Below are positions 1-64,000 of a stretch of 64,000 bases of DNA, one piece after another. Position numbers and translations under genes: made by a program. The notes below the pieces were generated by a model. That model searched no databases, had not been told where the DNA came from, and worked only from the letters and a program-made list of their open reading frames with translations. This stretch comes from an uncultured Eubacteriales bacterium (GTDB lineage Bacteria; Bacillota; Clostridia; Oscillospirales; CAG-272), in the NCBI GenBank assembly GCA_934434925.1, contig CAKSAC010000004.1, positions 67,388 through 131,387 on the forward strand. The letters run 5' to 3'. The stretch's first letter is position 1, and each line of letters opens with the position of its first letter.

Positions 1-306
1 ATGATTATTTACAAAATGCCTGAGTTCCCGCGCACAAGGCCCCGCAATTACCCCCAGAATCCGCCCTCGCTCCAAAAAATAAAAACACGGGGTCCTGTGC
101 GCCTCATCCGGAAATATCCGTGTGCGCTCATCCGGTGACATAACGGCAAAACTGAGTGCCGGATGGTGAAAAAGCAGCTCCCGCACCGCCTCGCCGAGCA
201 TTTCCCCGCGCTCCGCACAGCCGCTGTCGCCGCAAAGAAGCAGTAAGAGCGGATTTTTATCGATTATCGTCTCAAAATTCTCTGCCGTAATCCGTATGAC
301 CGTCAT
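1..306 (-). CDS. thioredoxin-fold protein, N-terminal part (gene runs off the left window edge)
   Basis: Not in the ORF track because it is open at the window edge. Reverse-strand ATG at 304-306 with AAGGAGAG RBS 8 nt upstream. Translation MTVIRITAENFETIIDKNPLLLLLCGDSGCAERGEML... has a thioredoxin-like layout but a non-canonical CGDSGC site. No stop before position 1. Confidence 0.45.
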   Translation of the reverse strand, partial: MTVIRITAENFETIIDKNPLLLLLCGDSGCAERGEMLGEAVRELLFHHPALSFAVMSPDERTRIFPDEAHRTPCFYFLERGRILGVIAGPCARELRHFVNNH

Positions 307-668
307 TTTTTGCTCTCCTTGCTGGAATATTTTTCCCCTTTTCGTCATACTGCGATTGTCAAGTGGCAAAACCATGAAATTTCAACTCGGGCACAAAAAA
401 GTTTTCAACAATCGACCTGTTGAAAATGTTTGCAACTTCTTCTTTACACAGGGGGATATGTGTGTGAAAAGTGGGAAAGGCGGGTTGTCTTTTGAGAGTT
501 TTCCACCGTTTTTCCGGGTTTTCCACCGAAAAATTGTTGATAACTCAAAAAAACGCGTTCTTGTGCAATTTGTACATAAGAAAAAAACCGCGCCGCAAAA
601 ATGAAATCTCATTGAATTTTTTGCGAAGATTCCGGGTAAAAAGATACAACAAAATCCTGCTCCGGGCC

Positions 669-697
669 TTTACATATTTCCGTAAATATGGTATACT
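669..697 (+). promoter_or_regulatory. sigma-70-type promoter TTTACA-17-TATACT with TG extension
   Basis: -35 at 669-674, 17-nt spacer, TGg-TATACT at 689-697. About 60 nt upstream of the CDS start at 760. Confidence 0.6.
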
Positions 698-759
698 GAT
701 ATGGTGGGACATTGACGGAAGTCCCGCGCCATGAATCTTCCGTTATAAAGGATACAGAT

Positions 760-1950
760 ATGGAAAGACTGATCGGAACTGTTTCGCGCGGGGTACGCGC
801 ACCCATTATCCGGAGTGGCGATGATATTGCCGCCATTGTGGTTGACAGTGTTCTGGCCGCCGCCAGGAGCAAAAATATTGAAATCCGTGACCGTGATGTG
901 ATTGCCGTCACGGAAGCCGTTGTGGCGCGCGCACAGGGCAACTACGCGACGGTTGACCAGATTGCGGCGGACGTGGCCGCCAAGTTCCCCGGCGGGCATA
1001 TCGGCGTTATTTTTCCGATTCTCAGCCGGAACCGCTTTTCAATCTGTCTGAAAGCAATTGCGCGCGGTGCCAAAAAAATCACGCTGATGCTCAGTTACCC
1101 GGCTGACGAGGTCGGCAACCATCTGATCAGTCTCGACGATTTGGATGCCGCCGGCATCAACCCCTTCTCCGACGTGCTGACCGAAGCGCGTTACCGCGAA
1201 CTTTTCGGTTTCCGGAAGCATACCTTCACCGGCGTGGATTATGTCGCGTATTACAAAGAGCTGATTGAAAGCCAGGATTGCGAAGTCGAAATCCTGCTGG
1301 CCAACGATTGCCGCGCCATCCTTCCCTATACAAAGGATGTCCTCACATGCGATATTCATACCCGCGCCCGCACCAAACGCCTTCTCGCAGCGGCGGGAGC
1401 CGGGATCGTGCTGGGATTGGATGACCTCATGACCGCTCCGGTGGACGGGAGCGGCTATAACCGGGATTACGGCCTTCTCGGCAGTAACAAAGCGACCGAA
1501 GACTCGGTAAAGCTCTTCCCGCGTGACGCACAGCCGATCGTTGACCGCATCGCCGCTGAGATTGAAAAAGCCACCGGTAAGCACGTGGAAGCCATGGTCT
1601 ACGGCGACGGCGCTTTTAAGGACCCCGTGGGGAAAATATGGGAGTTGGCAGACCCGGTTGTTTCCCCCTTCCATACGGAAGGCCTTGCCGGACAGCCGAA
1701 CGAAGTAAAGCTCAAATACCTGGCAGACAACAATTTTGCCGATCTTTCCGGAGACGCGCTGAAAGAAGCCGTCTCGGATTATATCCGCCGCAAAGACAAG
1801 GACCTTGTCGGGCAGATGGATTCCCAAGGAACCACCCCGCGCCGCCTGACCGACCTCATCGGCTCTCTCTGCGACCTGACTTCCGGCAGTGGCGACAAAG
1901 GCACGCCGATTGTCTGGATTCAGGGTTATTTCGATAATTATACCAACTGA
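760..1950 (+). CDS. F420-0:gamma-glutamyl ligase-like (CofE family) protein
   Basis: ORF track 712..1950. Start moved to ATG 760 (AAAGGA RBS), because the predicted TSS near 704 leaves no RBS for 712. GVRAPIIRSGDDIAAIVV...DVIAVTEAVVARAQG resembles the CofE-type ligase fold by eye. Confidence 0.65.
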   Translation: MERLIGTVSRGVRAPIIRSGDDIAAIVVDSVLAAARSKNIEIRDRDVIAVTEAVVARAQGNYATVDQIAADVAAKFPGGHIGVIFPILSRNRFSICLKAIARGAKKITLMLSYPADEVGNHLISLDDLDAAGINPFSDVLTEARYRELFGFRKHTFTGVDYVAYYKELIESQDCEVEILLANDCRAILPYTKDVLTCDIHTRARTKRLLAAAGAGIVLGLDDLMTAPVDGSGYNRDYGLLGSNKATEDSVKLFPRDAQPIVDRIAAEIEKATGKHVEAMVYGDGAFKDPVGKIWELADPVVSPFHTEGLAGQPNEVKLKYLADNNFADLSGDALKEAVSDYIRRKDKDLVGQMDSQGTTPRRLTDLIGSLCDLTSGSGDKGTPIVWIQGYFDNYTN

Positions 1951-1965
1951 TTTTTCGGTTTCCAT

Positions 1966-2005
1966 ACAAAAAACTCCGCTCGGAAGAACGGAGTTTTTGT
2001 TTTTC
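1966..2005. terminator. bidirectional rho-independent terminator
   Basis: Stem AACTCCG (1972-1978) / CGGAGTT (1989-1995), flanked by an A-run and T-runs, between convergent genes. Confidence 0.7.
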
Positions 2006-2008
2006 GGG

Positions 2009-2851
2009 TCAGAGGACCTTACTCAAAAATTCGCGCAAACGGGGGTTTTTCGGATGTTCAAAAAGTTCTTGCGGACTTCCCTCTTCGCAGATTTTCCCGC
2101 TGTCGATGAAAAGAACGCGGTCCGCAATCTCTCTCGCAAAACCCATTTCATGCGTGACAATCACCATCGTCATCCCCTCCTCGGCCAATTTTCGGATAAG
2201 GTCAAGCACCTCTCCGACCATCTCGGGGTCGAGTGCCGACGTCGGCTCGTCAAACAGGATGACCTGCGGATTCATCGCCAGGGCGCGGATGATGGCGATG
2301 CGCTGTTTCTGCCCGCCGGAAAGCGTGGAGGGATAGGCGTTTGCTTTTTCCTCCAGGCCGATCCTTTTCAAAAGTTCCATGGCCCTTTCATTGGCCTTTT
2401 CTTTGATCATCTTCCGGGTCTGCGTGATTTGAATCAACGGTTTTTTGTTTTTCCGGAACAGATTTGCAAAGGCGATACAGAAATTTTTGCATCTTTCCGC
2501 GCGGAGCTTCTTCAATCCGAAATAGACAGGTGCAAGCGTAATGTTTTTCAGCACCGTCTTATTATTGAACAGGTTGAACTGCTGAAACACCATGCCGATA
2601 TGTTCGCGGTGTTTGTTGATGTCCACTTTCATGTCGGCAATGTCCTCGCCGTCAAAGAAAATGTTCCCCCCGCTCGGGTCTTCCATGCAGTTCAGGCAAC
2701 GGAGAAATGTGCTTTTCCCGGAACCGGACGGGCCGATAACCGCCACTTTCTCCCCCTTTCGGATATCGGTGGAGATGTCTTCGAGAACCATCACATCGTC
2801 AAAACTTTTTTTCAGGTTTTTGACGCAAATAAGCGGTCTTTCGTTGTTCAT
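2009..2851 (-). CDS. polar amino acid ABC transporter ATP-binding protein (GlnQ/ArtP type) with internal insertion
   Basis: Walker [10 protein letters not shown], signature LSGGQKQR, Walker [13 protein letters not shown]-loop VTHEM. About 30 extra residues sit between the Q-loop region and the signature motif. Confidence 0.9.
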
Positions 2852-2852
2852 A

Positions 2853-3572
2853 TCACACCCCCGCTTTCTTTCGGTCGCTCTTGGCCATCAGTTTTTCCAG
2901 CCCCTTGACCATAAAAGTGATGGCAAGGACCAGCACGATATAAATGAAGGCCATAAAGAGATAAGGCATGACTGTATCGTAGTTTTTACTGCCTATTGCG
3001 CCGAGGGCGGTATACAGGTCGTACACCGTGATAAAACTCAGCACCGACGTTTCCTTAATCAGCGTGATGAACTCATTCCCGAGCGTCGGAAGAATATTTT
3101 TGACCGCCTGCGGCACTACAATTTTCAGCATGGTGACAGCATAACCGAGACCGAGCGCACGCCCTGCTTCCATCTGCCCTTTATCAACCGAATTGATTCC
3201 GCTCCGCATGACCTCGGAAACATAAGCGCCGCTGTTCATGCCGAATACCGCAATACCGACGTTGATCGCCTCCACGCCCCTGATCCCCAATACGGGCAGA
3301 AGAACATAATAAGCGATCAATAGCTGTACCACCATCGGCGTTCCCCGGAATATCGCGACATAAACATCGCAGATCTTATCCAGGGCTTTCGGCAATTTTT
3401 TATATTTCGGCATGACTTTCACAACGGCGATTACCGTGCCGATAAAAATCCCGATGATCAGACCGAGCACGGCAATTTTCACCGTGTTGATCAGCCCTTG
3501 AAAGAACAGTTTCCTGTAAAACTCTCCAGAGAGCGTTTCCCAAAAAACCTTCCATTTTACTCCCCAATTCAT
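2853..3572 (-). CDS. amino acid ABC transporter permease (His/Glu/Gln/Arg/opine family)
   Basis: Multi-TM protein with EAA-type loop [23 protein letters not shown]. The track start at 3602 is a GTG without an RBS, so ATG 3572 (GAGGGA upstream) is preferred. Confidence 0.85.
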
Positions 3573-3632
3573 AAATCCCTCTTCATCGCAAAAGTTTCCC
3601 ACAATATGCTTGTGGGAAATTTTGCATTTTTA

Positions 3633-4496
3633 TTATTTGTTTTTGTTGAGCGCCGTTACGATGGCTGCTGCGGGAGCCGCGTCTACGACCACGGCATACA
3701 GGTTTCCGTTCAGCATATCGTTTGCCGCGGCGACGGCGGTGGAGTAACCCTTTCCGCTGATGTTCTTGAATCCTGCAAAGCCCCAATCGGCATCGCCGTT
3801 GATGTAGAGGCCGCCGGTCGTACCGGTCTGGAACCCGATCTTCTTATCCACAAGCCCTTTGAGGACGGCTTCAACCTCTTCAACCGTCTTGCAGTTGTCA
3901 AAATCCGTGCAACTGGCCGGAACAATCAGTTTCTGGGAAGCGTTATAGTATTCGGTCGTGAAATCGTTCAGTGCCAGACGAGATTCACTGACGGTAATCC
4001 CGGCCATACCGATATCGGCATATCCCGTGTCAACCTGTGTGAAGATTGCGTCAAATTCAATGTTTTTGATGACAAGCTCCAGATTCTTTTCTTTTGCGTA
4101 GGCCGCGGCAATCTCGATATCGAGGCCGTAAGCCTTACCATCATCGCCGAGGTATTCAAAAGGTTCAAACGGGCAGTTGGTTGCCACGATGAGGTTGGTT
4201 TCGTTGTTGGCAACGCTACCGGTCGCTATCGGGTATCCGACCTTTTCGCCTTCATTCTTGAAGTACTTGGCCACATACTTGTCAAATTCGCCGTTCTCCT
4301 TGATCTTCGCAAGAAACGCGTTGAAGTCCGACTGCAACTGCGTGTTCCCCTTCTTCACGACAAAGGCATACTTTTCGTCCGTGAGGTTCACATCCACGAT
4401 TTTGAGTTTTTCCTGTTCGGTGCCACAGGAGGCAAGCGCAAGCACGCCGGTGAGGACCATCAGCAAACACAGTGCCAGGGAAATAATCTTTTTCAT
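3633..4496 (-). CDS. amino acid ABC transporter substrate-binding lipoprotein
   Basis: Start set at MKKIISLALCLLMVLTGVLALASCG (lipobox LASC) with AAAGGAGAAAAG RBS. Family-3 SBP-like body. Forms an operon with the permease and ATPase. Confidence 0.85.
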   Translation of the reverse strand: MKKIISLALCLLMVLTGVLALASCGTEQEKLKIVDVNLTDEKYAFVVKKGNTQLQSDFNAFLAKIKENGEFDKYVAKYFKNEGEKVGYPIATGSVANNETNLIVATNCPFEPFEYLGDDGKAYGLDIEIAAAYAKEKNLELVIKNIEFDAIFTQVDTGYADIGMAGITVSESRLALNDFTTEYYNASQKLIVPASCTDFDNCKTVEEVEAVLKGLVDKKIGFQTGTTGGLYINGDADWGFAGFKNISGKGYSTAVAAANDMLNGNLYAVVVDAAPAAAIVTALNKNK

Positions 4497-4542
4497 TTTC
4501 TTTTCTCCTTTGCGGTTAACCGCGATTTGTTTTGATGGCATT

Positions 4543-4571
4543 ATTGTACAGCATAAATATTCATCTGTCAA
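4543..4571 (-). promoter_or_regulatory. sigma-70 promoter TTGACA-17-TACAAT for the ABC transporter operon
   Basis: Reverse strand: -35 TTGACA (4566-4571), 17-nt spacer, -10 TACAAT (4543-4548). About 45 nt upstream of the start at 4496. Confidence 0.7.
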
Positions 4572-4876
4572 GCCTTTTTTCAAATATTTTTTCATTTTTG
4601 TATTTTCGTGAAAAATGGTTTGTTAAGTTTTCGTTTTTTGTGCATATTGAACATATTTTTCGGCTTTTTTCTTTTCCAGTCGCTGAAACATTTTGCTCAA
4701 ACGCTTTTATATCCGTCTTTTAGAATGAATAATATTCATTATATTCATTTTCATTCGGCGAAAATCTTCGCGCGTCTTCGTAAAATGCGAATGACCGTTT
4801 GATAACCGCCGCGGCAGCGTCTGCCCGTTTTTTGGCAAAACTCTACCTAATTATATAAAATAATCGGCTAAACTCC

Positions 4877-4905
4877 TTGCTTTCCCCCGGGTTATGTGGT
4901 ATAGT
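4877..4905 (+). promoter_or_regulatory. sigma-70 promoter TTGCTT-17-TATAGT (TG-extended) for guaB
   Basis: -35 at 4877-4882, TGg at 4897-4899, -10 at 4900-4905. Leaves a leader of only about 20 nt before the GAGGAG RBS. Confidence 0.65.
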
Positions 4906-4932
4906 AATAAAAAATGAAATGAGGAGCAGTGT

Positions 4933-6435
4933 ATGGCTACTTTTTACGATGAACCTTCCCGCACTTTTAACGAGTATTTGCTCATTCCGGGCTATTCCTC
5001 CAAGGATTGTGTTCCCGCCAATGTCAGTCTTCGCACCCCGCTCGTGAAATTCCGCCGGGGAGAAGAACCCGCGCTTTCTCTCAATACGCCCCTGACCTCT
5101 GCCATTATGCAATCGGTATCCGGCGAGGCGCTGGCCATTGCGCTGGCGCGTGAAGGGGGCGTTTCTTTCATATTCGGCGCGCAGTCCGTGGAGGATGAAG
5201 CGGCCATGGTCGCACGAGTCAAGTCCTATAAAGCCGGATTTGTCCGGAGCGATTCCAATCTCCGCCCCGACCAGACGCTTGCCGACGTACTGGCGCTCAA
5301 ACAGCGCACCGGCCATTCCACCGTTGCCATCACCGAAAACGGCGAGGCGGACGGCCGCCTCATGGGCATCGTGACCGGACGTGACTACCGCATCAGCCGG
5401 ATGGACCTCGCAACCCCGATTTCGGAATTCATGACCCCGAGAGCCAAGCTGATCACCGCGCCGGAAGGAACTTCCCTGAAAGAAGCCAACGATATTATCT
5501 GGGATCACAAACTCAATTCTCTGCCCATCGTCAACGAACGCGATGAACTGCTCTATTTTGTTTTCCGTAAGGACTATGACACGCACAAAATGAACCCCCT
5601 TGAGTCCTTGGATCGGGATAAACGCTATCTCGTCGGCGCCGGTATCAACACCCGCGACTATGAGACGCGCGTTCCCGCCCTTCTGGAAGCGGGAGCGGAC
5701 GTGCTCTGCATCGATTCTTCGGAAGGTTTTACCGAATGGCAAAAGATCACGATTGATTTCATCCGTGAAAAATACGGTGACAGCGTCAAAGTCGGCGCCG
5801 GAAACGTAGTGGATCGCGACGGGTTCCGGTATCTGGCCGAATGCGGTGCCGACTTCGTCAAAGTCGGTATCGGGGGCGGTTCGATCTGCATTACGCGCGA
5901 GACGAAGGGGATTGGCCGCGGACAAGCCACCGCGCTGATCGAAGTCTGCCGGGAGCGCGATGCTTATTTCAAAGAAACCGGCGTCTATATTCCCGTATGC
6001 TCGGATGGCGGTATCGTGCATGACCACCATATGACGCTGGCCCTCGCTATGGGTGCCGATTTTCTGATGCTCGGGCGGTATTTTGCCCGGTTTGACGAAG
6101 CACCCGGCGGGAAAGTCAATGTGAACGGCACTCTGATGAAAGAGTATTGGGGCGAAGGCTCCAGCCGCGCCCGCAACTGGCAACGATACGACCTCGGCGG
6201 CGCGACCAAACTTTCCTTTGAAGAGGGTGTGGATTCGTATGTTCCCTATGCCGGAAAGCTCTCCGATAATGTACAGCTCTCTCTCGCCAAAGTACGTTCC
6301 ACTATGTGCAACTGCGGTGCGCTCACAATCCCCGAGTTGCAGCAAAAAGCCAAACTGACGCTTGTTTCTTCCGTCAGCATTGTCGAAGGCGGTGCGCATG
6401 ATGTTCAGCTCAAAACACCGACCAACAAACTCTGA
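4933..6435 (+). CDS. guaB: IMP dehydrogenase
   Basis: 500 aa. Catalytic loop [16 protein letters not shown]-pair region and a typical N-terminus ([17 protein letters not shown]). Confidence 0.93.
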
Positions 6436-6471
6436 TTGACCATAGATCTTTCAAACCGAAAGGGTATCATC

Positions 6472-8460
6472 ATGAAAAACAAATTATACACCGTCAAAGC
6501 GGAAACCGACCGGGTTGAAATTTTCCGCCATGATACGCTGTTTGCCACTATACCGGCGGCATTCACACTCGGAAACCGGACGCATATCCTGTCAAGGAAG
6601 AGAAAAAACGCAAAAACCGCCGTTTTTGGCGACGGAATGGCCGAAATGCACTTTCTTTTTGCGGAAGACGACATCGAAGTACGGACTTTTCTTGCCTGCC
6701 CGGAAGAATTACGCGTGACCGAAACACGCCTTTTCACCAACCGGAAAACCGGGCTTTCCCTGCCGGGATTTGATCGGGCTTTCACACCGCAACCGCGCAA
6801 CAATGACCTGAGCAACTGCTCCAACACGCTGAACCTTCCGGACCTGTCGCTCAACGGATACCATTATCCGCCGATCCTGAACTTTTCTATCGGTTCGCCG
6901 GCCGGCTGGCTTTCGGTGGGGTTGCTTGACATTCCCGACACCAAGCAGTGCCGTCTCGAAGCGGGCGGAGCCTTTTTGGTCGAGAGCTGCGGAGGAAACA
7001 AAGTGATTCCGGCCGGCGGTGTCTATCAACCGCCCCGCATCCTCTTCTCTTTTCCGGCGGATGAGTTTGACGGAATTCGTCTCTTCCGCGAAAAACTCAA
7101 AGAACGCGGGCTATATAAACCCCAACGCCCTACCTTCCAACAGTTGCCGGCCTTTTGGAAATATCCGCAGTTCTGCACCTACGGCGATCAGCTGAATGAA
7201 CGGCGGGTCGGGCAGAAGATCGATACAGACTGGGTCCGCGCCTTCGTTGATCGCGGGGAAAAGGATTACGGCGTTTCACATATGATGGTGTGCATCGACG
7301 ACTCCTGGCAATTGCCCCACTCGATCGAACCGGCGGCAGACCTCGCGCGCTTCCCGGATCTGCGGGGGTTGATTGACGAATTGCACGAACGCGGCCACCG
7401 CGTAATGCTCTGGTATACGCCCCTTTTTGAAAAGGTGACAAACGGGTTTGAAACACGGGCGCAAAAGGAAGGCCTGGTAACTTCCGACCTGATGACAGGG
7501 GTCTATTTTGACGAATTCCCCGGAACCTACGCCCTGGATTATACGCATGACAATGCCGAACGCTTCTTGCGGGAAACGGCAGAAATTCTCTTCGGCGACG
7601 GGGAGGGCCAGTTCAATGCCGACGCGGTGAAACTTGACTTCCTCGGCAATATTCGCGACCCTGCAGATGCCGCCGGCGGCTACGCCCATCCCGAACGCGG
7701 CCTCGGCATGCGGGAGCTTTATCACTACTTTACGCTGTTCGGCGAGGCGGCGCATCGCGTCAAACCCGACGCCCTCATCAATGCGACAACGAGTGAGCCG
7801 CGCTTTGAACATCTGATCGATGTCTCCCGCCTGCACGATACGCACAGCGGCGAAGTGGAAAAAGAGCGGCGCGCACGTATTATGTCACTGGCCTGCCCCG
7901 ATCTGCCGATTGACACCGACGGGGCGCTTATGTTCCCTTCCTGGATTCACCGCAACTATATCTCTACCGCGGTCTGCGGAATTCCTTCCAATTATTACAC
8001 CTACGCCTACGGAAATACGGAAGGAACCATCAGCGACGCGGAAAAAAAGAGCATCGGCGCTCTGATGCAGTTAACTGCGTTGCGCCCGACCGGAACCCCG
8101 GTCACGGACGGACACGGAAACTGGAAACTGCTGGATAAAGACGGCCGTGTGAATGCCGAGACTTTCGGCGGAGAATCGGTGGTCTATTACCCGACGGAAG
8201 CGGGCGGGATCGGTTATATCTTTTCTTTCCTCGGCGAAACGCTGACATTCCCCCTGCACGGCCGGCACTTCTCAGCTCTGACTCCGGCTCCGCAAAGGGA
8301 TTTTCTGGTAGTGGACTATGCGCGCGATCAGGTGACGGCTTATTGGAAAGCCGGCGTGGTATACAGTTTCCGCGATCTGGATGACGGGAATTCGCTCGAC
8401 GAGCAATTCCGCAAAACGGGCGGTGAAACAAAAGAAGAGACGGTGAACTATGTAAACTAA
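6472..8460 (+). CDS. putative clan GH-D-like glycoside hydrolase (alpha-galactosidase-like TIM barrel), function unknown
   Basis: Start at MKNKLYTV (AAAGGG RBS). MMVCIDDSWQ and AVKLDFLGN resemble the DDGW / K-x-D motifs of GH27/36-type enzymes. The rest is unrecognised. Confidence 0.45.
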   Translation: MKNKLYTVKAETDRVEIFRHDTLFATIPAAFTLGNRTHILSRKRKNAKTAVFGDGMAEMHFLFAEDDIEVRTFLACPEELRVTETRLFTNRKTGLSLPGFDRAFTPQPRNNDLSNCSNTLNLPDLSLNGYHYPPILNFSIGSPAGWLSVGLLDIPDTKQCRLEAGGAFLVESCGGNKVIPAGGVYQPPRILFSFPADEFDGIRLFREKLKERGLYKPQRPTFQQLPAFWKYPQFCTYGDQLNERRVGQKIDTDWVRAFVDRGEKDYGVSHMMVCIDDSWQLPHSIEPAADLARFPDLRGLIDELHERGHRVMLWYTPLFEKVTNGFETRAQKEGLVTSDLMTGVYFDEFPGTYALDYTHDNAERFLRETAEILFGDGEGQFNADAVKLDFLGNIRDPADAAGGYAHPERGLGMRELYHYFTLFGEAAHRVKPDALINATTSEPRFEHLIDVSRLHDTHSGEVEKERRARIMSLACPDLPIDTDGALMFPSWIHRNYISTAVCGIPSNYYTYAYGNTEGTISDAEKKSIGALMQLTALRPTGTPVTDGHGNWKLLDKDGRVNAETFGGESVVYYPTEAGGIGYIFSFLGETLTFPLHGRHFSALTPAPQRDFLVVDYARDQVTAYWKAGVVYSFRDLDDGNSLDEQFRKTGGETKEETVNYVN

Positions 8461-8482
8461 CCCCTGAAAGGTTTTGTTTTTC

Positions 8483-9265
8483 ATGGATTCTGTTGTCCTT
8501 TCCGGACTTTTTCTCCCTTTTTTCGGCACAACGCTCGGGGCGTTCTGCGTCTTCTTCATGAAAAAAAACATCAGCCGCCGCCTTTGCAGCTGCCTGAACG
8601 GTTTTGCTTCCGGCGTGATGGTGGCGGCTTCCATCTGGAGTCTGCTGATTCCCGCGATGGAAAATGCCGCCGCAATGGGGCGGCTTTGCTTTATTCCCGC
8701 TGTAAGCGGGTTGATCCTCGGCTTTCTTTTCCTGCTTCTGATTGACCGTATCATTCCGCATTTACACATGGGAAGCGAAACATCGGAGGGGCCGCGCACC
8801 CATCTTTCTTCCACGGCTATGCTGACCTTGGCCGTCACCATCCATAATCTCCCCGAAGGGCTGGCAGTCGGGGTGGCGGTGGCGGGGTATCTCTTCGGAG
8901 CCGGGGAAATTTCAGCGGCGGCCGTGATCTCTCTTTCCCTCGGCATAGCCATACAGAACTTTCCCGAGGGAGCCATCATTTCTCTCCCCCTGCAAGGAAA
9001 CGGGATGAATAAGCGACGCGCTTTCGGGGCCGGGTTCCTCTCCGGGGTCGTAGAACCGATCGGTGCGGGATTCACTCTCCTTGCCGCCCCGCTGGTCATC
9101 CCCGCTCTCCCGTACCTTCTCTCTTTCGCCGCCGGAGCCATGCTCTATGTAGTGGTGGAAGAACTGGTTCCGGAAATGGCGCGGGATGGGGGAGAAAACG
9201 CCGGAGTACTTTGCTTTTCCTTCGGGTTTTCCCTTATGATGGCGCTGGACGTTGCGCTCGGCTGA
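8483..9265 (+). CDS. ZIP family metal (zinc) transporter
   Basis: Multi-TM protein with the HNLPEGLAVG signature. The track start at 8474 is a TTG only 2 nt from the RBS-like GAAAGG, so ATG 8483 is preferred. Confidence 0.85.
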   Translation: MDSVVLSGLFLPFFGTTLGAFCVFFMKKNISRRLCSCLNGFASGVMVAASIWSLLIPAMENAAAMGRLCFIPAVSGLILGFLFLLLIDRIIPHLHMGSETSEGPRTHLSSTAMLTLAVTIHNLPEGLAVGVAVAGYLFGAGEISAAAVISLSLGIAIQNFPEGAIISLPLQGNGMNKRRAFGAGFLSGVVEPIGAGFTLLAAPLVIPALPYLLSFAAGAMLYVVVEELVPEMARDGGENAGVLCFSFGFSLMMALDVALG

Positions 9266-9345
9266 CCCCGTCGCAAAATAAGACGCTGCGTTCTTTCTGC
9301 CCGAGCCGGACTGCCGCCGGTGCTAAAAAGACAGTCTTCGATAAT

Positions 9346-9378
9346 AAAAACAGAGGCCGTTTTTGCCTCTGTTTTTGC
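9346..9378. terminator. bidirectional rho-independent terminator
   Basis: Stem CAGAGGC (9351-9357) / GCCTCTG (9365-9371) with an A-run before and a T-run after, between convergent genes. Confidence 0.7.
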
Positions 9379-9451
9379 GTTTTCGTCATTTTTGTATTGC
9401 GAGTGTTCCGGAAATTGCACAATATATTGTGATATATCGCAGGCGGCCGGG

Positions 9452-10006
9452 TCATTTCGTTTCGGCTACAAAAAAATAAGGAGATGTGGGGGAATTGACG
9501 ATCCGGAAGCAACTCACGCAGATCCGACGGCGGTCAAGCGTCGCGAAATAGGAGGACAGCATCTCTCCTTCACGGGTTCCTTCCGCATGGCCGGGATAAA
9601 TTGCCACCAGGAGAATTCCGTCCGGAGAGAGCAGTTCCAGGGCGGCAGAAACAGCCGGCATGGTCGTTTCGCACAGGGTGGTCAACGTTTTGCGCCCACT
9701 GCGCGGCAGATATCCGAGATTGAACATCCCGGCTTTGACCGGCTCCCGCACATACTCTTTCACCCGGTGATGCGAATCGTGAATCAAGGTGTAATTTGCG
9801 GGAGCGCCGCCCTCTTCCAGATGAGCGCGCGTAGAGAGCAACGCTTCTTCCTGGATATCGAAAGCAAAGACCCGGCCGCCGGCTCCCACGGCTTTGGAAA
9901 GAAAGAGCGTATCGTTGCCGTTTCCCATGGTGAAATCGATCGCCGTATCTCCGGGGCGAAGATGCTCCATCATGAAATATTTCTGCATTTCCAAAAGATC
10001 AACCAT
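9452..10006 (-). CDS. class I SAM-dependent methyltransferase (YtqB/MnmM-like rRNA/tRNA methylase family)
   Basis: 184 aa. SAM-binding motif AIDFTMGNGNDT. Overall resemblance to the small Firmicutes YtqB-type methylases. Confidence 0.7.
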   Translation of the reverse strand: MVDLLEMQKYFMMEHLRPGDTAIDFTMGNGNDTLFLSKAVGAGGRVFAFDIQEEALLSTRAHLEEGGAPANYTLIHDSHHRVKEYVREPVKAGMFNLGYLPRSGRKTLTTLCETTMPAVSAALELLSPDGILLVAIYPGHAEGTREGEMLSSYFATLDRRRICVSCFRIVNSPTSPYFFVAETK

Positions 10007-11744
10007 CTTTTTTCTCTCCTGTTTTATTGCTCGGCATCACATAAGCGGTCGAATGACTCTTATAGGTGACGTATCCCGGACGGCTTCCCTGCGGCTTGCG
10101 GATGTTGCGGACGCGGGTATAATCCACCGCCGTCAAAGCGTCTCCGGACTGCGAATAATAGGCGGCTATCTGCGCCGCTTCGGTGTAATCTTCCGCCGGC
10201 GGTTCCCCGCCCTCCGCCAGCAATATCACGTGGGAGCCGCCGACCCCCTTGGCGTGAAACCAGATGTCATCCCGCGCCGCCGTGTGTAACGTCAGCATTT
10301 CGTTTTGCAGATTGTTCCGCCCGCAAAGCAGGCGATACCCGTTTGTTGTACGGAATTCAAGCGGACGCGCCCGGGTGACCGCCTTTTTCTTTCCCGCGTG
10401 ATCGCGCGCAAGATATCCGCCGTCTGAAAGTTCCTGCCGCAATTCGGCAAAATCCTGTTCGGTTTCCGCACGTTCAAGAAAGCCGCGCACCCCCCGCAGG
10501 TAATCAAGCTCCTCTTCTCCGGAAGCAATCAGTTCTGTCAGTTTTTTCTCGGCGTGCCGAGACTTTGTGTAAAGTTTATACATGCGTTGCGCGTTGGCGG
10601 CCGGAGAAAGACGGCTATCCAGCGGAAGCGTCACAAAGGAAGGCGGATCGGTCGTATAATCGGTAGCGGTAAAGTGTTCCGCCCCGCGGCGAATCTGCCA
10701 GATGTTTTCGGTAATGAGGTCGCCGGCCCGGCGGTATTCTTCCCCCTTGGCGCAATCGGCCAGTTCTTCCCGTTGGGTCTCCAGCTTCCGCACCAGTTGC
10801 GCTTCGCGCCGCGCCAGCATCCGGGAAAGATCTGCAGTACGCTGACGTACCCGTTCGATTTTATCGCGTTCTCCGAAATACAGGTCCAGCAATTCACCGA
10901 AATCGGCCGGATGTGAAACAGACAATCCGCTCCCGCAAAGGGTAGTATAACTGTAATCAACCGGTTCTCCGGCCGCGTCGAAAAGCAAGGTCGGACAATA
11001 GCGATCCGCCTCAACATCCGCAAACCACGCGTCAAACACAGCGTAAAATTTTCCCGGTTCTGCCGCCTCCAGCGGTGCGTCTTCCGGAAGGCCGAGGCGG
11101 CGTACCATTTCCCTGGCGTTCTGTGCGGAAATCCCGCTGTATGTATCTCCGATGAAACGGGCGGCGCTCCGGCCGGGCGGGCAAGCGGAAAGAGCGGCCT
11201 GAAATTCCTCTTCGGAACGCCGGAGCGGATCGAATTTATCCTGCGGTGGCGGAACCGTATATTTCATCCCCGGGAGGACCTGGCGCACTTTGCTGGCAGA
11301 AAAATCGACAATTTTCAAAGCCGAAATGATTTTATCCTCGCCGTCAAGAAGGATGAGGTTGCTGTACTTTCCCATCATTTCCGCCACTAACGTCCGGCCG
11401 ACTCCGTAGCCGAGTTCATCGCGGCAGGCGAAAGTGAACCGGGCGGCTCGTTCAAACCCGATCTGCTCGGCCGAAATAAGTTTGGAACCGAGCAGGTGCT
11501 TCCGGAGCAGCATACAAAACATCGAAGGAACCGGCAGGTTTTCTCGCTCGATACGGGAATAGGAAAAATGGGGAACGTTGCTTCCCGCAATAAAGCAAAG
11601 GCGGCGGCTGACTCCGGCGGCATGCAGAATCAAATCAAACTCATCCCGCGCCGGCTGGCAGACTTTTTCCACCTTCGCGCCGCCGAAAAGGGTGGCAGAT
11701 ACTTCTGCCGTTACGGCACGCAGCATTCCCGCGTCAAAAGCCAT
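9999..11744 (-). CDS. rqcH: ribosome quality control protein RqcH (NFACT / FbpA family)
   Basis: Start at MAFDAGMLRAV with AAAGGAGGA RBS. NFACT-N region, long coiled coil, and the C-terminal WFHAKGVGGSHVIL motif. Confidence 0.88.
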   Translation of the reverse strand: MAFDAGMLRAVTAEVSATLFGGAKVEKVCQPARDEFDLILHAAGVSRRLCFIAGSNVPHFSYSRIERENLPVPSMFCMLLRKHLLGSKLISAEQIGFERAARFTFACRDELGYGVGRTLVAEMMGKYSNLILLDGEDKIISALKIVDFSASKVRQVLPGMKYTVPPPQDKFDPLRRSEEEFQAALSACPPGRSAARFIGDTYSGISAQNAREMVRRLGLPEDAPLEAAEPGKFYAVFDAWFADVEADRYCPTLLFDAAGEPVDYSYTTLCGSGLSVSHPADFGELLDLYFGERDKIERVRQRTADLSRMLARREAQLVRKLETQREELADCAKGEEYRRAGDLITENIWQIRRGAEHFTATDYTTDPPSFVTLPLDSRLSPAANAQRMYKLYTKSRHAEKKLTELIASGEEELDYLRGVRGFLERAETEQDFAELRQELSDGGYLARDHAGKKKAVTRARPLEFRTTNGYRLLCGRNNLQNEMLTLHTAARDDIWFHAKGVGGSHVILLAEGGEPPAEDYTEAAQIAAYYSQSGDALTAVDYTRVRNIRKPQGSRPGYVTYKSHSTAYVMPSNKTGEKKDG

Positions 11745-11930
11745 GTTTTTTCCTCCTTTTGTCATGTATTCTTTACATTTTTCAAAATTTGTCATGCCGT
11801 GGCATCCAAACCGGCTTTCCGGCAGAGCAAATCCGCCCGGAATTTTGCGGGAGCGGCCGGCCTTTCAAAACAAATCGGGCAAACCCGCCCGGAATGTAAG
11901 GCGGAAGGCAGACGGTACCCTTCGCCTGAC

Positions 11931-12055
11931 GGCAGAAAAAGCGTACCTACCCGCAAAAAGCGCATGAACGCGCCGGAGAAAACGCGTCTTTTGTCGGCGA
12001 AACCGCGTCCTTCGCCGGCAAAAAGCGTCCTTCGTTGGCAGAAAAAAGGTCGCCC
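11931..12055. repeat. degenerate ~21-bp tandem array (about 6 units, GGC-A4-6-GCGT-CCTTCG-like)
   Basis: Units ggcagaaaaagcgtacc / gcaaaaagcgcatgaac / ggagaaaacgcgtcttt / ggcgaaaccgcgtccttc / ggcaaaaagcgtccttcg / ggcagaaaaaaggtcgcc read directly. The last unit merges into the suf terminator hairpin. Confidence 0.6.
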
Positions 12056-12072
12056 GATAGGGCGACCCTGAA

Positions 12073-12990
12073 TCACTTCAGAAAGCCGCTGACGATCTGT
12101 TCCTCCGCCTCCGCTTCGGACAGGCCGAGCGTCATGAGTTTGATAAGCTGTTCCCCGGCGATCTTGCCGATGGCCGCCTCGTGGATCAGCGAAGCGTCAA
12201 TACTATTGGCCGTCAGTTCCGGAATTGCGGTCACATGTCCTTCGTCCATCAGGATGGCGTCGCATTCCGTATGGCCGTGGCATGCGGCATTTCCGTTCAT
12301 GCGGGAGCGAAAAACCTGGCCGGAACGTTCCTTGGCCACCGACCGGGAAACCACATTGGCAGAGCATCCTTCTCCGTTCATATCCACCGAAAAATCCGTT
12401 TCAGCCTGTTGAACGCCGTGGGTCATAATCTTTTCCCGGATGTTGATGGAAGCCCCGGCGGCAAGATCGGCGCGGGTCGTTCTCCGGGTGGAATCAATCC
12501 CTTTGATCTGAGTCGTTTCCATTTCCATGGAGCCGCCTTCTTCCACGTGGACGACCGTCGTGGGATTCATGACGCGTTCCGCGCTCCCGTCCCCATCACC
12601 ATAATGCTTTTCCACGTACCGGACGCGGGCGTTTTTCCCGACATAAAAGGTGTGTACGCCGTCGTGCTGTGAAAGGCCGTTGCCGCAATTATGAATGCCG
12701 CACCCGGCAATAATGGTCACATCGGCCCCTTCCCCGATATAAAAATCGTTGATGACCGATTCCGTCACGCCGACCTTACTGATGACGACCGGGATATGCA
12801 CACTTTCGTTTTTTGTACCGGGCCGTACACGCACCGTGATCCCATCCCCGCTTTCACGCGGGATAATCTCGATGTTGGCGGTGGAAGAACGTCCGACAGA
12901 CCGGCTGTTTTCCCGGATGTTGTATGCCCCCGTCGGGATGCCGTGCAAATCGGCAATCTCGGCCAGAAGCCCTTCCGTAATTTTATCCAT
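12073..12990 (-). CDS. SufB/SufD family Fe-S cluster assembly protein
   Basis: About 305 aa beta-helix-type SufB/D-like sequence directly after a SufC-like ATPase. ATG 12990 has an AGGTGG RBS, whereas the track start at 12999 is a GTG. Confidence 0.75.
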   Translation of the reverse strand: MDKITEGLLAEIADLHGIPTGAYNIRENSRSVGRSSTANIEIIPRESGDGITVRVRPGTKNESVHIPVVISKVGVTESVINDFYIGEGADVTIIAGCGIHNCGNGLSQHDGVHTFYVGKNARVRYVEKHYGDGDGSAERVMNPTTVVHVEEGGSMEMETTQIKGIDSTRRTTRADLAAGASINIREKIMTHGVQQAETDFSVDMNGEGCSANVVSRSVAKERSGQVFRSRMNGNAACHGHTECDAILMDEGHVTAIPELTANSIDASLIHEAAIGKIAGEQLIKLMTLGLSEAEAEEQIVSGFLK

Positions 12991-13720
12991 GATAACCACC
13001 TGCTCTCTTCATCGGACGGCACGAGGAAGTTACCGTTCCCGTCAGGGTCGGCATTACCTTCTCGGGGGTACCGTCATTCACGACCTCACCACCGGCCAGA
13101 ACGACAATGCGGTCAGCAATATTCAGAATGCGTTCCTGGTGCGAAATAATCAGAACAGAACCCTTTTTTTCGCGATGAATCTTTTCAAAAACACGGATAA
13201 GGTTCTGAAAACTCCAAAGGTCAATCCCGGCTTCCGGCTCATCAAAGACCGAAAAAGATGTGCCGCGTGCCAGAATCGTGGCAATCTCGATGCGTTTCAG
13301 TTCCCCACCCGAAAGACTGGCGTTCACTTCACGGTTGATATAATCCCGTGCGCAAAGGCCGACTTCGGAAAGATAATCACATGCCTCGGCAATCCCGATT
13401 TTCTTTCCCGATGCCAAAGTGATCAGATCACGGACCGTGATCCCTTTGAAACGCACCGGCGTCTGAAATGCAAAACTGATCCCGCGCCGGGCGCGCTCAG
13501 TGACCGAAAGTGCCGTAATATCTTCCCCGTCCAGCAGAATCCTGCCGCCGGTCGGAACAAGAATGCCGGCAATCAGTTTAACCAGCGTGGATTTTCCTCC
13601 GCCGTTCGGCCCGGTGATGGCAGTCAACCGATCATCAAACCGCAGAGAAACATCCCGCAATATCTCTTTTTTTTCCTCCCCTTCTCCTGCTGAAAAGGAG
13701 AGATTTTCAAGTTCTACCAT
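12983..13720 (-). CDS. sufC: SufC-like ABC ATPase (Fe-S cluster assembly)
   Basis: Walker A GPNGGGKST, signature LSGGELKR, Walker B SVFDEPEAGID, H-loop IISHQ. Overlaps the downstream SufB/D gene by 8 nt. Confidence 0.8.
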   Translation of the reverse strand: MVELENLSFSAGEGEEKKEILRDVSLRFDDRLTAITGPNGGGKSTLVKLIAGILVPTGGRILLDGEDITALSVTERARRGISFAFQTPVRFKGITVRDLITLASGKKIGIAEACDYLSEVGLCARDYINREVNASLSGGELKRIEIATILARGTSFSVFDEPEAGIDLWSFQNLIRVFEKIHREKKGSVLIISHQERILNIADRIVVLAGGEVVNDGTPEKVMPTLTGTVTSSCRPMKRAGGYHG

Positions 13721-13764
13721 ATACCCTTCCCCGGGGCATTATGCCCCTTATATTCTTCGCTATC

Positions 13765-13793
13765 ATTGTAACACGGACGAGGAAAAAATGCAA
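13765..13793 (-). promoter_or_regulatory. sigma-70 promoter TTGCAT-17-TACAAT for the sufC-sufBD pair
   Basis: Reverse strand: -35 at 13788-13793, 17-nt spacer, -10 at 13765-13770. Confidence 0.65.
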
Positions 13794-13821
13794 GGGGAAA
13801 ACGCTTTTTTCGCGGTTTTTG

Positions 13822-15291
13822 TCAGGAGGAGAACCGGTCCTTTCCCGTGGGCGCAGCGGAATCGGAGCCGGGATTGTTCCGGGCTGCGTGATCCTCATAC
13901 GGATCGTTTCGTGAGCGGACGATATATTTCTGACAGTAGCAACTTCCGCATCGGGCACAGATAAAATGCCCGCATCGGGCGCAGACCGTCTTATGCCGCG
14001 CATTGTAGGGGCGGCCGCATTTCCAGCAGACGGACATATCCCGGTCCGATTCCGCAAGGCGCGCTTCGGTCTTTTCCACAGCAAAAACCGGCAAATCCGC
14101 AAAGAAGAACGCCGACCGCAGAGCGCGGTACTCCGCAAGAAGCCGACGGCACTCGTCAATTCCTTTCCGGTCAAGGCGAAGAAAGTTTTCAAATGCCGTG
14201 AGCGTTTCCAGTCTCCGGATCAGTTCCAGATATCGTTGCGTTGTCTGCCGGGTGGGGAGAAAGCGCGTTTCCCCGGCGGCAGTTTCTTGGGGCGCATCGG
14301 CGGTTTTCTTCTCTTTTTTGGCCCTTTTCCGCGCACAGGACCCTTCTTTTTTCGCTTTTTCTGATTTTTTCGGTCTTTGCGCACCGGGAAAAACGGAATC
14401 CGCGTCTGCGGCAATCGCCGAAAAACCGTCCGGATGGTGCCGGGTAATATACCGGATCAAAGCATCGGCAGCTCCCTCTTCGGGCATCCGGTGCTCCGCA
14501 CCGCTTTTTGCGGCGTTTTCGGTCTCCGGCGGGCGTACGGCCGTTTCTTCATCGGTCTGGCGAAGCTCGGCAAGGTTGCCGGAAAGACACAGCAACGCGA
14601 TAAGGCGCGCGCCATTCATCTGAATCTCTTCGCGCTCCCGGGGCAGATACAGGCCCGACTCACGGCGATACCAGGCGCTGATCTTTTTTTTCGTCTGCCT
14701 GACAAATGCAAAGTCTTCTTTACAAGAATCGGACGACATGCGGGAAAGTATCGTGCGGACCCGACAAATCACCGAAAATTCCGCCGCCTCGGCCGGGCCG
14801 CTTTCAAGCAGGCGGTATTCCTCTGTCTCCGGAACGTATCCGGCCGTCAGGGAGACGGCAAAACGGGAAAAGACCTCGTCGGCAGCCGCAGCCGGCACTT
14901 CCGCCAAAAAACGGTCGCATTCCCGGCGCGCGAGAAAACGTGCATAGTCCAGCAGAAAAGAGGCGACGGTTGTTCCCTTTCCCGCAGCAGGGAGAAGGCG
15001 CGGAAGAAAAAAAGCCGAAAACGCCGTCCCTCCCGCAAGCAACAGCGCAAGGCCGAGCGCGACAAAAAGGACGGCGTAATCGCCGGGAAAGCCACCGGTG
15101 CATACAACGACCGCCAGGACAGCGGCCGGCAACGCTAAAGGCAACGGGAACAATACGCGCGCCGCCCGTCGGGCGGCGGTATAGCGGCGGCATCTTGCCA
15201 AGAACAACCGGTAGCGGGCCGGCCGGTTTTCCGGCCGGGCATCACGCCGCATTTTTTCCATCTTTCGGACTTCTGCCATCATTTTGGTCAA
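13822..15291 (-). CDS. hypothetical membrane protein with C-terminal double zinc-ribbon
   Basis: 489 aa. Two hydrophobic helices near the N-terminus, a Lys-rich low-complexity linker, and C-terminal CWKCG-x11-CARCGHFICARCGSCYC. The start ATG overlaps the stop of the upstream gene (ATGA). Confidence 0.6.
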   Translation of the reverse strand: MTKMMAEVRKMEKMRRDARPENRPARYRLFLARCRRYTAARRAARVLFPLPLALPAAVLAVVVCTGGFPGDYAVLFVALGLALLLAGGTAFSAFFLPRLLPAAGKGTTVASFLLDYARFLARRECDRFLAEVPAAAADEVFSRFAVSLTAGYVPETEEYRLLESGPAEAAEFSVICRVRTILSRMSSDSCKEDFAFVRQTKKKISAWYRRESGLYLPREREEIQMNGARLIALLCLSGNLAELRQTDEETAVRPPETENAAKSGAEHRMPEEGAADALIRYITRHHPDGFSAIAADADSVFPGAQRPKKSEKAKKEGSCARKRAKKEKKTADAPQETAAGETRFLPTRQTTQRYLELIRRLETLTAFENFLRLDRKGIDECRRLLAEYRALRSAFFFADLPVFAVEKTEARLAESDRDMSVCWKCGRPYNARHKTVCARCGHFICARCGSCYCQKYIVRSRNDPYEDHAARNNPGSDSAAPTGKDRFSS

Positions 15292-16376
15292 AAACCGAGC
15301 GTTTCGATCTTTTTCCGCATGGCGGCGGTCGCGTCCGCGTCCAGCAGACCGGTCTCCATATGATAGGTCACGCTCTCGCCGGTGGCAAGATAGCGTTCAT
15401 ATCCATGCGCCTTGCAATAGAGATAGCCTTTATGTTCGCCCGTGGCAGGCAGAACCATTCCGAGGGCATCTTCATCAGGGGTCCTGGCAATCCAACGAAC
15501 GCCGAACGGCAGCTCCTCCGGATAATGACACACATAGACCGAATTCCCGTCCGGAAAGACCTGCATGGTATACGCACGGCCGTTTTCATCCCCGACATAA
15601 TGGCAGTTGAAAACGATCTCGGGCATATACGCCTGTCCGGGAGCGCCGATTTCATCCATCAGACCGGGGTCCTTGTCAAGCCGGTCGAGATAAGCATTGG
15701 TTTTGGCCGCCCGCTGCGAATCATAGTTCGCGGGAACCTCATGGTTGACGACGATTGTATCGCGCGGAGCTGTGTAAAAAAGACGGGAACCGTCCACCGG
15801 ACGGTGGTTGATATGGCAGAGATAGAAATATTCCAACGGAAGGTCCTTGTGATTTTCAAAGCGAACGGTCACATCGAGAAGCGTCTTTCCTTCGTAAAGT
15901 TTTACCGTCGGGCAAAAAACATAATCGGCCTCAAAGCAACGCTTGTGCGAATAAATCCCGCTGATACCGATATAACTGCCCTTTTCGTCTTCGCCGCAAA
16001 GGATACAGACATCGTGATAGCGCGCGATCGGCAGTTCTCCGTGCGGCAAATGCGTATCCTCCGCCGTCGGGTTTCCCATCGCGGTCAGACCGCAGTGCAT
16101 CAGGAACCCGCCGTACGTCTCTCCGTACGTTTCCCTGGCGGGCATCGGCTCGTCATAAATCGACTTCATGGTCAGTTCGCGGCCGAGGAATTCGGCGCGC
16201 CATACCATCTGCCCCATATACGGAAGCACAACGATATGGCCTTTGTCATTGGAAAGACGAACGGCCGAAACGCCGGTCGAATAGACAAAAAGGGAGGCTG
16301 AGAGCGCGCCGGCGGTGAGAATCGCGGTTTCTTTTTCGGTAAAATATTCTTCTTTGAGACAGATTTTGGTTTCCAT
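15288..16376 (-). CDS. aldose 1-epimerase-like protein (DUF4432 family)
   Basis: Start at METKICL with a GGAGGA RBS inside the longer track ORF. Body resembles DUF4432/galactose-mutarotase-like proteins. Lies downstream of lacZ. Confidence 0.6.
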   Translation of the reverse strand: METKICLKEEYFTEKETAILTAGALSASLFVYSTGVSAVRLSNDKGHIVVLPYMGQMVWRAEFLGRELTMKSIYDEPMPARETYGETYGGFLMHCGLTAMGNPTAEDTHLPHGELPIARYHDVCILCGEDEKGSYIGISGIYSHKRCFEADYVFCPTVKLYEGKTLLDVTVRFENHKDLPLEYFYLCHINHRPVDGSRLFYTAPRDTIVVNHEVPANYDSQRAAKTNAYLDRLDKDPGLMDEIGAPGQAYMPEIVFNCHYVGDENGRAYTMQVFPDGNSVYVCHYPEELPFGVRWIARTPDEDALGMVLPATGEHKGYLYCKAHGYERYLATGESVTYHMETGLLDADATAAMRKKIETLGF

Positions 16377-16433
16377 ATATTCCTCCAAGAGCATTCAGTA
16401 TCGATTACAGTGTATCACCGGGAGCCAGGAAAG

Positions 16434-19490
<3,057 letters not shown>

Positions 19491-19494
19491 TCAT

Positions 19495-19523
19495 ATTATA
19501 CGCCCCTGTCCTTTGGGTGTCAA
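19495..19523 (-). promoter_or_regulatory. consensus sigma-70 promoter TTGACA-17-TATAAT for lacZ operon
   Basis: Reverse strand: -35 at 19518-19523, 17-nt spacer, -10 at 19495-19500. Confidence 0.75.
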
Positions 19524-19583
19524 GCAATATTTCCCGGGCCGTGAAAAAACCCTTTCAGGTGTCAAGCAATATTTCCCGGGCCG
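19517..19583. repeat. 25-bp direct repeat x2 (period 42) carrying the lacZ -35 box
   Basis: gtgtcaagcaatatttcccgggccg occurs at 19517-19541 and again, identical, at 19559-19583. Confidence 0.9.
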
Positions 19584-19629
19584 CGATAAAAGGCCGCCTT
19601 CCCGCCCGCCGGCCGAGCGGAAGGCCCTT

Positions 19630-19665
19630 AAAAGAAAACGAACCCCGTCTTGTTTTCAGGGTTCG
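19630..19665 (-). terminator. rho-independent terminator after tRNA-Val
   Basis: Reverse strand CGAACCC-tgaaaacaagac-GGGGTTCG followed by TTTTCTTTT. A second GC-rich hairpin follows at about 19592-19628. Confidence 0.7.
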
Positions 19666-19678
19666 TATTATTGGCGTA

Positions 19679-19755
19679 TGGTGGACACAGGGGGGCTCGA
19701 ACCCTCGACCTTACGGATGTGAACCGTACGCTCTAACCAACTGAGCTATGCGTCC
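19679..19755 (-). tRNA. tRNA-Val (anticodon CAC)
   Basis: Manual cloverleaf: acceptor GGACGCA/TGTGTCC (one G-U), D arm GCTC..GAGC, anticodon stem TACGG/CCGTA with loop TTCACAT, T loop TTCGAGC (one A-C mismatch in the T stem), encoded CCA. Confidence 0.85.
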
Positions 19756-19765
19756 GTACCCTTCA

Positions 19766-19794
19766 AGTATAGCATAGGTTTTTTCTTTTGTAAA
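19766..19794 (-). promoter_or_regulatory. sigma-70 promoter TTTACA-17-TATACT for tRNA-Val
   Basis: Reverse strand: -35 at 19789-19794, -10 at 19766-19771. The tRNA 5' end lies about 11 nt downstream. Confidence 0.65.
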
Positions 19795-19907
19795 GGGGAT
19801 TTTCAAAAAAAGTTTCTTTCTTTCTTTTTTCGTCGGAAAGACATTGCAGATATTGACGTGCGCTCCTGAAAGTATCGTCAGAAATTTACCTGTTCTTTCA
19901 TTTTCTA

Positions 19908-19936
19908 TTGCAAAAGCGACCCGGCTTTGGTATAAT
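19908..19936 (+). promoter_or_regulatory. sigma-70 promoter TTGCAA-17-TATAAT (TG-extended)
   Basis: -35 at 19908-19913, TGg at 19928-19930, -10 at 19931-19936. Upstream of the LarA-like operon. Confidence 0.7.
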
Positions 19937-19982
19937 TATTCTGTAAAAGCATGGGACGCTCCCGTCCCGGAAAGCAGGTTTT

Positions 19983-21227
19983 ATGTTCAAGACAAGCGAC
20001 CGCGCGATACAGGACGCGGAACTGAAACAAATCCTCGCCGATTCTCTGAAGGGGCGAAAACTCAAAAAAGTCCTGCTCCTCCCGCCCGACTACACCCGCA
20101 TGTATTCGGGGGCCGGTAAAATCACTGCCTATTATTATGAAATGTTGAAGGATACTTGCGAAGTCGATGTGATGCCCGCCCTCGGCACGCACCTCCCCAT
20201 GACTGAAGAAGAATGCGACGCGTTCTTTCTCGGTATGATCCCGTTTGAACGGATTCTCGTCCATAACTGGCGTACCGACGTTGTGAAGATCGGCGAAGTG
20301 CCTGCGGCGTTCGTGCGCGAAGTCTCCGAGGGGCTGGTGGATCAGTCGATCGACGTGGAGGTAAATCGGCGCATCATGGACCCGTCCTACGATCTGATTA
20401 TTTCTGCGGGGCAGGTCGTGCCGCATGAAGTTGTCGGCATGGCTAACTATTCCAAAAATATTTTTGTCGGTTGCGGCGGGAGCAGTATGATCAACAGTTC
20501 CCATATGCTCGGCGCCTTCTACGGGCTTGAACGCATTATGGGACGCGATTTTTCGCCTGTGCGCCGGGTCTTTGACTACGCGCAAGAGCATTTCCTGTCC
20601 GATATTCCTCTTCTCTATGTGCTGACCGTCACGACCAATACCGGGGAGACCACCAATCTGCACGGTATCTATATCGGCAACCGCCGCGAACTCTTTGAAA
20701 TGGCGGTGGCACAAAGTCAGCAGAAGAACCTCAACCATATGAAAAAACCGCTCAAAAAAGTGGTGGTGTATCTTGACCCGCGCGAATTCAAGAGCACCTG
20801 GCTCGGCAACAAGGCCGTTTACCGTACCCGGATGGCAATCGCCGACGACGGTGAGCTGATCATCCTGGCTCCCGGGGTCAAAATGTTCGGTGAAGACCCG
20901 GAGAATGATCGCTTGATTCGCAAATACGGCTATGTCGGGCGGGAGCGCGTGCTGGAGCTGGTGAAAGAAAACGCCGATTTGCAGGAAAACATGTCTGTTG
21001 CGGCGCACCTGATTCACGGCTCTTCCGACGGCCGGTTCCGTATCGTCTACTGCACAAAACAACTCAGCGAGCAAGAAGTGCGTGGCGCGGCTTTTGATTA
21101 TCTGCCTTATGATGAAGTCGTAAAGAAATATGACCCCGCCGTGTTGACGGACGGGTTCCATGTGATCGACGGCGAAGAGATTTTCTATATCAGCAATCCG
21201 GCGCTCGGACTCTGGACGAGGGACTGA
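19983..21227 (+). CDS. LarA-like (lactate racemase / DUF2088 family) putative nickel-pincer-dependent 2-hydroxyacid racemase/epimerase
   Basis: 414 aa. By-eye alignment to L. plantarum LarA: LLLPPDYTR ~ ISSDHTRP, ALGTHLP ~ ATGFHRP, GQVVPHEVVGMANYSKN ~ GFIESHFFAGFSGGRKS, NSSHM ~ ANHS. The catalytic His residues and the tethering Lys appear conserved. Confidence 0.65.
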   Translation: MFKTSDRAIQDAELKQILADSLKGRKLKKVLLLPPDYTRMYSGAGKITAYYYEMLKDTCEVDVMPALGTHLPMTEEECDAFFLGMIPFERILVHNWRTDVVKIGEVPAAFVREVSEGLVDQSIDVEVNRRIMDPSYDLIISAGQVVPHEVVGMANYSKNIFVGCGGSSMINSSHMLGAFYGLERIMGRDFSPVRRVFDYAQEHFLSDIPLLYVLTVTTNTGETTNLHGIYIGNRRELFEMAVAQSQQKNLNHMKKPLKKVVVYLDPREFKSTWLGNKAVYRTRMAIADDGELIILAPGVKMFGEDPENDRLIRKYGYVGRERVLELVKENADLQENMSVAAHLIHGSSDGRFRIVYCTKQLSEQEVRGAAFDYLPYDEVVKKYDPAVLTDGFHVIDGEEIFYISNPALGLWTRD

Positions 21228-21228
21228 A

Positions 21229-22098
21229 ATGAGCGAAGGTATCATTGATCTGCACACGCATTCCCGCTATTCGGACGGTTCCATGACGCCGACCGAACTC
21301 GTCAACCACGCGAAAGCGTCCGGAATTGCGGCCATTGCCCTTTCCGACCATGACAGCGTCGGCGGTGTGCGCGAAGCCATGGCTGCCGGAGAGCGCGTCG
21401 GCGTTGAGGTCATTCCGGCGATTGAACTCTCGGTTATTTCCGCAACCGAAACGCACATCCTCGGTTATTTCATCGATCCGGATTCTCCGGCCATTGCGCT
21501 GGCAATGGAAAAAATCCTTGCCACCCGCCGGCATCGTTCGGAAGAAACCTGTCGTCTTCTGAACGAACTCGGCTTTCCCGTCACGATGGAGGAGGCCGAA
21601 GAGCTGGCCGGGGGCGAAATGCTCTGCCGGGCGCACTTTGCGCGCCTGCTCCAAAACAAGGGGCTTGTTTCCTCGGTCAAGGAGGCTTTTGACAAATATC
21701 TCGCCAACGGCCGCCCGGCAAACTGCAATATCCAGGCCATCACCGACCAGGAAGCCATCCGGCTGATTCATGCGGCCGGCGGCATTGCATTTGTCGCGCA
21801 TCTGCATCTTATCCGCCTGTCAGATGAGGAGCTGTTCACCTATCTTTCGGGCCTGAAAGAAGCGGGCCTCGACGGTATCGAAGGATACTACACCGAATAC
21901 ACGCCAAAAATGCAGGAAAATTTTCAAGGTATGGCCCGGACGCTCGGCTTGCAGATTTCCGGCGGAACCGATTTTCACGCGGCGATGAAACCGCACATTG
22001 CGATCGGGCGCGGCCTCGGGAATCTTTCTATTCCCTATTCTGTTCTGGAAAAGATGAAAAAATATTATAATACAAAAAAGGAAGGTACACGCAAATGA
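21229..22098 (+). CDS. PHP domain phosphoesterase (TrpH/YciV-like)
   Basis: N-terminal IDLHTHSRYSDGS, then ALSDHDSVGG and a C-terminal GGTDFH metal-ligand motif. Confidence 0.8.
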   Translation: MSEGIIDLHTHSRYSDGSMTPTELVNHAKASGIAAIALSDHDSVGGVREAMAAGERVGVEVIPAIELSVISATETHILGYFIDPDSPAIALAMEKILATRRHRSEETCRLLNELGFPVTMEEAEELAGGEMLCRAHFARLLQNKGLVSSVKEAFDKYLANGRPANCNIQAITDQEAIRLIHAAGGIAFVAHLHLIRLSDEELFTYLSGLKEAGLDGIEGYYTEYTPKMQENFQGMARTLGLQISGGTDFHAAMKPHIAIGRGLGNLSIPYSVLEKMKKYYNTKKEGTRK

Positions 22099-23546
22099 AA
22101 AAGTCGGATATTGGTCTGATCGGTCTTGCGGTCATGGGTGAAAACCTTGTTATCAATATGGAGAGCAAGGGCTTCACCGTTTCGGTCTACAACCGCACGA
22201 CCGATAAAGTGAAAAAGTTCGTAGAGGGACGCGCCAAAGGCAAAAACATCGTCGGCACGTATTCCCTTGAAGAACTGGTTGCCAGCCTCGAAAAACCCCG
22301 GAAGATCATGATGATGGTCAAGGCCGGCGCGGCTGTTGACGAAATGATTGACAAATTGCTTCCGCTCCTTGATGACGGAGATATCCTGATCGACGGAGGC
22401 AACTCCCACTTCCCCGACACGGCCCGCCGTACCGCTTATGTGGAGAGCAAAGGCAAACTTTATATCGGCACGGGTGTTTCCGGCGGTGAAGAAGGCGCAC
22501 TCAACGGCCCGAGCCTGATGCCCGGCGGTTCTCCTGCCGCATGGCCCTATGTCAAACCGATTCTCCAAGCCATCTGCGCCAAGGTCGAAGACGGTTCCCC
22601 CTGCTGTGACTGGGTCGGCGAAAACGGTGCCGGTCATTTTGTCAAGATGGTACATAACGGCATCGAATACGGCGACATGCAGATGATTTGCGAAGCCTAT
22701 CAGCTGATGCGCGATTATCTCGGCATGAATGATGATGAAATGCACGATGTTTTTGCCGACTGGAATGAAAAGGAACTCGACAGTTATCTCATTGAGATTA
22801 CCAAAGACATTCTTGCCTACAAAGATGAGGACGGTTCGCCGCTTGTTGAAAAGATCCTCGATACGGCCGGACAAAAAGGAACCGGCAAATGGACCGGCAT
22901 TGCCGCTTTGGACGAAGGTGTGCCGCTGACCCTGATCGGCGAAGCGGTCTTTGCCCGTTGCCTGAGTGCCATGAAGGAAGAAAGAGTGATGGCTTCCGGC
23001 GTTCTCACCGGCCCGAAGCCCGAATTCCACGGAGACAAAGCCGCCTTCATCGAAGACATCAAGAATGCTCTTTTTGCCGCCAAAATCGTTTCGTATGCGC
23101 AGGGCTACACCCTGATGCGCTCGGCTGCCAAGACATACGGCTGGAACCTGAACTACGGCGGCATCGCCCTGATGTGGCGCGGCGGCTGTATCATCCGCAG
23201 CGTATTCCTCGGCAAGATCAAAGAAGCCTTTGATAACAACCCCGAATTGCCGAACCTGTTGCTCGACCCCTACTTCAAGGACGTTATCGAAAAGGCGCAG
23301 GCCGGGTGGAGACGCGTTTGCTCCGCCGCTATGATGAACGGTATTCCGATGCCTGCCATGTCCTCTGCCCTTTCGTATTACGACGGCTATCGTTGCGCCC
23401 GCCTCCCCGCCAACCTGCTCCAGGCACAACGCGACTACTTCGGCGCACATACCTATGAACGCATTGACGCTCCCCGCGGTCAGTTCTTCCATACCAACTG
23501 GACCGGCAAAGGCGGCGACACGGCCGCGACCCAGTATTCGGTCTGA
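22095..23546 (+). CDS. gnd: 6-phosphogluconate dehydrogenase, decarboxylating
   Basis: 483 aa. NADP-binding IGLIGLAVMGENL, then GAGHFVKMVHNGIEYGDMQ and the C-terminal RDYFGAHTYERID. Confidence 0.93.
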   Translation: MKKSDIGLIGLAVMGENLVINMESKGFTVSVYNRTTDKVKKFVEGRAKGKNIVGTYSLEELVASLEKPRKIMMMVKAGAAVDEMIDKLLPLLDDGDILIDGGNSHFPDTARRTAYVESKGKLYIGTGVSGGEEGALNGPSLMPGGSPAAWPYVKPILQAICAKVEDGSPCCDWVGENGAGHFVKMVHNGIEYGDMQMICEAYQLMRDYLGMNDDEMHDVFADWNEKELDSYLIEITKDILAYKDEDGSPLVEKILDTAGQKGTGKWTGIAALDEGVPLTLIGEAVFARCLSAMKEERVMASGVLTGPKPEFHGDKAAFIEDIKNALFAAKIVSYAQGYTLMRSAAKTYGWNLNYGGIALMWRGGCIIRSVFLGKIKEAFDNNPELPNLLLDPYFKDVIEKAQAGWRRVCSAAMMNGIPMPAMSSALSYYDGYRCARLPANLLQAQRDYFGAHTYERIDAPRGQFFHTNWTGKGGDTAATQYSV

Positions 23547-23588
23547 ACCGTCTCGCCGGAAAATCATATCATTTCAGGAGGGAAACCC

Positions 23589-24662
23589 ATGAAAATCAGA
23601 GAAAACTATAAATACGCACTCGTAGTTCCTACCAGTATGGGCGTTCGGATCTGCCCGCCTGACGGACAGCCGGTTTACTCCTCTGAGCTGTTCCGTATGC
23701 AGGTGACAAGCGCAGAGACCAATGTGGCCAGTATTTCTTCCTACCTCGGCCTTCCCGTACACGTTCTGACCACGTTCGTCAAGGACAGTCCGATTGCCAA
23801 GATGATCAAGAACAATCTCCGTCAGCGCGGCATGAGCTATGAAGGCGCAGAGGTGGAGCAAGGCGGCCCTTGGGGCTATCGTCATCAGTTCAATATCGCG
23901 GACAGCGGTTACGGCGCGCGTGGCCCCCGCGTGCAGAACGACCGTGCAGGAGAAGTCGGCCGGACGCTGAACGTCAAAGATTTTGACCTTGACCGTCTCT
24001 TCGGCAAAGAAGGCGTTGCCGTGCTGCACCTCTCGGGTCTTATCGGCGCACTCTCCCCGGAAACCAGCAAATTCTGCCTTGAACTCGCCCGTGCCGCCAA
24101 AAAGTACGGCACGCTGATCTCTTTCGACCTCAACTACCGCGCTTCTTTCTGGAAAGGCCGCGAGCAGGAACTGCATGATATTTTCACCGAGATCGCCTCG
24201 GTGGCCGATATCCTTGTCGGCAACGAAGAAGACTTCCAGCTTTGCCTCGGTCTTGAAGGGCCGGAAGCAGGCGGAAAAGACCTCGCCTCCAAGATCGAAA
24301 GCTTCAAAGCGATGATTCGTACGGCGAAGGCACAGTACCCCAACGTTTCAGTCTTTGCAACCACGTTACGGCAGGTTATCAACGTCAACCGTCACCTGTG
24401 GGGAGCTATTATGCTGAACGGGGATGAATGGCACGTCGCCGAACCTCGTGAAATTACGGTTCTTGACCGTATCGGCGGCGGGGACGGATTTGTCGGCGGT
24501 CTGCTTTACGCCATCATCAAAGGCTGGGATGCCGAAAAGCAACTCCAGTTCGGATGGGCAAGCGGCGCGCTGGCTACCACTTTCCTCACCGACTATGCAC
24601 AGCCCGCAGACGAAGATCAGATCTTCAGCATCTGGGGCGGAAACGCCCGCGTCAAGCGGTAA
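23589..24662 (+). CDS. PfkB-family sugar/sugar-acid kinase (2-keto-3-deoxygluconate kinase-like)
   Basis: 357 aa. C-terminal DRIGGGDGFVGGLLY (PfkB signature 2-like). Long KDG-kinase-like architecture. Confidence 0.7.
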   Translation: MKIRENYKYALVVPTSMGVRICPPDGQPVYSSELFRMQVTSAETNVASISSYLGLPVHVLTTFVKDSPIAKMIKNNLRQRGMSYEGAEVEQGGPWGYRHQFNIADSGYGARGPRVQNDRAGEVGRTLNVKDFDLDRLFGKEGVAVLHLSGLIGALSPETSKFCLELARAAKKYGTLISFDLNYRASFWKGREQELHDIFTEIASVADILVGNEEDFQLCLGLEGPEAGGKDLASKIESFKAMIRTAKAQYPNVSVFATTLRQVINVNRHLWGAIMLNGDEWHVAEPREITVLDRIGGGDGFVGGLLYAIIKGWDAEKQLQFGWASGALATTFLTDYAQPADEDQIFSIWGGNARVKR

Positions 24663-24665
24663 AAC

Positions 24666-24700
24666 AAAAAGCCCGGAGAACCGTCTCCGGGTTTTTCTTT
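24666..24700. terminator. bidirectional rho-independent terminator
   Basis: Stem CCCGGAGA (24672-24679) / TCTCCGGG (24684-24691), with A5 before and T5 after, between convergent genes. Confidence 0.8.
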
Positions 24701-24722
24701 GCGCAGGACCGGTTTTGCAGAA

Positions 24723-25649
24723 TTACGGTGTCTGCGTATGTATGACGCGTGTAAATGTCCTGCCGTCTCCGCGGAAGACGATCGTGCCGGAAAGGTCGGT
24801 ACGGCAGATTTCTGCGCCCGATTTTTGCAAACGTGCCAATATTTCCTGATTCGGATGGTTGTATTTATTTCCGGTTCCGACAGAAATGACCGCATAAGAC
24901 GGATGGACGCGATCCAAGAAGGTCTCTCCGGTCGAAGTCGCGGAGCCGTGATGGCCGACCTTCAGAATATCGGCGCGAAGATCCCCTGCCGAATATTTCC
25001 CCAGCATTTCTTTTTCCGATTCAAGCTCGGCATCCCCGGTCAAGAGAACCCGGTTCTCCCCGAAAACAAGGCGGAACACGATGCTGTAATTGTTGGTTTT
25101 GGAATACTTTTCGGAATTCGGGGCCAGCAATTCCATCCGGAGGCCGCCTGCCGTCAGCGTGATACCGGCGGTGGCCTGTATCACGTCCACATCCCTCTCT
25201 TCCAGCGCTGTCACCGTATTTTCAAAGATTTTTGTGCTTTTTGCGCAATCCGGCATCAAGCAGTGCGTTACCGAAAACGTGCGGATGATGGTGGGTGCGC
25301 CGCCGATATGATCGGCATCCGGATGGGTGAGGAAAAGATAGTCGATTTTATTGATCCCGAGCGCCTGTAAATAGGAAACGATTCCTTGTGTGATATCTTT
25401 TTTCAAGTCGCCTGTATCTACCAGGATTACCGCGTCGTCTGTCCGGATCAAGGTGCAATCGCCCTGCCCCACGTCAATAAAATGAATTTCCACTTCCCCG
25501 CTCGGCTGCTCTGCGGCTCCCGTTGCGGTGGTGGACGCGGAGGTTCCGAAGCCGGGGATAAACTGACAGGAACTCAGAATCGAGAGTACGATAGTCAGAA
25601 AAAGCAGCAGCGCAAAAAGACGGCTTCTGCGTTTGTATTGTATGTTCAT
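24723..25649 (-). CDS. ComEC/Rec2-related MBL-fold metallohydrolase, lipoprotein
   Basis: Signal/lipobox LSILSSC. MBL motif LTHPDADHIGG. Resembles the stand-alone ComEC C-terminal (competence nuclease-like) domain. Confidence 0.75.
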   Translation of the reverse strand: MNIQYKRRSRLFALLLFLTIVLSILSSCQFIPGFGTSASTTATGAAEQPSGEVEIHFIDVGQGDCTLIRTDDAVILVDTGDLKKDITQGIVSYLQALGINKIDYLFLTHPDADHIGGAPTIIRTFSVTHCLMPDCAKSTKIFENTVTALEERDVDVIQATAGITLTAGGLRMELLAPNSEKYSKTNNYSIVFRLVFGENRVLLTGDAELESEKEMLGKYSAGDLRADILKVGHHGSATSTGETFLDRVHPSYAVISVGTGNKYNHPNQEILARLQKSGAEICRTDLSGTIVFRGDGRTFTRVIHTQTP

Positions 25650-26248
25650 GAGAGATCTCTCCTTCCTTCAAGCGCACGATTGAGGGTAACTTCATCCGTA
25701 TATTCAAGATTGCCGCCGACCGGTATGCCGTAAGCCAGCCGAGTGACTTTAACGGAAAAGGGCGCGAGAATCCGGCAAAGATACATCGCCGTTGCTTCCC
25801 CTTCCACATCGGGGTCGGTCGCCACGATCACCTCGCGCACATCTCCGGCTTCCACGCGTTCCCGCAGTTTTGAAATCCGAAGTGTATCCGGGGTAATCCC
25901 GTTCATCGGAGACAACGAGCCACCCAGCACATGGTAAAGTCCCCGATATTCGCGCACACGTTCAAACGCCAAAACATCCCGCGCCTGTTCGACCACGCAG
26001 ATTATACCGCGGTCACGATCCGGATCCGCACATACCGGGCAGATCTCCCCGGTCGTATAATTTCCGCAAACGCGGCAAGGGTGGATTTTTCGTTTAGCAT
26101 CCGAAATCGCCTCGGAAAAATCGGCCGCCTCTTCGTCACTGAACGCAAGAACGGAAAAAGCCATCCGGACTGCGGTCTTCCCCCCGATTCCGGGGATATG
26201 GCGAAACATTTCAATCAGCCGCTGCAACGGCTCCGCATATTCCTGCAT
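25646..26248 (-). CDS. recR: recombination protein RecR
   Basis: 200 aa. HhH N-terminus, Cys4 zinc finger CRVCGNYT..CPVC, and a Toprim region VVEQARDV..ATDPDVEGEATA. Confidence 0.95.
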   Translation of the reverse strand: MQEYAEPLQRLIEMFRHIPGIGGKTAVRMAFSVLAFSDEEAADFSEAISDAKRKIHPCRVCGNYTTGEICPVCADPDRDRGIICVVEQARDVLAFERVREYRGLYHVLGGSLSPMNGITPDTLRISKLRERVEAGDVREVIVATDPDVEGEATAMYLCRILAPFSVKVTRLAYGIPVGGNLEYTDEVTLNRALEGRRDLS

Positions 26249-26249
26249 T

Positions 26250-26600
26250 TCAGAAAACTCCCGGCATTCCGGGCATCCCCGGCAAGCTCATCTGTCCTGT
26301 GATCTTATTCATTTCCGTTTCGGTCGTTTCATCAACCGTGCGGACCGCCTGATTGAAGGCCGCCATGACAATGTCGCTGAGCGTTTCAATATCATCGGGA
26401 TCGACAATCTCGGGAGCAATTTCCAGTGAAAGGACCTCGCGCCTGCCGTTCATCCTGACGGTGACGGCTCCTCCGCCGGCTGTCGCGGTATATTCTGCCG
26501 CTTCAAGCTCGGCCTGCTTGGCCTGCATATCCTCTTGCATTTTCTGCGCCTGTTTCATCAGGTCGGCCATGCCGCCGCTTTTGGGAATTTTGACGTTCAT
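26250..26600 (-). CDS. ybaB: YbaB/EbfC family nucleoid-associated protein
   Basis: 116 aa. MADLMKQAQKMQEDMQAKQAELE motif. Conserved position between dnaX and recR. Confidence 0.92.
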   Translation of the reverse strand: MNVKIPKSGGMADLMKQAQKMQEDMQAKQAELEAAEYTATAGGGAVTVRMNGRREVLSLEIAPEIVDPDDIETLSDIVMAAFNQAVRTVDETTETEMNKITGQMSLPGMPGMPGVF

Positions 26601-26623
26601 GTTAAGTCTCCTTTACATTTGTT

Positions 26624-28249
26624 TTATTTCAGGACTTCCGTAAGTTCTTCAATAACCGTGTGAGCGGAAGCTGTGTTCTCCGCTTCCAGTATAATATCAC
26701 GGACAGGCGTTCCCGCCGCCGCCAGCGATCCTGTAAGCAGGGCGCGGTTGGCATCGGTATTCAGAATTGTCACATAAAACGGATTGGAAAGGCGCAACAG
26801 AAAGCGCCCATCCCCCGAGAGATACCCGCGCGCGCCGCGAAGAAGACCGGCAAGGCTCCCTTGCGAACGGATAAGTTCTTCCGCCACTTCCCGGAATCCG
26901 CTGTACGGCCGGAAGGCAGATGCGTCGGCGGGAGCGACATCGGGTTCGTGCGTGTTCCTCGATGCGTCGGATCCGCGTTTTTCGGCCGCGATCCCGTCCG
27001 GTTCTTGTTTTTCGGCCATCGGCGTTTCCCCGGCGTCCGCGAAAGACGCTTTTTCCGCTTTCGGCGCTTCTTGTGCGGGAACAGGGCAAACCCCGGCCGC
27101 AAGCGCCGCCACTTTCTTTTCCAGTTCAAAGACGCGGAGTTGCAGGCTTTCTTCCCCGCCGGAAAGCGTAGGGTCGCATAACCGCGTCAGGGTCAGTTCG
27201 GCCGTTGCACGGCGGGAGAGGCCGGTTCTTTGCATCCGGCCGAGCGCATCTTCCAGCAGTCGGACATGATAGACCATCGTCTGCATGGAAAGCCCTTCGG
27301 AAAGCGCGCGAATGCGTTCTGTCTCGGCATCGGTAAGATCCAGATATTCCACCGCGTTCCCGGCGGTGCGGAATACCATCATATCCCGATAGCAGTCAAT
27401 GAGATCCTGCCAAAAAACCGTAATATCCCGGGAGGACATCACCAGCTCGTGTATCTTGCGGTACAGCGCCGCATAATCGCGCGCGCGGATTGCTTCGACT
27501 ACCGCGTAAACGCTTTCGGTGTCTCCGGCACCGCAGGTCGCGGCAACTAATTTTTCATCGATTTTTTCTTTCCGTCCGGCGCAAAGTTCCAGAAGACTGA
27601 TGGCATCGCGCATTCCGCCGAGAGCAAGGCGGGCAAGGAGCCGTGCGCCGTCTTCCGTAAGGTCTATCCCTTCATGCCCGGAAATGTACAAAAGGCGACG
27701 CGCCAGCACCGCGCCGGATATCCGGTGAAAATCAAATCGCTGACAGCGTGAAACAATCGTGCTCGGCAGTTTATGCAATTCTGTCGTTGCCAGAATAAAA
27801 ATAACATGAGGGGGCGGCTCTTCCAGCGTTTTCAGGAGCGCGTTGAACGCGCCGCCGCTCATCATATGCACTTCATCAATAATATACACGCGATATCGGA
27901 GCGCCGCCGGGGTGAATATGATCTCATCCCGGATATCGCGCACATCGTTAACGCCGGTATTGCTGGCGGCGTCCATTTCTATGACATCCGTGGCACGTCC
28001 TTCATCGATTGACCGGCAGGCTTCGCATTCGTTGCAGGGGTTTCCGTCCTTCGGAGACAGGCAGTTGACCGCTTTGGCAAGAATTTTGGCACTGCTTGTC
28101 TTTCCCGTTCCGCGGGAACCGCAGAAAAGATAGGCGTGGCTGATCTTTCCGGATGCCACTTCGTATTTGAGAATGCCGGTGACGTGATCCTGCCCCCAGA
28201 CATCGTCAAAATTTTGCGGACGCCATTTGCGGTAAAGCGCACGGTACAT
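26624..28249 (-). CDS. dnaX: DNA polymerase III subunit gamma/tau
   Basis: Start at MYRALYRKWRPQNFDDV with a GGAGG RBS. The upstream part of the track ORF overlaps the SRP RNA. Walker A GSRGTGKTS, zinc module CNECEACRS, SRC-like TIVSRCQRF. Confidence 0.93.
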   Translation of the reverse strand: MYRALYRKWRPQNFDDVWGQDHVTGILKYEVASGKISHAYLFCGSRGTGKTSSAKILAKAVNCLSPKDGNPCNECEACRSIDEGRATDVIEMDAASNTGVNDVRDIRDEIIFTPAALRYRVYIIDEVHMMSGGAFNALLKTLEEPPPHVIFILATTELHKLPSTIVSRCQRFDFHRISGAVLARRLLYISGHEGIDLTEDGARLLARLALGGMRDAISLLELCAGRKEKIDEKLVAATCGAGDTESVYAVVEAIRARDYAALYRKIHELVMSSRDITVFWQDLIDCYRDMMVFRTAGNAVEYLDLTDAETERIRALSEGLSMQTMVYHVRLLEDALGRMQRTGLSRRATAELTLTRLCDPTLSGGEESLQLRVFELEKKVAALAAGVCPVPAQEAPKAEKASFADAGETPMAEKQEPDGIAAEKRGSDASRNTHEPDVAPADASAFRPYSGFREVAEELIRSQGSLAGLLRGARGYLSGDGRFLLRLSNPFYVTILNTDANRALLTGSLAAAGTPVRDIILEAENTASAHTVIEELTEVLK

Positions 28250-28327
28250 AAGAAAACCTCCGTAAGTTATGAAAAAGAAAGGGGCGCTCGCCTGGGGAAT
28301 CCCCTCAGCACAAGCCCCCGGCTCGCC

Positions 28328-28643
28328 GGTTTCCAAAGCCCGGATAAGACCATACACCGCAAATTCGAACATCCCCCACACACGGGAGCCGTACCGCCCA
28401 CTCCGGACAGGTTGCCTCGCGGCACACCGGGTTTGCCGCTTAATGCTGCTTGGTCTCCCACCTGACATGGTTCACAGCACCCGATTGCGCAAGACCCATC
28501 CTTCATCGCAAACTGCATACGGCGCAGACTGCACGAGAAATGCCCTCCTCTACGGAAATCACCCCTGCTATAGCGGATTTCAGGTACAAGGCACCGCTAA
28601 CGCCCCGGCCAGTATGGTCCTATCCGGCCTTTGGAAACTTACA
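28328..28643 (-). ncRNA. ffs: signal recognition particle RNA, long (Bacillus/Clostridium) form with Alu-like domain
   Basis: Reverse strand carries GGGGCGTTAGCGGTGCCTTGTACCTGAAATCCGCTATAGCAGGG (Alu-domain-like) and ACCATGTCAGGTGGGAGACCAAGCAGCATTAAG (domain IV/helix 8 motif). 5' GTTTCCAAAGGCCGGATAGGACCATAC pairs with 3' GTATGGTCTTATCCGGGCTTTGGAAAC. Classic position upstream of dnaX. Ends are +/-10 nt. Confidence 0.85.
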
Positions 28644-28649
28644 GTATAC

Positions 28650-28678
28650 AGTATAGCAGAAAAAAACTTTTTATGCAA
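28650..28678 (-). promoter_or_regulatory. sigma-70 promoter TTGCAT-17-TATACT for SRP RNA
   Basis: Reverse strand: -35 at 28673-28678, -10 at 28650-28655. A second TATACT lies 1 nt downstream. Confidence 0.65.
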
Positions 28679-28705
28679 GAGAATACGCAAGATTTTTCAA
28701 AGTTT

Positions 28706-29428
28706 TCACAAAAGAAATCCGCCGTCTACCGAAAGCGTCTGCCCGGTGATGAAGGAGGCTTCTTCTCCGGCGAGAAAAAGCATGGCGGCGGCAACGTCTC
28801 CCGGTGTGCCGAGGCGGCCGAGCGGCGTTTCTTTTTGCAATTCTTCCAGCGTTGCCGAAGAAAGGGCGGCGTTCATTTCCGTGTCGATCACCCCGGGGGC
28901 AATGCTGTTGACGGTAATGCCGGAAGGGCCGACTTCTTTAGCAAGTGCGCGGCTCATTCCGATCAGCGCCGCCTTGGATGCCGAATAATGCACCTCGCAG
29001 GAAGCGCCGCTTATCCCCCACATGGAAGAAACATTGATGATACGCCCCCATTTTTTGCGGATCATGGCGGGGAGAAGAGCGCGGGCATAATAAAACGGAC
29101 CGTTGACATTGACGGCAAAAACGCCGGCCCATTCTTCATCGGTCAGTTCCGTGAAAAGCGAAAAAGAAGAAACGGCGGCATTGTTGATGAGAATATCGAT
29201 CTCCCCGATTTCTTCCCGCACCCGACGGCATGCGTCCTGCACCTCGGCCGGAGAAGAGGAATCCGCCTGTACCGGGAAGGCACCAACCGCGCGGGCAAGC
29301 GTTTCCGCCTCTGTCCGTGCGCGCCGGTAAGTGAAAGCCACGGAATATCCGGCGGCACAAAAGCGGCGTACCGCCTCTGCCCCGATACCGCGCGAACCAC
29401 CGTTTATCAGCACTTTCTTCACATTCAT
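28706..29428 (-). CDS. SDR family oxidoreductase (FabG-like)
   Basis: Start at MNVKKVLINGGSRGIG (GAGGAA RBS). TGxxxGIG-type motif, catalytic YSASKAAL, PG motif IAPGVIDT. Confidence 0.85.
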   Translation of the reverse strand: MNVKKVLINGGSRGIGAEAVRRFCAAGYSVAFTYRRARTEAETLARAVGAFPVQADSSSPAEVQDACRRVREEIGEIDILINNAAVSSFSLFTELTDEEWAGVFAVNVNGPFYYARALLPAMIRKKWGRIINVSSMWGISGASCEVHYSASKAALIGMSRALAKEVGPSGITVNSIAPGVIDTEMNAALSSATLEELQKETPLGRLGTPGDVAAAMLFLAGEEASFITGQTLSVDGGFLL

Positions 29429-29475
29429 TTCCTCGCTTTCCAAAGCAAAATCCGGCACGGCGAAGCCCCGGCCGT

Positions 29476-30276
29476 TTATGATTGTTTTTGATAAACCAAA
29501 ACCGAAAAAACCGCTTCGGTTTCAAGAGAATCCAGTGCGGCAAGCCGTTCTCTTCCGGCCGCCGGCGTCCGGTAATAATAAGGAGTCATGGCAAAAAGAT
29601 CGGCAATCGCCCCGCAATCCGGAAGTGTAAAAGAAAAGGCTATCTCTTCTTTTTGTAAAAACTTCAACCCGGGTAATTCTTCGTCGGCCGCCGGATTTTC
29701 GTATGGCGTATCGTAAAGCACCTTTTTCATGGAAAAAAGATGACGCGCCCCCGGAACCGCCAGCAAAAAAATCCCGTCCGGGCGGAGAATGCGGGCATAT
29801 TCCTCAATCGCCAGCGGCGCAAACAGGCAGGAAAGAAACGCGGCCGAACAATCCGGAAACGGCAAGCGATATACGCTGGCAACGGCAAATCGTACATCCG
29901 GCAACGCCTTCGCCGCCAATCTGAGTGCGTCTTTCGACAAATCGAAGCCCACGCACCGGCCGAACCGACGTGAAAGCGCCTCGGTATAATAGCCTTCCCC
30001 GCAACCGGCATCCACACAGATTCCGTCCGGTTCAGCATACGCTTCGGCAATCCGGTCAAGAGCCGCCCGGAGAGGCGCGTAAAATCCGCGGGAAAGGAAA
30101 CGATGACGCGCCGCAATCATTTCACGGTTATCCCCGTGTGCCGGAGAAGAACCCGTCAGCAGATTGACATATCCGCGCGCCGAAATATCGAAACTGTGCC
30201 CCGCCGGGCAGAATAGCCGCTTTTCTTCACGGGCAAGACGGGCGCGGCAAACCGGACAGAGAAAGTCGGATAACAT
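29476..30276 (-). CDS. rlmA: 23S rRNA (guanine-N1)-methyltransferase RlmA family
   Basis: N-terminal zinc finger CPVC..CPAGH, then SARGYVNLL, SAM motif VDAGCGEGYY, and a length of 266 aa. Confidence 0.8.
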   Translation of the reverse strand: MLSDFLCPVCRARLAREEKRLFCPAGHSFDISARGYVNLLTGSSPAHGDNREMIAARHRFLSRGFYAPLRAALDRIAEAYAEPDGICVDAGCGEGYYTEALSRRFGRCVGFDLSKDALRLAAKALPDVRFAVASVYRLPFPDCSAAFLSCLFAPLAIEEYARILRPDGIFLLAVPGARHLFSMKKVLYDTPYENPAADEELPGLKFLQKEEIAFSFTLPDCGAIADLFAMTPYYYRTPAAGRERLAALDSLETEAVFSVLVYQKQS

Positions 30277-30509
30277 AATCCCTCCTTCGGAAAAATCGTT
30301 ACGCAGACGGCAAAAACCCTATCGTTCCCTGCAAAAAAAACGCAAAACGCACGGCGCAGACCGCAGAGCAGGCAAAAAGAATGCGTCCGACGCGGTCAAA
30401 GGAACCGGCCGATGGCGGCAACAGGCAATCCGCAAAGAGCAGGGTGACGGCGAAGCGCGCTTTTAGAGTCGGTCCGCCCGTGCCGGGAGCCACGCTGTAT
30501 GACAAAAAA

Positions 30510-30554
30510 CTATTCGATGAGCATGGCGTCCCCGTAATGTATGCGATATAAGAA
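30510..30554 (-). repeat. degenerate copy of the queA 3' end (scar R2)
   Basis: Reverse strand TTCTTATATCGCATACATTACGGGGACGCCATGCTCATCGAATAG reads ..YGDAMLIE-stop. Compare the genuine queA end ..FGDAMFIG-stop at 31563. Confidence 0.6.
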
Positions 30555-30590
30555 ATTACCGATTGGCAGACTTTCGCAAACCAATCGGCA
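30553..30590 (-). terminator. hairpin after higA (terminator-like)
   Basis: Stem CCGATTGG (30559-30566) / CCAATCGG (30581-30588). The stem sequence is shared with the queA terminator hairpin. The downstream tract is T-rich but not a clean U-run. Confidence 0.45.
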
Positions 30591-30601
30591 ATCGGAATCG
30601 T

Positions 30602-30886
30602 TCAATGGCTTGCAGGTACGAACTCTACCTTCAATTTCATTCCCATTCCGTCTGCCAACCTCTGAAGAGTACGCAAAGAAGGATTAGCATTACCATTTTC
30701 CAATTTACTGATGTCAGCCTGTGCAATTCCGGTACGAGCTGCTAAATCCTTTTGTGTCAGTCCCGCTGCTTTCCTTGCGTCAAGCATTGCCTGAATAATG
30801 GAAAACTCCGCATCAAGCGCATCATATTCTTTTTTGAAATCTTCATTTTGAAGTTGTTCATTCAAAAAATCCTTGTAATTCGTCAT
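30602..30886 (-). CDS. higA: XRE-family HTH antitoxin (HigA-like)
   Basis: 94 aa. HTH LTQKDLAARTGIAQADISKLENG. Starts 1 nt after the toxin gene. Confidence 0.85.
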   Translation of the reverse strand: MTNYKDFLNEQLQNEDFKKEYDALDAEFSIIQAMLDARKAAGLTQKDLAARTGIAQADISKLENGNANPSLRTLQRLADGMGMKLKVEFVPASH

Positions 30887-30887
30887 A

Positions 30888-31241
30888 TCATTTTCCCTCC
30901 CTGTTCAAAAATTCATTTCGATATTTCTTTGCAAGATCAATTTCGTTTTTAGGAGTTTTTTGCGTTTTTTTGACAAAACCATTTGTAAGGACAATTTTTC
31001 TGCCGATAACAAAAAAGTACAACACTCTCGATATATTCGAACCGCTTTTCGCTCTGATTTCAAATATTCCATCAACGAGGTGTTCCGAATACGGCATTCG
31101 GAGCGCCGTTCCGTTTTTTGCCAATAAGTCAATTGTTCGCAATAATCTCGCTCTCATTTTATCGTCAACGGATAAAAGAAATTCTTTCACCGGTTCACTT
31201 CCATCGGGCTTATCATAAAAAACAATCTCAAATTCCTGCAT
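30888..31241 (-). CDS. higB: RelE/ParE-superfamily toxin (HigB / phage Gp49-like)
   Basis: 117 aa. YDKPDGSEPVKEFL...LRMPYSEHLVDGIFEIRAK...RVLYFF pattern typical of Gp49/HigB toxins. Toxin-first order, in a low-GC islet. Confidence 0.8.
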   Translation of the reverse strand: MQEFEIVFYDKPDGSEPVKEFLLSVDDKMRARLLRTIDLLAKNGTALRMPYSEHLVDGIFEIRAKSGSNISRVLYFFVIGRKIVLTNGFVKKTQKTPKNEIDLAKKYRNEFLNREGK

Positions 31242-31262
31242 TTATAGTGTCTCCTAAAAATA

Positions 31263-31312
31263 TGGGATTTATCCCTTATCTATATTATATGGGATTTATC
31301 CCATTTTGTCAA
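31263..31312 (-). promoter_or_regulatory. consensus promoter TTGACA-17-TATAAT with two TGGGATAAATCCC(A/T) operator palindromes
   Basis: Reverse strand: -35 at 31307-31312 and -10 at 31284-31289. Operator 1 (31290-31303) fills the spacer. Operator 2 (31263-31276) lies between -10 and the AGGAG RBS. Confidence 0.8.
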
Positions 31313-31350
31313 TAGATTTTCACAAGTTTTTTTCAAAAAAATTTAACCGT

Positions 31351-31397
31351 TTCTTATATCCCATAAGCATCGCCCCCCGATGTTCATATAAGAAAAC
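31351..31397 (-). repeat. degenerate copy of the queA 3' end (scar R1)
   Basis: Reverse strand TTCTTATATGAACATCGGGGGGCGATGCTTATGGGATATAAG. 18 of 21 nt match the genuine GCGATGTTTATAGGATAAAAG of queA. Confidence 0.6.
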
Positions 31398-31472
31398 GCC
31401 TTACTTTCACTAAGCAAAATTCGTCCAATTTGGCAACAAAACAAAAAAATGAAGCTGATATCAGCTCGTTGC

Positions 31473-31513
31473 AAAAAATTACCAATCGGTTGCGAGTTTA
31501 CCGATTGGTAATT
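31473..31513 (-). terminator. rho-independent terminator of queA
   Basis: Reverse strand AATTACCAATCGGT-aaactcgca-ACCGATTGGTAATT followed by TTTTTT. A second small hairpin AGCTGATATCAGCT + T7 follows at 31443-31466. Confidence 0.8.
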
Positions 31514-31562
31514 CCGTATATTATTCGTTTTTTGATTTGTAAATATTGCACAAAAAGTTCTT

Positions 31563-32636
31563 TTATCCTATAAACATCGCATCCCCGAAAGAAAAGAACC
31601 GATACCTCTCTTTGACCGCTTCGCGATACGCGCGCAAAATGTAATCCCGCCCCGCCAGTGCCGAAACAAGCATAATCAGGGTACTTTCGGGCAAATGAAA
31701 GTTTGTAATCAGGGCATCGACCGCGCGGAAACGATAGCCCGGATAGATGAAAATCCCCGTTTCTCCGCTCATCGGGTGTACCACGCCGTTTTCGTCTGTT
31801 ACGCTTTCAAGTACCCGGCAGGCGGTTGTTCCCACGGCGACGATACGCCCCCCGGCAGAACGGCGCTCATTGATTAAATCGGCCGTTTTTTGCTCAATAT
31901 GAAAATGTTCGGCGTGCATCAGATGATCGGCAATCTTCTCGGCTTTCACAGGGCGGAATGTGCCGAGCCCTACATGAAGTGTCAGTTCTGCGTATGCCGT
32001 ACCGGAAGCGCGCACTTTTTTCAATAATTCTTCCGTAAAATGCAGGCCGGCTGTCGGCGCGGCGGCAGATCCGCGTTCTTTGGCGTACACGGTCTGATAA
32101 CGCTCTTTATCGTCAAGCTTTTCGGTAATATAGGGCGGCAGGGGCATATTTCCTACCCGATCCAGCACCTCGTAGATTGAATTGCAGGCGGCCGGATACG
32201 AAAAGGAGACCAGCCGGTTTCCGTCCGGCAAAACCTCTGTAATTTCCGCGCGGAGAATATCGCCGAACACAAAAACGGCCCCCTCTTTCGCGCGTTTTCC
32301 CGGACGTACCAGGCACTCCCAACGACCGTCTTCCCGCATCCGGAGAAGCAGAAGTTCTATCGGAGAACCGTTCTTTGCGAGGCCGAGCAGGCGCGCCGGG
32401 ATCACGCGGGAAGAATTGACCACCAGCACGTCTTCCGGACGCAGATATTCACAAATATCATAAAAATGACGATGCGCAATCCCCTCTGTCGCGCGGTCCA
32501 GCACCATCAGACGCGATTCGTCCCGGCGGGCGAGCGGGGTTTGTGCAATCAGCTCTTCGGGCAGATCGTAGTCGAAGTCCCGCGTTGCAAGTTGGGTCGC
32601 GGGGCGCTCGTTCACGATCACCGGATTCTCTTCCAT
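31563..32636 (-). CDS. queA: S-adenosylmethionine:tRNA ribosyltransferase-isomerase
   Basis: Start at MEENPVIV (AGAGG RBS). [21 protein letters not shown], and the C-terminal [12 protein letters not shown]. Confidence 0.93.
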
Positions 32637-32731
32637 AAAAACACCTCTTTGGTTTCGGCATATAATAACAATAGCATTATAGTATATTTTTATCGGGAAT
32701 GCAAGTCCTCCCGTCATCATCGAGGTGTATA

Positions 32732-33625
32732 ATGCGAACAAATCAAAAATTGCCGCCTTTTCGCGGCGTGGCAACGGCTCTCATCACCCCGTTTTTGCAC
32801 GGAAAAATCGATCTTGCGCGTTTTAGGGAGCAGATTCGCTTTCAACTGCGCGGCGGCGTTGACGGGCTTGTCGTCTGCGGTACGACGGGCGAAGCCCCGA
32901 CACTCCGCCCATATGAGCGTGATAGTCTGCAAAATGCCGCCCGGGAGGAATCCGCCGGGGCCATCCCCGTCATCATGGGGATCGGGTCCAATGATACGCA
33001 AAGTGCCGTATCGGCCGCAAAACGTGCCGAAAAACTGGGGGCGGACGCGCTGCTGGCCGTCACGCCTTATTATAACAAAGGAACAAAAAACGGGATCGTC
33101 AACCACTATTTGAAAATCGCCGAAGCGACCGGATTACCGCTGATACTCTATAACGTACCCGGAAGGACCGGCGTTGACCTTGACATCGGGCAACTTGTCG
33201 CGCTGGCAGAACATCCGAATATCTGCGCACTCAAAGACGCGGGCGGAAATATCGAAAAAACAGCCGATATTTGCGCCGCCCTCGGAGAATGTCTGCCGTT
33301 GTACAGCGGGAACGACAGCCAGATTGTTCCGATTCTTTCGCTCGGCGGGGTCGGGGTCATCTCGGTCCTTTCAAATCTTTTGCCCGAGCTTACCTGCCGG
33401 ATCTGCAACCTTTGGTTTGCCGGGAAGGTAAAGGAAAGCGCGGCGCTCCAACTTCGCCTTCTCCCGCTGATTCGTCTTTTGTTTGCGGATGTGAATCCGG
33501 CCCCCGTCAAAGCCGCTATGGAGATCGCCGGATACGACAGCGGCGAACTGCGTCTTCCGCTCTCGGATATAAACGAAGAATTGAAAAGGAAACTTTACAA
33601 TATGATGAAAATGCCCGGGAATTGA
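32732..33625 (+). CDS. dapA: 4-hydroxy-tetrahydrodipicolinate synthase
   Basis: [28 protein letters not shown]. Start at MRTNQK, inside the longer track ORF. Confidence 0.92.
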
Positions 33626-33703
33626 GGCGTATCAGTGCCGAAAAACGCGGGAAAAAGGCGTTCCGGTTACGCTCTTGCGAAAAAATTGCCGGAAATAATA
33701 AAT

Positions 33704-33740
33704 GCCGGAGAAATCTTCTCCGGTATTTTCTTGCTTTTTT
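33704..33740 (+). terminator. rho-independent terminator after dapA
   Basis: Stem CCGGAGA (33705-33711) / TCTCCGG (33717-33723) followed by ATTTTCTTGCTTTTTT. Confidence 0.7.
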
Positions 33741-33759
33741 CGGAAAATCCGTGTATACT
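33731..33759 (+). promoter_or_regulatory. sigma-70 promoter TTGCTT-17-TATACT
   Basis: -35 at 33731-33736, -10 at 33754-33759. About 30 nt upstream of the ATG at 33792. Confidence 0.55.
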
Positions 33760-33791
33760 ACAATAGAATAACAGGAAAGAGAGCAACCCTT

Positions 33792-34811
33792 ATGCCGCGG
33801 ATCGACCGATATTACCGCAATCTGTATACTTCCCCTGCTAAGCGGGCCATGCGCGCGCTGCTCCTTTTGCTTTTATCTTTTCTGCTCATCGCGGGAGCCG
33901 CTTTCGGGATTCGGCGTTTGTCGGCCTCTTCCTTTTATCGGGACGCCGTGCAGGAAACCGGTGTTCCGGGGCTTGACAGCGGGCTTGTTCCGCAAGGGCT
34001 TGCATATCTGCCGGAAGAAGACCTGTATCTGATTTCCGGTTATCGCGGAAAGGACGGCGCGGCCCTTCTTTCATACACTTCTCCGGACGGCACACGGCAA
34101 GGGCTGATCTCTCTTGTCAAGGAAAACCTGGAGCCGCTGATTCTGCACTGCGGCGGTATCGCGGCGGGTGACGACTTTCTCTATATCGCAGGATGTGACG
34201 GATATTGTTATGTGGTCGCGCGTGACGCTCTCCTTGCGACCCGAGAGGCCGTTTTGCCTGTTACGGGGCGTTTCCCGGCCGGTAACATGGCGGATTTCTG
34301 CTTTTTCTCAGACGGTCATCTCTATATCGGAGAATTTTATCATCCCGTCAAATTCACGACCGAGAAAGAACATCACATAGTGACCCCCGCCGGAGACAGG
34401 CATTATGCGCTGATGCTTGCTTACCCGAAAGACCGCGAAGGCGCATACGGTCTTGCCGCCCGGGCGGATGCCGCCTTTTCGATCCCCGGACGAATCCAGG
34501 GCGGATGCCGGGTGGGCGATACGATTATCCTCTCCGCGTCTTCTCTCTTTGAGCGTACTCATTTGTCCTTTTTCAATCTGCAAAAAGCAGAGAAAAACCT
34601 GTCGGAATATCATGACGGTGATACAGTTCTCCCGCTTTTTCATCTTGACAGCCACAGTCTGGAAAGCACCCGCACCCTGCCGCCGATGTCAGAAGGCATC
34701 TGCATCCGAAACGGGAACGTTTCAATCGTTTTTGAATCGGCTGCCCGGCGGTTTTTCTCCTTCGGCCGCCTGTTCGGCGGAGAGTATCTGTACAGTCTTC
34801 CCCTTCCCTGA
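33792..34811 (+). CDS. hypothetical membrane-anchored protein
   Basis: Start at MPRIDRYY. A single N-terminal TM helix (LLLLLLSFLLIAGAAFGI), then about 290 aa with no motif I recognise. Confidence 0.55.
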   Translation: MPRIDRYYRNLYTSPAKRAMRALLLLLLSFLLIAGAAFGIRRLSASSFYRDAVQETGVPGLDSGLVPQGLAYLPEEDLYLISGYRGKDGAALLSYTSPDGTRQGLISLVKENLEPLILHCGGIAAGDDFLYIAGCDGYCYVVARDALLATREAVLPVTGRFPAGNMADFCFFSDGHLYIGEFYHPVKFTTEKEHHIVTPAGDRHYALMLAYPKDREGAYGLAARADAAFSIPGRIQGGCRVGDTIILSASSLFERTHLSFFNLQKAEKNLSEYHDGDTVLPLFHLDSHSLESTRTLPPMSEGICIRNGNVSIVFESAARRFFSFGRLFGGEYLYSLPLP

Positions 34812-34814
34812 CCG

Positions 34815-34868
34815 CCCGGAATGCTTTGCTTGCCCGGAAAGCTTTGCTTGCCCGGAATGCTCCGGCAA
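34815..34868. repeat. 18-bp tandem repeat x3
   Basis: cccggaatgctttgcttg / cccggaaagctttgcttg / cccggaatgctccggcaa, starting 4 nt after the stop at 34811. Confidence 0.85.
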
Positions 34869-34902
34869 TTCCTTCGTCCGGAACATTTCTGCACAGGCAT
34901 AG

Positions 34903-34931
34903 AAAAAAGCGCGGAAAACCCGCGCTTTTTT
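34903..34931. terminator. bidirectional rho-independent terminator
   Basis: A6-GCGCGG-aaaa-CCCGCGC-T6, between the convergent hypothetical gene and tyrS. Confidence 0.8.
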
Positions 34932-34998
34932 GATGGAAAAACCCGAAGAAACCGGTCTGCCAAAGACAAATCGTAGAAACCGGTCTGCCGGAGCGGGT

Positions 34999-36219
34999 TT
35001 AACCGAGGATGAGTTTTTTGTAGATTTTTTTGCCTTTGCGGAGCAGAACGCCGGCTGTCAGCTCCTCCCGGGTGAAGGTCTTTTTGATATCGGTGACTTT
35101 CTCTCCGTTGGCCATGACACCACCCTGCTCTACCGCGCGACGTGCTTCGGAACGCGAGGCAGTCATTCCCGCAGCGCAAAGAAGCGCCAGAATATCGGGG
35201 TCGCCGTTTTCAAAAAGCGTCTCTTCTGCCGGAACGGCGGGCATATCGCCGGAATCCCCGTTGCCGAACAGCGCACGGGAGGAGGCGCGGGCCGCTTCGG
35301 CTTCCTCTTCTCCGTGAACAAGTTTGGTCAGTTCGTACGCGAGGATATCCTTGGCTTCGTTCAGCCGGCTCCCTTCCCACGCGTCCATCTTATTAATTTC
35401 TTCCAGCGGAAGGAAGGTCAGCATACGGATACATTTGAGAACATCGGCATCATCGACATTGCGCCAGTACTGATAGAACTCATAGGGTGGGGTCTTGTTG
35501 GGATCGAGCCAGACGGCACCGGAGGCGGTCTTACCCATCTTTTTGCCTTCGGAGTTCAGAAGGAGCGTAATCGTCATGGCATAGGCATCCTTGCCCAGCT
35601 TACGGCGAATCAGCTCGGTTCCGCCCAGCATATTCGACCACTGATCATCTCCGCCGAACTGCATATTGCAACCGTAGGTCTTGTAGAGGTGATAGAAGTC
35701 GTAACTCTGCATAATCATGTAGTTGAATTCCAGGAAAGAAAGCCCTTTTTCCATCCGCTGACGATAGCATTCGGCCGTCAGCATCCGGTTGACCGAGAAG
35801 CAGGCTCCGACATCACGCAGAAGGTCGATATAGTGCAGAGGGAGAAGCCAGTCTGCATTGTTGACCATCATGGCTTTCCCTTCCCCGAACTCGATAAACC
35901 GGCTCATTTGTTTAAGGAAACAATCGCAGTTATGCTGAATGGTTTCGGGGGTCATCATGGAACGCATATCGGTACGCCCGGAGGGGTCGCCGATATATCC
36001 AGTACCGCCGCCAATCAACACGATCGGGCGGTTTCCGGCCATCTGGAGCCGTTTCATCAGGCAGAGCGCCATAAAATGGCCGACATGGAGACTGTCTGCC
36101 GTCGGGTCAAATCCGATATAGAAGGTGGCGTTCCCCTCATTGATCAAGTCACGGATCTCGGTTTCATCGGTCACTTGCGCAATCAGTCCGCGCGCGGCCA
36201 ACTCTTCATAAATTTTCAT
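34999..36219 (-). CDS. tyrS: tyrosine--tRNA ligase
   Basis: 406 aa. HIGH-type motif ADSLHVGH, KMSKS-type KMGKT, and a C-terminal S4-like domain. Confidence 0.95.
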   Translation of the reverse strand: MKIYEELAARGLIAQVTDETEIRDLINEGNATFYIGFDPTADSLHVGHFMALCLMKRLQMAGNRPIVLIGGGTGYIGDPSGRTDMRSMMTPETIQHNCDCFLKQMSRFIEFGEGKAMMVNNADWLLPLHYIDLLRDVGACFSVNRMLTAECYRQRMEKGLSFLEFNYMIMQSYDFYHLYKTYGCNMQFGGDDQWSNMLGGTELIRRKLGKDAYAMTITLLLNSEGKKMGKTASGAVWLDPNKTPPYEFYQYWRNVDDADVLKCIRMLTFLPLEEINKMDAWEGSRLNEAKDILAYELTKLVHGEEEAEAARASSRALFGNGDSGDMPAVPAEETLFENGDPDILALLCAAGMTASRSEARRAVEQGGVMANGEKVTDIKKTFTREELTAGVLLRKGKKIYKKLILG

Positions 36220-36277
36220 TTTTTATCCTTCCCCGGCTTTTGCCGTTTTTATGTTCTTCATAAATATTCGCACAGAA

Positions 36278-37036
36278 TCATTGTACGGTAATCCCGCAGG
36301 AATTATAGTAGCCCGTCTCGATTTCAGGGAACCATTCCGGCAGGCATTCCGCCCAGCTTTTCGGTAACAGGTCTTCCGTATAAAAATGCCCCGCCTCAAT
36401 CATGGCCATGCCGGTTTCCGCTGCTTCGTTAACGCTCTCATAGGAAAGCCTCCCGGAAAGATAAACATCGGCACCGGCGGCGTGTGCCGCGGGTATTTCT
36501 TCTTTCCCGCTTCCGCCGAGCACCGCCACGCGGCGGACTTCTTTTTCGTCTCCCGCGCACAGAACGGCCGGGCAGGCCAGCGCCGCCCGCACAAGGTCGG
36601 CAAAAGCGGAAAGCGGAAGCGCCTCCGGCAAACTGCCGATACGCCCTGTTCCATCCCCGAAGGGCGAGACATCAGAAAGGCCGAGCGCCTCTGCAAGAAG
36701 GTCGTTCACGCCGCCGTTTGCGGCATCGGCCCGGGTGTGAAAGGAGAGGACGCTGATCCCTGCTCCGATAAGCGTCAAGAGCCGCTTGCCCGTGACGGTT
36801 TCGGGCGTCACGCTTGCGACAGGGTGAAAAAGAAGCGGGTGATGTGAGAGGATTACGTCATATCCCTCCCGGCAGGCCTGTTCAACGGCGCCGCCGGTAA
36901 TATCGAGCGTACAAAGAACGCGCCGTACCGGCGCGTCGGTATCCGGGCAGACCATCAGCCCGTCATGATCCCATTCAGCGCGCAAAGTATCGGGATATCG
37001 CCGGGAGAGTTCCCGGTAAAGTTCACTGACCGTCAT
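36278..37036 (-). CDS. Nif3-like dinuclear metal center protein (YqfO family)
   Basis: Start at MTVSELY. VILSHHPLLF, a GHF/E motif near the C-terminus, and conserved position after trmK. Confidence 0.85.
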   Translation of the reverse strand: MTVSELYRELSRRYPDTLRAEWDHDGLMVCPDTDAPVRRVLCTLDITGGAVEQACREGYDVILSHHPLLFHPVASVTPETVTGKRLLTLIGAGISVLSFHTRADAANGGVNDLLAEALGLSDVSPFGDGTGRIGSLPEALPLSAFADLVRAALACPAVLCAGDEKEVRRVAVLGGSGKEEIPAAHAAGADVYLSGRLSYESVNEAAETGMAMIEAGHFYTEDLLPKSWAECLPEWFPEIETGYYNSCGITVQ

Positions 37037-37745
37037 GCTGTATTCTCTCTTTCTCCGCGTCGAGCGCGGCAAGATACGCCTCTTCATCTGCTGTGTCGCG
37101 GCCGCCGGCCTTGCGGCCTTTCAATCTGGCAAGGGATGCCAGCCGCAAACGCGAAAGTTCCGCAAGATATGCCTTTTTTTCTTCTTCTCCGATGACGCTC
37201 GGACGGCCAAGCAGCAGCTCGGCGCGGCTAACCTCTCCCGGTGCGGAAAAAAAGGCGCACAAAACCCGATATATTCGCCCTGCGGCTACCGCTATGCGCT
37301 CGGATTCCAAGGTAAATCCCGCTTCATATAAATACCGGCGCAAAACCTCGGGGCGGCTCATCGGTTGCAGGATCAGACGGACCCCCGGATCCTTTATAAA
37401 AGGTGCCGCCGCGAGAATCGAAGCAATCATCTCGCCTCCCATCCCGCACACGGCAATATCGGTCAGCCCCAGGTCTTCCATCCCGGAAAGCCCGTCCGTC
37501 AGTAAAAAATCAATCCGATCGCTCTTTCCGGCGGCCATAGCATTTCTTCTGGCACGGGAAAGCGGCCCCTCCGCCACATCAGAAGCGACGGCGCGGCCAA
37601 TCCGTCCGACGGAAAGCAGATAAAGCGGGAGATAGGCATGATCGGTTCCCACATCGGCAAAGACCGCCCCCTCCCGCACAAATTCAGCCGCCACCCGCAA
37701 GCGGGCATCCGGCAAAGGGGTTTTTATGCCGTTACGCTCATTCAC
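37023..37745 (-). CDS. trmK: tRNA (adenine22-N1)-methyltransferase TrmK
   Basis: RLRVAAEFV..ADVGTDHAYLP and ASDVAEGPL motifs. trmK-nif3 synteny as in Bacillus yqfN-yqfO. Confidence 0.85.
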   Translation of the reverse strand: MNERNGIKTPLPDARLRVAAEFVREGAVFADVGTDHAYLPLYLLSVGRIGRAVASDVAEGPLSRARRNAMAAGKSDRIDFLLTDGLSGMEDLGLTDIAVCGMGGEMIASILAAAPFIKDPGVRLILQPMSRPEVLRRYLYEAGFTLESERIAVAAGRIYRVLCAFFSAPGEVSRAELLLGRPSVIGEEEKKAYLAELSRLRLASLARLKGRKAGGRDTADEEAYLAALDAEKERIQHDGQ

Positions 37746-37935
37746 CGAGAAACTGATTCAGTTTCCGTATCAGTTCGTTTGCATCCTGCCCGTGAACGGC
37801 GCAGGCCTCTTCGACGCTCTCCATGCGTGAAACGGGGCAATCAAAGCAATGCATCCCGATGGCGGCAAAAATCTCTTTTGTTCCCTCGTTGAAATCAATG
37901 ATGTCGCCGATAACGGTATCTTTTGTAACTTTCAT
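37738..37935 (-). CDS. DUF1858 / hybrid-cluster-protein-associated redox disulfide domain protein
   Basis: 65 aa. TVIGDII...IFAAIGMHCFDCP...SVEEACAVHG pattern. Confidence 0.65.
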   Translation of the reverse strand: MKVTKDTVIGDIIDFNEGTKEIFAAIGMHCFDCPVSRMESVEEACAVHGQDANELIRKLNQFLGE

Positions 37936-37967
37936 CTCAAATCCTCACATTTTCTTTATATAGAAAC

Positions 37968-37995
37968 ATTGTACCATAGTTTCCGGAAAAGTCAA
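37968..37995 (-). promoter_or_regulatory. sigma-70 promoter TTGACT-16-TACAAT (TG-extended)
   Basis: Reverse strand: -35 at 37990-37995, TGg then -10 at 37968-37973. Upstream of the DUF1858-trmK-nif3-tyrS string. Confidence 0.55.
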
Positions 37996-38101
37996 GGCAC
38001 GGCAGAAATATTTTCCGGGAATACGGCGAATATGGGCTTGCCTTCCGGCAAATTGCGCTTTTTTATATTATTTTGTAAAGTTTTCTTTTCATTTTCCCGG
38101 T

Positions 38102-38136
38102 AAAAACGGGGAAGAGTGACGCTTCCCCGCTTTTTT
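38102..38136. terminator. bidirectional rho-independent terminator
   Basis: Stem CGGGGAAG (38107-38114) / CTTCCCCG (38122-38129) with A- and T-runs. Immediately after the histidine kinase stop. Confidence 0.8.
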
Positions 38137-39643
38137 ATTCGGTCGTGTCGGTCTTCGGTTCTGCGGCCTCTTCCAGTTCAAACCAGAAAACGCTCCCTTC
38201 CCCGGGGCGGCTGTTCACCCCGTAGGCGGCATGATGCGCATCAAGCACCGAACGGACAATCGAAAGCCCCAGCCCGCTGCCGACAATACTGCGCACGTGA
38301 TTGCTCTCGGAACGATAATAGCGTTCAAATATATGCGGAAGTTCTTCTTCCTCAATACCGATGCCGTGATCTTCGACTTCCAGCCGGATCCGCCCCGCCG
38401 ACGGGGTAAAGAGCCGCAGAATCACGGTCTTGTCTTCTCCGGAGTAATTGACGGCGTTATTGACAAGATTGCGGATAACGGCGGATATTTGTTTGCGGTC
38501 AGCCGCAACGAAAAGCCCGGGGGTAATCTCGGCAGGAAATGTGTAGCCCGAGAGCGCCGTCAGTTCCCGGTACCCGGTCACCAGTTCTTCGGCCAGTTCC
38601 GAAAGGGAAAACCGGGAAAGTTCCCGATGTTCGGCACCCCCCTGGACGCGCGTGATCGACACCAGGTCTTCCACCATGGATGAGAGGCGATGCACCTCAT
38701 TGATGATGATCTGCATGTTTTCCGGCTTATTTTCCCCGGGGATGTCGCGTATGAGTTCCGCATATCCCGAAATCATGGTAAGCGGGGTGCGCAGATCATG
38801 CGAGATGTTGGCGATCAGCTCTTTTTGCAGACGATCGACCTTTCCGATTTCCTCGGCCGACTTGGCAAGGGTTTCCGAAAGTTCCGCCACTTCGCGGTAA
38901 GCGTTCTCCCGGTAATCCTGCGGATAGTTCCCGGCCGGGAGACGGCGGGCGGCGGTATTCAGATAAGAAAGCGGCCGCGAGACGCGCCGGGAGATCAGAA
39001 ACGCCAGCAAAGCCGAAACGGCAACCATCGAAAGCGAGAGCACCGCCAGTTGCACCCGCAGGACGTGGACCGTAGCGGCAGAGGGGGCATACGGACAGTC
39101 AAAAAGCATAAAAATCGTCCGCCCGTCCGTGGTCGTCGCCATACGGGAAACAACAAGGCGCTCCCCGATCAGGGCGGCATCATCCCGTTCGCCCTTCACG
39201 CTATCCCACGCAAAGCGGTAGACTCCTGCATCGTACAGCAGATAGCGGGTGACATAGGTATCGTCCGGACGTTCCGAAACACGCTGATACAATTCGTTCA
39301 GTTGCCGTGCGGAAATCGAATGAATGGCGCACCCGATATCGGTGTCCTTTTCGGCCAGTACCGTGGCTCTGTTTTCCGCAATCACGTAAATGCTGAGACA
39401 GGCACTGTTTTTATCGGATATCTTGTCTGCGGCCTCTTCGATCTTATCTTCAGGAGCCGCTGCCAGCAATTCCGATGCCTCGCGGAGACGTTTTTCGGTG
39501 ATGAACAGATAAAATCTGTCCATGAACAGCACCTGACAAGCAGAAAGAAGAACCAGAATCACCAGCGAAAAAAGAAGAAAATACAGGAACAGTTTTTCCC
39601 GCAGAGAAGGAGCCTGTCCGGGTTCAGAGAATTTTCTCATCAA
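38135..39643 (-). CDS. two-component sensor histidine kinase
   Basis: Two TM segments, HAMP-like linker, H-box ISHDLRTPLT, N box NLVNNAVNYS, G boxes DHGIGI and GSGLGLSIV. Confidence 0.9.
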   Translation of the reverse strand: MMRKFSEPGQAPSLREKLFLYFLLFSLVILVLLSACQVLFMDRFYLFITEKRLREASELLAAAPEDKIEEAADKISDKNSACLSIYVIAENRATVLAEKDTDIGCAIHSISARQLNELYQRVSERPDDTYVTRYLLYDAGVYRFAWDSVKGERDDAALIGERLVVSRMATTTDGRTIFMLFDCPYAPSAATVHVLRVQLAVLSLSMVAVSALLAFLISRRVSRPLSYLNTAARRLPAGNYPQDYRENAYREVAELSETLAKSAEEIGKVDRLQKELIANISHDLRTPLTMISGYAELIRDIPGENKPENMQIIINEVHRLSSMVEDLVSITRVQGGAEHRELSRFSLSELAEELVTGYRELTALSGYTFPAEITPGLFVAADRKQISAVIRNLVNNAVNYSGEDKTVILRLFTPSAGRIRLEVEDHGIGIEEEELPHIFERYYRSESNHVRSIVGSGLGLSIVRSVLDAHHAAYGVNSRPGEGSVFWFELEEAAEPKTDTTE

Positions 39644-40310
39644 AACGATACCCCACTCCTCTCAGCGTTACGATATGGGTCCCGTAGGTTCCGAGCGCCC
39701 GACGCAGCAGTTTGATATGGGTATCGAGCGTCCGGTCTTCCCCGAAAAAGTCGTATCCCCACACTTCGGTAATCAGCCGGTCGCGCGAGAGCGCAATGTT
39801 TTTATTGCGGAGCATATAGAACAAAAGATCGTATTCTTTGGGGGAGAGTTCGCACGGAACGCCGTCGATCGTCACAATCCGGGCCGTAACATCCGCATGA
39901 AGGCCGCCGATATCGTAAATCTCCTTTTTTTCCGTTTCCGCCTTTTTCCCCGCCCCGCGGCGCAAAATGGCCTCAACGCGCTTCATCAGTTCGCGCGGAG
40001 AAAAGGGCTTTACCACATAATCGTCAGCGCCGCTGTCAAAGCCGTTGATCCGGTCGTACTCTTCCCCGCGCGCGGAAAGAAAAAGCACCGGAACATCGGA
40101 AAACTTCCGGATTTCCCGGACGGCCGAAAACCCGTCAAGTTCCGGCATCATGATATCCATGATGACCAGATCCGGCGGTGACTTTTTCACCGCCGCAACG
40201 GCGCTCATCCCATCCTCTGCTTCTTCCACCGTATGCCCGTCAAACTCGGCGTATTTCCGTACAATGCCGCGGATGGCGGCCTCATCGTCCGCTATCAGTA
40301 GTTTTGCCAT
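39624..40310 (-). CDS. OmpR-family response regulator
   Basis: Receiver LLIADDE..DLVIMDIMMPELDG..K, then a winged helix LSPKEYDLLFYML..TLDTHIKLLRRAL. Confidence 0.92.
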   Translation of the reverse strand: MAKLLIADDEAAIRGIVRKYAEFDGHTVEEAEDGMSAVAAVKKSPPDLVIMDIMMPELDGFSAVREIRKFSDVPVLFLSARGEEYDRINGFDSGADDYVVKPFSPRELMKRVEAILRRGAGKKAETEKKEIYDIGGLHADVTARIVTIDGVPCELSPKEYDLLFYMLRNKNIALSRDRLITEVWGYDFFGEDRTLDTHIKLLRRALGTYGTHIVTLRGVGYRFDEKIL

Positions 40311-40363
40311 GTTGTTCTCCTTTACTGTATGACGGCAAAAGGGGCGTTGCGCGCCCCTTGCCC

Positions 40364-41563
40364 TTACTCGGTCTGTCCGCCGACAGACGGCGTATATTCG
40401 TGTACCGTCAGATGCACGGTATATTCCTGTCGGCTATAACTGAACGGGTTGATATACTTGACCCGATAGAGTTTTGCCTCCAACACATCCCCGACCTTCG
40501 CAGTCGAAAGCACGGTGCGCACATCCTTATAGCTCGTGATCTCGGAGCCGCCGAGACTGAGAAGAATGTCTCCCGCATTGATCTCGTCTTCGCCCCGGCT
40601 TTGCAGTTCTTCATTATAAAGATAGCCCGAAACCAAAAGACCACCGCCCTGTACCGAAGAAGACGAGTAGGTGATGCCGATATACGGAGTGTCGGAAACA
40701 TATCCCTGCCGGATAATCTGCACGGCACGGTCGAGAGCGAGATCGACCGGAATGGCATATCCGATCGATTCCACGCCGTTTCCGGAGGATTTGGCATTGA
40801 CAATGCCGATCAGTTGTCCGGAAAGGTTGAAAAGCCCGCCGCCGGAATTCCCGGGGCTGACCCCGGCAGAGTGCTGAACCAGCGTCATTGTAACGCCTTC
40901 AACCGTAATACGCCGCGCCAGGCATCCGATAATCCCGTCTGTAATGGTGCCGCCCAGCACGCCGAGCGGGTTTCCGATAGCCGCGACTTCCTGCCCGACC
41001 ACAAGCTCGGAACTCTTCCCGACCTCTGCCGCTTTCAAGCCGGTCTTTTCGATTCGGACAACCGCGATATCCGATTGCCAGTCCGTACCCATTACCGTGG
41101 CCGTATAGCCTTCGCAATCCTGCTCAGTCGTAAAGACTTTAATCGTGCTGTACCCTTCCACCACATGGTTATTGGTCACGATATAGGTATAGGTATCGTC
41201 CGAGCAAAGGATTACGCCGCTCCCGGCTCCGCTCTCTACGGTATTGCCGAAAAAGCGGTTATAAACGGTCGCTTCCGTCGTGATCGAGACTACGGAATCC
41301 AACGCCTTTTGCGCGACATAGACATAGGTGCCGGGCGTTGAGTCGGTCGATTGTGAAGCGCTCTGCTGTTGTATAGTAATATTTACATTATACATCGACT
41401 CTCCCGACTTGGTGTCCTGAGAGGTTCCCTGCGTTGTGGTATCGCCTTTGCTCCCCGTGGGGCCGAGCACCGCACAGGAGGACAGGACGGCACATAGCAG
41501 CACGGCTACCAGCAATACAGAAAGGAGCCGGGTCGATTTTTTGGTCGTATGCGTTTGTTTCAT
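40364..41563 (-). CDS. htrA: HtrA/DegP-family serine protease with PDZ domain
   Basis: N-terminal membrane anchor. Catalytic triad contexts TNNHVV, D, GNSGGGLF. C-terminal PDZ. Confidence 0.9.
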   Translation of the reverse strand: MKQTHTTKKSTRLLSVLLVAVLLCAVLSSCAVLGPTGSKGDTTTQGTSQDTKSGESMYNVNITIQQQSASQSTDSTPGTYVYVAQKALDSVVSITTEATVYNRFFGNTVESGAGSGVILCSDDTYTYIVTNNHVVEGYSTIKVFTTEQDCEGYTATVMGTDWQSDIAVVRIEKTGLKAAEVGKSSELVVGQEVAAIGNPLGVLGGTITDGIIGCLARRITVEGVTMTLVQHSAGVSPGNSGGGLFNLSGQLIGIVNAKSSGNGVESIGYAIPVDLALDRAVQIIRQGYVSDTPYIGITYSSSSVQGGGLLVSGYLYNEELQSRGEDEINAGDILLSLGGSEITSYKDVRTVLSTAKVGDVLEAKLYRVKYINPFSYSRQEYTVHLTVHEYTPSVGGQTE

Positions 41564-41616
41564 GATTATTCCTCCGTTTGATTGGATGGCTCCAGTATAG
41601 ACCCGCTTTGTGAATT

Positions 41617-42084
41617 CTATGTGATGGGCGGAAATTTTTCCTTTGAATTCTGCATTTCGGCATCCAGAAAATCCTGCAAAATGATTTCGGCGGAAAGCGT
41701 ATCCACCACCAAGCGCCGGCGACGGCCGCCGACTCCGGTCGCATGCAGAAATCCGTGTGCTTCCACGGTGGAAAGCCGTTCATCATAAAATCGGATCGGC
41801 AGATCGGTCTTTCCGCCGAGAATCTCTGCAAAAGCGCGGACGCGCGCGGCGCGGGGGCCTTCGCTCCCGTCCATATTGCGCGGCAGGCCGAGAACAATCA
41901 GCACAGCGCCCCGCATCTTTGCCTCTTCGGCGATGCGCGCTGCCGTTTTCATCATTCCGCCGACCGTAATCGTACCGATTCCGCCGGCAAGAAACTGCCC
42001 TTCATCCGACAGAGCAAGGCCCGTGCGCACATCTCCGAGATCAACGCCCAGTACGCGGCCTTTTTTCTCATTCGCGTTTCCCAT
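41617..42084 (-). CDS. ruvX: Holliday junction resolvase-like / pre-16S rRNA nuclease RuvX (YqgF)
   Basis: VLGVDLGDVRTGLALSD start motif, GLPRNMDGSEG, DERLSTVEA. Confidence 0.9.
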   Translation of the reverse strand: MGNANEKKGRVLGVDLGDVRTGLALSDEGQFLAGGIGTITVGGMMKTAARIAEEAKMRGAVLIVLGLPRNMDGSEGPRAARVRAFAEILGGKTDLPIRFYDERLSTVEAHGFLHATGVGGRRRRLVVDTLSAEIILQDFLDAEMQNSKEKFPPIT

Positions 42085-42254
42085 CCAGTCTCCCTCTCTT
42101 CATGGCTTTTCATTCTGTTTTCATTGTAGCATCTTTTTTCTTTTCTGTAAAGCCCTTGCTTTTCATGGCCCGGGCGGATATAATACAAAAGAGCCGTCTG
42201 TCGCTTTTATTCCGGACGGTTGACAATTCCGAAAGATACAGCGGGGGAAAAGAC

Positions 42255-42992
42255 ATGATTCTGATTCTGCATGAACGAAAAGAGGTACGCGACCGGGTAC
42301 AGTTTGCGTTTTATCATCTCGGACTGAATACGGTTGCATCTTCACGCGCCCGCATGGAAAAATTCCTGGACGCTTTTCCTGTCCGCGCCGTTTATCTGCC
42401 TGAAGCCGACACCATTCCCGGTTTGGTGCCGCTCTGCCGGAAATTGCGAAAGGAGCATCCGCTTATCCCCGTTATTCCCGCCGTTACGCCGGAAAAGGCC
42501 GCTGTTATCGGAAAGGAACTGGCTGCATGCACCGCCTCGGTGTTGAAGGTTCCGATTCCGCCTCTGCAAGCGGCCGCCGTTATTCTGGAACATTGCCGCC
42601 TGATTGACGGACGCGATCTTTCCGATCTGCGCGAAGGAGTCCTCGGTGTCAATCTGTACACCGACGACCTGTATTTTTGTTCGATTCCCTGCCCGGCAAC
42701 CGCCGTGGAATGCTCTGTCGCCCGCTATATCCTTGAACAAGCGCCTCGCGCCGTTTCCGATACGGAACTGGCTTTGTCAACCGGGAACCCGCTCAAACGC
42801 CGGAAAGAAGCCTGCGTCCGCACCTATGTTTCAAGAATCAACCGTCTGGCCATGCAGATTATCCGCCGTCCTGCCATTCTCCACATTCAGAAAGAAGGAT
42901 ATTTCCCCGCTCCGTTCGACTTTGAAGAAGGCACGGAGCGCCAGCATCGTGTAAAAGACCGGCCGAAGAAAAGAAAGGCCGAAGCGCCCTGA
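42255..42992 (+). CDS. atypical response-regulator-like protein (degenerate receiver + winged-helix DNA-binding domain)
   Basis: Start at MILILHERKE (GGGGGA RBS). The N-terminus has the receiver beta-alpha pattern but HE replaces the acidic DD pair. The C-terminus ..ECSVARYILEQ..VSDTELA..VRTYVSRINRL resembles an OmpR-type wHTH. Confidence 0.5.
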   Translation: MILILHERKEVRDRVQFAFYHLGLNTVASSRARMEKFLDAFPVRAVYLPEADTIPGLVPLCRKLRKEHPLIPVIPAVTPEKAAVIGKELAACTASVLKVPIPPLQAAAVILEHCRLIDGRDLSDLREGVLGVNLYTDDLYFCSIPCPATAVECSVARYILEQAPRAVSDTELALSTGNPLKRRKEACVRTYVSRINRLAMQIIRRPAILHIQKEGYFPAPFDFEEGTERQHRVKDRPKKRKAEAP

Positions 42993-43000
42993 AAATCCGT

Positions 43001-43072
43001 CCGCCGCAAAGTTCCGTTAAGAAACAAGCTGCCCGCCGCAAAGTTCCGTCAAGAAACAAGCCGCCCGCCGCA
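43001..43072. repeat. 32-bp tandem repeat x2.25 upstream of sigK
   Basis: ccgccgcaaagttccgttaagaaacaagctgc / ccgccgcaaagttccgtcaagaaacaagccgc / ccgccgca. The third, partial copy runs into CATATACT. Confidence 0.9.
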
Positions 43073-43122
43073 TATACTGGTAGAAACGGTTCTCTACCCG
43101 TATGGAAAGGTGGGCTTTTCTC

Positions 43123-43830
43123 ATGGCTTACGCATTCACTTCCCCGGCGTTTCATCTGATCTCTCTGCTGCTCGGCATCGGGAGTCCCCAATCTTTTCCT
43201 CCCCCGCTCCCCAAAAGCGAAGAGGCGGAGCTTTTTTGCAGAATGAAGCAAAAAGACGGTGCCGCCAGACAAAAACTGATTGAACACAATCTCCGGCTCG
43301 TCGCGCATGTCGTCCGCAAATACTATACGTCTTACCACAACCCGGATGAACTCGTTTCGATCGGCAGTCTCGGGCTGATTAAGGCAATCGATTCCTTTAA
43401 TTGCGAAAACGGCGCACGTTTCGCTACATATGCGGCCAAATGCGTTCAGAACGAGATTCTGATGTTTTTCCGTTCGCAAAAACGCCTGTCCTGCGAAGTC
43501 TCCATCAATGAAACCATCGATGTGGACCGTGACGGCAACCCGCTTGCTTATATCGATGTCATCAGTTCCGATGAAAATATCACCAAAGAACTCGATATCA
43601 AGATTCATGCCGAAAAAGCCTACCGGCTGATCGAAGAGGTGCTTGACCCGCGGGAAAGACGCGTGATCATCCTGCGGTACGGTCTCGGGAAAAATCCGCC
43701 CCTGACGCAGCGCCAGGTTGCCGAAGCGATGGGCATTTCGCGTTCCTATGTCAGCCGGATTGAAAAAAAGGCGCTCTCGCGGATGCGGGAACGCTTCGGT
43801 TCTTTCATTCCTTCTTTCGAGGATTCCTGA
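43123..43830 (+). CDS. sigK: sporulation sigma factor SigK (pro-sigma-K), uninterrupted
   Basis: Pro-sequence ..LLLGIGSPQSFPPPLPKSEE, then LIEHNLRLVAHVVRKY, ATYAAKCVQNEILMFFRS and SYVSRIEKKAL. ATG 43123 is preferred over 43102 because the GAAAGGTGGG RBS lies between them. Confidence 0.88.
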   Translation: MAYAFTSPAFHLISLLLGIGSPQSFPPPLPKSEEAELFCRMKQKDGAARQKLIEHNLRLVAHVVRKYYTSYHNPDELVSIGSLGLIKAIDSFNCENGARFATYAAKCVQNEILMFFRSQKRLSCEVSINETIDVDRDGNPLAYIDVISSDENITKELDIKIHAEKAYRLIEEVLDPRERRVIILRYGLGKNPPLTQRQVAEAMGISRSYVSRIEKKALSRMRERFGSFIPSFEDS

Positions 43831-43974
43831 CTTCCAAGGATTCACGAGCGGCACGGATTCCCTCTCTCATTGCATCGTTTTTTCCTTTTTTCGCATGATA
43901 TTTTTTGCATAAAAAAGCCGGAACGACGCACAATAAGGGGCAGAAGCGTTTGCTTTGAAAGGAGAACCGTTAAT

Positions 43975-44199
43975 ATGGTTATGGATAGAATCGCGCTGTT
44001 TCTTACAATCATCGGCGCACTCAACTGGGGAAGCGTCGGCCTCTTCAGTTTTGACATTGTGGCATGGGTCTGCGGAGGACAGGGAACACTGATCGCCCGG
44101 GTGATTTATACCGTGGTGGCTCTTGCGGGCCTTTGGTGTGTTTCGCTTCTCTTCCGTTCGCGGGCGGAGAACGAAGTCACGACCGGAGAAAACCGGTAA
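43975..44199 (+). CDS. DUF378 family small membrane protein
   Basis: Start at MVMDRIALFLTIIGALNWGSVGLF (AAAGGAGAA RBS). Two TM helices typical of DUF378. Confidence 0.8.
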   Translation: MVMDRIALFLTIIGALNWGSVGLFSFDIVAWVCGGQGTLIARVIYTVVALAGLWCVSLLFRSRAENEVTTGENR

Positions 44200-44324
44200 A
44201 AACTGCGGCTCGCGCAGTCTCTTTCAAAAAATCGCGTAAAGTGCGCGCTTGCCGGGGGCAGACGAACAAGATCGTCTGCCTTTCTTCTGCCCGGCGGCCG
44301 AATGCGGGTAAAAACGCTGTGCGG

Positions 44325-44396
44325 CCGGCGCGGGTGGGCATGCCTTTTGTCGGCGCGAAAGCGACCGGCGCGGGTGGGCATGCCTTTTGTCGGCGC
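44325..44396. repeat. 32-nt direct repeat x2 (period 40)
   Basis: ccggcgcgggtgggcatgccttttgtcggcgc occurs at 44325-44356 and again, identical, at 44365-44396. Confidence 0.9.
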
Positions 44397-44427
44397 AGAG
44401 CCGGAACTGCGACGTTTCTCTTCGGTC

Positions 44428-44456
44428 TTGAATTATGCGCGCGCCTGTGGTATACT
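44428..44456 (+). promoter_or_regulatory. sigma-70 promoter TTGAAT-17-TATACT (TG-extended)
   Basis: -35 at 44428-44433, TGg at 44448-44450, -10 at 44451-44456. Upstream of the LysR gene. Confidence 0.65.
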
Positions 44457-44506
44457 GGTCTTGCATATTTCTCTGCTTTTTGAAACCGACAACGGAAGGA
44501 GACAAA

Positions 44507-45436
44507 ATGAACTTATTGTATCTCAAATACGCAATCGAGGTTGCTTCCAGCGGCTCTATCAACAAGGCGGCGGAAAAACTGTACATGGATCAACCGAACC
44601 TCAGCCGCTGTATCAAAGACCTTGAATCCTCTCTCGGCGTCAGCATCTTCGCCCGTTCCGCAAAAGGAATGAAAGTCACGCCCGAAGGAGAGGAATTTCT
44701 GAAATTTGCGGAAAGCATTCTCAAGCAGGTTGACACTGTCGAAAACATGTTCCGGAAAGACTATTCGGAAAAGAAGCGCTTTTCGATCTCCGTGCCGAGA
44801 GCAAGCTATATCTGCGAGGCCTTCTCTGCTTTTTCGCAAAATCTGCCGACCGACGGCGGGTTTGAGATTTTTTACAAAGAAACAAACGCCAACCGGGCCA
44901 TCAAAAACATCCTGGAAGAGAATTATCGCCTCGGGATTCTCCGTTACGCCGAGCATTATGAAAAATATTATAAAGATATGCTGGACAGCCGCGGGATGAC
45001 ATATGAGCTGATTGCCGAATTCCGCTACGAGCTGATTATGAGCAAAGCGTCTCCGCTTGCATCCTTGTCGGAAATCGGTTTTTCGGATCTTGCGGATAAA
45101 ATCGAGATCGCCCATGCGGACCCCTATGTTCCCTCGCTCCCGCTGGCCGAAGTGAAGAAAGAGGAACTGCCCGAAATGGAAAAAAGAATCTTTGTTTTTG
45201 AACGGGCCAGCCAGTTTGAACTGCTCGCCAAAAACCCGAACACCTTCATGTGGGTCTCCCCTGTTCCCGAATCGGTTCTCCATCATTACGGATTGCTGCA
45301 AAGGCGTTGCGCCGAAAATAAAAAAACATATAAAGATTTTCTCGTCCGCAAAAAGGATTATCGGTTGACCGACCTCGATAAATCCTTCATTACCGAACTG
45401 TGCCGTGTGAAACGCGAATTATTCAAAGCGGATTGA
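44507..45436 (+). CDS. LysR-family transcriptional regulator
   Basis: Start at MNLLYLKYAIEVASSGSINKAAEKLYMDQPNLSRCIKDLE (HTH) with a GGAAGGAG RBS. LysR substrate-binding-like C-terminus. Confidence 0.88.
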   Translation: MNLLYLKYAIEVASSGSINKAAEKLYMDQPNLSRCIKDLESSLGVSIFARSAKGMKVTPEGEEFLKFAESILKQVDTVENMFRKDYSEKKRFSISVPRASYICEAFSAFSQNLPTDGGFEIFYKETNANRAIKNILEENYRLGILRYAEHYEKYYKDMLDSRGMTYELIAEFRYELIMSKASPLASLSEIGFSDLADKIEIAHADPYVPSLPLAEVKKEELPEMEKRIFVFERASQFELLAKNPNTFMWVSPVPESVLHHYGLLQRRCAENKKTYKDFLVRKKDYRLTDLDKSFITELCRVKRELFKAD

Positions 45437-45467
45437 CCCTTCGTTTTCAAGTCAAAAACGTCAAAAT

Positions 45468-45506
45468 CCCCGGAAGAAAAAAGATTTTCCGGGGGTTTCT
45501 TTATTT
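45468..45506 (+). terminator. rho-independent terminator after the LysR gene
   Basis: Stem CCCCGGAA (45468-45475) / TTCCGGGG (45487-45494) followed by a T-rich tract. Confidence 0.7.
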
Positions 45507-45610
45507 CGTTCCGCGTTATATCGATACATACAATACCGATATGCGAAATCAACCATTCCGTTTTATGCAAAAATGTTGCATACTGGTAGTGAAAGAAAGG
45601 AGTGGTGCGC

Positions 45611-46201
45611 TTGATATCCAGAGCAACGCTCGGCAGATTGCCGACTTATCTCAAATATCTGCGTTCGCTTCCGCCCTCTGATGAAGAAATCTCCGCGGCC
45701 GCTATTGCGCGATGTCTTTCCCTCGGCGATGTGCAGGTGCGCAAGGACCTGGCCTCGGTCGGAGGAAACGGAAAGCCGAAGGTGGGTTACAGAATCTCCG
45801 AACTGATCGCCTGTATGGAAAGCGTGCTGTCGGACACGGCCCCGCGGGAAGCGGTCATTGTCGGAGCGGGAAAGCTCGGCAGTGCGCTTCTCGGATACAA
45901 CGGGTTTTCCGAATACGGTATCGTCGTTTTGAAAGCGTTTGATACCGACGACGCAAAAATCGGGCAAAATGTCCGGCCGATCGGTGAACTGCACGCCTAT
46001 TGTGCGCTCCATCAGATCGAACTCGGCATTCTGACCGTTCCCCCCGCCGCCGCACAGCAAGCTGCGGAAGAAATGGTGCGGTGCGGAATCCGGGCCATCT
46101 GGTGCTTTTCTTCCGCTCATCTGGAACTTCCGCACGACGTGGTCGTGCAATATGAAAATCTTGCGCTTTCTCTCGCACATCTCCAAGCCAAAACAGAATA
46201 A
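45611..46201 (+). CDS. rex: redox-sensing transcriptional repressor Rex
   Basis: ISRATLGRLPTYLKYL wHTH, then the Rossmann motif VIVGAGKLGSAL. The track start GTG 45602 overlaps the AAGGAG RBS (45597-45602), so in-frame TTG 45611 is preferred. Start is uncertain by 3 codons. Confidence 0.88.
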   Translation: MISRATLGRLPTYLKYLRSLPPSDEEISAAAIARCLSLGDVQVRKDLASVGGNGKPKVGYRISELIACMESVLSDTAPREAVIVGAGKLGSALLGYNGFSEYGIVVLKAFDTDDAKIGQNVRPIGELHAYCALHQIELGILTVPPAAAQQAAEEMVRCGIRAIWCFSSAHLELPHDVVVQYENLALSLAHLQAKTE

Positions 46202-46228
46202 TTTTGATTATATACAAAGGAGGTTTCT

Positions 46229-48943
46229 ATGGAAATCAAGGAAAGGCAGATTGTTGACAACCTGGAAAGCCTGGAAGCGGCCATTGCCCGCGTCCGGGAA
46301 GCGCAACGGGTATTCGCCGCTTACACGCAGGAACAGGTTGACAAAATCTTCAAAGCCGCGGCGATGGCCGCCAACCGGGCGCGGATTCCGCTTGCCAGAC
46401 TGGCGGTGGAAGAGACGGGCATGGGTGTTTTGGAAGACAAGGTCATCAAGAACAACTACGCCGCCGAATATATCTATAATGCTTATAAAAACACCAAAAC
46501 CTGCGGCGTGATTGAAGAAGACCCGGCATACGGCATCAAAAAAATCGCCGAGCCGATCGGCGTCATCGCGGCGGTCATTCCCACGACCAACCCGACATCG
46601 ACCGCAATCTTCAAAGCCCTGCTTGCCTTGAAGACCCGCAACGCCATTATCATCAGCCCCCATCCGAGAGCCAAAAAAGCGACCATCGCCGCCGCCGAGC
46701 TTATTCTGCATGCGGCAGTCGAAGCGGGCGCGCCCGAGGGGATCATCGACTGGATTGATGTTCCGTCGCTCGATATGACAAATCTTGTGATGAAAGAATC
46801 CGACATCATTCTGGCAACGGGCGGCCCCGGCATGGTAAAGGCCGCATATTCTTCCGGGAAACCGGCGCTCGGTGTCGGTGCGGGAAACACGCCGGCCATC
46901 ATCGATGAAACAGCGGACGTTGTTCTCGCCGTCTCGTCGGTCATTCACTCCAAAACCTTTGACAACGGTATGATCTGCGCCTCGGAGCAATCGGTCATCG
47001 TTCATAAGAATATATACGACACGGTCAAGGCCGAATTCGCCGCGAGAGGTTGTTATTTCCTGAATCCGGAAGAGACCGAGAAGGTCCGCAAGACCATCCT
47101 GATCAACGGCGCATTGAACGCAAAAATCGTCGGGCAAAAAGCCGCAAAGATTGCAGAACTCGCGGGGGTCACGGTTCCCGCCGGAACAAAGATTCTGATC
47201 GGCGAAGTGGAAAGCGTGGAGTTATCCGAAGAGTTTGCGCACGAAAAGCTCTCCCCCGTCCTCGCCATGTACCGGGCGGAAGATATTCAGGACGCGTTCA
47301 CCAAAGCGGAACATCTGATTGCCGACGGCGGATACGGCCATACCTCTTCCATTTATCTGAACGCCGAGACCGAGCAGGAAAAACTCCGGGAATTCGCCGC
47401 GCGGATGAAGACCTGCCGGATCCTTGTGAACACCCCTTCCTCTCACGGCGGAATCGGCGATCTTTATAATTTCAAACTCGCGCCGTCCTTAACGCTCGGT
47501 TGCGGTTCCTGGGGAGGCAACAGCGTATCGGAAAATGTGGGCGTCAAGCACCTGATCAATATCAAGACAGTCGCCGAAAGGAGAGAAAACATGCTCTGGT
47601 TCCGCGCTCCCGAAAAAGTTTATATCAAAAAAGGTTGTCTGCCGGTTGCTCTTTCCGAACTCAAAACCGTCATGGGCAAAAAGCGTGCCTTTATCGTCAC
47701 GGACACTTTCCTCTACAACAACGGCTACACAAGACCCATCGAAGAAAAACTCGATGAAATGGGCATCGTCCATGAAACCTTCTTTGATGTCGCGCCCGAC
47801 CCGACGCTGGCCTGCGCAAAAGCCGGCGCGGAACTGATGCGCTCCTTCCGCCCCGATACCATCATCGCGCTCGGCGGCGGGTCTGCCATGGATGCCGGGA
47901 AGATCATGTGGGTCATGTACGAACATCCCGAAGTTGACTTCCAGGATATGGCCATGCGTTTCATCGATATACGCAAGAGAGTTTACACCTTCCCGAAGAT
48001 GGGAGAAAAAGCCTATTTCATCGCCGTTCCGACTTCTGCGGGTACCGGCTCGGAAGTCACCCCCTTCGCCGTAATCACCGATCAGGAGAGCGGTATCAAG
48101 TATCCGCTTGCCGATTACGAACTTCTCCCGAACATGGCAATCATCGACACGGACTTCCACATGACGGCTCCGCGGGGGCTGACCGCCGCATCCGGCATTG
48201 ACGCTGTCTCTCACGCACTGGAAGCCTACGCGTCCGTAATGGCGACCGACTATACCGACGGGCTTGCCAAGCAGGCGTTGAAGACCATCTTCCGATATCT
48301 GCCGAGAGCCTATGATAACGGCCAGACCGATGTGGAAGCAAGAGAGAAAATGGCGAACGCCGCAACCATGGCGGGCATGGCGTTTGCGAACGCGTTTCTC
48401 GGTGTCTGCCACTCGATGGCGCATAAACTCGGCGCGTTCCATCATATCCCGCACGGAGTTGCGAACGCCTTGATGCTGGAAGAAGTCCTCCGCTTCAACT
48501 CTGCCGAAGCTCCTGTCAAAATGGGTACCTTCTCGCAATATGATCACCCGCACACCCTTGAAAGATATGCCGAAATTGCCGACGCGCTCGGCCTCGGCGG
48601 CAAGACCGACACGGAAAAACTGAAAAATCTCATCAAAGCCGTCAATGACCTCAAAGCAAGAGTCGGGATCAAACCGACAATCCGGGATTATGTTCCCGAC
48701 GAAGCGGGTTTCCTCGCCAGCCTTGACGAGATGACCGAGCAGGCGTTCGACGATCAATGCACAGGCGCAAACCCGAGATACCCGCTCATGAGCGAGATCC
48801 GGCAGATGTACCTCAACGCCTACTACGGCAAGCACTTTGTCGAACCCGATATGCCCCGGGCGGCCGGCGTTTCCGTCGCAGATGACGCGCACAATTTCAA
48901 GCAGGCATTCCGCCGCGCAAAAAGCGGAATGAACAAAGCATAA
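46229..48943 (+). CDS. adhE: bifunctional acetaldehyde-CoA / alcohol dehydrogenase
   Basis: 904 aa. N-terminal ALDH domain (catalytic FDNGMICASEQ) and C-terminal iron-ADH domain (GGGSAMDAGK, HxxxH region CHSMAHKLG). Confidence 0.95.
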   Translation: MEIKERQIVDNLESLEAAIARVREAQRVFAAYTQEQVDKIFKAAAMAANRARIPLARLAVEETGMGVLEDKVIKNNYAAEYIYNAYKNTKTCGVIEEDPAYGIKKIAEPIGVIAAVIPTTNPTSTAIFKALLALKTRNAIIISPHPRAKKATIAAAELILHAAVEAGAPEGIIDWIDVPSLDMTNLVMKESDIILATGGPGMVKAAYSSGKPALGVGAGNTPAIIDETADVVLAVSSVIHSKTFDNGMICASEQSVIVHKNIYDTVKAEFAARGCYFLNPEETEKVRKTILINGALNAKIVGQKAAKIAELAGVTVPAGTKILIGEVESVELSEEFAHEKLSPVLAMYRAEDIQDAFTKAEHLIADGGYGHTSSIYLNAETEQEKLREFAARMKTCRILVNTPSSHGGIGDLYNFKLAPSLTLGCGSWGGNSVSENVGVKHLINIKTVAERRENMLWFRAPEKVYIKKGCLPVALSELKTVMGKKRAFIVTDTFLYNNGYTRPIEEKLDEMGIVHETFFDVAPDPTLACAKAGAELMRSFRPDTIIALGGGSAMDAGKIMWVMYEHPEVDFQDMAMRFIDIRKRVYTFPKMGEKAYFIAVPTSAGTGSEVTPFAVITDQESGIKYPLADYELLPNMAIIDTDFHMTAPRGLTAASGIDAVSHALEAYASVMATDYTDGLAKQALKTIFRYLPRAYDNGQTDVEAREKMANAATMAGMAFANAFLGVCHSMAHKLGAFHHIPHGVANALMLEEVLRFNSAEAPVKMGTFSQYDHPHTLERYAEIADALGLGGKTDTEKLKNLIKAVNDLKARVGIKPTIRDYVPDEAGFLASLDEMTEQAFDDQCTGANPRYPLMSEIRQMYLNAYYGKHFVEPDMPRAAGVSVADDAHNFKQAFRRAKSGMNKA

Positions 48944-48954
48944 GGAGAGAAAGT

Positions 48955-49704
48955 ATGAATCTTGACAGAATTATCGCGGTCAGAAACAATAAAACCGTCT
49001 ACCGCGACGGCGACCTCTGCATGAAGGTGTTTGACGCGTCGTATTCCAAAGCCGACGTGCTGAATGAAGCGTTGAACCAGGCGAGAGTCGAAGAAACAGA
49101 CCTGCACGTTCCGAAAATTCACGAAGTGACAATCATCGACGGGAAATGGACGATCGTGACCGATTATATCAAAGGAAAAACGCTTGCGCAACTGATGCAG
49201 GAGAACCCGGAAAAGAAAAACGAATACCTGGAACTCTTCGTTGATCTGCAAATGGAAGTGCAATCAAAGACCTGCCCCCTGCTCACAAAACTGAAAGACA
49301 AGATGAACCGGAAAATCTCACAGACGGATTTTGACGCGACTACGCGCTATGAGTTGCACACCCGTCTTGACGGCATGCCGAAACACACAAAACTCTGCCA
49401 CGGCGATTTCTCCCCCCAAAACATCATCATCCGGGAAGACGGAACGCCTTTTATTCTCGACTGGGCGCATGCAACACAGGGAAACGCCTCCGCCGATGTG
49501 GCAAGGACCTATCTGCTCTTCTGGCTGGACGGAGACATTGACGGGGCGGAAAAATACCTCGACCTGTTCTGCGCGAAAAGCCATACCGAGAAGCAGTACG
49601 TTCAGAAATGGATGCCGATTGTCGCGGCTTCCCAAACGGTCAAGGGCAATGAAAAAGAACGCGAATTTCTCCATTCATGGGTAGATGTCGTTGATTACGA
49701 ATAA
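48955..49704 (+). CDS. aminoglycoside-phosphotransferase / choline-kinase-fold protein kinase-like protein
   Basis: 249 aa. Brenner-type catalytic loop CHGDFSPQNIII and metal-binding ILDW. Small N-lobe with an invariant-Lys-like CMKVF. Confidence 0.7.
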   Translation: MNLDRIIAVRNNKTVYRDGDLCMKVFDASYSKADVLNEALNQARVEETDLHVPKIHEVTIIDGKWTIVTDYIKGKTLAQLMQENPEKKNEYLELFVDLQMEVQSKTCPLLTKLKDKMNRKISQTDFDATTRYELHTRLDGMPKHTKLCHGDFSPQNIIIREDGTPFILDWAHATQGNASADVARTYLLFWLDGDIDGAEKYLDLFCAKSHTEKQYVQKWMPIVAASQTVKGNEKEREFLHSWVDVVDYE

Positions 49705-49715
49705 AGGAGTATGAA

Positions 49716-49961
49716 ATGAAAGTAACGGTTTGTATCGGTTCTTCCTGCCATATTAAAGGGTCGCGGCAGGTTGTGGAAGGGTTGCAGTATTACATCAACG
49801 AAGCGGGTCTTGGAGACAAAGTGGAACTCGGCGGAACCTTCTGTATGGGCAAATGTCAGCTCGGAGTCTGCGTGAATGTGGATGAAAAATTGTTTTCGGT
49901 CACGCCGGAAACCGTCAAAGAGTTTTTTGATAAAGAGATCAAAGCGAAGATACAGAAATGA
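49716..49961 (+). CDS. thioredoxin-like [2Fe-2S] ferredoxin (NuoE/HydC-type fold), copy 1
   Basis: 81 aa. Cys pattern C-x4-C (CIGSSC) ... C-x3-C (CMGKC). Confidence 0.75.
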   Translation: MKVTVCIGSSCHIKGSRQVVEGLQYYINEAGLGDKVELGGTFCMGKCQLGVCVNVDEKLFSVTPETVKEFFDKEIKAKIQK

Positions 49962-50242
49962 TATTCGTTGAAGTGTGCGTCGGCAGTTCCTGCCACCTGA
50001 AAGGAGCTCCCCGGATTGTGGAGTTGCTCCGGGAGAAAATCGAAAAAGAAAATTTGGACGGCGAAATTGTGCTGACCGGGGCTTTTTGCCGCGGTCGATG
50101 CAATCGCATCGGCGTGACCGTCTCGGTGGACGATGAAGTGTATACGGGTGTCACGCCCGAAGGGTTCGGCGATTTTTGGGAAAAAACGGTGTTGCCCGCC
50201 ATGGAGAAAGCAAAGGAGAAGGAAACGTGTCGGAATGTTTAA
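49958..50242 (+). CDS. thioredoxin-like [2Fe-2S] ferredoxin, copy 2
   Basis: 94 aa. CVGSSC ... CRGRC. ATGA overlap with copy 1. Confidence 0.75.
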   Translation: MIFVEVCVGSSCHLKGAPRIVELLREKIEKENLDGEIVLTGAFCRGRCNRIGVTVSVDDEVYTGVTPEGFGDFWEKTVLPAMEKAKEKETCRNV

Positions 50243-51903
50243 CGCTGAAAAAATCGAACTGCAAAAACTGCTATAAATGCATAAGACATTGCCCGGTGAA
50301 ATCGATTCGGTTCTCCGGGAACCAAGCGCATATCATCGGAAACGAATGTATCCTTTGCGGCCATTGCTTTGTGGTTTGTCCGCAAAACGCCAAGCAGATC
50401 GTGGACGAGACCGAAAAGGTGAAGGTCCTGATCCAGTCCGGCGCGCCCGTCTATGCAAGCGTTGCCCCCTCTTTTATTGCCAACTACCCCGGCGTGGGTA
50501 TCGGCGGCATGAAGAAGGCTCTTCAGAAACTCGGGTTTGCGAATGCGGAAGAAACCGCGCTGGGCGCAACGATCGTCAAAAAGGAGTATGAACGGATCCT
50601 TTCCGAAAAAACAAGGGATATTGTCATTTCTTCCTGCTGTCATTCGATCAATCTGCTGATTCAGAAATATTTTCCCTCCCTTCTCCCCTGCCTTGCCGAT
50701 GTCATGTCTCCCATGCAGGCACACTGCGCCGAAATCAAAAAGAAACACGCGGGAGCAAAAACCGTTTTCATCGGGCCGTGCGTTTCCAAAAAAGACGAGG
50801 CCCAGCATTACGAAGGGATTGTGGACGCGGTTCTGACCTTTGAAGAACTGACCGAATGGATGAAGGCGGAACATATTGTTTTGGAGCCGGATATGGACGC
50901 AACCGAAAAGAGCCTCGCCCGCTTCTTCCCGACGACCGGCGGGATTTTGAAGACCATGGAACAGAACGCGCCGGGTTATACGTATCTGGCCATTGACGGC
51001 GTTGAAAGCTGCATGGCCGCGCTGAAAGAAGCGGAACGCGGGAATATACACAAATGTTTTATTGAAATGTCCGCCTGTGTCGGCGGTTGCGTCGGCGGCC
51101 CCGTCATGGAAAAATATCATCGCTCGCCGGTAGGCGATTATCAATCCGTCGCAAATTACGCCGGAAAGAAAGATTTTGACATTGCACAGCCGGACCCGCT
51201 TGAAATCAGAAAACACTTTGAGCCGATCGAACGGAGAAACCGGATGCCGTCCGAAGAAGAAATCAGGGAAATCCTCGGGAAAATGGGGAAAAACCGACCG
51301 GAAGACGAATTGAACTGCGGCTCCTGCGGCTACAATACCTGCCGGGAAAAAGCCATCGCAATATACCACGGCAAAGCCGAGATTTCCATGTGTCTGCCGT
51401 ATCTGAAAGAAAAAGCCGAGAGCTTTTCCGACTGTATCGTGTCCAATACGCCGAACGGGCTGATCGTTGTCAATGACGCGCTGGAAGTACAGCAAATCAA
51501 TCCGGCGGCGCTCAGAATCCTGAATATCCGGCAGGCCTCGGACGTTCTCGGCGATCAGGTGGTGCGCATTCTCGACCCCAAGCCTTTTGCGGAGGTCTTA
51601 GAAAGCAAAAGAAGCATCCGCGACCACAGAACCTACCTTGCGGAATACAATCGGTATGTGGAAGAGACCGTAATCTATGACGCAACCTATCACATGCTCC
51701 TTTGCATTATGCGCGACGTCACCGAAGAGGAGACCGAGCGGGAAAAACGCATGAAACAGCACAACCAGACCGTGGAGACCGCCGACAAAGTGGTCGATAA
51801 GCAAATGCGTATCGTGCAGGAGATCGCTTCCCTGCTCGGAGAGACCGCCGCAGAAACCAAGATCGCCTTAACCAAACTGAAGGAGAGTTTTTCCGATGAA
51901 TGA
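50227..51903 (+). CDS. hydS: sensory-type [FeFe] hydrogenase-like protein with C-terminal Cys4 motif and PAS domain (HydS type)
   Basis: GTG 50227 after an AAGGAGAAGGA RBS. Two ferredoxin-type CxxCxxCxxxCP motifs. H-domain motifs SSCCHS / GPCVSKKDE / EMSACVGGCVGGP. Then C-x2-C-x4-C-x16-C (CGSCGYNTC..C) and a PAS-like segment. Confidence 0.85.
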   Translation: MSECLTLKKSNCKNCYKCIRHCPVKSIRFSGNQAHIIGNECILCGHCFVVCPQNAKQIVDETEKVKVLIQSGAPVYASVAPSFIANYPGVGIGGMKKALQKLGFANAEETALGATIVKKEYERILSEKTRDIVISSCCHSINLLIQKYFPSLLPCLADVMSPMQAHCAEIKKKHAGAKTVFIGPCVSKKDEAQHYEGIVDAVLTFEELTEWMKAEHIVLEPDMDATEKSLARFFPTTGGILKTMEQNAPGYTYLAIDGVESCMAALKEAERGNIHKCFIEMSACVGGCVGGPVMEKYHRSPVGDYQSVANYAGKKDFDIAQPDPLEIRKHFEPIERRNRMPSEEEIREILGKMGKNRPEDELNCGSCGYNTCREKAIAIYHGKAEISMCLPYLKEKAESFSDCIVSNTPNGLIVVNDALEVQQINPAALRILNIRQASDVLGDQVVRILDPKPFAEVLESKRSIRDHRTYLAEYNRYVEETVIYDATYHMLLCIMRDVTEEETEREKRMKQHNQTVETADKVVDKQMRIVQEIASLLGETAAETKIALTKLKESFSDE

Positions 51904-53068
51904 CCTTTGCGCCGATATCGGGTACAAAAGCATCAACCATGCCGGCGAACAGCTTTGCGGCGATCATGTGGACGTTGTGGAGCAGGAGGACGGGTCTTCG
52001 GTCGTTGTGCTGGCAGATGGTCTCGGGAGCGGGGTCAAAGCAAGCATCCTGTCAACCCTGACGAGCAAGATTATCTCTACGATGATTGCCGAGGGGCTTT
52101 CCTTGTCCGATTGCGTCGAGACCATCGCGCAGACTTTACCGATCTGCTCTGTGCGCGGGGTCGCCTATTCTACCTTCACCATCATGCGTCTGGTTGAAAA
52201 TCGGGAAATGGAGTTGATCCAGTACGATAATCCTCTGACCATCCTGCTCCGCAACGGGCAGAACTGCACTTACCCGAAAACCGAGATGAACATTGAAGGG
52301 AAAAAAATCTATCACTCGCTGATCAGATTGCAGGAAGGCGACACCTTTATCGCCATGAGCGACGGCTGTCCGCATGCGGGGATCGGGCTTGCTTATAATT
52401 TCGGTTGGAAACGCGAAGACATTATCGATTTCATGGTGGCGACGACAGCGGGCGGGTACGCCGCAAAAACCCTGGCAACCATTTTGCTTGAAGAAGTGGA
52501 TAAATTATACGGTCATCAGCCGGGGGATGATGCCACCGCCTGCGTCATAAAAATCCGTAAGCGCGTACCGATGAACATACTCTTCGGCCCTCCCCGGGAC
52601 AGGGATGACTGCAACCGCATGATGTCGCTCTTCTTTTCAAAAGAAGGGAAACATATCGTCTGCGGCGGAACGACTGCGTCGATTGCCGCAAAATACCTCG
52701 GCAAAAAAGTCGAGGCTGACATTTGTTTTGCCCGTTCGGACATTCCGCCGATTGCAAAGATCGAAGGGGTGGACCTCGTCACGGAAGGGGTCATTACCGT
52801 CAACCGGGTGGTGGAATACGCGCATGACGCACTCGGGGAAAACAAACTCTATGAAAAGTGGAGTTTCGGCCATGACGGAGCGTCCCTCATTTGCAGAATG
52901 CTGTTTGAAGAGGCGACAGATATCAATTTTTACGTCGGGCGCGCAGTCAATCCCGCCCATCAGAACCCGGAGCTGCCCATCAATTTCAATATCAAGATGA
53001 ACCTGGTGGAAGAGCTTTCCGGATGCCTGCGGCAGATGGGAAAACGTATCAAAGTCAGTTACTTCTGA
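51896..53068 (+). CDS. SpoIIE/PP2C-family protein phosphatase with ~190-aa C-terminal domain of unknown function
   Basis: HAGEQLCGDHV..VVVLADGLGSGVKAS..AMSDGCPHAG (PP2C metal-binding aspartates). 8-nt overlap with hydS. The C-terminal half is unrecognised. Confidence 0.8.
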   Translation: MNDLCADIGYKSINHAGEQLCGDHVDVVEQEDGSSVVVLADGLGSGVKASILSTLTSKIISTMIAEGLSLSDCVETIAQTLPICSVRGVAYSTFTIMRLVENREMELIQYDNPLTILLRNGQNCTYPKTEMNIEGKKIYHSLIRLQEGDTFIAMSDGCPHAGIGLAYNFGWKREDIIDFMVATTAGGYAAKTLATILLEEVDKLYGHQPGDDATACVIKIRKRVPMNILFGPPRDRDDCNRMMSLFFSKEGKHIVCGGTTASIAAKYLGKKVEADICFARSDIPPIAKIEGVDLVTEGVITVNRVVEYAHDALGENKLYEKWSFGHDGASLICRMLFEEATDINFYVGRAVNPAHQNPELPINFNIKMNLVEELSGCLRQMGKRIKVSYF

Positions 53069-53080
53069 AAGGAGTCTCCC

Positions 53081-54502
53081 GTGAGAAAATTCGATACGAA
53101 AGTGCAACATCTGAAATATAAGGTTTTGCGCGAAGTGGCAAGACAGGCGTGGGACGATACTTTGCAGGACAATCTGCTCGACATACCCAAGATTATCGTT
53201 CCCGGGAAGGTCCCCACCATGCGTTGCTGTGTGTACAAAGAACGCGCCATCCTTGCCGAGCGGGTGAAACTCGCCATGGGGGGGAACAAACAGAACCCGA
53301 ATGTCATTGAAGTGATTGACATTGCCTGCGATGAATGCCCCATGGGCGGATATGAAGTGACAAACGCCTGCCGGGGATGTCTCGCCCATCGTTGTGAAGA
53401 CGCATGCAAATTCGGCGCGATTACCTTTGATGAAAATCACGTTGCGCATATCGACAAGAGCAAATGCCGGGAATGCGGTGCCTGCTCCGGCGTATGCCCT
53501 TACAGCGCCATTCACAACTACAAACGCCCCTGCGAAACCGCCTGCAAAGTCAAGGCGATCACCATGGGGGAAGACAAGCAGGCGTGCATCGATAACAGCA
53601 AGTGCATTTCCTGCGGCGCTTGCGTATATGCCTGCCCCTTCGGCGCTATTAACGACAAGTCCTATATTCTGAATGTCATTGATATGCTGAAAGGAAGTCA
53701 CGGCAATCAGCATTATAAAATTTATGCCATCGTGGCTCCGTCGATTTCCAGCCAGTTCACTTACGCAAAACTCGGCCAGGTCATCACCGGACTGCGCAAG
53801 CTCGGCTTCCACACGGTCATTGAAGCGGCGCTCGGCGCCGATATGGTGGCGCAGGCCGAGGCGGCGGAACTCGCCGAAAAGGGTTTTCTCACCAGCTCGT
53901 GCTGCCCGGCGTTTGTCGATTACATTCAAAAGAATTTCCCGCAATTTTTACCCTATGTCTCGCATAATCTCTCTCCCATGGCGACTATCGCAAAATACGT
54001 GAAAGAACATGAAAAGAACTGTAAAACCGTCTTTATCGGCCCCTGTACCGCCAAAAAAGCCGAAGTGCAGAAAGAGCGCGTCCGTCCTTATGTTGACGCT
54101 GTCCTGACCTTTGAAGAATTGCAGGCGCTGTTTGACAGCCGGGAAATCGATATCACGTCGCTCAACGAGGATGTTCTGGACAACGCCTCGTATTTCGGCA
54201 GAATCTTTGCGCGCTCCGGCGGTCTTTCGGATGCCGTTGCCGAAGCGATAAAAGAGCAAGACCTTTCTTTTGTTCTCTCCCCCTGCGTCTGTGACGGCAT
54301 TGAACAATGCAAGGTGGCGCTTTTGCAAAAGAAGGCGGGAAAACTGCAGGCGAACTTTATAGAAGGCATGGCCTGCGTCGGCGGCTGTATCGGCGGCGCG
54401 GGGTGCCTCACGCATGGTGAAAAAAACAAGGCGGAAGTGGATAAATACGGAAAAGAGGCGCTGGAAAAAACCATACGGGATGCCATTGCTGTATTGAAAT
54501 AA
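53081..54502 (+). CDS. hydA: [FeFe] hydrogenase, catalytic type (monomeric, ferredoxin-domain N-terminus; HydA2-like)
   Basis: GTG start after an AAAGGAG RBS. Several 4Fe-4S motifs (CRECGACSGVCP, CISCGACVYACP). Canonical H-cluster motifs TSSCCPAF / GPCTAKKAE / EGMACVGGCIGG. Confidence 0.88.
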   Translation: MRKFDTKVQHLKYKVLREVARQAWDDTLQDNLLDIPKIIVPGKVPTMRCCVYKERAILAERVKLAMGGNKQNPNVIEVIDIACDECPMGGYEVTNACRGCLAHRCEDACKFGAITFDENHVAHIDKSKCRECGACSGVCPYSAIHNYKRPCETACKVKAITMGEDKQACIDNSKCISCGACVYACPFGAINDKSYILNVIDMLKGSHGNQHYKIYAIVAPSISSQFTYAKLGQVITGLRKLGFHTVIEAALGADMVAQAEAAELAEKGFLTSSCCPAFVDYIQKNFPQFLPYVSHNLSPMATIAKYVKEHEKNCKTVFIGPCTAKKAEVQKERVRPYVDAVLTFEELQALFDSREIDITSLNEDVLDNASYFGRIFARSGGLSDAVAEAIKEQDLSFVLSPCVCDGIEQCKVALLQKKAGKLQANFIEGMACVGGCIGGAGCLTHGEKNKAEVDKYGKEALEKTIRDAIAVLK

Positions 54503-54506
54503 CGCT

Positions 54507-54614
54507 CCCGAAAACATGCCGTTTTCCGAAAGTATGCCGTTTCCCGAAGGTATGCCGTTTCCCGAAAGTATGCCGTTCCCCGAAGGTATGCCGTTTCCTG
54601 AAAGTATGCCGTTT
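54507..54614. repeat. 18-bp tandem repeat x6 immediately after hydA
   Basis: Units cccgaaaacatgccgttt / tccgaaagtatgccgttt / cccgaaggtatgccgttt / cccgaaagtatgccgttc / cccgaaggtatgccgttt / cctgaaagtatgccgttt. The array starts 5 nt after the stop. Confidence 0.92.
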
Positions 54615-54661
54615 CCTGCCGTCCGGCGACGCGGGAGCAGCCTGTTCTTTCATCACAAAAG

Positions 54662-54697
54662 CACGGAGTCTGTACAGATTCCGTGTTTTTATTTTTT
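54662..54697 (+). terminator. rho-independent terminator closing the rex-hydA block
   Basis: CACGGAGTCTG-ta-CAGATTCCGTG followed by TTTTTATTTTTT. Confidence 0.8.
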
Positions 54698-54890
54698 GCA
54701 GCGTCGTCTCTTTTTCAAACCGCCGTCGGAGACGTTTTTTTGTCGGAAAAGGACGGAAAATCATAGACTGAAAATGACCGGTTTTTTGGCGGAGAGTGAC
54801 TGAAACCGGCCTTCCCCGTCCAAAATAAGTAAAAGGCTATCCGGGATTAAAACTTATACGCTGAAAGGAAATCCGTTTCGGAAAACGAAC

Positions 54891-55310
54891 ATGAATGTGA
54901 AACGCGGAGACATTTATTATGCCGACCTCAGCCCCGTCGTCGGCAGTGAACAAGGCGGGTTGCGCCCCGTCCTCATCATCCAGAACGATATCGGCAACCG
55001 GTACAGTCCGACCGTGATTGCCGCGGCCATCACCAGCCGGATGGGAAAAAACAAATTACCGACGCATATCGAAGTCTACGCCGGAAAGGTCGGCCTTTCG
55101 CGCGACTCGGTCATCCTGCTTGAACAGATCCGGACGCTGGATAAACGCCGCCTCCGGGAAAAAATGGGGCATCTTGACGAAGAAGTCATGACCCGCGTCA
55201 ACAGCGCCATCTCTGTCAGTTTCGGACTTACGATGCCGGCCGTTGCCGCAGATACATCTCCAAAACCTTTCGGAGCCGAGGCACCGGACGGACTCACCGA
55301 AGTTTTTTAA
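54891..55310 (+). CDS. mazF: MazF/PemK (EndoA-type) endoribonuclease toxin with C-terminal extension; no adjacent antitoxin
   Basis: [46 protein letters not shown]...[20 protein letters not shown] is almost colinear with B. subtilis EndoA as I recall it. About 24 extra C-terminal residues. Confidence 0.88.
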
Positions 55311-55337
55311 AAAAATCGTCTCTTTCCGACACAATAT

Positions 55338-55366
55338 CTTGATTTTGAGAAGATTCTGTGCTACAA
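55338..55366 (+). promoter_or_regulatory. sigma-70 promoter TTGATT-17-TACAAT (TG-extended) for fba
   Basis: -35 at 55338-55343, TGc at 55358-55360, -10 at 55361-55366. Confidence 0.65.
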
Positions 55367-55406
55367 TAAGCAGGAACGAAATTCTGAAAATCAAGGAGAA
55401 TGAAAA

Positions 55407-56336
55407 ATGGCACTGGTAACCACTACCGAAATGTTCAAAAAGGCCTACGCGGGCGGATACGCCATCGGAGCCTTCAACATCAACAATATGGAGATCATCC
55501 AGGCGATCACCGAAGCGGCAGAGGAAGAAAAATCCCCTGTGATTCTGCAGGTTTCCGCCGGAGCGCGCAAGTATGCAAAGCATACCTACCTTATGGCGCT
55601 CGCCAAGGCCGCAATCGAAGATACCGGAATCGATCTTGCCCTTCACCTCGACCACGGCGACAGTTTTGAACTCTGTAAATCCTGCATTGACGGCGGTTTT
55701 ACCTCGGTGATGATCGACGGGTCAAAATACGGTTTTGAAGAGAATATCGCCCTGACCCGCAAAGTCGTTGAATACGCCCACGAACGCGGCGTTGTCGTAG
55801 AAGCCGAACTCGGGAAACTGGCCGGCGTGGAAGACGATGTCAATGTCTCTGATGAAGACGCAATGTACACAAACCCGGACGAAGTCGAAGAGTTTGTTTC
55901 CAAAACCGGCGTTGACTCGCTGGCCATCGCCATCGGCACCAGTCACGGCGCTTACAAATTCAAAGGCGAACCCCGCCTGCGCTTTGATATTCTGGAAGAA
56001 GTCGGCCGTCGTCTGCCCGGATTCCCGATTGTTCTGCACGGCGCTTCCTCGGTTATTCCCGCGCTGGTCGAAGAAATCAATGCCTGCGGCGGCGCTATGG
56101 ACGGTGCCCGCGGTGTGCCGGAAGAAATGCTCCGCCAGGCGGCCAGACTTGCCGTCTGCAAAATCAATATCGACTCGGATATCCGCCTTGCCATGACGGC
56201 CGGTATCCGCCGGGTGCTGACTCAGGACCCCTCCGCCTTCGATCCCCGCAAATACCTTTCGGTCGGACGCGACGAAGTCAAAAAAATGGTCAAACACAAG
56301 ATTCATGCGGTTCTCGGCTCTGCCGGTACCCTGTGA
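55407..56336 (+). CDS. fba: class II fructose-1,6-bisphosphate aldolase
   Basis: 309 aa. GAFNINNME, LHLDHG, IGTSHGAYKF, LVLHGASS. Confidence 0.93.
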   Translation: MALVTTTEMFKKAYAGGYAIGAFNINNMEIIQAITEAAEEEKSPVILQVSAGARKYAKHTYLMALAKAAIEDTGIDLALHLDHGDSFELCKSCIDGGFTSVMIDGSKYGFEENIALTRKVVEYAHERGVVVEAELGKLAGVEDDVNVSDEDAMYTNPDEVEEFVSKTGVDSLAIAIGTSHGAYKFKGEPRLRFDILEEVGRRLPGFPIVLHGASSVIPALVEEINACGGAMDGARGVPEEMLRQAARLAVCKINIDSDIRLAMTAGIRRVLTQDPSAFDPRKYLSVGRDEVKKMVKHKIHAVLGSAGTL

Positions 56337-56353
56337 AATCCGCCTGAACGCTC

Positions 56354-56381
56354 GGCCGCTCTTTCGGGAGCGGCCTTTTTT
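56354..56381 (+). terminator. rho-independent terminator after fba
   Basis: GGCCGCTC-tttcgg-GAGCGGCC followed by TTTTTT. Confidence 0.8.
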
Positions 56382-56386
56382 ATTCC

Positions 56387-56530
56387 GCCGGTGGTTTTTT
56401 CCCGATGTGTTTGCTTTTTGCCGGTGGTTTTTCAGATGTGTTTGCTTTTTGCCGGTGGTTTTTCAGATGTGTTTGCTTTTCTCCGGCGGTTTTTCTTTTT
56501 CCGGATATTTTTCCTTTTCGCCGGTTGCGG
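56387..56530. repeat. 31-33-bp tandem repeat x3 plus degenerate tail
   Basis: gccggtggtttttcagatgtgtttgcttttt at 56420-56450 and 56451-56480, a variant copy at 56387-56419, then a decaying ccggcggtttttc / ccggatatttttcc tail. Confidence 0.88.
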
Positions 56531-56597
56531 GTCTAAAAAGCGCCCACTCTTTCATAGATATATACAACATGAACAAGAAAAAAGAAAGAGGTGTCAT

Positions 56598-57563
56598 ATG
56601 AATAAATACACGCCGGAGGGTACCCGCATCGTCACCCCCGAAAACCGCGAAGCGCTCTCGTCTCTGCGCGCCTTGGAACGCACCATGGAAGAAGGCCGGA
56701 TTGCCGAATCGATTGCCCTTTTGTGCGACGAAGAATTCTCTCTGCATTTTGACCTGTACGGAATCCCTGCCGTTATGCCGCGGCAAGAAGCACAGTTGAC
56801 CGAACCGGGCGAATCCGTCAAGGATATTGCCATTCTGACGCGCGTCGGGAAGCCGGTCTGCTTTCGGATCATCGGTTTTTCGCGTCGGGCAGACGGCCGG
56901 ACAGAGGCCATTCTTTCCCGCCGGGCGGCGCAGGCGGAATGCCGCGCACGTTTTGTTTCTGCCCTGCTCCCGGGCGACGTGATTCCCGCGCGCGTCACAC
57001 ACCTTGAAAATTTCGGCGCATTCGTGGATATCGGATGCGGGATCGTCTCGCTTCTCTCCATCGACTGTATTTCCGTCTCGCGTATCTCGCACCCGGCTGA
57101 CAGGTTTGCGGTCGGAGACAGCATTTACGCCGTCATCCGGCGGATTGATGATGCGGGGCGCATTTATGTTACGCACCGGGAACTGCTCGGAACATGGGAG
57201 GAAAACGCCGTGCGCTTTTCGGCCGGGCAGACGGTGGCGGGCGTTGTGCGGAGCGTGGAAAGTTACGGCATTTTCATTGAACTTCTCCCGAATCTGGCCG
57301 GGCTGGCCGAGCCGAAAGAAGGCGTATTGCCCGGCGATACCGCCGCTGTATATATCAAGAGTATTCTGCCGGAAAAAATGAAAATCAAGCTGATTGTAAT
57401 CGATTCGCACGCCGCGCCGCAGAACCGTGACTTTGAGTACTTCTTTTGCCCGGACGAAATCCGGCATATTTCCCGCTGGGTCTATTCTCCCGCCGGCTCC
57501 GCCAAAACAATCGAAACGGTTTTTGACGGAACAAACGATGAAAAAAACGAGGCAGGCTCTTGA
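56598..57563 (+). CDS. S1 RNA-binding domain protein
   Basis: Start at MNKYTPEG (AAGAGG RBS), inside the longer track ORF that reads through the repeat. Two S1-like segments GDVIPARVTHLENFGAFVDIG and GQTVAGVVRSVESYGIFIEL. Confidence 0.75.
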   Translation: MNKYTPEGTRIVTPENREALSSLRALERTMEEGRIAESIALLCDEEFSLHFDLYGIPAVMPRQEAQLTEPGESVKDIAILTRVGKPVCFRIIGFSRRADGRTEAILSRRAAQAECRARFVSALLPGDVIPARVTHLENFGAFVDIGCGIVSLLSIDCISVSRISHPADRFAVGDSIYAVIRRIDDAGRIYVTHRELLGTWEENAVRFSAGQTVAGVVRSVESYGIFIELLPNLAGLAEPKEGVLPGDTAAVYIKSILPEKMKIKLIVIDSHAAPQNRDFEYFFCPDEIRHISRWVYSPAGSAKTIETVFDGTNDEKNEAGS

Positions 57564-57617
57564 TTTTTCGTCTCTTTTGCGCTACAATGAAAAAAACACA
57601 TTGAAAGAGGCGATTGT

Positions 57618-58364
57618 ATGCGGAACTGCAAAACCGAAATCGAAGAAAGGGTGGCGTTTATCCGCCGGATGCTGGCCGACGCACATGCGGACGGCATTGT
57701 ATACGGCAACAGCGGCGGGAAAGACTGTACACTGGTCGGCATTTTGTGTAAAATGGCCTGCGAAAATACCGTCGGCATTATCATGCCCTGTTCCTCCAAG
57801 CAGAATTACGGCTCCGACCGTGACGACGCCATCAAGACAGCCGAACTGTTTTCGATCGAGACCCGCACCGTAGACCTGACGGCCGTGCGGGAAAGCCTGC
57901 TTTTCGCGCTGGACGGCGTGACTTCCCCGAATGCGGCCGCCCTGACCAACATCGCGCCCCGCCTGCGCATGACGACGCTTTATGCTATCGGCGCGTCCGA
58001 GAACCGGCTGGTGGCCGGAACCGGGAACAAATGCGAAACCTATATGGGCTACTTCACCAAGTGGGGAGACGGGGCCGCGGACTTCTGCCCGATTGCCGAT
58101 CTGACGGTTGACGAGGTCTATGCGCTTCTGCGTTATCTGAAAGCCCCGGAATCTATCATCACCAAAGCGCCTTCTGCGGGCCTTTTTGAAGGACAGACCG
58201 ACGAAGGCGAAATGGGTGTGACCTATGCCGCCGTGGCCGCCTATATGAACGGTGAACCGGTCACCGAAAAAGAACGGGAAATCATTGAACGCTATCACCG
58301 CCGGAGCGAACACAAACGTGCGCTCCCTCCCACCTTTTCCGACTATTGCGCGTCGCAGAAATAA
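57618..58364 (+). CDS. nadE: ammonia-dependent NAD+ synthetase
   Basis: 248 aa. PP-loop GNSGGKDC, then TGNKCETYMGYFTKWGDG. Confidence 0.9.
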   Translation: MRNCKTEIEERVAFIRRMLADAHADGIVYGNSGGKDCTLVGILCKMACENTVGIIMPCSSKQNYGSDRDDAIKTAELFSIETRTVDLTAVRESLLFALDGVTSPNAAALTNIAPRLRMTTLYAIGASENRLVAGTGNKCETYMGYFTKWGDGAADFCPIADLTVDEVYALLRYLKAPESIITKAPSAGLFEGQTDEGEMGVTYAAVAAYMNGEPVTEKEREIIERYHRRSEHKRALPPTFSDYCASQK

Positions 58365-58498
58365 ATTTTTCCGATAACGCCGAAAACAAAAACGGGCAAC
58401 CGTCTGCCAACGCGGACATTGCCTGTTTTTTATAGAAAAATCCGCTTACATGCGGTGTAACGCGCGCCGGCCATTCTCCCGGCGCTTACAGGAAGAAA

Positions 58499-58528
58499 AC
58501 AAAAAAGGGGGCGATGCCCCCGTTTTTT
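58499..58528. terminator. bidirectional rho-independent terminator
   Basis: A8-GGGGGC-gat-GCCCCC-g-T6. Overlaps the stop of the minus-strand gene. Confidence 0.75.
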
Positions 58529-59126
58529 ATACCACAACCGGTTGATTTTTGAGGTCCTCATAGAACGCTGCATCCGCGGCGGCCATATAGGCGGACACCC
58601 AAAACACCCCGATGCCCAAGCAGAGCGAACCGACGATCATCCAACCGATGAAACTGAGTTGCAGGCAGAAATATTGCCATTTATGCCCCCGCATCATCTT
58701 CCGGCTCTCTCTGATACAGGTAAGTGCTTCGTATTCCGGATGTTCAAGCGCGATGAAATAGGATTGCGAATATGAAATTGCCTTGATGATTCCGGGTATG
58801 ACAAAGAGCAACGACCAAAGGGCGATAAACAGATGGGAAAGAAAGCCGACCAAAATGTTGTTTCCGACCGAATTTCCGAATCCGTCAAAAAACCGTTTTC
58901 CTTTATTCTGCATTTCGTTTCCGCGGACCGCATGCAACGCATACGAACAAATGCCGATCGAAATTGGACCGACCAGGATCATCGGACCCACGAACAGAAA
59001 GGCGACCAGGCTGAGCAACACAGCGCCCGCCAGAATGGCAAGCACAAGATAAAGCCAGGTATTACCGAAGATGTTGCCGCCGAGTGCGACGCGGGCGCGT
59101 CTGCGGTATTCAGAACAAGTTTCCAT
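58527..59126 (-). CDS. DUF975 family integral membrane protein
   Basis: Start at METCSEYRRRARVALGGN. Multi-TM. Resembles DUF975 proteins by N-terminal motif and topology. Confidence 0.65.
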   Translation of the reverse strand: METCSEYRRRARVALGGNIFGNTWLYLVLAILAGAVLLSLVAFLFVGPMILVGPISIGICSYALHAVRGNEMQNKGKRFFDGFGNSVGNNILVGFLSHLFIALWSLLFVIPGIIKAISYSQSYFIALEHPEYEALTCIRESRKMMRGHKWQYFCLQLSFIGWMIVGSLCLGIGVFWVSAYMAAADAAFYEDLKNQPVVV

Positions 59127-59227
59127 ACAGAACCCCCTTTTAGTTATTATATTCAGTATACTCCTTCGCCGGAAAAATATCAAGAGGAAGAAGAAAATAT
59201 TTGTTGCGCGTTCGGAAAAAGCCGATT

Positions 59228-59956
59228 TTATAAAGGAGAAGGATATTGAGAGGTAACGCCCAGCACAGCCGCAACCACCCGCCGTGCCCCGCACAGATGA
59301 CAGAGATACGCCATGGTGGCAAGCGTTGCGCCGCTGGTCGTAATATCATCCAGTAAAATCACACGCCGCCGACGGAAATCGGGCTTTCCGCGCAAGGTGA
59401 GAAATCTCCGGCGTTCCCGGAACCGTTTCCAGCGATCCAGCGTCTTCTGCTCATGTCTTGCACGGTTTTCAAAGGCATGAATCAACGGAATCGCAAGGCG
59501 TTCTGCCACTTTTTCCGCCACCATCCGCATATGATCGAAACCGTAACGGTGCAAAGCACGGCGGGAGCGCGGAGCGTATGTCAGGCAGTATTCTCCCGGT
59601 TCATCCCGCATAAGTACCGAAAGTGCGTCGGCAATCTCCTGCGCGAAATGCGCCGCAAGCCGGGCGTCCGGCCGACGTTTCAGCCGATATATCATGCGGC
59701 TCGTCACCTGTTTGCCATCGTGGGAATAATAAGGGAAAATCTTCACAAGCGTGCGGATACCCGCCCGCATATGCACCTCTTCCGGACATCGACACGCCGA
59801 AAAGACCTGACCGCATACAGGACAACAAAATTCCTTTTCTTTCTCATAAGCCGCGCGGCATCCATCACATAAAGCGCCGCTCCCCGGCGGAAGTAACGCG
59901 CGGCAGGCGGCGCAACGGGGAACAAAAAGAAGATCGAGAAGTTTATGGTACCACAT
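59228..59956 (-). CDS. comF: ComF family protein (phosphoribosyltransferase-like)
   Basis: Start at MWYHKLLDLLFVPRCAAC. N-terminal zinc-finger cysteines. C-terminal PRT motif VILLDDITTSGATL. Confidence 0.85.
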   Translation of the reverse strand: MWYHKLLDLLFVPRCAACRALLPPGSGALCDGCRAAYEKEKEFCCPVCGQVFSACRCPEEVHMRAGIRTLVKIFPYYSHDGKQVTSRMIYRLKRRPDARLAAHFAQEIADALSVLMRDEPGEYCLTYAPRSRRALHRYGFDHMRMVAEKVAERLAIPLIHAFENRARHEQKTLDRWKRFRERRRFLTLRGKPDFRRRRVILLDDITTSGATLATMAYLCHLCGARRVVAAVLGVTSQYPSPL

Positions 59957-60054
59957 CGTGACAGCAACGTGAAGGCGCAGGGCCGGTGAAATCCGATCGG
60001 GCCGATAAACATTCGGCCGAAACGGTAACATGCAACCCGGCCACCGCGCATATT

Positions 60055-61707
60055 TCACGCCTTATATCCGTCCTTCAGCCCTACGACGCGGTTGAAGGTG
60101 TTTTCGTATTTGGTATCTTTCACAAAATATCCGGTGCGCACAAATTGAAAATGTTCGCCTGCCGGAGCTTCGGCCAGCCCCGGTTCGACGCGACAATCTG
60201 TCAGCGTCGTGACTGAATCGGCATTGAGATAATCACCGTATGTCTTTCCTTCCGGAATATCGGCAACATTTTCAATGGTGAAAAGATGCTCATAGAGCTT
60301 CACGGACACGCTTTCGGCCGTCGGGGCGGAAAGCCAATGGATCGTTCCTTTGACTTTGCGGCCGTCTGCCGGAACGCCGTTTCCCGTCTCCAGATCCGCG
60401 GTACACAGGAGCTTTTCAATCTTTCCGTTTGCGTCTTTCACCACTTCTTCACAGCGCACGATATACGCGCCCATCAACCGCACTTCCCCGCCTGGCTTCA
60501 TCCGGAAAAACTTGGGGGGCGGGATCTCGGCGAAATCGTCGGCATCGATAAAGAGAGTTTTTGTAAAGGGAACTTTACGCGTTCCCATCTCCGGATGCTG
60601 CGGGTGGTTGGGAAGCGCAAAGTATTCGGTTTTGCCTTCCGGGAAATTGAGAATCTCCACGCGTACGGGATGTAAAATCGCAACGCGGCGCGGGGCCGTC
60701 TCGTTCAGCTCTTCGCGGATGCAATGTTCCAGCAATTCATGATCCACCACGCTGTACGCCTTGGAAACACCGGCGCGCTCCACAAAATCAAAGATGGAGG
60801 AAGGCGTATAACCACGGCGACGAAGACCGCAAAGGGTCGGCATCCGCGGGTCATCCCATCCGTCCACGATTCCGGTTTCCACAAGTTGACGCAGATATCG
60901 CTTGCTCATCACGGTGTGTGTGACATTGAGCCGGGCGAATTCATACTGATGCGGTTTTTTTTCAAAGCCGATGTTGTTGACTACCCAATCATAAAGCGGG
61001 CGATGGTTTTCAAATTCAATCGAGCAGAGCGAATGCGTGATCCCTTCCAGCGCGTCCTGAATCGGGTGGGCATAATCATACAGCGGATATACGCACCATT
61101 TGTTGCCCTGCCGGTGATGGTCGGTATGCACGATGCGGTAAATGGCGGGATCCCGCAGGTTCATATTGGGGGAAGCCATATCGATTTTGGCGCGCAGTGT
61201 TTTGGCCCCGTCCGGAAATTCGCCGTTTTTCATTCTCTCAAAAAGATCGAGGTTTTCTTCCACCGTCCGGTCACGGTACGGGCTGTTCTTCCCCGGCTCG
61301 GTCAGCGTACCGCGGTATTCGCGCATTTCATCCGGGGAAAGATCGCATACATAAGCCTTCCCCGCCCGGATCAGCCGGAGTGCGAATTCATAACAACGGT
61401 CGAAATAATCGGAGCCGTAATACACGCCGCCGGTCGGTTCACAGCCGAGCCATTGCAGATCGCGGTAAATCGCCTCCACGTACTCATTGTCTTCTTTGGC
61501 GGGATTGGTGTCATCATACCGAAGGTTGAAAAGGCCGCCGTACTTTTTGGCAGTACTCGCATTGATCCAGATAGCCTTGGCGCTTCCGATATGGAGATAT
61601 CCGTTCGGCTCCGGGGGGAAACGGGTATGAACGCGCAATTCCGGGTCAGCCGCCAGATCACGGTCGATAATGTCGTGAATAAAATTTGATTTGATGACTT
61701 CTTCCAT
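60055..61707 (-). CDS. glnS: glutamine--tRNA ligase
   Basis: Start at MEEVIKSNFIHDII (GAGGA RBS). HIGH motif PEPNGYLHIGS, KMSKS-type VMSKR. The 162-codon upstream extension of the track ORF overlaps the MBL gene. Confidence 0.93.
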   Translation of the reverse strand: MEEVIKSNFIHDIIDRDLAADPELRVHTRFPPEPNGYLHIGSAKAIWINASTAKKYGGLFNLRYDDTNPAKEDNEYVEAIYRDLQWLGCEPTGGVYYGSDYFDRCYEFALRLIRAGKAYVCDLSPDEMREYRGTLTEPGKNSPYRDRTVEENLDLFERMKNGEFPDGAKTLRAKIDMASPNMNLRDPAIYRIVHTDHHRQGNKWCVYPLYDYAHPIQDALEGITHSLCSIEFENHRPLYDWVVNNIGFEKKPHQYEFARLNVTHTVMSKRYLRQLVETGIVDGWDDPRMPTLCGLRRRGYTPSSIFDFVERAGVSKAYSVVDHELLEHCIREELNETAPRRVAILHPVRVEILNFPEGKTEYFALPNHPQHPEMGTRKVPFTKTLFIDADDFAEIPPPKFFRMKPGGEVRLMGAYIVRCEEVVKDANGKIEKLLCTADLETGNGVPADGRKVKGTIHWLSAPTAESVSVKLYEHLFTIENVADIPEGKTYGDYLNADSVTTLTDCRVEPGLAEAPAGEHFQFVRTGYFVKDTKYENTFNRVVGLKDGYKA

Positions 61708-61723
61708 CTCTGTATCCTCAATT

Positions 61724-62359
61724 TTATAAAATCGTTTCAGCCTGATAGCGCAAGGCCGCGCGGCAATCAAAGAGGCTGGTCTGCTCTCCATGCCCCGGAA
61801 AGACACGGCGTTCTCCGGGCAGGGCGAGAAGCAGGCGGAGCGAACGGGCAAGCGTTTTTGCATTTCCGCCCGGTAGATCGGTACGGCCGAAGTCTCCGCC
61901 GGCAAAAAGCGTATCGCCGGTAAAAAGGTTTGCGCCACTGTCAAAGGCGCAGGAACCCGGCGTATGTCCCGGCGTGTGGAGAACGCGCAGCGTTTCCCGG
62001 CCGAGCGGAATGTTTTCCCCGGAAGAAAGCGAGCCGTCCGGCGGCGAAAAAACCATATCTCCGCCAAAGAAAAGACGGTATGCATTCCGGCGGGAATCGG
62101 AAAACGCGCCGGCATCCTCCGGATGAACGAGAACGGGCGCTCCCGTTTTTTCGCGCCACGCGTCCAACGCCAGCATATGGTCGAAATGCGCATGGGTCAA
62201 AAGAATCCGGCTGACGGGCGGTAACGCACGGCCGAACCCGGCCGCCACCGCATCCGGAGAGGCAGACGGATCAATGATTACGGCTTCTTTTTCCTCATCG
62301 TCGGTCAAAAAATAGCAGACCGAAGCGAATGAAGCTGAGCATAAACTGTATACTTTCAT
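61724..62359 (-). CDS. MBL-fold metallohydrolase (glyoxalase II-like)
   Basis: Start at MKVYSLCS. LTHAHFDHM, HTPGHTPGS, GDTLF. Confidence 0.85.
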   Translation of the reverse strand: MKVYSLCSASFASVCYFLTDDEEKEAVIIDPSASPDAVAAGFGRALPPVSRILLTHAHFDHMLALDAWREKTGAPVLVHPEDAGAFSDSRRNAYRLFFGGDMVFSPPDGSLSSGENIPLGRETLRVLHTPGHTPGSCAFDSGANLFTGDTLFAGGDFGRTDLPGGNAKTLARSLRLLLALPGERRVFPGHGEQTSLFDCRAALRYQAETIL

Positions 62360-62405
62360 ACCCTTCTCTCCGAAGCTTTGGCCTTTTACCGGGAACTTTC
62401 CTATC

Positions 62406-62434
62406 AGTATAGCATGTTTTTGCCGTTTTGTCCA
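62406..62434 (-). promoter_or_regulatory. sigma-70 promoter TGGACA-17-TATACT for the MBL-glnS pair
   Basis: Reverse strand: -35 at 62429-62434, -10 at 62406-62411. Confidence 0.55.
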
Positions 62435-62589
62435 TAGTATTCCCGGATTTTTCTCACTTTTTCCGGCAAAAACGGACATCGGGGAAAACTCGTGAATTTT
62501 CACGCTAAATTCCACTTCAAATTCCACTGTGGAATTTACTTTGGGAATTCACTATCGATGAAAATTCCGTTCTTTTTGCCTTTTACCTC

Positions 62590-62618
62590 TTGACAAACCC
62601 CTGCCTCCCTGCTATAAT
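62590..62618 (+). promoter_or_regulatory. consensus sigma-70 promoter TTGACA-17-TATAAT for tRNA-Thr
   Basis: -35 at 62590-62595, -10 at 62613-62618. The tRNA 5' end lies 12 nt downstream. Confidence 0.8.
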
Positions 62619-62629
62619 AATCGCGTTGA

Positions 62630-62706
62630 TGCTGGTGTGGCTCAGTCGGTAGAGCAGCTGATTCGTAATCAGCAGGTCGCCGGTTCAAGTCCGGCCACCA
62701 GCTCCA
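62630..62706 (+). tRNA. tRNA-Thr (anticodon CGT)
   Basis: Perfect manual cloverleaf: acceptor GCTGGTG/CACCAGC, D arm GCTC/GAGC, anticodon stem GCTGA/TCAGC with loop TTCGTAA, T arm GCCGG-TTCAAGT-CCGGC, encoded CCA. Confidence 0.95.
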
Positions 62707-62734
62707 AGCGACCCTTTGGGTCGCTTTTCTTTTT
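62707..62734 (+). terminator. rho-independent terminator after tRNA-Thr
   Basis: GCGACCC-ttt-GGGTCGC followed by TTTTCTTTTT. Confidence 0.85.
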
Positions 62735-62837
62735 CCGGCGGGTTGCTCCGGCAGTCTCGTTCTCTTCGGAACCCCCCTGCCGGCTTTCCGAAAGGCACGC
62801 AAAACAGCGCGGAAAATCCAAATATACGCAACAGCCT

Positions 62838-62940
62838 GATACGCCGTAGAAAAGGAAAATGCGCAGCGGCCCGATATGCCGCAGAAAAGGAAAATGCGCA
62901 ATGGCCGATACGCCGCAGAGAGCGAAAAAAGAGAGCCGTC
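62838..62940. repeat. 34-35-bp tandem repeat x3 (third copy degenerate)
   Basis: gatacgccgtagaaaaggaaaatgcgcagcggccc / gatatgccgcagaaaaggaaaatgcgcaatggcc / gatacgccgcagagagcgaaaaaagagagcc. Confidence 0.88.
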
Positions 62941-63035
62941 GCCAAAGAGGATTGCGGCCCTTCCCGCAAACCGGGGCGCGCCCGGACCCCGGGCTTTCAT
63001 TTCGGAAAAACGGCGTTTTTCCGCCTGCAAAGCGC

Positions 63036-63440
63036 CTACGGCCTTTTATCGGGAACAGATGTTTTATCGGGAACAGATGTCCGACCTGCAAAAGCGTTGA
63101 AAAGCGGGTCAATGGCAGAAAGAGGAATCAGCTCCCATTCTTTCAGAGCCGGAAACCGGCATGCACAGATACCGGACGGAGCGGCGGCAAGAGCCGTTTT
63201 TTCCGCGTGAGTCAGCTTTTTGAGACGGTATTCCGCGCGAAGAGCAATTCCGTAAGTCGGTGCGCGCCACGCGGCAAGCAGTCTGTCCGCGCCGACGGCG
63301 CGGGTATAAGCGGCCGCACCGGGGCGTTTTTCAAAATGGGCGCGCATCCGTTTTTGAAGATCGCGCGCCGCACCGGTATAAATCGCGCCGTTTTGGCACA
63401 AAAGCAGATAAACAAACGCGCCTTCATGAGAAGAGGGCAT
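63036..63440 (-). CDS. GIY-YIG nuclease family protein (UPF0213-like) with extended C-terminal tail
   Basis: Start at MPSSHEGAFVYLLLCQNGAIYTGAARDLQKRMRAH (GIY-YIG core) ..YRLKKLTHAEK. The tail contains an in-frame 18-bp duplication (TSVPDK x2) at 63044-63079. Confidence 0.75.
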   Translation of the reverse strand: MPSSHEGAFVYLLLCQNGAIYTGAARDLQKRMRAHFEKRPGAAAYTRAVGADRLLAAWRAPTYGIALRAEYRLKKLTHAEKTALAAAPSGICACRFPALKEWELIPLSAIDPLFNAFAGRTSVPDKTSVPDKRP

Positions 63441-64000
63441 TCCGGATATCCTCCTCCCCGGCCGGGAAAGCTCCCTGCGTAAGTACGGCGTTCCCGCCGC
63501 CGCGGCCGCCGAGCGTTGCGTGAAGCCGGGCCGAGAGCGCCCGCATATCTCCGGTTTTTCCGGCCAGCGCATACCGATGCCCACCGTTCCCGTCCGGCGT
63601 CAAGACCGCCGCAAATGCGGCGCGTGCCGAGGCCTCTTCGGCATATTTGCGCAATGAACGTGCGTCCAGCCCTTCATAAAAAAGGCAAAGCCCTTCCCTT
63701 GTTTCGGGGATTGCGTCCAGACGTACCCGCCGCAAAATCTCTTCGGTTTCGGCCACGCGGCCGCGCAGATGCACCACTTCCGCCATCAGGCGTTCCACAC
63801 CGCAATCGGCCTCCATGACCGGAACAGACAGGGCGCGGCTGATACGGAAAAGAATCTCTTGCTTTGCGTCATAATCCCGCCATGCGTCGCGGCCGCATCG
63901 GATAAAAATTCGGGTTCCGCCTTTATACGGGAGAAAATCCGTGATTTTAATCATCCCCACTTCCCCTGTGCGGCTCACATGAGGCGCACAGCAAACGCAG
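63424..64000 (-). CDS. alanyl-tRNA editing protein (AlaX-L type), C-terminal part; gene continues past the right edge
   Basis: The HVSRTGEVG-like editing-domain motif (SRTGEVGMIKI) sits at the window edge. C-terminal DHHA1-like GGRGGGNAVLTQG. The true start lies beyond 64000. Confidence 0.7.
   Translation of the reverse strand, partial: CVCCAPHVSRTGEVGMIKITDFLPYKGGTRIFIRCGRDAWRDYDAKQEILFRISRALSVPVMEADCGVERLMAEVVHLRGRVAETEEILRRVRLDAIPETREGLCLFYEGLDARSLRKYAEEASARAAFAAVLTPDGNGGHRYALAGKTGDMRALSARLHATLGGRGGGNAVLTQGAFPAGEEDIRNALFS

What the first reader, a model, noticed from the sequence alone, without database searches (positions are those of the whole stretch)
19908..24700. LarA-like / PHP phosphoesterase / 6-phosphogluconate dehydrogenase / PfkB kinase operon: candidate aldonate 2-epimerase route into the pentose phosphate pathway
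Four genes lie behind one strong promoter (19908-19936) and before one terminator (24666-24700), with junctions of +1, -4 and +42 nt. By-eye alignment to L. plantarum LarA suggests the first protein keeps both catalytic His contexts and the Lys that tethers the nickel-pincer cofactor. LarA homologs act at C2 of 2-hydroxy acids, and I recall a gluconate 2-epimerase activity reported in this superfamily. Its pairing with Gnd and a KDG-kinase-like sugar-acid kinase suggests this route: aldonate (for example mannonate) to gluconate, then 6-phosphogluconate, then ribulose-5-P. The PHP protein has no obvious role in that scheme. No larB/larC/larE genes are in the window.
Basis: partly seen in the sequence, partly recalled or inferred. 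Interest (0 to 1): 0.6.

Follow-up and report, generated by a model that had tools for sequence, protein, structure and literature searches.

The report
Nickel-epimerase mannonate-to-pentose-phosphate operon
This is a real four-gene operon in which a nickel-cofactor sugar-acid epimerase, a sugar-acid kinase and 6-phosphogluconate dehydrogenase most likely turn D-mannonate (from uronic acids) into ribulose-5-phosphate; the route is already predicted in the literature, so only the extra phosphoesterase and the order of two steps remain open.

Summary
Four + strand genes (19983-24662) sit behind a promoter conserved in six species and before a strong terminator, with junctions of +1, -4 and +42 nt.

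- Gene 1 is a full member of NCBIfam NF052594, the 'nickel-dependent putative hexonate epimerase' (LarA-homologue group 18 of Desguin 2020). It keeps every LarA catalytic and cofactor residue and the GntE signature.
- larE-larB-larC are present elsewhere in the genome.
- In 61 related genomes, this epimerase, its kinase orthologue and Gnd occur in exactly the same 8 genomes.
- All 8 have UxaC and none has UxuA (mannonate dehydratase). Of the 38 other UxaC-positive genomes, 35 have UxuA. No genome has zwf.
- Across 88 loci the neighbours are Gnd, the kinase, a D-mannonate oxidoreductase, UxaC and UxaE.

The module is therefore the mannonate to 6-phosphogluconate to ribulose-5-P alternative to the UxuA/KdgK/KdgA branch. 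This route was proposed in 2012 and has been partly shown since.

Open points:
- whether the kinase or the epimerase acts first;
- the role of the PHP phosphoesterase, which other clusters replace with HAD phosphatases;
- why 6 of the 8 carrier genomes show no larB or larC.

Verdict: new member of a known kind, modest interest.

The parts
19908..19936 (+). Sigma-70-type promoter, TTGCAA-17 nt-TATAAT with a TG extended -10
   Evidence: 10 of 12 matches, TG present. The -35, spacer and -10 are conserved in six species while the flanks diverge.
19953..19968 (+). Small GGGN...NCCC stem-loop in the 5' leader, directly before the conserved CCCGGAAAGCAGG ribosome-binding region
   Evidence: The stem ends are conserved with a variable loop in six species. 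The fold is not better than shuffles (z = -0.9), so its function is uncertain.
19983..21227 (+). LarA-homologue group 18 / NF052594: nickel-pincer (NPN) dependent hexonate 2-epimerase, predicted to interconvert D-mannonate and D-gluconate or their 6-phosphates
   Evidence: NF052594 scores 641 bits against a cut-off of 500. The closest solved structure is 4NAR, T. maritima GntE2. Catalytic and NPN residues are conserved. It is 68% identical to the listed group-18 member TREPR_1367.
21229..22098 (+). PHP-family (COG0613, TrpH/RNase AM/Cv1693-like) trinuclear metal phosphoesterase; accessory member, substrate unknown
   Evidence: PF02811. It scores below the cut-offs of the pAp phosphatase and RNase AM models. 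It is 35-40% similar to 2YB1 and 7UG9. Metal ligands and R100, R103, R134 and F154 are invariant in 19 cluster-linked orthologues. Orthologues are found only in cluster-bearing genomes.
22095..23546 (+). Decarboxylating NADP-dependent 6-phosphogluconate dehydrogenase (Gnd)
   Evidence: TIGR00873 scores 777 bits against a cut-off of 427. It is the only Gnd in the genome and occurs only in genomes with the epimerase. zwf is absent.
23589..24662 (+). PfkB-family sugar-acid kinase, KDG-kinase-like but not the KdgK orthologue: predicted gluconate or mannonate 6-kinase
   Evidence: PF00294. It scores below all KdgK equivalog cut-offs. The best solved structure is 2AFB, T. maritima KDG kinase. Orthologues occur only in the 8 epimerase genomes. 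The true KdgK lies next to Eda on contig C20.
24672..24700 (+). Bidirectional intrinsic terminator (8-bp G+C-rich stem, ACCG loop, T-tract; A-tract upstream)
   Evidence: -24.8 kcal/mol, z = -5.4.

Best explanation
The four genes form one transcription unit. It encodes the lower branch of a hexuronate (and possibly inositol) catabolic route that bypasses mannonate dehydratase.

Upstream steps are encoded elsewhere in the genome. UxaC, UxaE and an SDR-type D-mannonate oxidoreductase produce D-mannonate.

The operon then works as follows:
1. The nickel-pincer-nucleotide enzyme (gene 1) inverts C2 by transient oxidation to the 2-keto acid and hydride return. This is the LarA mechanism.
2. The PfkB kinase (gene 4) phosphorylates C6.
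3. Gnd (gene 3) oxidatively decarboxylates 6-phospho-D-gluconate to ribulose-5-phosphate, CO2 and NADPH.

[quoted passage not shown] The reverse order (mannonate kinase, then 6-phosphomannonate 2-epimerase) is a live alternative.

The PHP protein (gene 2) is an accessory, catalytically intact phosphoesterase. It is most likely a relief or proof-reading valve for a phosphorylated intermediate or by-product.

What is shown: gene order, family membership, residue conservation, co-occurrence patterns and the presence of the cofactor genes. What is inferred: the substrates, the direction, the order of steps and the PHP role.
For: Family and residues:
- Gene 1 scores 641 bits on NF052594 against a cut-off of 500.
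- LarA D72, R75, H108, H174, K184 and H200 equivalents are present and invariant in 88 homologues.
- The GntE signature E, V, A, H (defined in PMC11770544) is present as E149, V150, A341, H342.

Cofactor: larE-larB-larC are in the genome. No other LarA-family match in the genome was found with this model, so gene 1 appears to be their only client.

Phyletic pattern in 61 genomes:
- The epimerase, Gnd over cut-off and kinase orthologues (at least 69% identity) occur in the same 8 genomes.
- zwf is in none.
- UxaC is in all 8. UxuA is in 0 of the 8 but in 35 of the 38 other UxaC-positive genomes.

Neighbourhoods in 88 loci: Gnd 66, kinase 44, SDR 28, UxaC 13, UxaE 10. The SDR is NF006132, D-mannonate oxidoreductase, at 427 bits against a cut-off of 281.

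The gene order is shuffled between lineages, yet the set is kept.

The window's own genome has UxaC, UxaE and the SDR (60% identity) on other contigs.

Literature:
- The group-18 context and hypothesis are in PMC7583248.
- An oomycete GntE-branch enzyme epimerises D-mannonate with kcat 111 per s and Km 9.4 mM (PMC11770544).
- The pathway operates in vivo in L. suebicus (PMC6978723).
Against: - No biochemical or expression data exist for this operon.
- No member of this bacterial subfamily has been assayed in the papers I read. Phosphorylated substrates were never tested on any LarA homologue there.
- The operon has no transporter or regulator gene, and the upstream enzymes are scattered over other contigs.
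- Six of the 8 carrier genomes show no larB or larC. This sits badly with an obligate NPN enzyme, unless the cofactor is obtained otherwise or the assemblies are incomplete.
- The co-occurrence counts are not phylogenetically independent. There are roughly three or four lineages, not eight.
Confidence: 0.75

Rival explanations
1. Same route but kinase first. The PfkB enzyme is a D-mannonate 6-kinase and the LarA homologue is a 6-phosphomannonate 2-epimerase. These are the two orphan activities found in Lactobacillus suebicus extracts. The phosphoesterase drains 6-phosphomannonate when the labile nickel enzyme is limiting.
For: - L. suebicus extracts convert mannonate only with ATP, and they interconvert 6-phosphomannonate and 6-phosphogluconate. 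The genes were not identified (PMC6978723).
- Characterised GntE-type enzymes have millimolar Km for free mannonate (9.4 mM, PMC11770544; a high Km is noted in PMC7583248).
- The kinase is not a GntK type and scores below all named equivalogs.
- A phosphatase of one of three types recurs in about 36 of 89 clusters.
Against: - The substrate-pocket signature (E, V, A, H) is the same as in GntE enzymes that act on unphosphorylated gluconate/mannonate (PMC11770544).
- The T. maritima relative is paired with an FGGY sugar kinase (Table S1 of PMC7583248). From memory, not checked here, that kinase has been characterised as a gluconate kinase.
- The L. suebicus candidates named by the authors are GntK-like kinases and an unrelated epimerase candidate.
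- About half of the complete-looking clusters have no phosphatase.
Confidence: 0.3
2. The epimerase acts on another hexonate pair, for example L-gulonate/L-idonate or altronate/allonate. Further steps then lead to 6-phosphogluconate, so mannonate is not the physiological substrate.
For: - NCBI and Desguin 2020 name the family only a 'putative hexonate epimerase' (PMC7583248).
- Group-18 signature logos differ somewhat from those of groups 19 and 20.
- Some loci carry D-2-hydroxyacid dehydrogenase genes (7 loci).
Against: - The commonest dehydrogenase neighbour is a D-mannonate oxidoreductase family member, above its cut-off.
- UxaC and UxaE neighbours converge on fructuronate and so on mannonate.
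- The module is complementary to UxuA, whose substrate is mannonate.
- Only the C2 epimer of mannonate gives the Gnd substrate directly.
Confidence: 0.1
3. The genes are a chance juxtaposition. Gnd is the housekeeping oxidative pentose-phosphate enzyme, the PHP protein is a housekeeping pAp phosphatase/RNase AM, and the LarA homologue has an unrelated role.
For: - The PHP protein keeps the nucleotide 5'-phosphate pocket (R100, R103, R134) and the stacking Phe of RNase AM/Cv1693.
- The flanking genes (GH2, tRNA-Val, a 308-aa ORF I read as ComEC-like without a family search, recR) are unrelated.
Against: - zwf is absent from all 61 genomes.
- Gnd, the kinase and the epimerase share an identical presence/absence pattern.
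- The cluster is conserved with rearranged gene order across families and phyla.
- Translational coupling links the genes.
Confidence: 0.03

Closest known systems
LarA-homologue group 18 ('G2E3', putative hexonate epimerase) of Desguin et al. 2020 (PMC7583248); NCBIfam NF052594 NPN_18_hexonate
   Same: - Full-length match above the curated cut-off.
- 68% identity to the listed member TREPR_1367 and 46% to a diatom member.
- The same residue signature D R H H E V K H ... N K.
- The same reported neighbours: SDR, Gnd, ribokinase-family kinase, UxaC.
   Different: The published context table (25 genomes, three genes on each side) lists no phosphatase. Here a PHP phosphoesterase sits between the epimerase and Gnd. 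No bacterial member of the group was assayed in the papers read.
GntE D-gluconate 2-epimerases: GntE2 of Thermotoga maritima (LarAH20, PDB 4NAR), GntE1 of Corynebacterium glutamicum (LarAH19), LarAH15 of Phytophthora nicotianae (PMC7583248, PMC11770544)
   Same: - Closest solved structure (E = 2.6e-33 with the single sequence, 6e-47 with a profile).
- The same E, V, A, H pocket signature.
- The same kind of gene company (SDR, sugar kinase; Gnd as well, going by earlier notes of this scan for T. maritima).
- NPN-dependent C2 inversion of mannonate/gluconate has been shown in vitro for these enzymes.
   Different: It is a different NCBIfam family. The T. maritima enzyme pairs with an FGGY kinase, whereas this one pairs with a PfkB kinase. 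LarAH15 is eukaryotic, and I inferred its link to group 18 only from the group-18 listing of the P. infestans homologue.
Hybrid isomerase/phosphoketolase galacturonate pathway of Lactobacillus suebicus (Valk et al. 2020, PMC6978723)
   Same: Mannonate is converted to 6-phosphogluconate and then to ribulose-5-P by Gnd instead of being dehydrated by UxuA. UxaC, UxaE and UxuB act upstream.
   Different: In L. suebicus the order is kinase then 6-phosphomannonate 2-epimerase, and the genes are unidentified. Here the genes are visible but the order is unknown. L. suebicus also encodes the UxuA/KdgK/KdgA genes (not detected in its proteome), whereas this genome has no UxuA.
COG0613 PHP phosphoesterases: Cv1693 3',5'-nucleotide bisphosphate phosphatase (PDB 2YB1) and RNase AM/YciV (PDB 7UG9)
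   Same: Gene 2 aligns end to end. It has all the metal ligands, the three arginines of the 5'-phosphate pocket and the stacking Phe.
   Different: - It scores only half the cut-off of either equivalog model.
- In this genus, orthologues are restricted to genomes carrying the epimerase cluster.
- Cof-type or other HAD phosphatases take its place in related clusters.

Membership tests
NF052594 / LarA-homologue group 18 (NPN-dependent hexonate epimerase) | Full-length HMM score above the curated cut-off | tested here: met
   641 bits against a cut-off of 500, covering model positions 3-410 of 411. Other LarA-family models score below 40 bits.
NF052594 / LarA-homologue group 18 (NPN-dependent hexonate epimerase) | Catalytic His pair, substrate-carboxylate Asp/Arg, NPN-tethering Lys and Ni-ligand His (LarA D72, R75, H108, H174, K184, H200) | tested here: met
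   D36, R39, H70, H148, K158 and H174 align to these positions in 2YJG/5HUQ, with identical H-to-K (+10) and K-to-H (+16) spacing. They are invariant in 88 homologues.
NF052594 / LarA-homologue group 18 (NPN-dependent hexonate epimerase) | GntE pocket signature E, V, A, H at LarA F175, F176, W358, T359 (PMC11770544) | tested here: met
   E149, V150, A341, H342. The assignment of A341/H342 to W358/T359 rests on motif position, not on a structural superposition.
NF052594 / LarA-homologue group 18 (NPN-dependent hexonate epimerase) | NPN cofactor biosynthesis (LarB, LarC, LarE) available in the organism | tested here: met
   LarB 289 bits, LarE 215 bits and LarC 200 bits, all above their cut-offs. 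They form one larE-larB-larC operon split by a contig break. This is not met in 6 of the 8 related carrier genomes for LarB and LarC.
NF052594 / LarA-homologue group 18 (NPN-dependent hexonate epimerase) | C2 epimerisation of a hexonate in vitro | not testable with these tools
   This needs NPN-loaded protein and an assay.
Decarboxylating 6-phosphogluconate dehydrogenase (TIGR00873) | Equivalog HMM above cut-off, both domains present | tested here: met
   777 bits against 427; PF03446 and PF00393 both present.
2-dehydro-3-deoxygluconokinase (KdgK) | Equivalog HMM above cut-off | tested here: not met
   NF041332 scores 112 against 440, NF040938 scores 46 against 400 and NF052444 scores 28 against 400. 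A separate PfkB kinase lies next to the KDPG aldolase on C20. Gene 4 is a PfkB-family member (PF00294, 74 bits; GGGD motif visible) but not KdgK.
3',5'-nucleoside bisphosphate phosphatase / RNase AM (COG0613 PHP) | Equivalog HMM above cut-off | tested here: not met
   NF041577 scores 195 against 400 and NF047791 scores 172 against 375.
3',5'-nucleoside bisphosphate phosphatase / RNase AM (COG0613 PHP) | Trinuclear metal ligands and the 5'-phosphate pocket (RNase AM Arg107, Arg110, Arg141, Phe161) | tested here: met
   The metal ligands H9, H11, D16 and H41 are counted invariant in 19 orthologues. E66, H76, H191, D248 and H250 are also on that invariant list. I mapped E66 and H76 to RNase AM Glu72 and His83 by alignment and assigned the last three by motif position. 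R100, R103, R134 and F154 fill the pocket.
Mannonate to 6-phosphogluconate shunt of hexuronate catabolism (Rodionova 2012 proposal; Valk 2020) | Upstream enzymes that make mannonate are present, and mannonate dehydratase is absent or unused | tested here: met
   UxaC, UxaE and the SDR mannonate oxidoreductase are in the genome. UxuA is absent from this genome and from all 8 carrier genomes.

The most novel reading that the evidence does not exclude
[quoted passage not shown] That would make this the first nickel-pincer enzyme known to act on a phosphorylated substrate. The recurrent, non-orthologously replaced phosphatase (PHP here, HAD types elsewhere) would be a dedicated relief valve for the phospho-hexonate pool. 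A further oddity is that most related carrier genomes lack larB and larC. This would imply scavenging of the nickel-pincer cofactor (or a precursor), or an unknown maturation route.
Probability: 0.25. Interest if true: 0.65.

Novelty: new member of a known kind. Interest (0 to 1): 0.33.

Why it matters
The shunt converts uronic acids from pectin, hemicellulose or host glycans into pentose phosphate without net use of redox cofactor. This changes which fermentation products gut Clostridia can make from these sugars, and it is of interest for engineering pectin conversion.

The comparative data here give clean genomic support. The epimerase-kinase-Gnd module and mannonate dehydratase are alternative solutions in closely related species.

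The data also point to concrete candidate genes for two orphan enzyme activities. They raise a question about how nickel-pincer enzymes are matured in genomes without larB and larC.

The core idea, however, is already published and is captured in NCBI's family naming.

Tried and rejected
- **Shared operator.** I looked for a common site between this operon, the neighbouring GH2 gene and the uxaC, uxaE and uxuB loci. The upstream element ATTGCAnATATTG is conserved among species. It has only five scattered genome copies and none at the other loci. Dropped.
- **5' leader hairpin as a regulatory structure.** It folds no better than shuffles.
- **Transketolase and phosphoketolase motifs.** A regex of remembered motifs over the genome found nothing. 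I treat this as a failure of the remembered motifs, not as absence.
- **Greedy longest-ORF calling.** In this G+C-rich DNA it picks antisense ORFs, for example 16410-19544 opposite the GH2 gene. I replaced it with clustering of all ORFs.
- **Gluconate to mannonate to KDG direction (the T. maritima gluconate reading).** Rejected because UxuA is absent.
- **PHP in NPN metabolism.** Considered, but no supporting pattern emerged. The PHP gene is present in carriers both with and without larBC.
- **Structure prediction and fold search.** Not run. The tool gives confidence scores and secondary structure only, so it could not settle substrate binding.


Full report
**Observation.** The region holds four + strand ORFs: 19983-21227 (414 aa), 21229-22098 (289 aa), 22095-23546 (483 aa) and 23589-24662 (357 aa). 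TGA-A-ATG gives +1 nt. ATGA gives a 4-nt overlap, preceded by AAGGAAGG. The last gap is 42 nt and contains AGGAGGG.

The promoter TTGCAA-17-TATAAT with an upstream TG lies at 19908-19936. The scan by itself is weak, with 11 sites against 4.9 expected by chance. An alignment of the upstream regions of six species of the genus is more telling. It shows the -35 box, the 17-nt spacing and the TG-n-TATAAT/TATACT box conserved while the flanking DNA has diverged.

The terminator is a perfect 8-bp G+C-rich hairpin (24672-24691) between an A-tract and a T-tract. It folds at -24.8 kcal/mol, z = -5.4, and none of 200 shuffles folds as well. It serves both this operon and the convergent gene downstream. 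A tRNA-Val gene (19679-19755, minus strand) and a divergent GH2 beta-galactosidase-type gene lie upstream.

**The four proteins.**
- Gene 1 scores 641 bits (cut-off 500) on NCBIfam NF052594, 'nickel-dependent putative hexonate epimerase'. It scores below 40 bits on the malate- and lactate-racemase models.
- Gene 3 is a canonical decarboxylating Gnd (TIGR00873, 777 bits).
- Gene 4 is a PfkB kinase. It resembles KDG kinases but lies far below every KdgK equivalog cut-off. Its best solved relative is T. maritima KDG kinase 2AFB.
- Gene 2 is a PHP-domain protein of the COG0613 type. It scores about half the cut-off of both the pAp phosphatase and RNase AM models. It aligns end to end with Cv1693 (2YB1) and RNase AM (7UG9).

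**Catalytic residues and placement of the LarA homologue.** A profile built from seven family members aligns to the lactate racemase structures 2YJG and 5HUQ. In that alignment D36, R39, H70, H148, K158 and H174 fall on LarA D72, R75, H108, H174, K184 and H200. The H-to-K and K-to-H spacings are the same as in LarA. These residues are invariant in all 88 homologues I collected.

The nearest solved structure is 4NAR, the T. maritima GntE2 apoprotein. The four positions that Urdiain-Arraiza et al. use to recognise gluconate 2-epimerases (E, V, A, H; PMC11770544) read E149, V150, A341, H342 here.

The protein is 68% identical to TREPR_1367 and 46% identical to a diatom protein. Both are listed in group 18 ('G2E3', putative hexonate epimerase) of Desguin et al. 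2020. That paper already records SDR, Gnd, ribokinase-family kinase and UxaC genes as the typical neighbours of group 18.

**Cofactor genes.** LarB, LarE and LarC all score above their cut-offs in the genome. larE and larB lie at the start of contig C12 and larC lies at the end of C25. Both contig ends consist of the same 18-nt tandem repeat, which encodes (HEHEHG)n, the histidine-rich part of LarC. The three genes are therefore one operon that the assembler broke. The NF052594 search found no second LarA-family match in the genome, so the operon's epimerase appears to be the only client of the cofactor pathway.

**Comparative genomics.** I searched the 60 nearest genomes plus the window's own.
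- The epimerase is above cut-off in 8 genomes.
- Gnd is above cut-off in exactly those 8.
- Kinase orthologues (69-98% identity) occur in exactly those 8.
- Other genomes have only a paralogue at about 30% identity, which is the KdgK type. In the window's genome this paralogue lies next to KDPG aldolase on C20.
- zwf is absent from all 61 genomes. Gnd here therefore cannot be part of a glucose-6-phosphate oxidative branch.
- All 8 carriers have UxaC and none has UxuA. Of the 38 other UxaC-positive genomes, 35 have UxuA.

If genomes were independent, the chance of these patterns would be about 3e-10 and 6e-7 (hypergeometric, computed by hand from these counts). They are not independent, because the carriers fall into roughly three or four lineages. 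Even so, the complementarity is clear. The module replaces the mannonate dehydratase step.

**Neighbourhoods across 88 loci (mostly Bacillota, a few from other phyla).** The genes beside the epimerase are:

| Neighbour | Loci |
|---|---|
| Gnd | 66 |
| PfkB kinase | 44 |
| SDR (NF006132 D-mannonate oxidoreductase, 427 bits against cut-off 281) | 28 |
| PHP protein | 19 |
| UxaC | 13 |
| Cof-type HAD phosphatase | 11 |
| UxaE | 10 |
| AraC regulator | 10 |
| LacI regulator | 7 |
| D-2-hydroxyacid dehydrogenase | 7 |
| Second HAD-like protein | 6 |
| Mannitol-dehydrogenase-type UxuB | 6 |
| GntK-like FGGY kinase (where PfkB is missing) | 5 |

The fullest operons read AraC< PfkB Gnd HAD SDR LarAH UxaC (L111-L113). 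The gene order differs between lineages but the set persists. The window's genome encodes UxaC, UxaE and the SDR (60% identity to the cluster-linked one) on other contigs.

**Mechanism.** UxaC, UxaE and the SDR lead from glucuronate or galacturonate to D-mannonate. The epimerase and the kinase convert mannonate to 6-phospho-D-gluconate. Gnd then gives ribulose-5-phosphate.

This is the shunt proposed for T. maritima by Rodionova et al. 2012 (as cited in PMC6978723). GntE activity has been shown in vitro (PMC7583248, PMC11770544). The whole route has been shown physiologically in L. suebicus (PMC6978723).

In L. suebicus extracts the order is kinase then 6-phosphomannonate 2-epimerase, and the genes were not found. 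For this operon the order cannot be read from sequence. The shared GntE pocket signature argues mildly for epimerase first. So does the activity of GntE-branch enzymes on free mannonate. Their millimolar Km values, the non-GntK kinase and the recurrent phosphatase argue for kinase first.

**The PHP protein.** Its orthologues (60-88% identity) occur in 7 of the 8 carriers. No non-carrier has one; they have either nothing or paralogues of 41% identity or less. The gene therefore travels with the cluster.

It keeps all the metal ligands and the RNase AM/Cv1693 5'-phosphate pocket (R100, R103, R134) and the stacking Phe (F154). All are invariant in 19 orthologues. It is thus an active phosphoesterase whose pocket suits a substrate with a second anionic group.

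In other lineages a Cof-type HAD or another HAD-like gene occupies the same place. About 36 of 89 clusters have one of the three types, and many complete-looking clusters have none. I read it as an accessory relief or proof-reading phosphatase for a phospho-hexonate, with low confidence. A nucleotide substrate (pAp-like, or 2',5'-ADP, which from memory is a classic inhibitor of NADP enzymes such as Gnd) is not excluded.

**An unexplained point.** Of the 8 carrier genomes, only the window's own and its closest relative (G030) have LarB and LarC. Four species of the same genus (92-96% complete) and two from other families (96% and 98% complete) have neither. Yet their epimerases keep every cofactor-binding residue. 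Incomplete bins, cofactor scavenging or another maturation route are all possible. I found no discussion of such cases in the papers read.

**Comparison and verdict.** However, it restates a published hypothesis that NCBI has already turned into a family name. Earlier notes of this scan describe the same operon type in many other genomes.

This analysis adds four things:
- the clean complementarity with UxuA;
- the non-orthologous replacement of the accessory phosphatase;
- the nucleotide-type pocket of the PHP protein;
- the larB/larC gap in relatives.

I class it as a new member of a known kind, with modest interest.

Noticed in passing
Genome contigs C25:9232-10326 (minus) and C12:1-1786 (outside the window): larE, larB and larC form one operon that the assembly split. 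Both contig ends are the same 18-nt tandem repeat coding (HEHEHG)n, a histidine-rich stretch at the N-terminal side of the LarC domain.
   Followed up: partly
Related genomes G016, G019, G021, G024, G046, G057: These six genomes carry the epimerase, kinase and Gnd but show no LarB or LarC match. Only G000 and G030 have them. Possible explanations are cofactor scavenging, another maturation route or assembly gaps.
   Followed up: partly
window 19517-19583: Two direct copies of about 25 nt (GTGTCAAGCAATATTTCCCGGGCC) lie upstream of the GH2 gene. The proximal copy carries the -35 box of a perfect 12/12 minus-strand promoter (19523-19495).
   Followed up: no
window 19843-19858: An element ATTGCAgATATTG lies about 50 nt upstream of the -35 box. 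It is conserved as ATATTGCAAATATTG in four relatives. There are only five loose copies in the genome and none at the uxaC, uxaE or uxuB loci. It may be an operator.
   Followed up: partly
Genome contig C16:20433-24474 (locus L121 6433-10474, minus): The SDR-type mannonate oxidoreductase follows two GFO/IDH/MocA oxidoreductase genes, one of them fused to a xylose-isomerase-like TIM barrel. From memory this resembles the Thermotoga-type inositol route that ends in tagaturonate, so inositol may also feed the shunt.
   Followed up: no
L032 8639-10851 and L033 4740-11795 (genome G057): The cluster is split here. The epimerase follows a xylose-isomerase-like TIM-barrel gene on one contig. The kinase and Gnd follow a FucI-like isomerase, an FGGY kinase and an SDR on another contig. 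No PHP orthologue is present.
   Followed up: partly
window 19679-19755: A tRNA-Val (CAC) gene on the minus strand lies between the GH2 gene and the operon promoter.
   Followed up: yes
window 16410-19544: A 1044-aa + strand ORF lies antisense to the 1018-aa GH2 gene (16434-19490, minus), which has clear Pfam domains. It is an example of a long spurious antisense frame in G+C-rich DNA.
   Followed up: yes

Follow-up and report, generated by a model that had tools for sequence, protein, structure and literature searches.

A hydrogenase, phosphatase and AdhE operon of uncultured Clostridia as a possible hydrogen-responsive fermentation switch

Eight co-directional genes in the genome of an uncultured Eubacteriales bacterium combine an NADH-sensing repressor, the ethanol-forming enzyme AdhE, two [FeFe] hydrogenase-type proteins and a SpoIIE/RsbU-type phosphatase, raising the question of what this block senses and by which route its signal would leave. 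The initial annotation of the 64-kb stretch of DNA analysed here (the window) described the block as an under-described system with no visible output partner. The first description no longer applies, as the identical eight-gene cluster of Ruminococcus albus 7 has been published with transcript data and the sensor class has been catalogued; nor does the second, given an adjacent LysR-type regulator and a conserved operator-like dyad in the promoter region. The main point of that annotation, that the phospho-substrate and the signalling logic are not established, nevertheless stands because papers of 2025-2026 still say so and give the signalling partners as unknown. Here, we describe a computational analysis of this locus. 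We show that it is a further member of a known H2/ethanol operon type and an orthologue of the R. albus 7 cluster, and that the neighboring LysR gene and the conserved DNA site provide concrete leads on signal output.

The transcription unit

All eight open reading frames were found on the + strand, and their junctions were recomputed as +27, +11, +11, -4, -16, -8 and +12 nt, exactly the values first reported. The domain assignments proved correct, each backed by Pfam and NCBIfam. The features of the locus are as follows.

44507-45436, + strand: LysR-type transcriptional regulator (Pfam HTH_1, 4e-17)
45464-45498, + strand: intrinsic terminator of the LysR transcript (14-bp stem and T-run)
45519-45541, unstranded: conserved dyad TATCGATA-N7-TACCGATA, candidate operator
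45556-45584, + strand: predicted promoter (weak -35 TTCCGT, 45556-45561; 17-nt spacer; -10 CATACT, 45579-45584)
45611-46201, + strand: Rex, NADH/NAD+-sensing repressor, first operon gene (NCBIfam NF003994, 207 bits, cut-off 130)
46229-48943, + strand: AdhE, bifunctional acetaldehyde-CoA/alcohol dehydrogenase, ethanol branch and NADH sink (NF010378, 1388 bits, cut-off 951)
48955-49704, + strand: APH/choline-kinase-fold phosphotransferase (Pfam APH 9e-14, RIO1 9e-8)
49716-49961, + strand: thioredoxin-like [2Fe-2S] ferredoxin 1, NuoE/HydC-like (PF01257, 5.5e-7)
49958-50242, + strand: thioredoxin-like [2Fe-2S] ferredoxin 2 (PF01257, 6e-8)
50227-51903, + strand: HydS, putative sensory [FeFe] hydrogenase, group C3 type (Fe_hyd_lg_C 3.8e-48, PF04060 2.3e-10, PAS_9/PAS about 1e-4)
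51896-52555, + strand: PP2C (SpoIIE/RsbU-type) phosphatase domain, aa 1-220 (SpoIIE 1.9e-15)
52556-53068, + strand: conserved C-terminal alpha/beta domain of PP2C, aa 221-390 (motifs GPP, CGGTT, EGxDLVTEG, DGAS, NPAHQ)
53081-54502, + strand: HydA2, group B [FeFe] hydrogenase (TIGR04105 FeFe_hydrog_B1, 574.5 bits, cut-off 450)
54657-54690, + strand: intrinsic terminator, operon end (15-bp stem and T-run)

The same nine products appear in independent public gene calls for a contig carrying an identical PP2C, with lengths of 309 (LysR), 196 (Rex), 904 (AdhE), 249 (APH), 81 and 94 (ferredoxins 1 and 2), 558 (HydS), 390 (SpoIIE) and 473 (HydA) amino acids. The terminators reported on both sides are real: the upstream one has a folding energy of -20.0 kcal/mol (z -3.56; 0/200 shuffles as stable) and the downstream one of -19.7 kcal/mol (z -5.47). 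A + strand scan from Rex to HydA2 found nothing beyond 5-pair stems; the scan as a whole returned 27 candidates, near the shuffled expectation of 17.6 +/- 4.9. With tightly coupled genes between two terminators, the earlier reading of a single transcription unit is reasonable. TTG at 45611 is the likely start of Rex because a GGAG ribosome-binding site ends at 45602, where the reading frame opens.

Core and optional components

Judged from gene order among related loci, three genes form the invariant core of this operon type, those for a 2Fe-2S protein, HydS and PP2C, and HydA2 usually comes next. A 2Fe-2S gene lies ahead of HydS in 64/64 close and 52/56 distant loci, the gene that follows HydS is the one for PP2C in 70/70 and 60/62, and HydA2 follows PP2C in 60/62 and 40/64, several of the distant loci without a following HydA2 adjoining a HydABC-type gene set. 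By the same comparison, Rex, AdhE, the APH-fold kinase and the upstream LysR gene are frequent but optional additions to the core.

The two ferredoxins are small proteins, the first with a CxxxxC...CxxxC cysteine pattern and the second overlapping its neighbors by 4 nt and 16 nt. HydS, numbered from the reading frame opening at 50176, comprises a 2x[4Fe-4S] domain (aa 25-72), the H-domain (91-309), a Cys4 Fe-S motif (379-408), a PAS domain (421-517) and a conserved helical tail, and belongs to HydDB [FeFe] group C3, "phosphatase-linked, putative sensor". Its H-cluster motifs are SSCCH, FIGPC (M353 to G) and EMSAC (M497 to S), the changes at M353 and M497 being as in sensory enzymes. HydS may be more catalytic than TmHydS, since the Cys equivalent to CpI C299 is kept (SSCCH; A131 in TmHydS). 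HydA2 is a hydrogenase as first annotated, but its H-cluster motifs are not fully canonical: the residue corresponding to CpI M353 is Gly (FIGPC), as is usual in group B/CpIII.

The PP2C gene starts 8 nt before the end of hydS. Profile searches against the PDB match SpoIIE/RsbX (5e-19 to 3e-8), and Foldseek matches 3pu9, SpoIIE and the RsbU domain of Rv1364c (E 1e-15 to 1e-13). Across 48 sequences reaching down to 35% identity, the metal-binding residues D23, D41, D156, D211 and D212 never vary, and the enzyme is predicted to be catalytically intact. A Pfam search with its C-terminal domain gave no match. This domain, modelled by AlphaFold2 at a pLDDT of 90.9, recurs in 1063 representative clusters at E<=1e-3, mostly as PP2C fusions of about 390 aa, and weakly resembles methylglyoxal synthase (MGS) in its predicted fold: the best PDB matches are 1vmd/1wo8 (E 6e-3, TM 0.39-0.49), and CGGTT lines up with ATGTTG, the MgsA motif that binds phosphate. 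An hhalign comparison with an approximate MgsA sequence was not significant (probability 3%). STAS, HATPase_c and anti-sigma genes were not found in about 160 related neighborhoods, extending the earlier observation that the block contains no such partner.

The phosphotransferase was initially taken for a kinase acting in partnership with the phosphatase. Its APH/choline-kinase fold is confirmed, with an HGDFSPQN catalytic loop and an ILDW...DVA motif of the choline-kinase rather than Hanks type, and choline kinase 4r77 is the best solved structure by sequence (E 2e-3). It is at most a putative protein kinase, and it is no obligate partner: the gene is present in 52/60 close and 9/49 distant loci, always directly upstream of the 2Fe-2S genes. 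No convincing Ser/Thr column tracking the kinase was found in the core proteins.

The promoter, the ATCGAT dyad and the LysR neighbor

The initial annotation saw no additional DNA-binding protein, yet the LysR-type gene lies only 130 nt outside the block as then delimited, and its synteny is conserved: R. albus 7 and 34/47 close relatives have it as the next gene upstream, and it recurs in distant loci with PP2C divergence down to about 55% identity. The 309-aa protein, counted from an internal Met in a frame that opens at 44435, aligns through its DNA-binding domain and linker helix to BenM, CysB, CcpC and OxyR; the nearest NCBIfam models (GltC/AlsR/CidR) all fall under cut-off. We regard it as a candidate for activating the operon or serving as its output partner.

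The dyad consists of two ATCGAT-type palindromes 15 bp apart, its centre lying some 60 nt ahead of the predicted transcription start, and is the only good match in the window. A full score of 16/16 is reached in 13 related loci, and 26/33 rex-first promoters (window included) reach 14/16 or better, versus 20/3000 background windows; of 34 perfect copies in 2.36 Mb, 30 precede an operon gene at a distance of under 400 nt. In locus L058 a perfect copy stands between an Fe-ADH gene and rex. The promoter itself was not picked up by a consensus scan and is predicted from sequence and alignment, its -10 aligning by eye with the extended -10 of relatives (TGnTATACT/TGnTATAAT), from which the dyad keeps a fixed distance. 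No canonical Rex box was found in this promoter, whereas rex-less versions of the operon carry one at the -10 in 24/63 cases, versus 28/3000 background windows.

A tentative but credible alternative is that the dyad is the operator of the operon's own Rex, acting in simple autoregulation with altered specificity, and that LysR is an unrelated neighbor. The Rex protein has the expected Put_DNA-bind_N and CoA_binding domains and a GAGKLG Rossmann motif and falls in a separate subfamily marked by the wing GxGKPKxGY. The dyad occurs in 33/39 rex-containing operons versus 2/63 without rex, and in just 1/19 with LysR but no rex; it is kept in five rex-first loci with unrelated upstream genes, and loci L004 and L007 have lost rex along with the inner CGAT but keep the LysR recognition helix unchanged. 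By eye, the inner half-sites (TCGATAA-N4/5-TTATCGA) share 5/7 positions each with the Rex box (TTGTTAA-N4-TTAACAA). Against this, a site some 60 nt ahead of the best-conserved -10 occupies the position of an activator rather than a repressor, and Rex proteins from the dyad-less loci L147 and L163 do not differ from the others in recognition helix or wing. Furthermore, a perfect dyad lies just 3' of the LysR gene in L060 and L149, where it precedes further genes of redox balance (NfnAB-like genes in both, with Fe-ADH and an SDR as well in L060), and the far-reaching synteny of LysR speaks against chance adjacency.

A model for the switch and its relation to known systems

We consider it marginally probable that the locus is a fermentation switch in which H2 build-up, acting through HydS-PP2C, switches on both AdhE, as an ethanol-forming NADH sink, and the group B HydA2, which would make H2 from ferredoxin alone. 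HydS would bind or slowly turn over H2 at an H-cluster with sensory-type substitutions, its electrons being poised or accepted by the two small 2Fe-2S proteins, and its state would be relayed via the Cys4 cluster, PAS domain and helical tail to the translationally coupled PP2C. In R. albus 7, expression of the cluster falls 111-fold in co-culture with an H2 consumer that scavenges H2, and the authors of those data propose direct H2 sensing via the group C hydrogenase and its phosphatase. In Thermoanaerobacterium saccharolyticum, deletion of hfsA or hfsB raises adhE transcript and ethanol, an effect that requires intact hfsC (PP2C) and hfsD (HydA2); by this result HydS acts ahead of the phosphatase and opposes it. 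From these published genetic and transcript data, un-triggered HydS would restrain the phosphatase and H2 would free it. The phosphatase, opposed by the APH-fold kinase where present, would then change the phosphorylation state of a target and so raise expression or activity of the ethanol/H2 branch. As the target we prefer, as a hypothesis, the regulator at the ATCGAT dyad, either the adjacent LysR or Rex, the latter also contributing an NADH/NAD+ input. Because T. saccharolyticum and Monoglobus have the core with no LysR, Rex or kinase nearby, a universal target cannot be a cis-encoded regulator. A simple redox relay through the Cys4 cluster is weakened by the case of TamHydS, the model enzyme of group D, in which H2 does not reduce the C-terminal [4Fe-4S] cluster.

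Rex and NADH alone could account for the way the R. albus cluster responds to H2, and it has to be weighed whether dedicated H2 signalling to transcription exists at all. Rex and a metabolite-sensing LysR might govern the operon, with the 2Fe-2S proteins, HydS, PP2C and HydA2 forming one complex, the "Hfs hydrogenase", in which HydS and PP2C tune HydA2 post-translationally, for example through phosphorylated HydA2, AdhE or 2Fe-2S protein. The core genes are translationally coupled and adjoin a catalytic hydrogenase, published work identified hfsABCD as the chief hydrogenase for H2 formation in T. saccharolyticum, and a 2026 paper continues to allow that HfsABC may form a functional hydrogenase. 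Shifts in ADH/ALDH activity after hfsB deletion are not wholly explained by adhE transcript levels, and both the Rex boxes of rex-less operons and the retained Cys of HydS fit this scheme. We regard it as rather unlikely, since hfsB loss altered adhE transcript levels and increased benzyl-viologen hydrogenase activity instead of decreasing it, the M353/M497 substitutions and PAS domain favor a sensor role, and neither HydA2, HydS nor the 2Fe-2S proteins showed a kinase-linked Ser/Thr site. It is improbable, in our judgement, that the APH-fold protein is a small-molecule kinase instead of a PP2C antagonist, its product or another phosphometabolite binding the LysR effector domain or the MGS-like domain of PP2C so that metabolic state gates the promoter or phosphatase. 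The choline-kinase/APH motif is typical of small-molecule kinases, the best matches being APH, TIGR02172 and 4r77; the C-terminal domain gives an MGS-like fold signal, including the CGGTT alignment; and AlsR, CidR and GltC, the nearest relatives of LysR, regulate overflow metabolism. Yet the fold match is weak and the profile comparison not significant, the kinase N-lobe and catalytic loop are also like those of the atypical protein kinases Bud32/RIO, and the kinase and LysR each occur without the other.

Both parallels named in the initial annotation, R. albus HydS/HydA2/AdhE and the Thermoanaerobacterium hfs genes, hold. A description of the R. albus cluster appeared in 2014 (Zheng et al. 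2014; see also Greening et al. 2019). On plasmid pRUMAL01 of strain 7 (NC_014824.1, 138999-147916) the same eight genes stand in the same order (rex, adhE, phosphotransferase, two 2Fe-2S genes, hydS, SpoIIE phosphatase, hydA2), likewise with LysR directly upstream and an ATCGAT dyad in the promoter region. The proteins are 51-77% identical (HydS 68.8%, PP2C 76%, AdhE 74%, HydA2 75%, Rex only 51%). The host differs, being one of the uncultured gut/rumen Clostridia whose relatives are labelled Eubacterium sp. CAG:180, Acutalibacteraceae or Ruminococcus. The hfsABCD genes of T. saccharolyticum and C. thermocellum share the core (small Fe-S protein; HfsB, the PAS-hydrogenase HydS; HfsC, a serine phosphatase; HfsD, HydA2) and are linked genetically to adhE expression and ethanol yield. 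As described, that operon has four genes only, with adhE elsewhere on the chromosome (tsac_0416), whereas in the window the core, adhE, Rex and kinase are all under one predicted promoter.

HydDB C3 enzymes and TmHydS (group C) share with HydS the replaced M353/M497, the C-terminal Cys4 motif, the PAS domain and an adjoining Ser/Thr phosphatase; TmHydS differs in the Ala that replaces the C299 equivalent. The phosphatase domain type is common to RsbP/RsbU-RsbV-RsbW and SpoIIE-SpoIIAA-SpoIIAB, and by analogy the PAS domain and helical linker of HydS followed by PP2C may be said to resemble RsbP split into two polypeptides. Compared with these partner-switching modules, the block, like the roughly 160 related loci, is without a STAS substrate, a HATPase_c anti-sigma kinase and a dedicated sigma factor; its kinase is APH-fold, and its PP2C has an additional alpha/beta domain at the C-terminus. 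The HoxBC-HoxJ-HoxA system of Ralstonia eutropha follows the same logic, a low-turnover hydrogenase serving as H2 sensor for hydrogenase expression via phosphorylation, but its proteins are unrelated ([NiFe] and histidine kinase/response regulator, as opposed to [FeFe], PP2C and an atypical kinase), and its output regulator is known.

Organization of the operon and conservation of its core

The initial annotation had described eight co-directional genes as a likely single transcription unit bracketed by terminators. Recomputation on the + strand (45611-54502) returned identical junctions of +27, +11, +11, -4, -16, -8 and +12 nt, and intrinsic terminators were confirmed at 45464-45498 (folding energy -20.0 kcal/mol, z -3.6) and 54657-54690 (-19.7 kcal/mol, z -5.5). 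The short or negative junctions and the flanking terminators lend indirect support to co-transcription. Within the block the + strand carries only 5-pair stems, and the scan's total count was close to the shuffled expectation. Public gene calls for a contig with an identical PP2C agree with this anatomy: LysR is 309, Rex 196, AdhE 904 and APH 249 aa long, the 2Fe-2S proteins 81 and 94, HydS 558, SpoIIE 390 and HydA 473 aa. A search of 44300-55000 for riboswitches or leader RNAs gave zero Rfam matches at E<=0.1.

44507-45436, + strand: LysR-type regulator, the ORF directly upstream of the block
45519-45541: dyad TATCGATA-N7-TACCGATA, between the LysR terminator and rex, nearly identical in R. 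albus
45611-46201, + strand: Rex (NF003994, 207 bits); TTG 45611 is the likely start because a GGAG ribosome-binding site ends at 45602
next in order: AdhE (NF010378, 1388 bits), then an APH-family phosphotransferase
next in order: two thioredoxin-like [2Fe-2S] proteins (PF01257)
from 50227, + strand: hydS, likely start GTG, preceded by AAGGAG
51896-53068: SpoIIE-family PP2C phosphatase, followed by HydA2

Other elements lie on or near the operon. A perfect 7-bp inverted repeat, TATGCAA-N5-TTGCATA (45564-45582), overlaps the predicted operon spacer and -10; it is unique in the window but unconserved in R. albus or the closest relative, and was set aside as an operator. Two genes upstream of the LysR gene is a SigK/SigE-type sporulation sigma factor gene (43102-43830, + strand; NF004471, 258.6 bits). 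It encodes a sporulation sigma factor and lacks synteny with the R. albus operon; a link to the SpoIIE-family phosphatase is therefore improbable, and it was rejected as the partner of that protein. About 200 nt past the operon terminator lies a PemK/MazF-type toxin gene (54891-55310, + strand; 4e-37), and public gene calls (L166) show no antitoxin gene in the 389 nt that separate hydA2 from the toxin.

A species-level scan by PP2C alignment, using one genome per species, found relatives in at least 580 genomes. The best 80 of these (PP2C at least 75% identical) form the close set, which was annotated by tblastn with the window proteins and comes from gut and rumen Clostridia MAGs, Eubacterium sp. 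CAG:180 and CAG:841, R. bicirculans and Acutalibacteraceae. The distant set comprises 80 loci from metagenome contigs scanned with distant homologues as seeds, whose PP2C is 38-70% identical to that of the window.

Table. Occurrence of operon genes relative to the PP2C gene in the close set (best 80 of at least 580 relatives) and the distant set
Gene and position; close set; distant set
HydS, immediately upstream; 70/70; 60/62
2Fe-2S gene, upstream; 64/64; 52/56
Group B-like HydA2, downstream; 60/62; 40/64
Kinase, upstream; 52/60; 9/49
AdhE, upstream; 36/47; 6/37
Rex, upstream; 27/47; 11/37
LysR, upstream; 34/47; 8/37

The full nine-gene arrangement, LysR included, occurs in 17 of 49 close loci, again among the best 80. 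Several distant loci in which no group B HydA2 lies downstream have a HydABC-type gene set beside the core, so the sensor module can be paired with more than one class of catalytic hydrogenase. Taken together, these neighbours and the positional counts define the invariant module as Fdx-HydS-PP2C adjoining a catalytic hydrogenase; this module may be joined by the kinase, Rex, AdhE and LysR, all of them optional. Conserved co-occurrence of kinase, HydS and PP2C, which the initial annotation had proposed as a check on its reading, holds for the HydS-PP2C pair in both sets (70/70 and 60/62); the kinase is frequent in the close set (52/60) and occurs in 9/49 of the distant set. Where present, the kinase gene lies directly upstream of the ferredoxin genes in both sets, with or without AdhE, Rex and LysR, so that functionally it goes with the core.

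In seven metagenome loci (L086, L100, L115, L129, L151, L153 and L164), Fdx-HydS-PP2C adjoins a NuoF-like HydB, a group A HydA and a NuoE-like protein, and in those distant lineages the HydABC-type set usually replaces the group B HydA2. The further neighbour families that recur are ABC transporter ATPases, HydB, a TnpB-like transposase, a Fur-family regulator and housekeeping genes. The Fur-family gene lies downstream of HydA2 in three distant loci, L097 (12423-12863), L106 and L109.

Components of the putative sensor module

HydS had been recognized as a second hydrogenase-like protein with altered motifs, a Cys4 motif and a PAS domain. Its layout is a 2x[4Fe-4S] domain, an H-domain (Fe_hyd_lg_C, 3.8e-48), a C-terminal Cys4 [4Fe-4S] motif (PF04060, 2.3e-10, aa 379-408, counted from the ORF opening at 50176), a PAS domain and a conserved helical tail. 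The PAS assignment (PAS_9/PAS, 1e-4 to 2e-4, aa 421-517) falls below the Pfam gathering scores and is consistent over three PAS models. The three H-cluster Cys motifs read SSCCH, FIGPC and EMSACVGGC. Among second-sphere residues (CpI numbering), M353 is replaced by Gly and M497 by Ser, the change reported for sensory [FeFe] hydrogenases, and the C299-equivalent Cys is kept. The hydS gene overlaps the SpoIIE-family phosphatase gene by 8 nt, the phosphatase adjacency that marks [FeFe] group C3, which HydDB lists as a putative sensor class, "phosphatase-linked (putative)", of undetermined role. A HydS-like gene of Acetoanaerobium (36% identity) has no PP2C downstream and was assigned to a different subgroup. 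HydA2 scores 574.5 bits with TIGR04105 over aa 4-445 (cut-off 450), which makes it a monomeric [FeFe] hydrogenase of group B; it too has Gly in place of M353, a feature reported for CpIII of the same group.

The phosphatase half of the PP2C protein is of the SpoIIE/RsbU/RsbX type by profile and fold comparison. Its active site is intact: the metal-binding aspartates are invariant in 48 sequences, down to 35% identity, and catalysis is therefore under selection. The last 170 residues, for which a profile search had been suggested, define a family of 1063 representative clusters, nearly always in fusion with this PP2C, and gave no match in a Pfam search. AlphaFold2 modelled the full-length protein with pLDDT 89 and pTM 0.89 and the C-terminal domain alone with pLDDT 91. 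The predicted fold of this domain is a Rossmann-like alpha/beta sandwich rather than a STAS domain, which disposes of a fused STAS substrate. Foldseek returned no significant solved relative; the best matches were methylglyoxal synthases (E 6e-3, TM 0.39-0.49). The Pfam MGS model is silent in 31 members and the hhalign probability is 3%, and the resemblance is kept only as a weak lead. In the hhalign comparison, which lacks statistical support, CGGTT of the domain aligns with ATGTTG of MgsA.

The kinase (249 aa) carries the motifs HGDFSPQN and ILDW...DVA, the choline-kinase/APH signature, and the solved structure with the best sequence match is choline kinase 4r77 (E 2e-3), with weaker matches to Bud32 and RIO; the fold first proposed for it was right. 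Hanks-type features are absent from this protein, which has no Pkinase match and whose best matches are APH/ChoK/RIO1, with an HGDxxxxN loop and a DW...DVA motif. Its substrate may be either a protein, as for an atypical protein kinase, or a small molecule. It is the only kinase among the eight products, none of which is a GHKL (HATPase_c) kinase or anti-sigma factor, or a STAS-domain substrate. Across the roughly 160 close and distant neighbourhoods, likewise, no STAS, HATPase_c or anti-sigma gene recurs, in keeping with the earlier remark that STAS and anti-sigma proteins are missing here.

A search of the core proteins for Ser/Thr columns that track the presence of the kinase yielded only S50 and T192 of PP2C, and no lead. 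Both were rejected as phospho-acceptors; Ser/Thr also occurs there in 14 and 13 of 45 kinase-less sequences, respectively, so the signal is explained by phylogeny. Residue 50 lies in helix alpha1, beside the DGLGSG metal motif, within the part of the protein that serves phosphatases of this family as a regulatory "switch". Loci with the kinase have Ser at this position in 92% of cases, and most loci without it have Asn, a pattern that probably reflects phylogeny.

The ATCGAT dyad and its candidate binders

The initial annotation had found no additional DNA-binding protein, a statement contradicted by the LysR-type gene directly upstream of the block, which is syntenic in R. albus. Its nearest NCBIfam models are GltC, AlsR and CidR, all under cut-off. 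The promoter architecture downstream of this gene is conserved. Of 33 rex-first loci, 26 have a dyad score of 14/16 or better, as against 20 of 3000 random windows; under a stricter definition (ATCGAT-N8/9-AYCGAT, at most one mismatch) it is present in 33 of 39 rex-containing operons, and in 2 of 63 rex-less ones, the latter including only 1 of 19 loci with LysR but without rex. It is centred some 50 nt ahead of a conserved extended -10 (TGnTATACT/TGnTATAAT in relatives; CATACT, 45579-45584, in the window), which places it near -60, an activator-type position.

The 2.36 Mb compared contain 34 perfect dyads, 30 of which precede an operon gene by less than 400 nt, and three of the other four are informative. 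In two loci the dyad stands just past the LysR gene, before genes inserted between LysR and rex: Fe-ADH, SDR and NfnA/NfnB-like genes in L060 (1195-5807) and NfnA/NfnB-like genes in L149 (4071-6556). In a third, L058 (2210-3540), it lies between an Fe-ADH gene and rex. These placements suggest a small dyad-controlled redox regulon; over the operon and the redox genes alike, the dyad marks a small set of redox-balancing transcription units.

Both LysR and Rex are candidate binders. In favour of LysR, the site occupies an activator-type position and adjoins the 3' end of the LysR gene. Compared with LysR-type sites, the regulator gene is syntenic and the dyad sits near -60 versus about -65; the sequence is not a textbook T-N11-A box, and the dyad tracks rex more closely than LysR. 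This co-occurrence favours Rex, as do five rex-first loci that retain the dyad behind unrelated upstream genes, and two loci (L004 and L007) that have lost rex and the inner CGAT together and keep the LysR recognition helix unchanged. By eye, the inner half-sites also match the Rex box at 5 of 7 positions. The operon-encoded Rex proteins (window 45611-46201; L001-L165) form a distinct subfamily with a GxGKPKxGY wing and no FG after the recognition helix; in B. subtilis and C. acetobutylicum Rex the wing reads GxxGxxGYGY. Rex proteins from dyad-less loci look the same, so the GKPK wing does not discriminate between the binders, and a search for recognition-helix covariation in LysR and Rex likewise returned no discriminating residues.

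A candidate signalling pathway and related systems

The steps of a possible mechanism are drawn from published hfs genetics and R. albus transcript data. Deletion of hfsA or hfsB raises adhE transcript and ethanol only with hfsC and hfsD intact, and the "putative eight-gene cluster" of R. albus drops 111-fold in co-culture with an H2 consumer; the authors of that study proposed direct H2 sensing via the group C hydrogenase and its phosphatase. On this basis, un-triggered HydS would restrain PP2C and H2 would relieve the restraint, whereupon PP2C activity would favour expression or activity of the AdhE/HydA2 branch. The APH-fold protein, where present, would oppose PP2C, and the two ferredoxins would link HydS to the cellular redox pool. 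As a working hypothesis, the target of the PP2C pathway is a regulator at the ATCGAT dyad, LysR or Rex.

Other explanations would divide these roles differently. Control might be post-translational, exerted on enzymes within the Hfs complex, and the kinase might have a small-molecule role, a reading in line with its choline-kinase signature. Alternatively, transcription might be purely NADH/Rex-driven. The clostridial Rex box TTGTTAA-N4-TTAACAA does lie over the -10 in 24 of 63 rex-less and 8 of 39 rex-containing operons (28 of 3000 background windows). At the window promoter, the best match to the operator TTGTKAA-N4-TTMACAA in the 265 nt upstream is 9/14, and no canonical box with three or fewer mismatches occurs in 45400-54700, the five matches elsewhere in the window being at chance level.

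A more ambitious version of the phosphatase-to-dyad hypothesis, which we regard as a long shot, joins these elements: PP2C, with the kinase where present, would act on a dyad-bound LysR or specialised Rex, so that H2 would control transcription of a redox regulon through Ser/Thr (de)phosphorylation. If the binder is Rex, the GKPK-wing subfamily would recognize a changed operator, TCGATAA-N4/5-TTATCGA. The regulon would include AdhE, Fe-ADH, NfnAB and HydA2, and the candidate MGS-like phosphatase domain would supply a second, metabolite-sensing input. Were this true, it would be the first defined output pathway for any [FeFe] sensory hydrogenase.

H2 partial pressure sets the choice of gut and rumen fermenters between acetate plus H2 and ethanol, which bears on methane emission, gut gas and biofuel yields. 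Thermoanaerobacterium was turned into a high-yield ethanologen through hfsB mutations. The sensor class is also abundant, as the numbers of species-level genomes with PP2C relatives and of clusters for the PP2C-specific domain attest. The window adds nothing categorically new, and the block itself is unsurprising to specialists. Across about 160 loci, the comparison pins down the invariant core and establishes that the kinase is optional and non-Hanks; it also excludes a cis-encoded STAS or anti-sigma partner and nominates two DNA-binding proteins and a precise 23-bp candidate site, which together narrow the search. The LysR neighbour, the dyad-rex link, the optional non-Hanks kinase, the absence of STAS and the new PP2C-associated domain are contributions to an acknowledged open question.

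The initial annotation had called the system under-described, with its signalling logic not established. The latter stands, since papers of 2025-2026 still call the mechanism, partners and role of sensory hydrogenases unresolved; the former must be qualified, the cluster being published in R. albus and the class catalogued (HydDB C3). The locus is a further member of this known and catalogued system. With partner-switching modules (RsbU/RsbP/SpoIIE) it shares a SpoIIE/RsbU-type PP2C with intact metal-binding residues, but those modules have a STAS substrate and an HATPase_c kinase, neither of which the block encodes. The parallels drawn earlier with R. albus and the Thermoanaerobacterium hfs genes are close. 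The pRUMAL01 record of R. albus 7 holds the same eight genes in the same order, with a LysR-family regulator in front; its HydS is 68.8% identical by tblastn against plasmids, where megablast found only short adhE matches. The cluster was described by Zheng et al. 2014; according to papers that summarise that work, HydA2 and HydS form one transcription unit on pRumal01, and HydS is proposed to sense H2, the signal passing via its PAS domain to the neighbouring kinase. In Thermoanaerobacterium and C. thermocellum, the hfsABCD operon shares the core of the window block, HydS corresponding to HfsB, PP2C to HfsC and HydA2 to HfsD.
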